DNA from: Eledone cirrhosa
Taxonomy: Eukaryota
Direction: 5' to 3'
Assembly (NCBI GenBank): GCA_964016885.1
Contig: OZ024747.1
Span: 27,280,001-27,344,000, forward strand
Length of the DNA stretch: 64,000 nucleotides
A program made the position numbers and the translations under genes. The notes under the pieces are model-generated. The model had not been told where the DNA came from and ran no database searches. It saw nothing but the letters and a program-made list of their open reading frames with translations. This document shows positions 1-64,000 of this stretch, in pieces (within the stretch, counting starts at the first letter, position 1; the number at the start of each line of letters is the position of its first letter).

Positions 1-610
1 TAACAGATGTAACAATACATATGTGATGTAATAACAGCTGTAACAGTACAGATGTGATGTAACAGCTGTAACAGTACAGATGTGATGTAATAACAGCTGT
101 AACAGTACACATGTGATGTAATAACAGGTGTAACAGTACAGATGTGATGTAGTAACATCTGTAACAGTACAGATGTGGTGTAATGACAACTGTATCGGTA
201 CATATGTGATGTAATAACAGATGTAACAGTACAGATGTGATGTAATATCAGCTGTAACAGTACAGATGTGATGTAATGACAACTGTATCAGTACAGATGT
301 GATGTAATGACAACTGTATCGGTACATATGTGATGTAATAACAGATGTGACAGTGCATATGTGATGTAATAACAGATGTGATGTAATAACATATGTGACA
401 GTACATATGTGATGTAATAACATATGTGACAGTACATATGTGATGTAATAACAGATGTGACAGTGCATATGTGATGTAATAACAGGTGTAACAGTACAGA
501 TGTGATGTAATAACAGATGTATCAGTACAGGTGTGATGTGACAACAGATGTGACACGACAGGTGTAATGTAATAACAGATGTTACAGTTCATGTATTGTG
601 TAATAACAGC
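1..610. repeat. ~31-bp minisatellite (TAACAGATGTAACAGTACAGATGTGATGTAA-like)
   Basis: Directly visible tandem units; continues from the window edge and decays to ~950. Confidence 0.9.
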
Positions 611-959
611 TGTATCAGTACAGGCATCTGTGATAAAAGCTGCAACAGTGCAGGGTGGGAGGGGAAGGTGATAGAAAATTTTGTATAACACCTGTATTAA
701 CAGTACTGATGTGTGTATGTGTGATAAGAGCTGTAACAGCGCAGGTGTGAATCATAACAAGAAAAGGCAGATGTTTTAAAGTATCTGTATTACCAGAACA
801 TAATAGTACAGGTGGGTGGGTGTATGATAAGAGTGCAGCTGTGTGTGATAACACCTCTATTACCGAAACATAACAATTCATATGTATATGATAGCATCAT
901 ATGAGTGCAGGTGTGTGTGTGATAGCATGGGAATTGTACAGGTGTGTGTGATAAGAGGA

Positions 960-1490
960 TGATAGTACAGATGTATGTGATAAGATGATAATAGTACAGA
1001 TGTGTGTGATAACATAATAGTACAGATGTGAGTGATAATTTCCTAATAGTACAGATGTGTGTGATAACATCCTAATAATACAGATGTGTGTGATAACATC
1101 CTAATAGTACAGGTGTGTGTGATAACATCCTAATAGTACAGGTGTGTGTGATAACATCCTAATAGTACAGGTGTGTGTGATAACATCCTAATGGTACAGG
1201 TGTGTGTGTGATAACATTCTAATAGTACAGGTGTGTGTGATAACATCCTAATAGTACAGGTGTATGTGATAGCATTCTAATAGTACAGGTGTGTGTGATA
1301 ACATTCTAATAGTACAGGTGTGTGTGATAACATTCTAATAGTACAGGTGTGTGTGATAACATCCTAATAGTACAGGTGTGTGTGATAACATCCTAATAGT
1401 ACAGGTGTGTGTGATAACATCCTAATAGTACAGGTGTATGTGATAACATCCTAACAGTACAGATATGTCTGATAAGAGGATAATAGTACA
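960..1490. repeat. ~29-bp minisatellite (TGTGTGTGATAACATCCTAATAGTACAGG)
   Basis: Many near-identical tandem units; related to the upstream 31-bp unit. Confidence 0.9.
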
Positions 1491-1809
1491 CAACAAACAA
1501 AGTGAAGCAAGACCAAGAAAGATGAAGTAAAAGGATTTAAAGAATATGATTTTTTTTATTATTATTATTATTTTTTTTTTTATTCAATTGTACTTTTACT
1601 GTGAAATATTGTGTAATATCTGTATGTAACTGGTGTCACAGATGTCAGATGATGGCAGCAGATAATGGTAGCAGATGATGGTATTAGCAGAGTAAAGAAC
1701 TTTTAGCTGTTCTTTTTACTATTATGGATAACATTCACTGAATAATGTCAGAATTTACTGAACATTAATGGCTATTGTAAGCCTCTTTATATGGCAAAAC
1801 AAAATTTAA

Positions 1810-1854
<45 letters not shown>

Positions 1855-1890
1855 TATATATAAATATACACACGTACACACACATATATA

Positions 1891-1922
<32 letters not shown>

Positions 1923-1927
1923 TACAT

Positions 1928-4247
1928 TTCGCAAGAAGGGAAGCAGAGGAAAGAAAGTTCAAGCATGTTCTACAAAGCGAGGACCAAAAACGTGAGGTGT
2001 TCAGGATTGCTAGGCAATGTGTCAAGGAAAACAGTGATATTGTCGGGGAGAAGTGTGTCCTTAATGATGATGGTGTACTTGCCATCACTGATGCTGATAA
2101 GAAGGTAGCTTGGAAGTGTCACTACGAAAGGCTACTAAATGAGGAGAATAAATGGGAGAAAGACAGTCTCCCCCACATCAACCCAATAGAGGGACCAGCA
2201 GTGCAAGTTGAAGGTAGTATAATAAGTAAGGTGATCAAAGACATGAAGATGGGCAAGGTGGCCGGGCCTTCGGAAATAGTTGCCGAAATGCTGAAAGCAT
2301 CTGGAACGGTGGGACACACTATGGTCACCCAGATAGTAAACCAAGTCATACAGAATGGGGTCGTTCCAAAGGACTGGCGCAGCAGCATCATCATTAACTG
2401 CTACAAGGGTAAAGGTGATGCCCTAGATAGGGGAAACTATAGAGGCATTAAATTAATTGACCAGGTCATGAAGGTCACAGAAAAAGTAATAGCGCAACTA
2501 ATCAGAGAGAGAATTGATCTAGATGAAATGCAGTTCGGGTTTGTGTCAGGTAAAAGTACAACAGACGCTCTTTTCATTGTACGACAACTACAGGAGAAGT
2601 ACCTAGCTAAAAGTAAACCCCTATACTTAGCTTTTGTTGACTTGGAGAAAGCCTTTGACAGAGTACCCCGCTCGATTATCTGGTGGGCCCTTAGAAAACT
2701 AGGTGTTGGTGAATGGCTTGTGAGAGCTATACAAGCCATGTATAAAGAAACAGTCAGCAAGGTTAGAATTAATAACGAATATAGTGAAGAGTTTAGCGTA
2801 AAAGTTGGTGTTCATCAGGGCTCCGTCCTTAGCCCCCTACTATTTATTATTGCTCTTCAGGCTATAACAGAGGAGTTCAAGACCGGCTGCCCATGGGAAC
2901 TCCTATATGCAGATGATCTAACGCTCATAGCTGAATCAATGGCTGAACTAGAGAAGAAATTCCAAACATGGAAGCATGGCCTAGAATCAAAAGGCCTTAA
3001 AGTTAACTTGTCTAAGACTAAAGTTCTAGTTTGTAGGAAGGAAAATAGGGCACCGGTCCCATCTGGGAAATGGCCATACTCAGTGTGTAGGAAAGGAGTA
3101 GGTAGAAACTCCATTTTATGTCCCAAATGCAAAGTATGGGTACATAAAAGATGTAGTGGGATCACAGGTAAGCTAACTAAGAATATAGATTTTATATATG
3201 GCCGGTGCTCTGGTGCAATAAGTAGCAGCAAGTGCCCACAGAATACTAGCTCATTCCATTGCACAGATGGTTCTATAGAAATAGTGGACAGCTTCCATTA
3301 CCTGGGTGACAAAATCAGCAGTGGGGGAGTGCTCTGAAAGTACTGTAGCTAGAGTCAGAACTGGATGGAAAAAGTTCAGAGAGCTTATACCACTATTGGC
3401 TGCGAAAGGGTTCTCTCTAAAAATGAAAGGCAGGCTGTATGATGCCTGCATACGAACAGCAATGTTACATGGCAGTGGGACCTGGGCATTGTGTGCAGAG
3501 GATATACGCAGACTAGAGAGGAACGAAGCTTGCATGCTCTGCTGGATGTGTAATAGTAATATACGTGAACGGCAAAGCATAAACGAACTAAGGGAGAAAT
3601 TAGAAATAAGAGGGATCAAATGTTGTTTACTCGAGAAAAGACTACATTGGTATGGTCACGTGATGCGCATGAAAGACGACAGCTGTATAAAAAAAGTGCA
3701 GGGCAATAAAAATAGACGGTAGCCACGGAGTAGGCAGACCCAGAAAAACCTGGGACGACTTGATAAATTCCGACCTCACACACTTACACCTCTCCAAGAC
3801 AATGTCACTGGACCGAGATCTTTGGCGCTACACAGTAACACAGAAGACCCGCGTTGCCTAAGTACAAAGTGAAACCTACAGTCAGTAGGGACCTCTTAAC
3901 CAAAATACACCCCCGTCCCAACCCTACCCCCACCGCCATCTACACCACCCCCTTTCGATGTAAAGCTATGTTGGTACCACAACATCCAGCCCGAAACAAA
4001 TGAGGTCGTGTAGGTCTCACGACAAAAAAACACACAGTCCACGCTGTAATGTGGCCGTGTAGGTAACACGATAAAAACCTCCCAGTTCCACACTGTAAAC
4101 GTGGTTGGTGTTAGGAAGGGCATCCAGCCATAGAAAACCCGCCAGACAGTCCTATACGAGCAAGACAACCACTCTTGCCTCAAGTGGGAAAATTCCCGTC
4201 CAAACCCATGCGAGCGTGGAATATGGACGTTAAACAATGATGATGAT
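1928..4247 (+). mobile_element. RTE-clade LINE, 5'-truncated copy 1 (RT, PHD-like finger, 3' UTR, (TGA)n tail), frameshifted
   Basis: ORFs 1997-3337 and 3306-3722 carry RT motifs FVDLEKAFD, GVHQGSVLSP, LLYADD. Frameshifts near 3328 and 3690. Same family as the copies at 22.3, 24.7 and 50.4 kb. Flanked by TA/CA repeats. Confidence 0.95.
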
Positions 4248-4337
4248 ACACACATATATATACATATATAATATTTACATATGTATATATATATACATAT
4301 ATGTATACCCACCCCATGCCACATACACTCATATATA

Positions 4338-4386
<49 letters not shown>

Positions 4387-4743
4387 CGCCACATATACAT
4401 ATATATATAAACACATATACTTATATATATATATTCATATTTACATATATACATATATGTATACCCACTCCACCCACCCACATATATACATGCACTTATA
4501 CATACATACATTTATATATAATACTTGATGTATAACGTTGGTATGCATGGAAGATATAGCATAAGCAAAGTGAGAGAAAAACTTAGCATAAGAAGTAGAT
4601 GTAATGTGCAAAAGAGAAGATTATGCCGGTACAAACATGTGATATATATAGATAACTGTTTAAAGAAGGGCAGAGAAATCTCAATGGTTAGGCTGCATCA
4701 GAAAGAACTCCTCTTGGAATGAGGTTGTGAAAACTGGCCTTAA

Positions 4744-4971
4744 CCCTTTAGCATTTAAACCGGCCATATCCAACCGGAAATCTCTCACCTCTTTCTGTTC
4801 AAACCTGCTGCAACTGGCTGTAACCAGTCACTCATATTGATGTTAAGGTATTCTCAAAATAAATACTATCAAAATCTCATAGCTTTGATATTATGCAAGA
4901 TAATTATGTGAGATAAAGTCTTTACTGCGAAAATATAATAGTATATATAAAGTAATGTAAATGCTAAAAGG
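4744..4971. mobile_element. piggyBac-type MITE
   Basis: TTAA at 4740-4743 and 4972-4975; TIRs CCCTTTAGCATTTA / TAAATGCTAAAAGG; second copy at 10601-10825. Confidence 0.85.
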
Positions 4972-6509
4972 TTAAGAAGCTGAACCCCAAAATAGAGAGG
5001 ACAATGGACTGTGAGAACTAGCAATATACAGTACTGGAGAAGACCCACCTACTAGCATAAATGTGATATCACTCATCTATATGTCTCCTCCTCTCCACTA
5101 GTACTCCTTAGTAGCTATCCGAGCCATCACTGTACACTCCCATCCCATCCGTGTTCCTTAGTAGCTATATCTCCTCATAACTGTATAAACCTACCCTAAT
5201 CATGCTTCACTTCTTAGAAGTTATTCCTATATCACTACAGCACACCCAGTCTAAAATCCTGACACACCAGTCATCATACTCTAGTAGTTGCTATCGTCAC
5301 ACTATCCACTCCCCCTACGCTATCAAAGTTCACCCCTATCCCACTCATAAAATACCACCACAAGGGGAGGACAATAAGTATAATGCCCATGACATTATAC
5401 TTATTGTCCTCCTACCATAGAGTATAGAAGGCTCTATATTTGAGGCAATAACCAACTACCTTTTTACAGTTGGAGGCACAGAAAATGCACCCAGTACATC
5501 CTGTAAGGTGGTTGGTGATAGGAAGGGAATCCTGATGTAGAAACTCTGAAAAGAGCTGAAAGGACTCTATAGTTATGTTAATGACATGACAACCTCTCTA
5601 GTGTTGGTGATCTACACAATAAATGCCCATAGTACACACTGTAAAATAGTTTGAGATAGGAAGGGCATCCAGCCATAGAAAACCTGCCAAATAAAGGTTC
5701 CTGAGGGTTCTTCTGTTGTCATGATAATCTCCCTAGTTCTGGTGCAATGATAAATGAACTTGGTAGAGTGTGGGAACATATGTAAGTAAAATGTAGGCCC
5801 CTAGCCTATCTGAGAGGTCAATAGCTCTACTTCAGTACTGATTCAATCAGCACAGATGTGTCCAACCCTTTCTAGCATGGAAGATGAATACTTAAATGAT
5901 GATGATTATGATAATTTGATGTGCATTAGTTTGATGTCACATTCAACAAGATACAAACAGAGAGATACAGTAAGAATTAATGAGTTGAGTAAGGAGTTTA
6001 CATAATGAGCTGAGTGACAGGCAAAGAGAGAGAGAGAGTAGCAAAGGACTGTTGTACTGATGTGTGCACACAAGCATGCACACAGACACACACACAAGTA
6101 ATTATCATCTGCTGAGACAACAACTTATGTTTATAGCATTTATATGAAGTTACGTTTTCTTTTTGTCCTTTTTTTTTAGCTCTTTTTGATTAATAGAATA
6201 AAATATATAAACATACATTCCTTTTCTTAATTTATTTTTTTTCCTTTTTTTTTAAACCACTGCTTTTTTAAATACTATATTTGTAGTGTTTGAGCATGAG
6301 CAAAACTATGAATCATTTTAGCCAAATGCAGGTGTAATGAATTCATTAATTTATTTTTCATATATTTGGTCATTCAGTCATTGTTATATCGATTGACAAG
6401 ATCCCAGACATCATTCGCTTAATGAGTGTGGTGGAGCTCATCAAATTAGACTGAGGAAACAATGTTTCCATTGGTCTTTCCAATTGCTAATACTATCTAC
6501 CAGTCGCAA

Positions 6510-6640
6510 ATCCAAACTGAAGGAGCAATGTGAAATAAAGTGTCTTGCTCAAGGACATAATGCATCGCCTGGTCCAGGAATTGAACTCACAATCTCATGA
6601 TTGCGAATACAATTCTCTAACCACTCAGGCACTCGCCTTC
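6510..6640 (-). mobile_element. tRNA-derived SINE fragment
   Basis: Reverse complement matches the head of the SINE at 37510 (GTGGTTAGAG...GTGAGTTCAATTCC...CCTTGAGCAAGACACTTTATTTCACATTGCTCC). Confidence 0.7.
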
Positions 6641-7350
6641 ACTATTTATATATTTATACAATAAAGTACCAGTCCATGGTCGGTGGATTAGTGGAATTGT
6701 TAAAAAGTTGTACAGGATGCTTTGTAGCAACTGACCTAGCCCTGTGCTTTTTTAGTTCAAATCCTCCTTCCTTTTATAGGGAATTGCAACCAGTAGATAG
6801 TACCAGCAATGAAAAGACCAATGAAAATTTTGTTTCTTTGGTTTTATGGTTTGATTTGATAATCAGCTTCTTTCCTTTTTATAAATTTCTATATATTTAC
6901 CTACATTGGCAAATGTATATGTCCCAAAATTACCCACCATATGACTGGTAACATTCTAGTTCTGTATAAGATACAATTTCATCCAGAGCTGACGCTACCA
7001 TAAATGCCAACTAGGTAGCCATAAGGACACCTACCTCAGAGAGCTGCATTACTGAACTATAAAGGATCACAGTTTTATACAAATTTATATAATTAAAGTA
7101 AATATATGTTAATTTCCTCTAATCAATAACTAAATTGCTAAGCATGTGCTACATAATTTCACCTTACCAAAGTTATAAGTTGAACTTATTTTATTTGGGA
7201 AAATGGGGTACACATCACTGTTATTTCTCCATCTCATACCATATATACATAGTAGTCTCTCGGTGTACACTGAGAAAGTTTCACATCTTCTGTTTCTAAT
7301 TGATTTTTATTTCTCTTTCATTCCCATTGCATCTCCAAATGATGATTTAG

Positions 7351-7359
7351 ACGTACCAA
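7351..7359 (+). CDS. Candidate 9-nt microexon of the DGK-theta gene (ACGTACCAA)
   Basis: CTAAT branch-like motif at ~7296, pyrimidine tract, TGC, TTTAG acceptor, GTGAGT donor; length is a multiple of 3 and open in phase 1. Confidence 0.4.
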
Positions 7360-7904
7360 GTGAGTATCAGTCTCTTCAGTCATTAGTCAGTAGTTGCATT
7401 AGTCTTTAATCATTAGTCATTCAACTGAACTGCTGCTGTAGTTTAGCAGGTGTATTAGAAATTAATTACAGGATGCAGTAAACCTCCCACCCCCCATCCA
7501 CCAAAGTGACCTGGACCCTTTTATTGTCACCTTTAGAAGACGCCAGCAGCGACATTTGTTTATGTTCTCCATAAACATTTCATCATGTAGCAGTTTGACA
7601 AATCTCTGGCATATATACCATACTTATAATCAGAGCTGTAGAAAACCTGCCTCAAAATGTCTGGTACAAACCATGCCAGCATGAATGTAAAATCATTGAT
7701 GAGGATGAAGAAAGAAGACACGAGAAGTTGGAGTACATCCTTCATCAAATTGACCAGACTTCGTGCATTACCATATTCCTAATGAAATTCACTGCTTTTG
7801 ATTTTGAAAATAATCAAGAATTAGGATAGATTTAGTAACTAAGAAACAAGGCTTCTTCATTGAAATTTAGACATCATGTAGGTTGTCAGGGATGTGTGTG
7901 TATA

Positions 7905-7995
7905 TAATAATAATAATAATAATAATGAAATTATTGTGTACAGTGCTCAGGTGCACTACAACTCATCAAAGGTGCATGTATAGTACATAGAATCA
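7905..7995 (-). mobile_element. Isolated 3' end of the CR1-type family found at 18.1-22.2 kb
   Basis: (TAA)n TGAAATTATTGTGTACAGTGCTCAGGTGCACTACAACT matches 18110-18160. Confidence 0.8.
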
Positions 7996-8419
7996 TGTAT
8001 GTATGCATGCACACATTTATGTATGTATGCAAGTATGGATATTATTGCACATGTCTATCTGTATGTTTTGACTGATATATACATATATCTGCATTTCTAC
8101 ATGTGTATATATACCTTTCACATGATGAACTTCTGTAATGTTTAACGTATTTTCACAATTCCATTAATGACTTGTAGTTATAATTTCTTAATTAGTCACT
8201 TTTTTCTAGTTTTGTAAAGTTTTGTTTCTCAACATGAGACAGTTAGTTACCTGCAATTACTGAGGTGCTTGATAGTGTATCAACCAAAAGTAAGAGTACA
8301 GGTGAAGTAACTACAAATTCCTCAGAAGTCCGGTAGATGTTTTCTCTTGCACTAATCTTTAATATTATGTTAACATCTGCTGGACAATTGGTTTCCAAAT
8401 ATAATTATGTCCCTCTGTC

Positions 8420-8750
8420 ACTGTAAATGACCATAGTTGACCCTTTTCTCCTATTCATGTATTCCTGGGGTCACTGTAAATGACCATAGTTGACCCTTAT
8501 TTCCTACACATGTATCCCTGTGTCACTGTAAATGACCATAGTTGACCCTTCTTTCCTACACATGTATCCATGGGTCAATGTAGTGACCATAATTGTCCCA
8601 CTTTACATATACATGTATCTCTGGGTCAATGTAGTAACCATAGCTATCCCCCATTTCCCTATTCACCTAGTCCTGGGTCAACATAGTAACCATAGTTATC
8701 TCCCCTTTCTTATGCAAGTAGCCTTAGGTCAATGTTGCAACCATAATTAT
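8420..8750. repeat. ~51-bp degenerate tandem repeat
   Basis: Repeated GTCACTGTAAATGACCATAGTTGACCC-like units. Confidence 0.8.
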
Positions 8751-9399
8751 GGATTAAAGAAATATCTTTGTTGTTTTGTTTTATGCTTATTTGATTTGTA
8801 TTTTCTTGTTCTACTTCCTGTCTTCTCTGATCTTCCAGAAAATTCTTGAGGAACACCAATGATATGATGTCCTCCTAATTCTACAATCTAGGATGTTTCT
8901 CAAATTAACTCTCAACACTCTCATCTCAACCTCTCTCAAGGGTAACATAAGCACTTGTCAACTGACCCCTACCACCACCTTATAGTAGCACCACTATTAT
9001 TCTTCAAGTTCCAATACTATGATATTGATTGACTCTGGTTGTTTCAATGCACTAGATTATTCTAGCATCAAATACATAGATTATATTTATATCCAGATGT
9101 GGACTGACTAAACAAGCATTTAGGTAATGCCTGGTGAGCCAAAGGACTGGATAAAAAAATACACAGCTGAAAATATGTTACAAAAACTGGTATTAGCTGC
9201 TGCACACTGCTGGATTTAGGACAAATGAGGTCCTGTGCTAGTTAAGTTATGAAAATATTTGAAAAATTCACCATTAAATAATTTGGGGCAGGAAGATGGG
9301 TCCACCTGGCCAACGGAGCCCTTTGCTTAAGCACACTTAAGCACAATGGCAAATCCGGCACTTCTGCTGCACAAAGATTAAAGTGGAAATGGAACAGGC

Positions 9400-10865
9400 A
9401 TTAACTGAGTAGTAAAAACACACTTTTGTCCCCATCCCCACAGTAGTGTCACTCTTTAACTGTGCAGTGAAAACACACTTCTACACCCCAGCTGTCTGTT
9501 GTCAGTGTCCTCTTAACTGAGCAGTAAAAACACACCCCTGCCCCTCAATCACAACAGTCTGTTAGTTAGTGTCTTATTAACTGAGCAGTAAAAACACATC
9601 TCTGACCCTCAATCACAACAGTCTGTTAGTTTCACCTTAACTGAGCAGCAAAACACACACCTCTACTCACATCCCCAGCAGGCTGTTAGTAAGTCTCATC
9701 TAAGCTGTGCAGTGAAAATAAATTCCTGGTGCTCAGCAGTTAACAGTCTGTTAATCAGTATCACCTTAGCTGGGTGTTTAAAACATACACTTGGCCCTCA
9801 GCAGTCTGTTAGCCAGTGGTGCCTTAGCTGAGCAATGAAAACACACCTCTGTTTCTCAATAATCAAGAATCGTTAGTCAGTGTCACCTTATCTAAGCAGT
9901 AAAAATACATTTCTGCCCATCAGCTGTCTATTAGTATCATTTTATATGAGCAGTAAAGACATTGCTCTGTCCCTCAATAGTCAGCAATCTGTTAGTGTCA
10001 CATTAGCTCAGCAGTGAAAACACATTACCAGCCCTCAGCAGTCTGTTAGTGTTACCTTAGCTGACCAATAAAAACTCACTTCTGCCACTCCACAATATCT
10101 TATTTCAGCATTATAAACAAGTCTTTGTTTCTCAATAGTCAGCAGTCTATCAGTCTGTGTTACCTTAGCTGAGAAGTGAAAACACCTCTGGCCCTCAACA
10201 TTCAGCTATCTGTTAGTCAGTGTCACACTAGCTGAGCAGTGAAAAACCTACCACCAGTCCTCAGCTGTCAACAGTATGTTTGTCATTGTTGCTTTAGCTG
10301 AGCAGTGAACACAAATATTTGACTCTCCACAGTTAGCAATCTGTTAATGTCACCTTAGCTGAGCAGTAAAAATATACATCTGGTCTTCAGTAGTCATTAC
10401 TCTGTTAGTGTTGCTTAAGCTGAGCTGTGAAATCACACCACCAATCCTCAGCAATTTGTTAGTCAGTGTTGCCTTAGCTGAACAATGATAACAAATCACT
10501 GACCCTTGGCAGTTAGCAGTCTGTTAGTTAACGTCACCTTAGTTGTTTAATGAAAACACACATCTGGCTCTCAACAGACTGTTAGTCAGTGGGGCCTTAA
10601 CCCATTAGCATTTAAACCGACCATATCTGGCCAGAATTCTCTCACCTCTTTCTGTTCAAACCGGCCATAACCAGCTGCTCATGCTTATGTTAAGGTATTG
10701 TTCTCAAAATAAATAATATCAAAACCTCGTAGATTCGATACTATATGAGATAATTATGTGAGATAAAGTGTTTACCGTGAAAATATTTACAATAGTAAAT
10801 ATAGAGTAATGTAAATGCTAAAGGGTTAACTGAGCAGTGAAAACACATCTCTGGCACTCAATAGT
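9400..10865. repeat. ~55-65-bp degenerate minisatellite (CCTTAGCTGAGCAGTGAAAACACA...TCTGTTAGTCAGTGT)
   Basis: About 20 diverged units; interrupted by a TTAA MITE at 10601-10825. Confidence 0.85.
10601..10825. mobile_element. piggyBac-type MITE, copy 2
   Basis: TTAA-CCCATTAGCATTTA...TAAATGCTAAAGGG-TTAA, inserted at the CCTTAA|CTGAGCAG position of a tandem unit. Confidence 0.9.
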
Positions 10866-11721
10866 CAGTCAATGTCACTCAGATGCCTGGGCCAGTTTTA
10901 AGACACAATCCACTTTTGTATAAACCAATCATATGAATATCTTTTAAATGGTAAACTCTTAATAACAATCCCTCCTAGTAGTTAAACCTCTCAATAAGGA
11001 TCTCTTAAAATGAACTACCTAATTAACAATCCATTAATGGTCTCCCTAATTAGGAATCCCATAATGAATTCCCTAATTAGCAATCCCTCTTTTCAATGAA
11101 ATCATTTCTGCACTGAAAGAGTCATAGTATTTATTTGTTTATCTTTTATTTTTAATAAATTCCAGAAATATTTATGACTAATATTTTGTTTACTTCCTAT
11201 TTAACCCTTTCATGGCTATATTTCTAATTGAAGTGTCATACATTGTATTTCAATTGATTAGTGAAAAAATTTGAAGGATTTACTAAAGTTATTAACTGTT
11301 TCATTTACTAAAATAGTAACATATGGTTCTTATATGAAATTATGTGGGAAGTTTTAAATTTAAATATGAACCCTTTAAAATGGGTGGTTTGGTTTCATAG
11401 AACAAGAACTGGTTTGGGGATTGGTGGGTATCATGCATTAAAATAATTTATTAATCTCTGGACTAGAGTTTATTAATAATATTCTAAAATAGTTTTACTC
11501 AAAACATCTTGTCACACATTTCTTTATAGAATATTTTTTATAAAGATTTCATAAAACAATAATAATAATGAAGTTTATAATGAATTAAGGTGAATTAAAT
11601 ATCGTATCTTCATTTCAATGTTTTTGTGTGTGATTGTTTACTTAAAATTATAATGACCTCCTTGCTGTGAAGAATTGATTTTGGGTAATTAGTCTATCAG
11701 TTATTATTATTTTCAGAAAAA

Positions 11722-12495
11722 GAGTGGTGGATTGGCAGAATCATTAGAGCATTGGTTAAAATGCTTTGCAGCATTTAGTTATGGCCTTCTATGTTTTGAG
11801 TTCAAATCCCATTGAGGTCAACTTTGTATTTCATTCTTGTGGGGTCCATAAAATTAAAAACCAGTCATTTACAGTGGTTGCCTTGTGCCAGCATTAGAAA
11901 GAATTATCTTCAGGTAAAAAAGAGAGTGGTCTAATAATGATAATGATGGTTTCTGATATAGGCACAAGGCCAGCAATTTTAGAGGAACGATAAGTCAATT
12001 ATATTGGCCCCAATACTCGATTATTTGACCAACCCTGGAAAGATGAAAGACGAAGTTGACTGTAGCATGATTCAGACTCAGAACATATCTAAGTGCCACA
12101 CAGCATTTCGCCCAATGTTCTAATAAATCTGTCAATCTACTGACTTATAATTTAGGTATGAGGCCAGCAATTTAAGAGGAGACGAAACGTGACTGATCCT
12201 TTATTTGTATTGGCCCTGGAGGGGGATTTCAGTCGGAATTGAACTCAGAGTACAAAGACCCAGAAAAAAATGCTACAATGCATTTTATCCCATGTTCTAA
12301 TGATTTTGCCAAATCCATAATAATGATTTCTTTTACAATAATTCTTTCTAATATTGGCATGAGGCCAGCAATTTGGTGGAAGGGAAAGTCGATTATATCA
12401 ACCCCAGTACTTAATTGGTACCTTATTTTATTGACCTCAGACAGATGAAAGGCAAAATTATATCTAGATACTGCAAAGTATTTTGTCTGATGCTT
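11722..12495. mobile_element. Cluster of tRNA-derived SINE copies (one +, about three -)
   Basis: GATTGGCAGAATCATTAGAGC...GAGTTCAAATCC...GGTCAACTTTG..TTTCAT motif; same family at ~41065, ~41580, ~44555 and ~50175. Confidence 0.7.
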
Positions 12496-13589
12496 TAAAT
12501 AAGAAAAATATGGAAGGACTTTAATAGGAGAAAAAGCAAGAATGCTTCTCATCCTAGACCATGGGTTGTAGTCTGATAGAAAGTGAACTTATACTGGCCA
12601 CAAAATCATTAATAGCATGTAACAATAATAATCCATAATAATATGCCATGTATGTTTGTTACCATGATAAAAAATCATCCAGTCCACTGTTAGGTGGTTG
12701 TGCATGTACCACGATGAAAAATCACCTGGTCCACCCTGTTAGGTGGTTATTCTGGCACCCAGTCAACACTATAATGTGGTTTACATTAGGTAAATAATCC
12801 AGCCATAGAAACCAAGCCAAAAAACAGATCTGTATGAGCAAAATATGGTCACTGACCTGACTAGTCTCATAACATAACCCATCAAACCCATGCAAGCATG
12901 GAAAATAGGCATTAAATTGTGATGATGATAATGATGATATTTTCTTTTGTAATTCTAAAATTTACACAAACATACACACAATGCATTTCCTATCTCAGTC
13001 ATGTTGCTACTATCAAATGTTTGCTTGCCAATCACAAGGTCCTGGGTTTTAACCCTATATTTGTCCCTGTATATAGTTATTTTTCCAAAGTTACTCATAC
13101 ATTTCATTCTCTATGTCATTATACACACATACTGAAGATTTATATAGTTATATCCTAGAAATAAATTATTAAAATATCGTTCTTATCTTTAATCACTTCT
13201 ACATGTTGGTAATCAACATAAACTATAGGGTTTCTCTTATGCAAACCATAAAATTATCAAAACACAAATTTTCCAGTTTTATAATTGTTCATATAGCCCA
13301 CATACCGATCCTGTACTCCAAACATTTAATACATTCAATGCTATTGCTATCATTATTGATGGCATGGGTCCACTAGTAATAATAATTGACTTATTTCTAG
13401 AATGATCTCACTGCCACTACATCTGAGATGAAGATGTGTAAACATGTATGATTATGATGGCTGCAGCAGTGAAGTACTTGTTGCATTCTTTCTAAATCTG
13501 CCGATATTGTTTTTATTGAATTGTTTTGCAAGAGATAAGAAGAGCAATATAGAGTTAGTGAGACTGTGCAGCATAACGAACGATATATT

Positions 13590-15600
13590 GATGTTTGCTG
13601 TATATATTGTAGCTGATGACTGCTGGTGTATATATACTGTAACTGATGATTGCTGTATATATACTGTAACAGATGATTGCTGTATATATATATTGTAACT
13701 GATTACTGCTGTATATATACTGTATATATATTGTAACAGATGATTGCTGTATATATACTGTAACTGATTACTGCTGGTGTATATATATTGTAACAGATGA
13801 TTGCTGTATATATACTGTAACTGATTACTGCTGCTGATGTATATATATTGTAACAGATGATTGCTGTATATATATTGTAACTGATTACTGCTGCCAATGT
13901 ATATATATTGTAACTGATAATTGCTGTATATATATTGTAACTGATTACTGCTGCTAATGTATATATATTGTAACAGATGATTGCTGTATATATATTGTAA
14001 CTGATTACTGCTGCTAATGTATATATATTGTAACTGATAATTACTGTATATATATTGTAACTGATTACTGCTGCTAATGTATATATATTGTAACAGATGA
14101 TTGCTGTATATATACTGTAACTGATTACTGCTGCTGATGTATATATATTGTAACTGATAATTGCTGTATATATACTGTAACTGATTACTGCTGGTGTATA
14201 TATATTGTAACAGATGATTGCTGTATATATATTGTAACTGATTACTGCTGCTGTATATATACTGTAACTGATTACTGTTGCTAATGTATATATATTGTAA
14301 CAGATGATTGCTGTATATATACTGTAACTGATTACTGCTGCTAATGTATATATATTGTAACTGATGATTACTACTGTATATATATTGTAACTGATTACTA
14401 CTGCTAATGTATATATATTATAACAGATGATTACTGCTGTATATATACTGTAACTGATTACTGCTGGTGTATATATATTGTAACTGATTACTGCTGCTAA
14501 TGTATATATATTGTAACTGATGAATACTGCTGTATATATACTGTAACTGATTACTGCTGGTGTATATATATATATATATTGTAACTGATGATTGCTGTAT
14601 ATATACTGTAACTGATGATTGCTGTATATATACTGTAACTGATTACTGCTGGTGTATATATATATATTGTAACTGATGATTACTGCTGTATATATACTGT
14701 AACTGATGACTGCTGCTAATGTATATATATTGTAACTGATGATTACTGCTGTATATATATTGTAACTGATGTCTGCTGCTAGTGTATATATATATTGTAA
14801 CTGATGACTGCTGCTGTATATATATTGTAACTGATGCCTGCTGGTGTATATATATATATTGTAACTGATGATTGGTGTATATATATTGTAACTGGTGACT
14901 GCTGGTGTATATATATATATATATATTGTAACTGATGACTGCTGTATATATATTGTAATTGGTGACTACTGGTGTATATATATATTGTAACTGATGTCTA
15001 CTGGTGTATATATATATTGTAACTGATGTCTACTGGTGTATATATATATTGTAACTGATGTCTGCTGCTGTATATATATTGTAACTGATGACTGCTGGTG
15101 TATATATATTGTAACTGATGTCTGCTGCTGTATATATATATATTGTAACTGATGACTGCTGCTGTATATATATTGTAACTGATGACTGCTGGTGTATATA
15201 TATTGTAACTGATGTCTGCTGCTGTATATATATATATTGTAACTGATGACTGCTGCTGTATATATATTGTAACTGATGTCTGCTGCTGTATATATATATA
15301 TTGTAGCTGATATGATATCTGCTGCTGTATATATATATTGTAACTGATGTCTGCTGCTGTATATATATTATAACTGATGTCTGCTGCTGTATATATATTT
15401 TAACTGATGTCTGCTGCTGTATATATATTTTAACTGATGTCTGCTGCTGTATATATATTTTAACTGATGACTGTTGGTGTATATATATTGTAACTGATGT
15501 CTACTGGTGTATATATATATTGTAACTAATGACTGAAAGTGTATATTGTAACTGGTGACTGCTGGTGTATATGGTAGCTGCTTACTGCTGATGTATATAT
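13590..15600. repeat. ~30-36-bp minisatellite with variable internal (TA)n (GTATATATATTGTAACTGATGACTGCTGCT)
   Basis: About 60 tandem units, partly with an alternating two-unit structure. Confidence 0.95.
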
Positions 15601-15699
15601 ATATATACATTATATATATATATATATATATATAGGAACGAGTAGGACCCCGACGACTGAGCTCAAGCCGTTTCGACGGCTAATTCTGGACGCACATTT

Positions 15700-16878
15700 C
15701 TTTCGTTATATATTATGTTAACTTTAAATCTAACCATCCTACTAATATCAAGAATGCTATAGTTAGTAATATTGGAAAAAGAATATCTAACCTATCTTCT
15801 AATAAATACATCTTTGATGCTAACGCCAATTACTATAATAACGCGCTTTCTAAAGCCGGCTATCCTGATAAAATCAAATATAGTAAAGAAACAAATTCTA
15901 GAAGAACTTACAGTAGAATAATTAATCATGATCATTCCAATAACTTTAATAAAAGACCTAGATACAAAAACATAATCTGGTATAATGCTCCTTTCTCCAT
16001 CTCTATTAATAATAATATTCCTAAATTATTCTTTAGTGCCTTAAATAAATGCTTCCCTCCCTCACATATCTATAGTAAACTATTTAACAAACACACCATC
16101 AAATTTTCGTATTCTACATCCTCCAACATTTCCAACATTATCTCTAAACACAACAATAAAATACTAAATACTAAATCTCTTCCTTCCAACACTGAATATT
16201 ATAATAATAGTAATAGTACTCCCAACGTCATTGTAAACCCTAGGCTAATTTCTGCAAACCCAAATACAACGTCAAACACAACTTCGCTAAATGTTCTTAA
16301 TCCCATTCTAAATCAAGAAACTATTATTCCTATCGCAAACAACTTTTCCAATCCAATTCATTCTATAGATAACACTAGGTCACTCGTTAATAATCTCTCT
16401 AATCGCAATTGCAATTGCCCTGTTAAAAATAAATGTCCTCTCAACAACCAATGTCTTGATAAAAACTTAATTTACGAATGTAAAGTTATAACTGACACCA
16501 ATTCCTTCACCTATTTTAGCTCCACTTCCACCTCTTTTAAAGCTCGTCTTTATAACCATTATTCGTCTTTTAAATACAAACTTAAAAGAACCAACACGGC
16601 TCTCTCAGAACTCATAAGGTCCTTGAAAGACAAAAATATTAAATATAGCATCTTTTGGAAGAAGGTTTCTTCTGCGTCTCCATACTTGAACAGTTCTCTA
16701 TCCAAGATTTGCAATCTCTGTCTAAATGAAAAATTTACCATTATATCTAATTTAGATTCTATAATAAATAGACGCACTGACTTGTTTTCTATCTGCTTGC
16801 ATAAATTCCATAAAACATTCCACAAAGTATACAGCTAATATCCAAATCTTTATCAATTTAGAATCTTTTTCTCAAAGG

Positions 16879-16933
<55 letters not shown>

Positions 16934-17900
16934 TTCTTTAAAAATATACCCATCTTTCTACCTTATTTCAAAGGTTTTATTATACATTATATAATACTTG
17001 TTACTCATTCTATATCGCTCCTATTTTTCTTTTAATGTCTAACCCCTAATCTGTACCTTTTCTCACTGTTGCCTAACATAGAATCAATTATTACATAATA
17101 CAATGCATTCTTACTCTATATCACCTTGTAAAAATCCTTCGTAAACATAACATTTTTTTGACGTTAGATTATTCATCCTCAATTCATTATTCTTTTCTCC
17201 CTTTCATCTAACTCATTCATGCTCATCTCACAATATATCCTTACTTAAATTACCTGTTATTCTTTTTAATAATACATATCAACATTTTCTTTCCATCGCA
17301 CATATTATTAAACCCTTAAATATCATTCTTAATACATATTAATTTTTTCTTTCCATCGCACATGTTATTAAACCCTTAAATATTATTCTTAATACATATT
17401 AACATTTTCTTTTCATCGCACATATTATTAAACCCCTCAATATACAAACCTTAACTTTACATTATTTTTCTCTTCGTTAATTTTCAAATTCTTTTAATTT
17501 ATACATTATCTTCCAACGGTTTTCAACCTCTCTATGTAAAACAATATATCTTTCTCAGTTATAAAAGCTATCTCTCTCTCTCTAACACCCATCTCTCCTC
17601 CTATCTCATCCTTCCTCATTATACTCCTCCCTCTCCATGTTTTACTCTCATCTCCTCCTCTTGTTCATCCTTTCCACCCCACCTCCCTCAAAATAAAATA
17701 TTTTTCCCAATATCACACATCAATCTAAAACTACTTCTCATATGTTGATTTAAAACTGCACTATCCACAAGTGTTTTTCAACCTTCATATCATGTCTTCC
17801 TGTTTTATCTGATGAAAACACAAATATTATTGCATGATGATATTTGTTTTTGAAATGCGCATAATAAAATACATGGAACTCTTTTAACCATCTTTTGTTC
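15700..17900 (+). mobile_element. Penelope-like retroelement (Naiad-like), 5'-truncated: RT thumb, GIY-YIG endonuclease, 3' repeat region
   Basis: Frame open without ATG from 15714 to 16838: YVNFKSNHP...ALSKAGY...IIWYNAPFS...KLFNKHTIKFSYS...CNCPVKNKCPLNNQCL..NLIY...YFS.TSTSFKARLYNHYSSF...CNLCLNEK. Hammerhead near the 3' end; 60-bp x3 repeat at ~17270-17440. Confidence 0.9.
17801..17871 (+). ncRNA. Minimal type I hammerhead ribozyme
   Basis: Stem I TGTTTTAT/ATAAAATA; core CTGATGA 17809-17815; 16-bp stem II with one mismatch and GCAT loop; GAAA 17852-17855; palindromic stem III ATGCGCAT; AUA cleavage triplet 17861-17863. Confidence 0.85.
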
Positions 17901-17916
17901 TTATATATATATATAC

Positions 17917-17962
<46 letters not shown>

Positions 17963-17970
17963 ATATATAT

Positions 17971-18002
<32 letters not shown>

Positions 18003-18218
18003 ATATTATATATATATATATTATATATATATATATATTATATATATATATATATTATATATATATATATTATATATATATATATTATATATATATTATA
18101 TGTCCCTTTATAATAATAATAATGAAATTATTGTGTAAAGTGCTCAGGTGCACTACAACTGGTCAATATAGTACATAGAATAATACACAAATGCCAGGGA
18201 AGTACATGTTTGTATGTG

Positions 18219-21045
18219 TTAGCTGTAGTGTTGGCGGATCTCGGGAAGCATGGAGGCCTTAAAGGATGCAGTGTCTCGACAGCTAACAACTGATGCAGGT
18301 AGTTTGTTCCATGCTTCAGCAACTCTGAGCGTGAAAAAATGTTTCCGAAAGTCATGGGAACTGTGCTGTTTTCTTACTTTGTGGGCATGTCCACGTGTGT
18401 TAGACACATGGAAATCAAAAAGGCACTCAGGGTTGTTGTTGGCAACATGGTTAACAATCTTGTGGGTGTTTACCAAGTCAGTTGCCAGGCGTCGGAGCTT
18501 CAATGAATCCATGCCCAGGGAAGCAAGGCGCTCAGAGTATGGTAGATGCCTGATGGAGGGTATTCGCTTGGTTGCACGTCTCTGAACAGTTTCCAGGCGG
18601 TCAATGTCCTGAGCAAGATAGGGGTTCCAGACTGGTGATGCAAATTCTAAGTGTGGTCGCACCATAGCTGTATACAGCCTTAAATAGATATCTGGAGAGC
18701 GGCTGACAAAGGTCTTGCTGAGTGATGCTAAGACACCCTCGGCCCTCTTGACAATTTTAGAGCCGTGCCTCGTCCAACGCAAATCGCTGCTGACCGTAAT
18801 GCCCAGGTCACGTTCACAGGAAGACTTCTTGATATTAGTGCTGTGGAGGGAATATGTGGACACTGGGTTTTTACTCCCAAAATGCATGGTGGTGCACTTG
18901 TCCACAGCTAGCTTGAGTTGCCAGTCTGAGATCCACTGTTGCATTGTGTCCAGGTCAGACTGCAAGCAAGATCTATAGTGTTCAGGATCTGTCCTTTTTA
19001 TCTCAAGGTACAGCTTGATGTCGTCTGCGTACTTTAGTACTGTGGCATTCCTTAAGTTGGCATCTATGTCATTAATAAATGCCACAAACAAAAGGGTGCC
19101 AAGAACAGATCCCTGAGGTACACCAGATGACATCTCATATGGTGAGGAATGCTGTCCCAGAACCGTGACTACCTCTCTTCGACTGAGAATGAAGGACTTC
19201 AACCAGTTAAAAAGATCATCCTTCACACCCATTGCAGAGAGTTTTGCCATAAGCCTTTTGTGTGGCACAGAATTGAAGGCCTTCGCAAAGTCAAGGTAAA
19301 CAACATCCACCCATGAGCCGCCATCAGTGATCCGGGTGATGTCCTCAAGAAACTCTATAAGTTGATCACAGCAGCTGGAGTTGGGGATAAATCCAAATTG
19401 CGAGGGCCGGATAAGACTGTGAGAGCTCCAGAAGTTCCAAAGTGTTTCTCTGACACAGGATTCCATCAGTTTGGCGATGCAACTAGTAAGACTGACTGGA
19501 CGATAGTTCACAGGTGATGTGCGGTCACCCTTTTTGAACAGAGGAATTACACTGGCAGTTTTCCACTGTTCTGGAGTAGCACTGTTGTTCAGACAGAATT
19601 GGAAGAAGCGTGATAACTGGTGTAGAAGGAAGTACCCACCACGTTTAAGAAGCAGGTACGTAACACCATCAAGACCAGGAGAGGCATGGTTGCGTTTATT
19701 TTTTAGGTGACGTCGCAGCATTGCAGGTGTAAATTCCATGGTTGTAATAGAGTCCGGTGTCATAGGTGGTGGAGATGGTACACTCTGGTCTTCAATGGTG
19801 AAAATGCCTGCATAGCATTCAGCAATGAGCTCTGCGCATTCCTTTGGGTCGTCAGTAACCTGGCTTGTGTGGGGATTGCGAAGAGGACCAACTGGAGAGT
19901 GAGGCCTCTGCTTTGAGTGAACATACTTCCAGAACACCTTACTGTCAGGGCTGGTTGCTATGCGCTGCTCAAATTGAAGCACTGCCTTTTTTGTCACCTG
20001 TTTGAGGTGGTTGGACGATCTATTTCGCCTCTTCCTATTAATGTCTGATTTGTGAAGTTTGTACTCACGTTCAGCATTGCGCCGTTCTTTTCTGGCAAGA
20101 CGGACTGCTGCAGTCTCCCAAATTGCGCTTTTAGGATGTTTTTTCCGCTTATGTGGCACCGATGCTGCACATGCTGTCCATATTGAGCTCAGGATGTTCT
20201 GGAGTACAGTGTTGACATCTCCAGAGTCATAGAACTCAAGCCAGTTTGGCCATTGCAACTCGGTGCAGTAACAGTTCCAGTCTGCTTTATTCCAGTCAAA
20301 GTGAGCAGTTTGGAGATGGTTGTGGTTCTTGTTACTGCCCATGAGGGATAGATTGGCAATGATCATAGCATGATCAGAGTCACCTAAAGGTTCCTCAGCA
20401 GAAACACTAATGACCGTTTCAGGAGTAGTGGTGAAGAGTAGGTCCAAAGTGTTGTCACCTCTCGTTGGGGAGGTGACCACCTGGGACCAACTCGAGTCCA
20501 GCACCAGCTCAAGGAAGTCATTTGCACTTGGCGGCCAACGAAAGGTCTCCCAGTCAATCTCAGGGTGATTGAAGTCACCTGCAATGAAAACATAAGTGGC
20601 TGTCTTCCTGGCAGCAGCTCTGAGGATATCACAAAGTTGAGTGTCCTGATGGTAATTTGGGGGACGGTAAACGACTCCAAGTAGCAGTGTTGACATGGTC
20701 ATACGTATATCGCAGAAAAAACTTCCTGCTGTGATTGGTTCAAATCAGCACAAGGAATTGCCGACAGATTTGACCGAACGTAGACCATTACACCACCACC
20801 ACGACGATTAATACGGTCTTTACGAAACAGGTTGTAGCCAGTCATGCTGAAAACCCCATCACAGAGTAAGGGATGTGCCCAAGTTTCCGTGACTGTAATG
20901 AAGTCCGGGTTGATACTTTTGACGTAGGAGTCAAAAAGATGAATCTTATTGCATAGACTACGTGCATTCAAGGACAACAGTTTGTACTTTGATTCCAGTC
21001 TATGATTATGTGCAGGGGATGGCAGGTTGTTCTGATTTAGTTTCC
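18219..21045 (-). CDS. CR1 ORF2 (APE endonuclease plus reverse transcriptase), one frameshift in a homopolymer near 20718
   Basis: ORFs 20699-20977 and 18219-20702 join across the T6 run; the frame stays open upstream to the ORF1 stop with no ATG. Confidence 0.85.
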
Positions 21046-22201
21046 CAGAGTTTTTTCAGTTTCTTTATTGTCAGTTGTTGTGGGTACACTGTTTTCAGAC
21101 CAGCTGGTGTCTCTTTTCCATGATTCGCCAGCCTTAACAAACTTCCATATCTGCCCATCATCTCGTAGGCTGAAGCTTTCATGTTCTGCCGAGCTGCGGT
21201 TTAGGGAAGCTGCAGCACGCAACTTTGGGCGGACATCAGGTGGAAGACCAGGACGTGTTCGGAAAGCAATCCGACTTTCACGCCTAGCTTTATCAGAGGC
21301 TACAAGGTATGAACGTGCCTCAGCCGAGTTTGAAAACGACAGTCTAATTAACCTGGGTTTCGGGCCTGGTCGGCCAAGGCGTAGAGCACCCTTTGCGGGA
21401 GCACAGCCCAGGTCTTTGGATGAACTGGCAGCAAATGCCTGAAGATCAACTATGTCTTCCGGCACACCAATGGCAATCACTTCGTGGTTTGCAGATTCAG
21501 TGGCATTCTCAATGCGTCTAGGTTCAACATGAGGTACGCGGAGATTTTTTAACAAGGCACTCCGGTAAGATCCCTCATTGTGGGGTTCTACACGAACGCT
21601 TGATTTTATTTCCGCTATTTCTTGACTTAAAGCGGAAATCATTTGCCGTATTTCCTCAAACTCCGTATTGACGGTCGGTTTTTGTTGTTGTTCTTCTCCT
21701 TCAACAGGCATGGTAGAAGACACAGTCGTCGGTTGTTGTTGTTGAAAAGTAACGGGTGAGGAAGACATGGGTTGCTGTTGTTGATGAAGTCCTTCAACGG
21801 GGGTAGTAGCAGAAGCTACGGTCGTTGGTTTTTGCTGTTGTTCAGGAACAATGGTAGAGGAAGACACGATCCTCGGTTTTTGTTGTTGTTGTTCAGGAAC
21901 AATGGTAGAAGACACGATCTTCGGTCTTTGTTGTTGTTCCGCAGCAATGGGAGAAGCAGGCATACAGTCCAGGCACTGAAAGGACCAGTTTGTTAGCTGG
22001 ACCATCTCCCAGAGTCTATCCATCGTAGCAATGTGATGTTTCTTATTTTGGCCTGGGATCTTCCGGAAGCCTGTGGCGCATTGAAGGCAGACAGAGATGT
22101 GACAGGTTCCACATTCGACCCAACGATTACGGAACGAGTTTTCGGGTTCCGTACAGATATGGCAGGTGTGATCTTCCGGGCAATGTTCTATTTTTGGACA
22201 T
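21037..22201 (-). CDS. CR1 ORF1 (N-terminal PHD-like Zn finger, Q-rich repeats, coiled coil)
   Basis: Frame extends upstream of the listed ORF: CHIC...WVECGTC....CLQC...WSFQCLDC. The ATG at 22201 is out of frame by one base in an A5 run. Confidence 0.75.
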
Positions 22202-22290
22202 CAACCAGTTTTGTCGCAAATTTCATCGATGGATATCACCATGGCAATTTTGTTATAATATATATATATATATTATATATATATATATAT

Positions 22291-22341
<51 letters not shown>

Positions 22342-22343
<2 letters not shown>

Positions 22344-24576
22344 CATCATCATCATCATCATCAACGTTTAACGTCCGTGTTCCACGCTTGCATGGGTTTG
22401 GACGGGGGTAGTCCCACTTGAGGCAAGAGTGATTGTCTTGCTCGCATAGGACTGTCTGGCAGGTTTTCTACAGTTGGATGCCCTTCCTAACACCAACCAC
22501 ATTTACAGTGTGGGTCTGGGAGGTTTTTACCGTGTTGCCTACACGGCCACATTACAGCGTGGACTGTGTGTTTTTTTTGTCGTGACACCTACACGATCTC
22601 ATTTGTTTCGGCCTCGATGGCGCGGCACCAACATAACTTTACATAGAACGGGGTGGTGTGGATCGGGTGGGGGTGGGGGTGGTGGGACGGGGTGTATTTT
22701 GTTAGAGATGCCTACTGGCTGGAGTAGGTTTTACTATATATTTAGGTAAGGCGGGTCTTCTCTGTTACTGAGTACCGCCAAAGGTCTCGGTCCAGTGACA
22801 TTGTCTTGGAGAGGTGTAAGTGTGTGATGTCGGAGTTTATCAGCTCGTCCCAGGTTTTTCTAGGTCTGCCTATTCCGTGACTACCGTCTATCTTTATTGC
22901 CCTGCACTTTGTTATACAGCTATCGACTTTCATGCGCATCACGTGTCCATACCAACGTAGCCTTCTCTCGAGTAAACAACATCTGATCCCTCTTATCTCT
23001 AATTTTTTCCTTAGTTCGTTTATGCTTTGCCGTTCACGTATATTACTGTTACACATCCAGCGGAGCATGCAAGCTTCGTTCCTCTCTAGTCTGCGTATAT
23101 CCTCTGCACACAATGCCCAGGTCTCACTGCCATGCAGCATTGCTGTTCGTATGCAGGCATCGTACAACCTGCCTTTCATTTTTAGTGAGAACCCTTTAGC
23201 AGCTAATAGTGGTATAAGCTCTCTGAACTTTTTCCAACCAGTTCTGACTCTAGCTACAGTACTTTCAGAGCACCCTCCCCCACTGCTGATTTTATCGCCC
23301 AGGTAACGGAAGCTGTCCACTATTTCTATAGAACCCTCTGCGCAATTGAAAGAGCTAGTAGTTTGTGGGCACTTGCTGCTACTTATTGCACCAGAGCACC
23401 GGCCACATGTAAAATCTATGTTCTTAGTTAGCTTACCTGTGATTCCACTACATCTTTTATGCACCCATACTTTGCATTTAGGACATAAAATGGAGTTTCT
23501 ACCTACGCCTTTCCTACACACCGAGCACGACCATTTCCCAGAAGGGACCGCCGCCTTGTTTTCTTTCCTACAAACTAGTACTTTGGTCTTAGCCAGGTTA
23601 ATTTTAAGTCCTTTTGACTCTAGGCCGTGCTTCCATGTTTGGAATTTCTTCTCTAGCTCGGCCATTGATTCCGCTATGAGTGTCAGGTCGTCTGCGTATA
23701 GGAGTTCCCATGGGCAGCCTGTCTTGAACTCCTCTGTTATAGCCTGAAGGGCAATAATAAATAGTAGTGGACTGAGAACAGAGCCCTGATGGACGCCAAC
23801 TTTTACGCTAAACTCTTCACTATATTCGTTGTTAATTCTAACCTTGCTGACTGTTTCTTTATACATGGCTTGTATAGCCCTCACAAGCCATTCGTCAACG
23901 CCTAGTTTTCTAAGAGCCCACCAGATAATGGAGCGGGGGACTCTGTCGAAGGCTTTCTCCAAGTCGACAAAAGCTAAGTAGAGGGGTTTACCTTTAGCTA
24001 GGTACTTCTCCTGTAGTTGTCGTACTATGAAAAGAGCGTCTGTGGTACTTTTGCCTGACACAAACCCGAACTGCATTTCATCTAGGTCAATTCTCTCTCT
24101 GATTAGTTGCGCTATTACTCTTTCCGTGACCTTCATGACCTGGTCGATTAATTTAATGCCTCTATAGTTACTCCTATCTAGGGCGTCTCCTTTACCCTTA
24201 TAACAGTTAACGATGATGCTGCTATGCCAGTCCTTCGGAACAACCCCATTCTGTACGACTTGGTTAACTATGCGGGTGACCATGGTGTGTCCCACCGTGC
24301 CAGATGCCTTCAGCATCTCAGCAACTATTTCCGAAGGCCCAGCCGCCCTACCAGTCTTCATATCCTTGATTGCCTTACTTATTATACTCCCCTCGACTAA
24401 CACTGCTGGTCCCTCTATTGGGTCGATATGGGGGAGACTGCCTTTCTCCCAATTATTCTCCTCATTTAGAAGCCTTTCATAGTGACACTTCCAAGCTACC
24501 TTCTTATCAGCGTCGGTGATGGCAAGTGTGCCATCGTCGTTTAGTACACACTTCTCCCCGACAATATCACGGTTTT
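22342..24576 (-). mobile_element. RTE-clade LINE, 5'-truncated copy 2 with uninterrupted RT frame
   Basis: ORF 22742-24403 (open up to the truncation point), 3' UTR, (TGA)n tail at 22342-22362. Confidence 0.95.
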
Positions 24577-24584
24577 AGTATTAA

Positions 24585-24655
24585 TGCATCGGCCGGGAAT
24601 CGAACCCGGGCCGCCCGCGTGGCAGGCGAGCATTCTACCACTGAACCACCGATGC
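24585..24655 (-). tRNA. tRNA-Gly(GCC)
   Basis: GCATCGGTGGTTCAGTGGTAGAATGCTCGCCTGCCACGCGGGCGGCCCGGGTTCGATTCCCGGCCGATGCA: 7-bp acceptor stem, intact A and B boxes, GCC anticodon, no CCA, no adjacent T-run terminator. Confidence 0.97.
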
Positions 24656-24712
24656 TTACATATATATATATATATATACATTATATATATATATATATAT
24701 ATATACATATAC

Positions 24713-24747
<35 letters not shown>

Positions 24748-24754
<7 letters not shown>

Positions 24755-37442: not shown

Positions 37443-37509
37443 AATAAAGGCTTTGAACATAGCTTTGATTCTTGTGAACTCTCTCTATATATATACATTA
37501 TATATATAT

Positions 37510-37854
37510 GGAGGCATATGGCTTAGTGGTTAGAGCATTGACCTTGCAATCGAAAGGTTGTGAGTTCAATTCTCAGACCGGGTGATATGTTGTTTCCTTG
37601 AGCAAGACGCTTTATTTCACATTGCTCCAGTTTACTCAGCTGTAGAAATGAGATGATAGGGACTGGGGTCCATATCATTCCACTGCAAAGTGGTCGTGGA
37701 GGTGCCATGGCAAAAAAGCACCCAGCACTCACTGTAAATGAGGTTGGTGTTAGGAAGGGCATCCAGCTGTAGAAATCAAGCCAGAATCAGTCCCCGTCCC
37801 ACCCTTGCAAGCAGGGAAAAGTGGACGTAAAATGAAATGATGATGGTGATGATA
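37510..37854 (+). mobile_element. tRNA-derived SINE with RTE-type 3' tail
   Basis: A box TGGCTTAGTGG, B box GAGTTCAATTC, CCTTGAGCAAGAC core; 3' end CGTCCCACCCTTGCAAGCAGGGAAAAG matches the RTE at 32250-32276; (TGA)n tail. Confidence 0.85.
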
Positions 37855-39119
37855 TATATATATTTATATATACATACACTTATACATACATACACACAGA
37901 CACATATATATCATATATATATATATATATAGTAGATGATGACTGCTGCAAGCAGTGTCAGTTGATCAACATTATCACATCCTTGTCACAAAGCTTAAGG
38001 TATTACTTTGTACACAAACCATGTATGGCATTCTACTGCACATGTATTTCTACTATAGCCTCAGCCTAACACATTGCCTTGTGAGTGAAATTTACCAGAC
38101 AGAAACTTTGTGAATGCCTGTCGTGTGTGTGTGTGTGTGTGTTCATGCATAAATGTACACTGACTTATTCCTGTGTTCCCCTCCTCCTTCTACGAGAACT
38201 CCCATCTTCAACATCACTACACCCCACCACTCCATCCATCCATGTTCCTTCCAGTATGACTCCTTAGCTGTTGCCCCCACTGAAACCCTTAAATACCCTT
38301 ACTATCACACCATCATCATCATCATCATCATCTCCGTTTAACATCCATTTTTCCATGCTGGCATAGGTTAGATGAGTTATCCTGTTATAAGCAATGTCAG
38401 GTCAGGTGACAATGTCTTGCTCATACAGAACCGATTTAGGCTTGGATTCTACAACTGGGTGCCCTTCCTAGTGCCAACTTCATATACAGTGAGTGCTTTT
38501 TGTTGTGACACCTACACAACCACTTTACAGTGTAGGCTGGGCACTCTTTTGCTGTGTTGCTGTCACGACTTTACAGTGTTGGCTGGAGGCCTCATTGGAT
38601 ATAAATCATCATCTTCGTCGTCATTGTTTTAATGTCTGCTTTCCCTGCTAGCAAGGGTTAGATGGGTCTACATAGCCTAAGTCAATACTGAAGCAGAGCT
38701 AGTGATTTCCCAGGCAGGCCAGGGATCTGTGTTTTGCTTTATGTACGGTCGAAACTTTGTGCACAGGAGAGATTGTCATGTCTTTGACACAGCTGAAGAC
38801 CTTTTTGTTTGGTAAGATTTCTATGACTGGATGCCCTTCCTATCACCAACCACTTTACAGCATGTACTGGGTGCATTTATCATGTAGATCACCAATCACA
38901 AGGGAGGCTGTCATGCCCTTGACATAACTGAAGGATCCTCCTAACCCTTTGTTCTTTTTAGCCCTCCACAGCTGAATGCCCTTTCCATCACCAACTGCTT
39001 CACTGGAGGTGGGGGGGGGGGAGCAGCTACTAGGAATGTGGGTGCGGGCAGAGGGGTTGAAATAGTGATGTTGAGGATAACTGCTGGGAAGTGTTAGTGG
39101 GGTGGGTCAGTTTACACTG

Positions 39120-40045
39120 TATGCAGGTCGGGTCTTCTTCAGCACTGAATAGTGTCAGCCCTCGCAGTCTTCAGTCATTTCTGTTGTGAGGTTTAATTTT
39201 TTAAGGTTGGTTTTCACAACTTCATCCCATGTTTTCCTGGGTCTGCATCTTCTGCAGGTCCCAGCAACTGAGGTTTCTCTGCATTTCTTTATGTAACTGC
39301 TATCTTCCATGCACATCACATGTCCATATCAACACAGTCTTCTCTATTGCACACTACATCCAATTCCTCTTATGCCAAGTTTTGTCCTCAGTTTGCTTAT
39401 GCTATGTCACTCATGCACACTATCCATCAGAGCTTACTTGACTCATTCTTTCTAGCCTCTGCAGTCAAGGCCCATGTTTCACTGCCATAAAGCATTGCAT
39501 TTCGCACACGGGCATCATACAGTCTACCCTTCACTCTGAAAATATTTTTTTGTTAGCAGCTGTAACAGATCTCTAAACTTTTTCTAGCCTGTTATTATTC
39601 TAACTATCACACTTTCAGCATATCATACCCCACTGCTAATTTGATTGCCTAGGTATCGCTGTCAACAACTTCTATGGAGCCCCACTGGCAGATGAGGGAA
39701 TCTATTTTATGTGTGTTCTTTGTGCTTACTTCCCCTGTGCATCTGCCACATATAAAGTCTACCTTTTTTGTTAGCCTACCTGAAATCCCACTACATCACT
39801 TGTGCATCCACAATTTACATTGTGTGCACCTTATGGAATTTTTGCACAGCGCTTTCTGACATATGGAACAAGGCCACTTTCCTGGTGGTATCGCCTTCCT
39901 GTCTTCTTTTCTACTTATTAAAACACAATTTAGTCTTTGCTAAATTTACTTATAGGCCCATCAGCTCTATGTTCTTCCATGCTTGAACTTTTGCTTCTAA
40001 TTCTCCTACAGATTCAACTGAGGACTAGGTCATCAACATAAGGGA
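39120..40045 (-). mobile_element. Degraded RTE LINE remnant
   Basis: Reverse complement shows WELPYVDDL, KLAKTK, CKLWMHK.CSGISG, LYDARVRNAML remnants with many stops. Confidence 0.75.
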
Positions 40046-40448
40046 GCTCCCATGTTGTGCCAGTTTTTAACTCTCCAGTGTTGGCCTGAAGCACAATGAA
40101 AAACAGGAACACCATTTATCCGAATCATAGAATTTCATTTTAAACTTTGTTATACAATATCCAATGTTCCTTCTTAAAATAGTTATGTGGTATGTAATAT
40201 CCATATTCCTTCCCACAGTAGCCATATGATATACAACATCCATGTTCCCTGTCACAATAACCATATGGTATGTAATATCCATGTTTCCTCCCAAATAAGC
40301 TCCATAGTATGTTATATACATGTTCCCAATATTTGTAATAAAATGCATTCTATAGTTTTTCTATGTTTATTGTTTTGTTAATGATATGATGATGTGTGAG
40401 AACCCAGCTGACTTAGTCACCTTTCCCTTTGAATTTTTGTGATTCCAG

Positions 40449-40562
40449 CTCGAACAGTATCTGAAGAATGGTCGTCCAGTGGTGATTCAAAAGATGATGA
40501 AGAACGAGAAAGACGGTCTCCTAGGGAGAAAGATGGAAAAGATAAAGACAAAGACAGTGATG
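40449..40562 (+). CDS. DGKQ: Diacylglycerol kinase theta exon (post-C1 linker: RTVSEEWSSSGDSKDDEERERRSPREKDGKDKDKDSD)
   Basis: CCAG acceptor, GTTAGT donor, phase 1-1, joins in frame to the next exon. Confidence 0.8.
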
Positions 40563-41906
40563 GTTAGTAGCTGCCATTTTACCATTTTATTGGACTTTCA
40601 TATAGACCAGAGTTTCCCAAACATTTTTTTGACTAAAACCACCCCCACACATTTTTAGAGAAAATATTTCATCAGTACCCCTGTCCCCTGTAAAACTGAT
40701 AAAAAATTATATTTTGAAAAGTAAATTCTAATCATCATCATCATTTTACATCCATGGAATATCATCATCATCATGGACGTTAAACGATGATGATGATGAT
40801 GATGGCGTTGCATACTTGCATGAGTTGGACAGGTTATTCTCAGCACAGTATTTCTCCATTTGTCGCACTCCTTTCTCATCTTCTCTGAGCCCCAGCGATT
40901 TGTGATCAGCTCTCACCACCTCTGCCCAGGTCTTACTTAATTTTATTTACTCTTTTGTTACCATATTTCTAATAAAATACAGTCTATGTGCTGCAGATTT
41001 GGAAAATAATCAAATGTTGAGAAAGATCTAGTAATATAACTTACATTTTTCATTATTAAGTTTGTGTGGATTGGCAGTATCAGTAGAGCATCATACGCCA
41101 TGCTTTGCAGCAAAGAGTTATCTCCCTTTACTTCATGGGTTCAAATCCCACTGAGGTTAACTTTGCCTTTCATCCTTATGGGGTTGATAAAATAAAGTAC
41201 CAGTAATGCACTGAAGTAATTGCTGGCCTTGTGCCAAAAGTAGAAACAATTATTAAGTTGGTGTTTGAGACATTACTTAAATATTTCTTAAATAAAATTA
41301 TGATGGAAGGATTAATTATAAGTATGAACCTTTAAAAATGTGCAGGTTTGTATCATAAAACCAGGAACAGACAGGCTGGTAACAAAAGTGTTAAAGCATT
41401 TATTGAATAATTAAAGGTGGCAGTTTTTAAGAGTGACTACTAATTTGTATACTCTCCCTCTTTCATCCCTCATCTCACCTTAGCTTGACCTCTCTGCCAC
41501 CTTTACCTTTCTGTATCCCTCTTTATACTCCCAGCACCTCTAAGAGGGTGGTAGCACCTATCCTGGGAATCAGTAATATGAATTGTCAGAGTTGCTAAAG
41601 CATAGGAAAAAATACCTTGTGGTGTTTGTTAAGCCTCTCTACACTGTCGGATCAAATCCTGCTGAAGTCAACTTTGCTTTTCATCCTCTCGGGCTTAATA
41701 AAATAAAATACTAGTCAAGGGTGGTAGATTACATGTATGTACACACAGAAGGACTAAAACATTACATGGTAGAGTCATGTGTATTTTATTACACCTGTGA
41801 AGCGCCGCAAGTTACTCAAAAGCCATTAAGTATAACATGCCTGGTCCTCAAGTCACTGATATAGATTCCTAACTATGTTCATAACAATAATATATGTATA
41901 TGTATT

Positions 41907-41953
<47 letters not shown>

Positions 41954-42144
41954 GTATGTATTTATGTGTGTGTGTATATATATATATATATATGGGCATC
42001 AAAACAAATCATATGTAACTTTCATTTTTGTGGTTTTCAGATAATTTTTAGGCGGTGGGGTTTACTAAAATAATTTACTAAAAAATATTACCAGCTGTTG
42101 ACAATATATTTGAACTTATTGTTCTGTTTGTTCTTATTGATATA

Positions 42145-42590
42145 AAGTATGTATTGATATAAACTGGTATGTCATGGTATGTATTGATATAAACTGGTAT
42201 GTCATGGTATGTATTAATATAAAGTGGTATGTTATGATATTTATTGGTATAGAGTAGTATGTTGTGGTATGTATTGGTATAGCATGGTATGTATTGGTAT
42301 AGAGGGTATGTCATGGTATGCATTGGTATAGAGTGGTATATATTGGTATAGCATGGTATGTATTGGTATAGAGGGTATGTCATATTTATTGGTATAGAGT
42401 GGTATGTATTGGTATAACATGGTGTGTCATGGTATGTACTGATATAACATGGTATGTTATGATATGTATTGGTACAATGTTGTATGTTATGGTATGTATT
42501 AGTATAGAGTGGTATGTTGTGATATGTATTGGCATAGAGGGTATGCCATGCTATGTATTGGTATAAAGTGGTATGTCACAGTATACTATG
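42145..42590. repeat. GGTATGTATT-rich minisatellite
   Basis: Tandem 20-30-bp units ending ~30 bp before an exon. Confidence 0.85.
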
Positions 42591-42621
42591 GTACATCACA
42601 GTAATTATTTATGTATTTCAG

Positions 42622-42719
42622 CTGAAATCATTCGAGTTTTTGATGGCAATAATACAATGAAGCGACGATTGTATAGGACAATTTCAGTCAATAAAAATGC
42701 ACCTACACATGTTATATTG
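42622..42719 (+). CDS. DGKQ: DGK-theta exon (EIIRVFDGNNTMKRRLYRTISVNKNAPTHVIL)
   Basis: TTTCAG/GTAAGT, phase 1-0; start of RA-like domain. Confidence 0.9.
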
Positions 42720-43384
42720 GTAAGTTTATTTAATCAGCTAGTTGGTTAATTAATTAATTACAGCCTCACACACATACACACAATGTCAAAGGGTCAGGAA
42801 AGATGCTTTGCAGTATCTGATCCAACTCTGTGTGTTCTGGGTTCAAATCCTGTCTTCTCTTGATAGAAGTTGCTACAGGGATATAGTATCAGCAATGAAA
42901 AGACCAATAGAAACAGTTTCCTTGGTCTGATCTGAAGATCAATTTCTCTCTTCTGCCAGGAGCTGCTACTGGCAGATAGTATCAGCAATGAAAAGACCAA
43001 TAGAAACATAGTTTCCTTGGTCTGATCTGAAGATTGTTGCCTTTTCTTTCTATTTATATTGGTAAATTTAATTAGTTAACTAATCAAATATGTAACACTA
43101 TATACTATATATTTAGTATATTTCATTGACAATTTTACTGTTATTTTTTTCCAATGCTCATGTTTTTTGTAATGTCATAGCAAATTGAGTTTTCTTAAAT
43201 CATTTCTTTATTTAAGACCAATTTATTTGTTGTTGTACAACTGTTCTCTTATATAGCTTGTGTTGTTTTTTATCGGGTGACAGGGAAAATTCAAGCACCA
43301 CCCATGTAGACACAAATCATAGTTATGCAACTATTGCAGGCATATTTTATTTTCAATAGTTTTATTTACCATTTTTATTCACTG

Positions 43385-44040
43385 TCTGTCTTAATTCAAC
43401 ATATTACCTCAACTCTTATCTTAAATATATTAACCTACCCTATATCTTAATTAAACATATTACCACACCCCTGGTCTTAATTACACATATCACCCCATCC
43501 TATGTCTTAATTAAACATATTACCCCACCCCATGCCTTAATTAAACATATTACTCTACCTCATGTCTTAATTAAACATATCACCCCAACCTATGTCTTAA
43601 TTAAACATATTACCCCAGCCCATGCCATAATTCAACATATTACCCCATTCCATGTCTTAATTAAACATATTACCCCATCCCATGTCTTAATTAAACATGT
43701 TACCCCACCCCATATCTTAATTCAACATATTACCCCATCCCATGTCTTAATTAAACATTATCCCACCCTATGTCTTAATTGAGCATATTATCACACCTCT
43801 TATCTTAATTACATGTTACCCCACCCCATGTTTTAAACATATCCCATTCCTTGGATTAATTAAATATATTATCTCACCACATGTCTTAAACATATTATCC
43901 CCACCCACTGTCCTAATTAAACATACTTTCCCATCCCTTTTTTAATAAAACATACTTTCCCACCCCTTGTTTTAAATAAACATATTACCCAACCCCATAT
44001 CTTAATTAAACATCTTATCTCACCCCTTGTCTTAATCATT
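43385..44040. repeat. 30-bp minisatellite (CATGTCTTAATTAAACATATTACCCCACCC)
   Basis: About 20 tandem units. Confidence 0.9.
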
Positions 44041-44077
44041 GTTCTTTTTCAACATGCCCCTTATTTTCTTTTTTCAG

Positions 44078-44150
44078 GAGGCAGCCCTTAAAACATTCCA
44101 CATATCTGATGATCCCAAAAATTACTATGTAACTGAAGCCTCAGAGTACG
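44078..44150 (+). CDS. DGKQ: DGK-theta exon (EAALKTFHISDDPKNYYVTEASEY)
   Basis: TTTTCAG/GTAAGT, phase 0-1. Confidence 0.9.
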
Positions 44151-44164
44151 GTAAGTTAGTTCTC

Positions 44165-44885
44165 CCATTGATGTCTTCTTAGTGAGACAACTACAAGAGA
44201 AGTCCTATCACATATCCCCTCATCTTAATGGGACAACAACCAATGAAACAGCCATATATGCTCTCTTCTTAGTGGGACATCTGCAAGAAAAGTTCCTAGC
44301 TAATAGTTGGCAACTATACCTAACTTTTATAGATCTGGAGAAGACCTTTGACAGAGCATTATGATGGGTTGTTTGATGGTCTTTAAGGAAAATAGGTGTA
44401 GATGAGTGGCTATGAGAGCAGTGCAAGTCATATACATAAGTGCTGTCAGTAAAGTGAGAGCAGGAAGTGGGTTCAATGAGGAATTCAATGTGTAGATAGG
44501 TGTTCATCAATGCTTAGACCTCAACCCACTCTTGTTTATCATACATTATCTGTAGGTGGATTGGCAGTATCGGTAGAGGGTCGGACGCCATGCCTTGACG
44601 CATAGAGTTACGGCCCTTGCCATTCTGAGTTCAAATCCTGCCAAGGTTGACTTTACCTTTCATCCTTACGGGGTCGATAAAATAAAGTACCAGTAATGCA
44701 CTGGGTGATTGCTGACTTTGTGCCAAAAAGTAGAAACAATTATCTGTAGGTGATAACAAGGGAGTTTAAGACAAGCTGTTTGTGGGAACTTCTGTATGTT
44801 GATGACCTGGTCCTTATAGCTGAATCTGTTTGAAGATTTAGAAAAAAAATTCCAGACAAGGATGAGATGGTTGAAACAAAAGGTA
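44165..44885 (+). mobile_element. Degraded RTE RT fragment interrupted by a SINE (~44555-44740)
   Basis: LQEKFLA...LTFIDLEKTFDR...WELLYVDDL remnants; ATTATCTGTAGGTG is duplicated on both sides of the SINE. Confidence 0.8.
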
Positions 44886-44919
44886 GATAGATGTGAAACA
44901 GATAGATATAAGAAAGGGT

Positions 44920-45260
44920 GAGTCAGATGAGACAGAGTGGGGCAGATGAGATGGTGTGAGACAGATGAGATGGTGTGAGACAGATGAGATGGGTGTATGA
45001 CAGAGGAGATAGATGTGGGACAGATGAGATAGATAGATGTAGGACAGATGAGATAGATGTAGGACAGATGAGATAGATGTGGGACAGATGAGATAGACGA
45101 GGGACAGATGAGATAGATGTAGGACAGATGAGGTAGATGTGGGACAGATGTGGGACAGATGAGATAGATGTAGGACAGATGAGAGGGGTGTAGGACAGAT
45201 TAGATAGGTATGGGACAGATGAGATGTGTGTGAGACTGATGAGATAGATGTGGGATGGGT
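44920..45260. repeat. 20-bp minisatellite (GGACAGATGAGATAGATGT)
   Basis: Directly visible tandem units. Confidence 0.9.
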
Positions 45261-45365
45261 ATGGAACAAATAACTCAGTAGACATAATGATTCACATCAC
45301 CAATTCTCTATAGTCATTGCATAAACAATATATTTCCACTTAATGTTCATTTGCAATATTTTCAG

Positions 45366-45504
45366 GTGAGAAAGAGCTTGATGAAAACAGCCCATTTCGA
45401 CTCCAGCTCACAACTCCAGACGGAAAACGACCGTCCATATTCCTTCGCTACAAAGATAGAGACCCCGAAAAAGGATATATAAAGGTCTACTCAGGTGGCT
45501 TAAA
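45366..45504 (+). CDS. DGKQ: DGK-theta exon (GEKELDENSPFRLQLTTPDGKRPSIFLRYKDRDPEKGYIKVYSGGL)
   Basis: TTTCAG/GTATGT, phase 1-2. Confidence 0.9.
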
Positions 45505-45584
45505 GTATGTATTGCTCTTACTAAATCAGCTTCTAAATATTTTTACAGTTATTTTTGTCTTTTCTTATGTCTGATTGGAGAGGT

Positions 45585-46748
45585 TAACCCTTTTCTTACC
45601 ATATTTCTAATAAAAGACACTGTCTATATAAACCATTTATCAAACTCTTTTGAAAATCATGAAACATTTTGGAGAATTTAGTAAAATGATTAACATTTCC
45701 TTATTAAGTTGATGTTTGGAATATAACAGGCAAATGTTCTTATATTTTAATTTCAATATGAACATTTTAAAACGAGTAGTTCTATATAAAACTAGCTGAG
45801 GTACCCAGCTTTGCCCAGGTAAACAGATAAGCGAAGACAGGTAGAAAAGAAAATGACTGTATTGGATGAATTGTCTGCTTTACAGTATGAGGCATGACCA
45901 TTCTGTGTGTGTGTGGGTGTGTGAAAAAAAACAGTTGAAAATCTTTCAGATATACCAGATTCTTCACTTTACCATTCATGCATAGTATATGAAGATTTTC
46001 AGGTGTTCACACTCATGAAAAACCTACATATAACTGTCCATGGGTAAAAACCAGCTCTCTCCTATTCAATTCTACAACTTTTGAGACTCTGATTCTGAGC
46101 TTTATTTATGATCATAGCAAAACTGGCTCTAACAGGAAACTAAAGTCTTTAGAATTTGAATGGCAGCTCAATAGAGAAAGGGTTGAGAGGAATCTTGAGA
46201 ATAAATGCATTTTCCCCTTGAATTCCAAGAATAGTGAACTCTAGGAGATGGTTCATCATCCTCTCAACTGTTAAGTGTGTGCCATTGCATAGACGTAGTG
46301 GGTTCAGGTTTCTTAAAAGGATGATGGGTGTTCCAATCTTTTATATTATATATAGATATAGACATAAATAATTATAATAAATGTGTGTGTGTGCGTGTTT
46401 TTAAACCAGTGTTCATATCCATTGAGATGTTGGCTTTGAAGCATGAACATCCCTGTCAACTGATGCGCTGAGAGAATCTCTTATGGTTGTCTCCCAACCT
46501 ACTAGAAATAGCAGTCGGGCTGGTTAGCATACTTGGGATGTTTTTCTTCTTTGATTTTATAAAATGAGTATCAATAAACTTTCCTGAGTATACTCTTATT
46601 CCATTGGTGTACTTACTTTTCGATTGTCAGGTTTTGTTTTGTGTGATGCGCGAAGACACCAACCAACCAACAAACAAGCATCTCTATTTTATATTATATA
46701 TAGACATCTAGGGTCCATTTTCAGGCAGGTTCGTATCAAAAGGGTTAA
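45585..46748. mobile_element. TTAA-flanked MITE split by a Helitron-like insert
   Basis: TTAACCCTTTTCTTACC...GTATCAAAAGGGTTAA; related ends at ~11201, ~40946-41394, ~60812 and ~62948. Confidence 0.6.
45792..46356 (-). mobile_element. Non-autonomous Helitron-like element (may extend to a second 5' end at ~46704)
   Basis: Minus strand begins A|TCTATATATAATATAAAAG and ends with hairpin CCTGGGCAAAGCTGGG then CTAG|T. Confidence 0.6.
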
Positions 46749-46779
46749 GAAAAATGTCTAGTTTCTTTTTGTGTAATAT

Positions 46780-47237
46780 TGTAATGAAGGGTAGATTATA
46801 TGATGCCTGAATACAAAGTGCAATATTGCATGATAGTGAAACATGGGTGGTGAATGCAGAGGACAAGCAATGGCTTGGAAGAAAAGAGGCAAGCTTACTT
46901 TGTTGAATGTGTGATGTTAGTGTGCATGAATGACAAAGCACAAAAGAGATGAGAGAAAAAGTGGGTATAAGAGGAATTAAATGTAGCGTGCAATAGAGAA
47001 GAGTGTACTAGTATGGTCACATGATGTGTATGGATGATGATTGTTAGGTGAAAAAGTGCCAAAAGATCCCAGTTGAAGGAAGCTGTAGTAGATGAAGACT
47101 GAGGGAAACCTGGGCAAAAGTGATGAGTGCTGATCTCAGAACAATGAACTACATAGACAATGAGTAAAGAGAAGATATGTAGACAAAAATCTGTTCAACC
47201 CATGGAAGCATGACAAAAAACAGATGTAAAAATGATA
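46780..47237 (+). mobile_element. Degraded RTE 3' remnant
   Basis: KGRLYDA..QSAILHDSETW...YGHMM remnants and an RTE-like tail. Confidence 0.7.
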
Positions 47238-47822
47238 ATGTAAATATTTGGCACTGTTGTGTGACCCAAATATCTAGTTTTGAAACTAAAACAACTACTA
47301 TGTCAAAGTTATTTTAACCACAGTTGTACTTATCTGGAAAGTGACTTGATCTGAGACTGTGTTGAAACTAAAACAATTACATCATGGAAGAGTCAGTTTA
47401 GCCATTCAAAAAACACAAAAGACTTTACATTTATTAATTATTTCTTGACTCTAAGAAATAAATAATAAATTAAAATGAAATTAATAGTTTTTGTTTGATT
47501 TTTTTTTAGTGGCTAAAATGACTTTTCCATGATCAAATTGGTATATGGACATTGTTATATACCATCTATAACTGTATAAACTATAAGTAGTTACATATCT
47601 AAATAATATATATACCTTCTGTGACAATATAAATTATAAGTGGTTATATACCCAAACAATATATTTATCTTTTGTGACTATATAAATCATATATTATGTA
47701 CTTAATATATATATATATATATATACACCTTCTGTGATGGTATATATTATATATTGTTATATATCTCAACAATATATATCCCTTCTGTGATTGTATAACT
47801 CATAAGTGGTTCTATATTCCAG

Positions 47823-47913
47823 AGTGTCTGTCGGAAGCAAGTTTGTTCCAATCAACAAAGATACTACAACAGACATGGTGATAAGGACAGCACTTAGAAA
47901 GTTTGGTTTGGAG
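47823..47913 (+). CDS. DGKQ: DGK-theta exon (VSVGSKFVPINKDTTTDMVIRTALRKFGLE)
   Basis: TTCCAG/GTAAGA, phase 2-0; RA domain. Confidence 0.9.
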
Positions 47914-47974
47914 GTAAGAGAAATTGATTTACATTAAAGTATATTTTAAAAAATTATTATATATATGGTGATCA

Positions 47975-48621
47975 CATGCTGCTTACTTGAGAGAAGATTA
48001 CATTGGTATGGTCATGTGATGCTCATGAAAAACGACAGCTGTATAAAAAAGTGCAGGGCGATCAAAATTGATGGAAGTTACAGAGTAGGTAGACTCAGAA
48101 AAACCTAGGACGACATGATAAAATCCGCCCTTGTACACTTACAGCTCTCTAAGACAATGTCATTGGATCGAGATCTTTAGCGCCATGCAGTAATACAGAA
48201 GACCCGCCTTCCCTATGTGCAAAGTTAACCTACAGTCAGTAGGCCCCTCCTAACCAAATATACACCCCAACCCACTACCCCTACCCCATCCTCCCACTCC
48301 CACCAACACCACCCTTTCTCTGTAAAGTTATGTTGGTACCACAACATCCAGTCCAAACTAAAGGTGTCACAACAAAAAAAAACACACAGTCCATGCTGTA
48401 ATGTGGTTGTGTAGGAAACATGGTAAAAAGGCTCCCAGTCCACACTGTAAATGTGGTTGGTGTTAGGAAGGGCATCCAGCCATAGAAAACCTGCCAGATA
48501 TAGTCCTATATGAGCGAGACACGGTCACCTAATTAATCTTGCCTCAAGTGGGACATTCCCGTCTAACCCATGCTAGCGTGGAAGATAGACGTTAAACAAC
48601 GATGATGATGATGATGATGAT
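47975..48621 (+). mobile_element. RTE 3' end (same family as copies 1-3), older copy
   Basis: Matches 3620-4247; (GAT)n tail. Confidence 0.9.
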
Positions 48622-48949
48622 GGAAAAATAGGAAATGAGTCAATTGTCCGATCAGAGCAAGGATATAATGTTTCAATAGGCCTTTCAATTTCTGATATTA
48701 TCTGCCAGTTGACACTCCTGGCAGAAGATGCAACATGAAAGCAACATGAAATAAAATATTTTACTTAAGAACATAGTATCAACCCAGTCTAAAAATGTAA
48801 CCCATGACCTTATGATCAACACCTTCACCACTAAGTCATCTGCCTTCACACATATATATGTGTTGTGTCGGGGAGTGGAGAAAGTGAATCAGCTTGTTTT
48901 TATGCATGTATATGTGTAGATGTATGCGTAAATTTATATATAAGTAAGA

Positions 48950-50160
48950 TTATATTTATATAAGGAACCCTAAAAAACATTTTAAACAAGAAAGTTTTGG
49001 AAGGCCTTTTCAAGGGCCCCAAAGAATAAGACAAATAGCCACTCATGAGTATGTGACAAGCTCCTTTTAGTTTTTGCTTCTTCTCCTCCTTAATGGCTTT
49101 AATGAAATTAGCCTGCATAAACACATATGGCCTGGTGTCAGCATGGAAACGGAGACACCCGCTCAACAACTTCAGGTAACTACATCTGTATGTGCATTTG
49201 GCAACAACAAAATGAGTGCATTGTTTGGTCAGCTCAGATTGAGTGGTTTAGCAGTACTGTTTCAGAATGGCTTGACTGTAGAGGTAAGAACACTTTTCCT
49301 AGACTAGAATGGTAGATTGGTAGTCCTGAATGTGAGTAGCAGAAAAGACAACAGTGGTACCTTCAGACTTGTGGTTGTATATACCCCAGGTGGAGCAGAG
49401 TGATAGGACTCTCCCATTCTGCTGTCAGCCACAGTAGATGCCTGCCAAGATGTCACAAAACAAGTCTTAAATCAATCAAAACCTTTCAATAGTGTTGACT
49501 ATCAATACCTAATGGTAGTCACTATGACAGTTGGCTTTGGATTCATTTTCAGAGGATGTATCGCTATGATGCACAACGACATTTGCTCTGTGGTCAGAGT
49601 GAACTCCTTCTTGGAACCATTCAATATCATGCTCGGCCTACCAAGGTTGTCCCCTTTCATCCATGTTGTATATACTGCCTCTTGAGCCACTACTATACAA
49701 TTTTGAGACATTGAGGTGTGCTCCCCATGAACTAGGATGTGGGAGATCTATGTTAGCATATTCTTACAATATCACCAAGCATATTGAGGTAATTGGCCCT
49801 GCTCTCAGGGAATATGAAGCAAAAATTAACCAGGAAAAGTCGGTTGTCCTACAGCTTGACACTTGGAGAAGAAAGTCCATTCCATCCATCAACATCATCA
49901 AGCTCTGGCCAGATGGACCTGTTAAATTGTTCAGGGTCTGGTTTACTTCTAGACTTCTAGACAAAAGCTGGGACATGGTAATGACCAGGATGGCCACTCT
50001 CACCCAGAAATGGGTCAAGGTAAAGTTATCCTTGAAAGGTCGGAGAGAAGTGGCAAACGCATACATTATGTTGGATGAGAGTGTGAGTATAGTCCGAGTA
50101 AATGGGTCTTCTCTGAGTGTATGCTTGCAGATTGGAGGACAGCAGGGTGGGGGCACTTAC
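48950..50160 (+). mobile_element. Degraded Tx1/L1-type LINE remnant
   Basis: AKINQEKSVVLQLDTWRRKSIPS...WPDGPVKLFRVWF...KLSLKGRREVAN resembles the insert at 53226-55134. Confidence 0.75.
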
Positions 50161-50401
50161 TGAAGCTTTTTGTAGGCTTGGCAGAGTTGTTGGAGCTTTG
50201 AACAAAATGCTTTGCAGTATTTGTTCTTGTTCTTTATGTGGTGAGTTCAAATCCCACCATGGTCAACTTTACCTTTCATCCTTCCTAGGTTGATAAAGTA
50301 CAAATCAAATACTGGATTGATATGATTGATTTTCTCCTTCTTCCAATTGTTAGTCTTTTGCCTAAATTAAAAACCATCATTTTTTTTTTTTCTTAAGAAA
50401 T

Positions 50402-50403
50402 CA

Positions 50404-50439
<36 letters not shown>

Positions 50440-53400
50440 GTTTAACGTCCATATTCCATGCTTGCATGGGTTTGGACGGGAGTTTTCCCACTTGAGGCAA
50501 GAGTGGTTGTCTTGCTCGTATAGGACTGTCTGGCGGGTTTTCTACGGCTGGATGCCCTTCCTAATACCAACCACGTTTACAGTGTGGAACTGGGAGGTTT
50601 TTACCATGTTACCTACACGGCCACATTACAGCGTGGACTGTGTTTTTTTTTTTGTCGTGACACCTACACGACCTCATTTGTTTCGGGCTGGATGTTGTAC
50701 CAACATAACTTTACATTGAAAGGGGTGGTGTGGATGGGGTGGGGGTAGTGGGACGAGGTTGTATTTTGTTAGAGGTGCCTACTGACTGTAGTAGGTTTCA
50801 CTTTGTACTTAGGTAAGGCGGGTCTTCTCTATTACTGAGTACCGCCAAAGATCTCGGTCCAGTGACATTGTCTTGGAGAGGTATAAGTGTGTGAGGTCGG
50901 AATTTATCAAGTCGTCCCAGGTTTTTCTGGATCTGCCTACTCCGTGGCTACCGTCTATTTTTATTGCCCTGCACTTTTTTATACAGCTGTCGTCTTTCAT
51001 GCGCATCACGTGACCATACCAACGTAGCCTTCTCTCGAGTAAACAACATCTGATCCCTCTTATTTCTAATTTTTCCCTTAGTTCGTTTATGCTTTGCCGT
51101 TCACGTATATTACTATTACACATCCAGCGGAACATGCAAGCTTCGTTCCTCTCCAGTCTGCGTATATCCTCTGCACACAATGCCCATGTCTCACTGCCAT
51201 GCAACATTGCTGTTCGTATGCAGGCATCATACAGCCTGCCTTTTATTTTTAGGGAGAACCCTTTAGCGGCTTATACAGCTCTCTGAACTTTTTCCATCCA
51301 GTTCTGACTCTAGCTACTGTACTTTCAGAGCACCCTCCCCCACTGCTGATTTTGTCACCCAGGTAACGGAAGTTGTTCACTATTTCTATAGAACTATCTG
51401 TGCAATGAAATGATCTAGTATTCTGTGGGCACTTGCTGCTACTTATTGCACCAGAGCACCAGCCTCATGTAAAATCTATGTTCTTAGTTAGCTTACCTGT
51501 GATCCCACTACATCTTTTATGCACCCATACTTTGCATTTGGGACATAAAATGGAGTTTCTACCTACTCCTTTCCTACACACTGAGCATGGCCATTTCCCG
51601 GATGGGACCGGCGCCCTATTTTCCTTCCTACAAACTAGACAGGTTAATTTTAAGGCCTTTTGATTCTAGGCCACGCTTCCATGTTTGGAATTTCTTCTCT
51701 AGTTCGGCCATTGATTCAGCTATGAGCATTAGATCATCCGTGTATAGGAGTTCCCATGGGTAGCCGGTCTTGAACTCCACTGTTATAGCCTGAAGGACAA
51801 TAATAAATAGTAGGGGGCTAAGAACGGAGCCCTGATGAACACCAACGTTTACGCTAAACTCTTCACTATATTCGTTGTTAATTCTAACCTTGCTGACTGT
51901 TTCTTTATACATGGCTTGTATAGCTCTCACAAGCCAATCATCAACACCTAGTTTTCTAAGAGCCCACCAGATAATGGAACGGGGGACTCTGTTGAAGGCT
52001 TTCTCCAAGTCGACAAAAGCTAAGTATAAGGGTTTACTTTTAGCTAGGTACTTCTCCTGTAGTTGTCGTACAATGAAAAGAACGTCTGTGGTACTTTTAC
52101 CTGACACAAACCCAAACTGCATTTCATCTAGATCAATTCTCTCTCTGATTAGTTGCACTATTACTTTTTCTGTGACCTTCATGACCTGGTCAATTAATTT
52201 AATGCCTCTATAGTTACTCCTATCTAGGGCATCTCCTTTACCCTTGTAGCAGTTACTGATGATGCTGCTACGCCAGTCCTTCGGAACAACTCCATTCTGT
52301 ATGACTTGGTTTACTATCCGGGTGACCATGGTGTGTCGCACCATTCCAGAAGCTTTCAGCATTTCAGCAACTATTTCCGAAGGCCCAGCCGCCTTACCCG
52401 TCTTCATATTTTTGATTGCCTTACTTATTATACTACCTTCGACTAACACTGCTGGTCCCTCTATTGGGTCGAATTGGGGGAGACTGTCTTTCTCCCATTT
52501 ATTCTCCTCATTTAGTAGCCTTTCGTAGTGACACTTCCAAGCTACCTTCTTATCAGCGTCAGTGATGGCAAGTACACCATCATCATTAAGTACACACTTC
52601 TCCCCGACAATATCACGGTTTTCCTTGACACATTGCCTAGCAATCCTGAACACCTCACGTTTTTGGTCCTCGCATTGTAGAACATGCTTGAACTTTCTTT
52701 CTTCTGCTTCCCTTCTTGCGAAGTACACTTGTCTCCTAGCTTCGCTCCTGGCCACTTGATAGTCTTCTATACTTCCCCCATCCTGCCATACTTTCCAAGC
52801 CTGCTTTTTGGCCTTAATTGACTCCTCCACCTTACTGTTCCACTACCATGTTACTCTCCTCCTGCTTATAGGCCTGCTCCAGCCACAGACTTTGTCTGCC
52901 GCCATCAGCAGGTTTGCTTTCAGGAATTCCCACTGTTCCTCTACATTGTACGACTCTAATTGCTCTTCCTTACTGTCGAAAGCATCAAGTAATATGCTTT
53001 GAAATTTATTTCTGGCTATGGGATCCTTTAGCTTCCATATTTTTCTCCTGAGGCTAGTCTTCTTCTGCTGTCGAGTACGTCTCGTCCTGACTATGACGTC
53101 GATAATTATCAGTCTATGTTGGAAGGTGCATTCTTCATGGGGGAGGGATTTAGTGGTTGGTATGTTCCCCTGATCTGTAGGTGATCAAGTGATTGTCTCG
53201 TTTTTTGAAGTTAGTGTTACAGATATGTTTCTTTTATTTGCCACCAGGGCATCAAAAGTGGGACAAGTACAATGGGGGGAGTTTACAAAACAAGGCGTCC
53301 TCAATAAGGAGGAAGCAATAACAATATATAAAAATAAAATAAAATATAACAAAAAATAAAATTTATAACAAAGTCCTCAATAAAACCCTTTTCCTCGGGA

Positions 53401-55990
53401 GCACAGAGAAGGGGTGCTCCCTTGGTCTTTCATCTTCCTCACCTATAGTCTGATGTAGAGTGAAGGCCCATTCACACAGGCCATTCTCGCCACTTTCACC
53501 CATCTTTCATAAAAACGAATGGGGTGCAGCACCTCTCTCTCCATCCTGATCCTTCTTCCGAAATGATATCGGAAGAAACGGACCAGTTGTTGGCCAGAGA
53601 GAAAGGTGTCTGACCTCAGTCCGTTCAGACGCGTCCACCATACAACCTCTTTCGCCATGGCTATTATGCACAGAGACACTGCTTCTTCTTCGTTTTTGAA
53701 GAGGGGAGGCGGCTTGATCGTTACAATAGACTCGGTGGTCAACTGGATCGGTCCCACCCTTGACAGCAGTTGTTCGACATAGCCCCACAGATCGGCAATG
53801 CCCGAGCTGTGTACCAATGCGTGTGCAACGGTTTCCTCGTCGCACACGCATCTGGGACAGATGTAGAGCCCGTGTCTGTAGAGCCTTTCTCGAACGGGCA
53901 GAGCCCTTCTGTAGCATTGCCAGGCCAGGGACCTCTGGAAGTTATCCATGGGTCCCGGGCTGAATGTCCTACCGAACAGGTTGGCCAGTTCGTCTTCCTC
54001 CATGCCTAGGGCTTCTCCGAGGGCGTCGTAGCACCTGCTAACCACCAGCCCTCTATAGAATGACGAGGTGGATTCTCCACTGACAGCCGGGTCCACCTGC
54101 CAGAGAGCCGTGAGTGCCTGGGCACACTCGGTGTGCCAGGCACCCAGTTTTCTCGGTCTTTGCTTGACCCAGGATTGCATCTCGGTGAGTGAGACGAGTC
54201 TGGGAAAGGCTCGCCTCACAAACGGGGCCCACACCGGTTGACCGGAGAGGAATACCTGAAGGTGCCGTAGCCTTAATGCGTGTTTACGTATCATTAGCCA
54301 CGGTATCCCCAGCCCTCCTTTCGAAGGGTGTTGACAGCATATGGATCTCCTCACCATAGGAGCCCGCTTCTTCCAAAGGAATTGGAAGAGTGCGCGCTCC
54401 ATTTTGGCGAGCGTTTCCCTTGGACAAGGCACAACGGTCAGGCGGTAGTAGATGATGGATGCTATATAAGTGTTCGCCACCTCCGCCTGACCTTTCAGGG
54501 ACAGTTTGCACTCGGCCCACTTCTGGGTCAGTGCAAACACCCTGTTCGTTACCTCACCCCAGTTCTTCTCCACCTGGAGGTCTGGTCCGAACCAGACCCC
54601 GAACAACTTCATCGGGCCCTCCGTCCAGCGCCCGACGACGCCATCGGAGGGCATCGATCTGCCCCTCCACGTGCCGAGTTGCAGACCGATCGACTTGTCC
54701 CGGTTCAGCTTAGCCCCTGTAAACCTTTCGTATTCCTCCAGTAAGGTGCCGATCGCCCCGATTTCCGAGGCCGTCGACACCATTACTGTTACGTCATCGG
54801 CGTAGGCTGACACCGCTTTCCGCAATCCCGGTTCCAACGGGATGCCCTGCAACAACTCCAACTTCCGCAGCAGTGGCTCTAGAGTCATTACATACAGAAG
54901 GGAGGAGAGAGGGCACCCCTGTCGGATGGACCGCGTGATTTCGAACGGCTCCGAGAGGTAGCCGTTCACCTTGACCCTAGAGCAGATGCGGCTGCTGTGC
55001 ATGGCATTGATCCAGCCCCTGAAAACGGGTCCAAAGCCTGCCGCCGCTAGCACCGCATCCAGGTAACCATGGTTGACCCTATCGAATGCCTTAGATTGAT
55101 CCAAGTTGATCAGGGCCCCACCAAAGCCGGGTTCGTTACAGATAGTTAGGTTATTTGCGTCACAGAATTTCAGGATTCTGGAGCCTTCCTCATTTCTAGT
55201 ACCAAACCCATAGCCTCCGTGGATTCCGTCATAGCCGTCACAATGTTGTCCAACGTGACCATTTAGGTCGCCAGCAATAATTATATAGTCACTGTCAGTT
55301 ATTTGGGAGGTAGTGAGCATCAGTGTCTCATAGAATCTGTCTTTTATAGCGCCAGGCAGTCCGGATTGGGGCGCGTACGCAGATATTACTGTCACAGTAG
55401 TTCTATTTAGAACAAGTCTTATTTTAATTATTATGTCATTCACTCTATTTACGTCTATTATCTTATCCACCCATTTTTCTGCTAACATGATTCCTACCTC
55501 ACCCAGCCCATTGTCATTTCCCACCCAGAAAAGCTTATAGCATCGTTTTTTACCCACAATGAATCTAGCAGACCCGCCCCTTCACCTGGTCTCTTGGATA
55601 CAGCAAACATCAACCTCCTTACGTTCAAGCATTTCTACAACCTTAGAGCAGACTTTTAAGGTGCCTACATGCATGAGGTGAATTTGTTGTTATCTTTGGC
55701 ATTGTCTTCGAGTGTCCAGATTCTTCAGACTCTCCAGAAATTCCTTAGTCCATCCATCATATCGAAAAGCAACCAGAAGTGATAGCATAAACTGTTGACT
55801 TGTGATTGGTCCAAATAATAAAGGTGAAGAGTATGGGGTAGTTAGCGAGGAGAAGATTATTTAGAACAGTCAGACAGAATTATAGAATAGCAATTATGAA
55901 GTAGGATTTGGATTCTGGGCGATTATAGATATATGGATGAATGAACCGAAGGGTGTGGGAGACAAGAAGAAAATGTTATTTATACATTAC
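50402..55990 (-). mobile_element. Near full-length RTE LINE copy 4, mutated and interrupted by a Tx1/L1-type insert
   Basis: (CAT)n tail at 50405-50439; ORFs 50809-51207 and 51628-52830; APE resumes at 55135-55670; 5' UTR similarity to copy 3 to ~55990. Confidence 0.9.
53226..55134 (-). mobile_element. 5'-truncated Tx1/L1-clade LINE with 10-bp TSD
   Basis: LDQSKAFDRV, IRQGCPLS, AYADDV, C-terminal CPRC..DEETVAH; AATAAA near the 3' end; GTTACAGATA at 53216-53225 and 55135-55144. Confidence 0.9.
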
Positions 55991-56300
55991 ATTTCGTAGA
56001 AGTGGACTGACCATTAATAAGAGTTGACAAATTCTGAGTTTTGTCCCTCGTAACAGGTTTAGAAAAAAATATTTTAAAAATAAATTATACTTTTAAAATT
56101 AAAAGGAACATAAAAATATAATAAAATAAATCATTGTTGATATTGTACACCAATCTTGTGTTGTTTTTATTACCCTAGGAGTAGGGCATAACCAAAGACC
56201 AAGGGCTATTTGAGATTTTTCATCAACATTATTTTCAAGAACTTTTCATGGGATCCGTGTGGTTTTATTATATATTTGTATTTTCAATGATTTATTTCAG

Positions 56301-56411
56301 AAAAATCCAGAAAAATACAATTTAATAGAAGTATTGCTTGACAAAGGAGTGTCAGAACGAATGTTAGATCGTGAGGAACGGCCATGGGAGCTCATTCAAC
56401 AAGCTCGTAAA
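56301..56411 (+). CDS. DGKQ: DGK-theta exon (KNPEKYNLIEVLLDKGVSERMLDREERPWELIQQARK)
   Basis: TTTCAG/GTAAGT, phase 0-0. Confidence 0.92.
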
Positions 56412-57110
56412 GTAAGTTACTTTCATATAACACTACATAATCACCTTCTCTCTCTCCTTCATAAAGTAAGGCACCCTGACACCATCACATTACATCACAT
56501 GAACCCTCCCTCTCTCCTTCATAAAGTTACCATTATACCATCATATAACACTAGATAGTCCCCCTCTTTCCTTTGTAAAGTAAGTCACTTTTGCCAACAC
56601 ATTATATCACATGAGCCCATCTTTCTCTCTCATATAGCAAATCACTATTATACCATTACATTGCATCTCTCTCTCTCTAGTAAAGTAACCATTATATATA
56701 TATCATCATCATCATCATCATTTAATGTCGATTTACCACACTTGCATGGGTTAAATGGGTTGTCACATTGAAACAAGTCAGTTCTGGAGACCACGTCATG
56801 GCTCATACAAATCTGTATTTTGGCTTGGTTTCTACAGCTGGATGTATTTATGTGTACATTCATTTGTGTGCAGGTATATGTGCGAGTGTGTGTGTTTGTG
56901 TATGTATCATTATAATAAAACACACGAGTCATGTGGCAACCATTTTGTACTAGATTTATTTGGAAAATAGTAATTTGATGATCTTCTTCCCTACCTCACA
57001 CACAGTGTTGACAAGTTGGTCTGCAGTTATTACAGTTGCTATTGTTGTTGTTGCACCTCTCATTTTAGATATTACAGCTTTTACAGTTATTGTTGTTATT
57101 ATCATTGTAG

Positions 57111-57261
57111 GACTCTTTACGGCAAAACCGAATGACTCGTTTCTACATACAACAGATTGAGGACCCACACGGTCCAACGATTTCCTTGTTTGTAGGAAAT
57201 TTGCCATGTGGCTTATCTCAACGTCAATATGAAAAAATCCTTCTTGACATAATAGGCCCAG
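57111..57261 (+). CDS. DGKQ: DGK-theta exon (DSLRQNRMTRFYIQQIEDPHGPTISLFVGNLPCGLSQRQYEKILLDIIGP)
   Basis: TTGTAG/GTAAGA, phase 0-1; RRM-like LFVGNL. Confidence 0.93.
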
Positions 57262-58952
57262 GTAAGATATTAAAACTTCCTCTCACTTTATACATTGCAC
57301 TTTATATAAGCTGTTATTTATTGCAGTTGAACTTGTCTTCTTTATAATAAGTTCTTTTTAATAATATGATAATGATAATGATTAGAAAAAGGAGAAATAT
57401 TATTATTGTTGTTGTATCTTAAAACTATTTGAGACAACAACCATTACAGAAACAAATATAATTAGGCTTGCAGGAAATGCTATTGATGACAGAATTAGGC
57501 ATAAAACAAAATGTAGAGCGGAATATGCCGTAATGGAGAAAGTGTATATGTAACACACAAGCTAGGATAAAAAATGACTCAAGTCCACCTCAGAGTATAT
57601 GGGCTATCAAGCCGTACTTCCAGGTGTTTTGTGAGTATCCAGGAAGTGAAACCATCCAGTAGTGATGACTTCTCAAGAACACTAAGGCCATTGAGAAAAA
57701 AAAATTCTAGACTTTTATGAGGCTAATTGTTACATCCTTTCCGATGATGTTGCTTCATAAGTATATGAAGGAATCTACAGATTTTAGCAGGTTTTGTTTG
57801 ATTGTGCTTATTGAGACATTCTGATTGAAACAGATAATATATTCAGTTTTTGAGGTGTTGGTATAAAGTCTAATTGAGTCTTCCTAATTGTAGCAGTTAT
57901 ATTCAGTTTTTGATGTGTTGCTATAAAGACAAGTTGAGTCCTCCTCATTATAACGGATGCTTATCTATTACCATTACAACTAGCATCCTTTCTGAGACAA
58001 TGGCTTTTTTACAACTGAGTATCAAGTTTGTCATGAGTCTCCTAGGTTAATACCGACTTTAGCAGGGAAAATGGCCTTAAAACACTTGTTGCTATTGTTG
58101 TTATTGTATAATTATAACTAGTGTATGTAAATGTGTGTGGATGCAGTCTGGTCAAATGTTTAAAAAGTACAGTTTGAAACGATAAGGACTTGGGGACCAT
58201 CCCACTACATGGTAGCTTGAGAAAGTGTCATTTATCATAGTCTCAAGTTAATGCAAACCTTGTGAGTGAAAATGGGTAAATGGAAACTGTTTGGAAGCCT
58301 ATTGGATGGACTGTACCTTTAATTCAAAAGACCAGCTTTGTCATATACCGTGTGATGCTGAATCTCACTGAAAGTTATGTTAAGGGTTCGTGTGTCTGTG
58401 AAATGCTCAGCCATTTGCATTTTAATTTCACAAGTAGGCTGCTCTGTAGATTAAACAACTGGAACACTCAACATTGAAACTGAATGAGGTTCATTTCATG
58501 TATTTGTTTTTCTTCTTTGCCCACTTATTCCAGAGAGTCATGGGGACTGACTCTTCAGACATTCTTTCTAGAGGGTCCTATTAGAAACAACCAACTCAAA
58601 AAAATTTGGCTGAATCCCCAAGGAAGAACTTGCTAATGATCATCCTCTGGATCTCGTGTCAGTTGGCTTTGCTTATAAAATCTGTCCTGTGACAGATTTT
58701 ACAGGCAACTTGATGGTTCATACACCCATTGGTGGCTAAGCATATATAGAGCCCCTGGCTGAAAATTTATCAGAGCCCTTCATCTAGGTATAATATATTA
58801 TTTATAGAAGCAAAAGATTTAATATATATCTACTACAATCTGCATATATCAATTATCTTTAGCTAAGCTTATTTATTTTCCTAATTATTTGTTTCTTTGA
58901 ATTTTTTCCATGTTGTTTATCTATTGTATTTTTTCTTGACTCTAATTTCTAG

Positions 58953-59110
58953 AAAATAAGTGGCACTCATTTGATGTGATCTACTATGAGTATGGTGCTC
59001 TAGTTCTCATATACAACACTGCAGAGAAAGCTAGTCGGTCATTCCACATTTTAAGGGATACTATCTTTGATGATAAACAACTCCTTGCAATGTTACTACC
59101 TAATATACAG
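58953..59110 (+). CDS. DGKQ: DGK-theta exon (NKWHSFDVIYYEYGALVLIYNTAEKASRSFHILRDTIFDDKQLLAMLLPNIQ)
   Basis: TTCTAG/GTAAGA, phase 1-0. Confidence 0.93.
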
Positions 59111-59142
59111 GTAAGATGATTAATTTTCACACTTAACCTAAT

Positions 59143-59305
59143 GTCATTATCATCATCATCATCATCACCACCATCACCATCATCCACCATCATCATTATG
59201 AACATCACCACCACAATCATCTCCATCATCATCATTGTTGTCATCATCCTCATCATCATCATCATCACTCTCATCACCATCATCATCGATGTTGTCATCA
59301 TCATT
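59143..59305. repeat. (CAT)n/(CAC)n low-complexity tract, tail of a minus-strand SINE/RTE remnant
   Basis: Followed by CCATGTTGGCATGGGTTGGATGG typical of the RTE-type tail. Confidence 0.8.
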
Positions 59306-60363
59306 ATTTGTATATCCGCCTTCCATGTTGGCATGGGTTGGATGGGTTGTCACAGTTTGAGTCAGTATATATTCAAAGTCTCTGTTCTCCTAGATGGGTC
59401 AACAAACCACATCTAACTCATGTTCAATTTTTGTCATGGTTTCTACAACTGGATGCCTTTCTCAACACTAGTCATTTTACAGAGTGTACTGAGTGTATTT
59501 TCTCATGGCTCCAGCACTAGTGAGGTTATGTCTTCAGCAACACTAAAGAGTCCTCTCAACGCTATACTATCTCTGTTGAATCACTAACCACTTTACAGAG
59601 TGTATAAACTCTGTCTGAAGCCAGGAGGCTCGTCAGCTAGTGCTTAACCTGGTTTCGTGGTGTGAAGTGACTGAGAGTACAAGACTCCCCCCTGGACAGG
59701 CTGCAGTCCATCGCAGGGTTGAACCCTCCAGTTATTGCTGGTATTCATTTTCAGCTGAGTATACTAGAGCAACAGGAAATTAACAAATTGAACACTCATT
59801 TGATAAAAAAAATTGGTGCTCATCGTTAAAACCAACCGAGGACCCATCACATATATCCTATAGTGAGTTGTAAGACTTCCTTCCACTGAGATTGGTCATG
59901 CAGCAAGGAGACAAAAAATTCGTTCTCGGGGTATGTAAAATCTAAAAAAATAAACAAGGGAGATAATGCCAATAAAAACAACTAAGGTTTTTACTAAATC
60001 TCTCAAAATGCTTGATAATTTCCAAAATTATTTGAAAATTAGAGACAGTTTCTCTCATTAGAAATATGGTAACAAACCATCATCAACTTTTTACATTCAT
60101 GTTTCCATATTTACATGGGTTGGATGGTTCTTTTCCATTACAGTTTCCCATTACTTATTGCATTTCTTCATCATCTTCTCTTTGGGGTTCAGCTTCTTTC
60201 CACTTTGATCTTTGTTCATTTCTTCACAATAGTCTTCTCTTTCATCTATAATTTATTCTTATACACAGTCTTTCTCGTTGTTCATACATGCTTCACTGTT
60301 CATGAGGGGTTAATGATGAGAAATGAATTTCTTTTTTATGCTTGTTTCCATCTTGTTTTTCAG

Positions 60364-60518
60364 CCACATATGATTCCTGATAATGGTATCCAACCATTAT
60401 TAGTATTCGTAAATGTGAAAAGTGGTGGCTGCCAGGGAACAGAGCTCATCACTTCTTTCCGTAAACTTCTTAATCCTCATCAAGTTTTCAATTTAGAAGC
60501 TGGTGGTCCTCTACCTGG
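60364..60518 (+). CDS. DGKQ: DGK-theta exon, start of catalytic domain ([42 protein letters not shown])
   Basis: TTTCAG/GTAAAT, phase 0-2; canonical DAGK motif. Confidence 0.96.
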
Positions 60519-61052
60519 GTAAATAACACTTTCGTTTCTTTTTCATTTATTCTGTCTCTTTCAATTGTTTGGAGTGGACTGTCCTATTACAGACAAAGGG
60601 ACAGTCCACTGCAGGATATGAGGCAGGGTTAATCAAAATATATTTCTGACATTTAATACAACTACAGGTAGAGTGGGCGAGGGGTATGTAAAATATTTTA
60701 TTCTGTTCAATGTCTCGTCTTTGTGTTGGTTGCATTTTATAGAAAAATGTTCTTTATTATTCTTAAATAAGAAATCAAAACTATTTTCATATTTTATTTG
60801 TATAGATATCGTTTAACTCTTTTGATACCAAACCGCCTAAAACCACATCTGATTCAATCATAGGTGTCATTTATTTTAATGTGTTTATATTTATATTTAA
60901 ACCTTCCATCATAATTTTAGGTAAACATGTTTTTTTTTATGTTCCACACCCCAGCTTAATAATGATGAAATTAGATATATTACTAAATCACTCATAAGCC
61001 ATGATTTTTTTTATTGTTTTCATTACAATATTTATTTAAAAAAACATTAAAA

Positions 61053-61912
61053 CACCATATATATTCGAATATAAGCCAATCTGAATGTAAACCAACCCCA
61101 CTATTTTATGTTTGAGAAATGGGCAAAAATCCAAACCCTGTTTATAAGCTGAGGCAGATAATCAACACATTGTTTAGATAGTGTGGTTTTGAAATTCTCA
61201 TGAGTATAAAATATATTTATGAAGTTTTAATATTTTGATGTTTAAAATGTTTTAAGTATCATTTAGAATATAGTTTGTTTCACAACTCCATTACACAATG
61301 AGTTTCCATTATGTTAAGTTTCAACAAGTTTCTCAAATTTTTGTTTACTTTCGGCCACTCACATGCTGGGAGTACTTTGAAAGTAAGAGGTCAAATAAGA
61401 GAACTTTGTATAGGGATTTATAGGAGGGAGAAATAGCAAACAAGAGAGAGGAGAGACAGAGTAAATAAGAGAGATTGAGAGAAAGAAGGGAGAGTGAGTG
61501 AGAGCAATAAAACACCTGTCAGAATTATGATTTCAATCTTATGTAACAAAAAGAGAAAAACATGTGTGCATGTGTGCATATGACTGTGTACGTGTGCATG
61601 CGACTGTGTATGTATGCATGTGTGGGATATTTATGTATTAAAATTATGAAAATTTGTTGGAAATATTTTCAAGGGAATGCATAAATCAGATAAACGGTGA
61701 TGTAGTAAATGTAGGAAAACAGTGTTTCATTGCAAAATAATCACTCCAGATATTTTAGCACCTTATTTACATAGAATTTGAGGTTGGTGAGAATCGGAAA
61801 AATATTGATCTTGAATATAAGCCAAACCCTTCTCCCCCATTTTACCATCGATTTTTTTTTTTTTTTTTTTTTTTTTGTCATCTATTTCTCTGATTATATT
61901 TGAGAATACACA
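61053..61912. mobile_element. Possible pogo/Tigger-like non-autonomous element
   Basis: Degenerate ends ACCATATATATTCGAATATAAG / ATTATATTTGAGAATATAC and repeated GAATATAAGCC subterminal motifs. Confidence 0.4.
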
Positions 61913-62067
61913 TTAATTTTATATAAGAACCTTCGTTAACTTAAGCTTTAAACACCAGTTTCATAATACAAATGTTCTTGATTATTTTAAAAACAAATTG
62001 AAAATTATAGGTTGTATCTTTCATAGTAAAGAAAAAGGTTCAAATGTGTTATTTCCTGTCTTTTCAG

Positions 62068-62216
62068 ATTATATGTATTTCGGAATGTTTCCTATTATAA
62101 AATCTTAGTCTGTGGTGGCGATGGAACTGTTGGTTGGGTACTGTCATGTTTAGATAATGTTTGCCAAGATGCTGTTTGTCAATCACCTCCTTTGGCAATA
62201 ATTCCTTTAGGAACAG
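62068..62216 (+). CDS. DGKQ: DGK-theta exon ([49 protein letters not shown])
   Basis: TTTCAG/GTATGA, phase 2-1; GGDGT ATP-binding motif. Confidence 0.97.
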
Positions 62217-62434
62217 GTATGAAACCATTTTCTCTTTAAGTTCTCTCATCTAACATGCAGCAATTTTATATATTTATTTTTATATTTTACATCTATGTTC
62301 CTGTGGGTTCACATGTTGGGATAATTGTTTTAACAATGTCATGGCTGTGGAGGTTTACTGCTACTTGCTCCACTAAGAACACCCATATTCCCAAGGGTGT
62401 GGAGATTTACTGGTAACCACTCCATTAGGAACTA

Positions 62435-62725
62435 GAAGGCATATGGTCAGGTGGTTAGGATGTTGGGCTTAAAATCATAATGTCATGGGTTCTATTCTTG
62501 AGCTAGATGGTATGCTGTGTTCTGAGCAAAACACTTCATTTCACATTATTCCAGTTCACTCAGCTGAAAATGTGTACCAGCAGTAGCTGGGGTTCACCTT
62601 TTAATGGACTTGTATCCTATTCAAGAGGGAAGTATTTAACTCTCAGTTGTTTAACATTAATGAAACCAGGATAATTACCAGCCTAATGAGCCTTCAAGCT
62701 TGGGACAGACTTTAACTTAACTTAA
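62435..62725 (+). mobile_element. tRNA-derived SINE, degraded
   Basis: Head and core resemble 37510-37650; a reverse-strand relative lies at ~59625-59780. Confidence 0.65.
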
Positions 62726-63539
62726 CTCTATTAAGATCACCCATGTTCCCATAGGTGTGGAGGTTTATAAGTTAGGATAATTCTTGTAACAGCTACATGG
62801 ATTAAAACACCCAAGAAACCTCCTATGAAAGGCACCCTCCTGAAAGGTTAGCTAAATACCACCACAGATTCAACTAGAAACGTTCATATTCCCATGAGTG
62901 TGTAGGTTTGTTTATTTTAACAGCTACATTGATGATATGTCTTACTGTTAACCCTTGTGATACCAGCCTGGTCAAAATTGCTTCTGGGTCTATGAACCAA
63001 AACCACCCATTTTAAAGGGTTCCTATTGTTAAGTTCATGATCAGGCTGCTCTGTTGATCAAACTGGAACACTCATCATCAGAATTGACGGAAGTCCAACA
63101 GAACATACAATGTGTGAATGTGTGAAGGCATGTGATTTAGTTAAGGTGTTGGAACTGATGATCATAAGTATGAGGCTTTGATTCTTTGATTAGATAGCAA
63201 TTATGTTCTTGAGCAAGACACTTAATTTCACATTGCTTTTCATGATAGAAATGAGGTTTTTATCATTAAAACACCTGAGAAACCTCACATGAGATACAGC
63301 TTCAGAAGAGGCCAACTAAGCCTGCATGAGTGTGGGCTATAACAGCAGGATATGACTAGGGCCTCTATAATTAAAATACCTAAGAAACCTCTTATGAGAT
63401 GTAGCCTTATAGGAGGTCAGTTAATCCTACATAGGTGTGAGTTGTAAATTTGACATTTTTCTTACAGTGTGTGTTTGTTTGTGTACGAGTTTTATCTGGA
63501 ATAAGGACACCATTAATCTGTCTTTCCCTTCTATTTTAG

Positions 63540-63648
63540 GCAATGACTTAGCTCGAGTATTACGCTGGGGTCCTGGATATACCGGTGGGGAAGATCCCCT
63601 AAATTTACTCAGAGATGTAATTGATGCAGAAGAAATTAAACTTGACAG
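63540..63648 (+). CDS. DGKQ: DGK-theta exon (GNDLARVLRWGPGYTGGEDPLNLLRDVIDAEEIKLDR)
   Basis: TTTTAG/GTAAGA, phase 1-2; completes PLGTGNDLAR. The gene continues beyond the window. Confidence 0.97.
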
Positions 63649-63689
63649 GTAAGAAACCAAATTAGACCTAAAACACTCACACACTCACT

Positions 63690-63799
63690 CAGTGGCAGAT
63701 TAAGGGAGGGCAGTGCTGACTGAGCTTACTACCATAAATAATACACAACACCCCAGATTAAATTTTCCAAGGGCCCAATGCAATCTTAATCTGCCATTG
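63690..63799. mobile_element. Short MITE-like element (hAT-like ends)
   Basis: TIRs CAGTGGCAGATTAAG / CTTAATCTGCCATTG; TSD not clean. Confidence 0.5.
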
Positions 63800-64000
63800 C
63801 TCACAATTTTTGCCATCAATTCTTTTGATATCAATCTGACTGAATCCACTCTCTGGTTCTATATGATACAAAACCATCCATTTTAAAATGTTATACTTAT
63901 ATTAAAACCTTCCATCATAATTTTATATAAGAAATTTTAACAAAAGAATCCAAACATCAGCTTACTAATGTTGATTATTTTATTAAATTCTTCGAAAATG

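Follow-up and report, generated by a model that had tools for sequence, protein, structure and literature searches.

How ORF2 is translated from the bicistronic RNA of LINEs has been described as unclear (PMC3708506), and the studied cases, L1 and SART1, point to reinitiation. In SART1 the two frames overlap in a UAAUG and reinitiation needs a downstream structure, and the restart in L1 is described as unconventional (PMC5972666; PMC3708506); L1 has a 63-nt inter-ORF spacer and an ORF2 AUG (PMC5972666). HeT-A and TART are named for frameshifting in PMC5009743, which for L1 prefers an unknown mode of initiation. Elements of the CR1, L2, Crack and Rex1 clades carry 2A-like peptides at the ORF2 N-terminus (PMC3708506). 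For TRE5-A and TRE3-A from Dictyostelium a −1 frameshift is said to be required for ORF2 (PMC5911963), and these were the only LINEs for which −1 frameshifting was found stated in the accessible sections of the open-licence literature. For CR1 elements that literature yielded no paper on frameshifting, and the main text of a 2026 survey of the CR1 group (PMC13343379) contains no mention of frameshift, slippery, overlap, readthrough or start codon. The frameshift idea may already have been published for particular elements, as the first accounts of individual LINEs whose ORFs overlap reportedly suggested it, without tests. PEG10 uses a GGGAAAC heptamer, and domesticated elements of the PEG10 type use −1 frameshifting. 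This heptamer is listed among the most shift-prone ones in eukaryotes (PMC5009743).

We analysed a stretch of 64,000 nucleotides from Eledone cirrhosa (assembly GCA_964016885.1, contig OZ024747.1, positions 27,280,001 to 27,344,000 of the forward strand), referred to as the window, which contains a LINE copy on its minus strand (Table 1). A first-pass annotation had noted a GGGAAAC heptamer abutting the ORF1 stop codon, and the 3′ end of ORF1 on the minus strand indeed reads CTG GGA AAC TAA, with the heptamer at 21046–21040 and the stop at 21039–21037. Its further statement that ORF2 lies in the −1 frame with neither AUG nor stop up to the first APE motif also held, as the −1 frame is open from 21055 to the first endonuclease motif (Asn codon 20968–20966) without stop or ATG. 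The first in-frame ATG of ORF2 (20845–20843) lies 3′ of the motif I Asn and the motif II Glu (20887–20885), so that a protein begun there would, from what is generally known of APE endonucleases, miss catalytic parts. No ATG was found in any frame before +72 behind the junction, nor any overlap of stop and start codon. The two frames overlap by 16 nt in the family of the window copy (window family).

Table 1. Features of the LINE copy around and beyond its ORF1–ORF2 junction, in positions of the window.
Feature	Position	Strand	Remarks
Slippery heptamer G_GGA_AAC	21040..21046	−	ORF1 register, last two codons Gly-Asn
ORF1 stop TAA	21037..21039	−	Follows heptamer directly; relative L123 has TAG
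ORF1 of the LINE copy	21037..22256	−	409 aa in intact copies; here 5′-truncated and with a premature TGA
ORF2 5′ part, −1 frame	20699..21055	−	Linker, then endonuclease motifs I and II; first AUG at 20845
First in-frame ATG of ORF2	20843..20845	−	Codon 68, numbering from the heptamer
In-frame CUG, A at −3	21023..21025	−	Shared by both subfamilies but not L123; candidate reinitiation start
Second CUG	20998–20996	−	Inside predicted hairpin
Predicted stem-loop	20952..21004	−	+35 to +87 after heptamer; conserved between subfamilies
T run with one-base deletion	20711..20722	−	Private to the window copy; splits ORF2 near 20715
ORF2 3′ part	18219..20744	−	Rest of endonuclease, reverse transcriptase, C-terminal region; ORF2 is 942 codons from heptamer in intact copies
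3′ UTR, small stem-loop (18153–18140), (ATT)n tail	18111..18218	−	Tail common to full-length copies

The window copy itself is dead: it is truncated at the 5′ end with loss of the ORF1 start, carries a TGA (22203–22201) in ORF1 and lacks one base near 20715, a base that is present in contigs of all four sequencing runs (one study). ORF1 of the window family consists of a Cys-rich PHD-like N-terminus, a Gln/Pro-rich linker and a conserved C-terminal domain, and gave no significant Pfam match. PHD families occurred in 12–32% of the members of its Atlas look-alikes (0.90–0.91), a minority that serves as a lead only. ORF2 contained PF03372, PF14529 (APE) and PF00078 (RT) above the cut-off, with the endonuclease preceding the reverse transcriptase as in CR1-group elements. 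A profile from five ORF2 endonuclease sequences aligned to the N-terminus of the L1 endonuclease from residue 8 with a weak E value of ~0.002, and the best solved relative of the ORF2 endonuclease was L1 ORF2p. CR1-group LINEs typically occur as dispersed, 5′-truncated copies with a 3′ stem-loop and a short tandem repeat at the end, and have a PHD-type ORF1. This ORF1 type is also mentioned for the group in PMC3708506. The copies found here are dispersed and 5′-truncated and end in a short tandem repeat tail after a 3′ stem-loop. A quick endonuclease tree, calculated with no named references, placed the window family in a group of 39 rows (SH-aLRT 89) together with three bird proteins, which are taken to be CR1-derived.

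The LINE family of the window copy is young and still intact. The 3.0-Gb genome yielded 1,336 candidates for the junction region, and the 40 that were scored were all near 100% identical; the 26-nt junction had 313 exact genomic matches and its reversed control none. As a check of its reading, the first-pass annotation had named conservation of GGGAAAC-TAA and of the −1 register in the family, against which an in-frame AUG or a different register would speak. From 148 loci, 96 distinct copies remained after removal of duplicates. The register was kept and heptamer plus stop were intact in 90 of these 96, with a single substitution in each of the other six; an in-frame AUG within the first 28 codons occurred in none (0/96). 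Among 30 loci with the exact junction key, the first Met was the same codon in 29, the thirtieth differing by one base upstream; 20 of the 29 were open to the end of the locus. ORF2 comprised 942 codons in 11 of 12 copies from a set fetched for having open frames. With the ORF1 protein and its codon usage fixed, one such heptamer is expected by chance in 13% of cases; a single heptamer could thus be accidental, but its conservation over diverged families is not.

A sister subfamily (~81% identity) has kept heptamer, stop and register. Between −6 and +26, 32 of 33 bases match between the two subfamilies, compared with 9–12 of 15 in neighbouring blocks (blocks chosen after inspection). Locus L123, from a metagenome, is the sister group of the window family on the quick tree, with ~60% identity in the endonuclease. 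It retains nine bases comprising the heptamer and the start of the stop codon as the only contiguous conserved block, both flanks having diverged. In L123, ORF1 is interrupted upstream, an in-frame CUG is absent, and a hairpin starts at about +5. An ATG stands two codons before its motif I Asn, and a start at this ATG would presumably remove the first strand of the endonuclease domain. The identical heptamer plus stop was found in two distant families, L187 and L198. ORF1 homologues showed 40–54% identity, the nearest named ones being hypothetical proteins from Octopus vulgaris (40–50%); another homologue (54% identity, protein sequence only) also ends in Gly-Asn. When three outside proteins were compared with the Eledone genome, the loci examined belonged to the same two subfamilies and included no further diverged families, and no relatives of the element were found in the viral contigs searched.

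The junction was then surveyed across related families. The best 80 of 257 relatives were taken from a metagenome scan, and a genome scan gave 21 contigs that evidently stem from eukaryotic contamination of bins; 12 survey sequences were without the endonuclease N-terminus. Of 91 junctions, including the two own subfamilies, 28 with short or broken frames (among them L123 and L187) were dropped, and the remaining 63 formed 50 families at 80% identity. ORF2 lay in the −1 frame in 28 families (own family included), in the +1 frame in 16 and in frame with ORF1 in six. A strict X_XXY_YYZ site in the ORF1 register was present in 18 of the 28 −1-overlap families. A relaxed site, whose definition adds the first-triplet exceptions GGA, UCC and GUU and was widened after the sequences had been seen, was present in 25 of the 28, leaving three with no site under the survey definition; the same three exceptions are named in PMC5009743. 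The other two registers held three and two strict, and five and two relaxed sites; upstream ORF1 windows gave expected numbers of 2.8 strict and 3.7 relaxed, and the +1 families, as a comparison, had one strict or three relaxed sites in 16. After clustering at 60% identity, 16 strict and 21 relaxed sites were counted in 24 families. In a null model, the protein was fixed, the codon usage of each ORF1 was applied and the −1 frame was kept open (200,000 simulations; one family with 74 valid samples). It predicted 6.7 strict and 9.9 relaxed sites, and, with families treated as independent, no simulation out of 200,000 came up to the observed counts. Since the families are kin, the counts overstate independence; a quick tree resolved ~16 lineages among the −1 families, ~13 of them with a site.

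Frame and codon patterns in these families were in agreement with use of the site. From the site to the ORF1 stop, the −1 frame was open over a median of 22 codons (25 site-bearing families; 775 codons, in which 76 stops were expected), whereas upstream of the site it closed at a median of three codons, which corresponds to the background stop rate of 0.098. As the overlap in the window family spans only 16 nt, this open-frame argument rests on the relatives. Sites of the A type ended in AAC in 22 of 23 cases and never in AAT, compared with 129 AAC versus 166 AAT among upstream Asn codons. One position that is homologous between families has Glu (L124, L134), Gly (L131, L153) or Leu (L144, L147) as the residue opening the site; the codon ends in A in each case and is always followed by AAC. 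Between site and endonuclease, 10 of the 28 rows contained neither an AUG nor a CUG in frame. On the other side, 10 of the 28 contained an in-frame AUG there, which speaks against a need for the site.

A stimulatory structure of the classical kind was not detected in the window family, local or long-range, at 5–9 nt downstream of the heptamer (pseudoknots were screened by duplex search only). Local folding just behind the heptamer gave no structure (z of +1.5, +1.4, −0.5 and −0.6 in four downstream windows), pairing of the downstream bases with the 3′ end of the element was absent in both subfamilies, and only four of 28 rows (L123, L128, L133, L154) had a structure at 5–9 nt with z ≤ −2. A pseudoknot between bases +5 to +30 and the hairpin was considered and not adopted; the duplexes (−6.5 to −11.9 kcal/mol) compete with the hairpin. 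That hairpin, at +35 to +87, is weakened in the youngest copies, with a predicted stability of −13.0 kcal/mol (z −1.7). Three older copies from the subfamily to which the window copy belongs reach −18.8 kcal/mol (z about −4) and four others z of −2.0 to −2.6; the sister subfamily reaches up to −28.3 kcal/mol (z −8.2), where the hairpin is the second lowest of 205 windows along the element. One compensated pair, G-C versus A-U, distinguishes the subfamilies. The hairpin is too far away for a classical stimulator and is compatible with reinitiation. The first-pass annotation had seen no convincing downstream pseudoknot; this stands for the region at 5–9 nt, but a conserved hairpin exists, starting 35 nt past the heptamer. 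Its suggestion that the adjacent stop codon could supply the pause does not hold as a general signal, as the site lies 20–60 codons before the ORF1 stop in most related families.

Taken together, the lack of an AUG, the conserved heptamer and stop, the −1 overlap and the excess of sites in related families favour the reading that programmed −1 frameshifting yields an ORF1–ORF2 fusion in the window family; on this comparison of sequences we consider it probable. The fusion had been put forward in the first-pass annotation, and we infer it here from site conservation and survey excess. A minority of ribosomes would slip back by one base on G_GGA_AAC at the end of ORF1, presumably by tandem slippage of tRNA-Gly and tRNA-Asn, and produce a fusion of ~1,350 residues, and most would stop at the next codon, so that ORF1p would be abundant and the fusion scarce, in the manner of Gag and Gag-Pol. 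The ORF1 part of the fusion might bring the enzyme to its own RNA. The stimulus could be slow termination at the adjacent stop; other candidates are the conserved stretch from +1 to +26 and ribosomes queuing behind the hairpin at +35, which lies roughly a ribosome length farther away than a classical spacer would place it; such queuing is speculation. The missing structure at 5–9 nt is evidence against frameshifting, as is the conserved layout of CUG and hairpin, which suits reinitiation. The weakening of the hairpin in the youngest copies, the lack of pairing with the 3′ end, the in-frame AUG in 10 of the 28 rows and the three −1 families with no site also count against it.

In reinitiation without an AUG, ribosomes would terminate at the ORF1 TAA, and the small subunit would remain bound and, helped by the hairpin at +35, restart at the CUG 14 nt downstream or, as has been suggested for L1, at no particular codon, giving a separate ORF2p. 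The CUG at +14 has an A at −3 and is kept in both subfamilies, no AUG occurs in any frame before +72, and the conserved hairpin begins 18 nt after the CUG; as SART1 requires a downstream structure, nothing speaks more strongly for reinitiation than this pair of CUG and hairpin. ORF2 of mammalian L1 has moreover been described as AUG-independent (PMC5009743). However, reinitiation leaves both the conservation of the heptamer and the survey excess unexplained, the junction has no stop-start overlap, and L123 keeps heptamer and stop yet has no in-frame CUG and its hairpin lies at about +5. We therefore regard it as unlikely. A further explanation, which appears very improbable, is that constraints on the protein preserve Gly-Asn (or Lys-Asn, Glu-Asn), the heptamer being incidental and ORF2 being made by another route, such as a spliced or internally started RNA. 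The 13% chance of a single site at fixed protein fits this, as does the position of the A_AAA_AAC class in a conserved ORF1 peptide; the excess of sites survives the fixed-protein null, however, and AAC is chosen 22 of 23 times and the residue at the start of the site is variable. The AG that follows the stop lacks a pyrimidine tract in front of it, which speaks against splicing, and an RNA that skips the junction would still need an AUG, with none in frame before codon 68. In contigs of four runs (one study), none of the joints listed links ORF1 to ORF2 at the junction, an observation with no bearing on splicing.

It is also conceivable, with next to no probability, that ORF2 derives from rare genomic copies fused by an indel, which mobilise the other copies in trans. 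Two copies do contain one open ORF1–ORF2 frame of 1,381 codons, brought about by an indel in the A run that precedes the heptamer; a third is likewise fused, but its frame breaks later. Within 40 nt upstream, 7 of 84 copies of subfamily A have a frame-fusing indel, four a non-fusing one, and 71 no net indel, although the progeny of a fused master would be fused. The three fused copies, when compared, had no private variants in common beyond the indel and hence represent independent slips in the A run. Fused copies as a propagating lineage were rejected on this ground, and the fused-master explanation is largely refuted, no fused lineage being present. As independent accidents, these copies are usable as natural controls for programmed −1 frameshifting, and a young, intact family with natural in-frame fusions makes a direct test possible.

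Families with other frame relations showed patterns of their own. In the +1 families, an in-register TTT followed by C was present in the overlap in 9 of 16 (other registers: four and one); it also occurred in 8 of the 28 −1 families, whose overlaps are longer. The Phe of TTT-C lies mostly within an ORF1-tail peptide which we take to resemble the PAM2 motif. One +1 family has the junction TCC TTT CGG followed by a stop, which closely resembles the +1 site of influenza that PMC3498833 names in its title. In all six in-frame families a TGA is followed by C, and UGA-C is a leaky readthrough context (PMC3542737). As a class, CR1-group LINEs could make an ORF1–ORF2 fusion by recoding of the Gag-Pol type and switch between −1 slippage (the frame relation of 28 of the 50 families, 25 of which carry a site), slippage in the +1 direction on a UUU_C in a PAM2-like ORF1 tail (9/16) and readthrough of UGA-C (6/6), mostly without a classical structure, which would point to an undescribed stimulus; we consider the case for this generalization evenly balanced. 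Were ORF2 expressed by a frameshift, the enzyme at work in a very widespread group of LINEs would be an ORF1–ORF2 fusion, which would alter the picture of stoichiometry, cis-preference and RNP assembly and would also affect annotation and the rebuilding of elements for assays. For the mechanism of recoding, −1 slippage with no structure close by would be of interest as well.

With respect to known systems, the junction combines two features of a classical two-element −1 signal (PMC3542737), a zero-frame X_XXY_YYZ heptamer and a −1 ORF that is open from the site (942 codons, 11 of 12 copies). In lacking a near structure it departs from the classical definition; it is thus not a classical two-element signal and works, by inference, like Gag-Pol recoding. 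It shares with the −1 frameshifting of retroviral Gag-Pol and of many RNA viruses the zero-frame heptamer, the enzyme ORF in the −1 frame and, as predicted, the structural protein in excess (PMC3542737, PMC5009743). Unlike Gag-Pol, the window family is non-LTR, has no structure at 5–9 nt and no protease to cut the fusion. TRE5-A and TRE3-A resemble it in having two ORFs, APE and RT in ORF2 and a stated −1 shift, but they belong to another lineage and host and are targeted to tRNA genes. With SART1 and L1 it has the bicistronic LINE RNA in common, and with SART1 also a downstream structure; unlike SART1, it has no overlapping or adjacent stop-AUG, and unlike mammalian L1, its frames overlap by 16 nt with no spacer and no AUG before the endonuclease. 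CR1-group elements with 2A-like peptides likewise recode at the ORF2 N-terminus, but 2A splits one frame, whereas here two frames would be joined.

In-frame fusions of ORF1 and ORF2 occur naturally in three copies of the CR1-type element within the Eledone cirrhosa genome itself (L088, L090 and L091, genome G000), where they were caused by indels in the upstream A run; the 1,381-codon frame is fully open in two of the three. In ORF1 of the sister subfamily copy (L076), two more very stable hairpins were predicted before the heptamer, one approximately 570 nt (z = −8.4) and the other approximately 270 nt (z = −7.3) upstream of it.

Among the related LINEs, an invariant GTG GTA GG block follows the slippery site by a few codons in L124–L126, L130, L131, L134, L137, L144, L147, L153, and L184, with zero synonymous variation among these loci; it is possibly a sequence stimulator or the product of a dual-frame constraint. 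Strong local hairpins were predicted approximately 10 nt 3' of T_TTT_TTA in L128 and L133 (z = −2.7 and −3.0), which differ from each other in sequence and lie at a near-classical distance from the site. A non-canonical heptamer, G_GGG_GAA, stands in for the slippery site at the homologous position in L132 and L208. In the distant family L187, the bases behind G_GGA_AAC (+8 after the heptamer) are perfectly complementary over 10 bp to the 3' end of the element, the partner lying 106 nt beyond the ORF2 stop; this complementarity comes from a single family.

In six relatives (L139, L162, L203, L207, L209, and L211), ORF1 and ORF2 share the same frame and are separated by a single TGA, and no Met precedes the endonuclease. 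The junction TGA is followed by C in all six (CT in five, CA in one), and these junctions are readthrough-like. The LINE-bearing contigs L203–L223 were found within prokaryotic genome bins and are evidently eukaryotic contamination.

Other open frames in the window are listed below. The RT frame lies directly upstream of the CR1-type element and probably belongs to an RTE-type LINE. The C-terminal part of the plus-strand frame resembles the nuclease-containing end of Penelope-type elements.

Additional open frames in the window
Feature	Position	Strand	Codons	Remark
RT frame of another LINE	22742–24574	minus	610	PHD-like finger after RT domain
Open frame	15684–16838	plus	384	No Pfam match

In +1-register relatives (L141, L156, L157, L158, L165, L169, L179, L180, and L200), ORF1 mostly ends in a PAM2-like peptide, whose Phe is encoded by TTT followed by C within the ORF1/ORF2 overlap; this TTT-C is a candidate +1 slip site. 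The literature search returned no mention of PAM2 among the 10 of 17 matches listed. The ORF1 tails resemble the PAM2 motif, LNPxAxxF, and are candidate PABP-binding tails.
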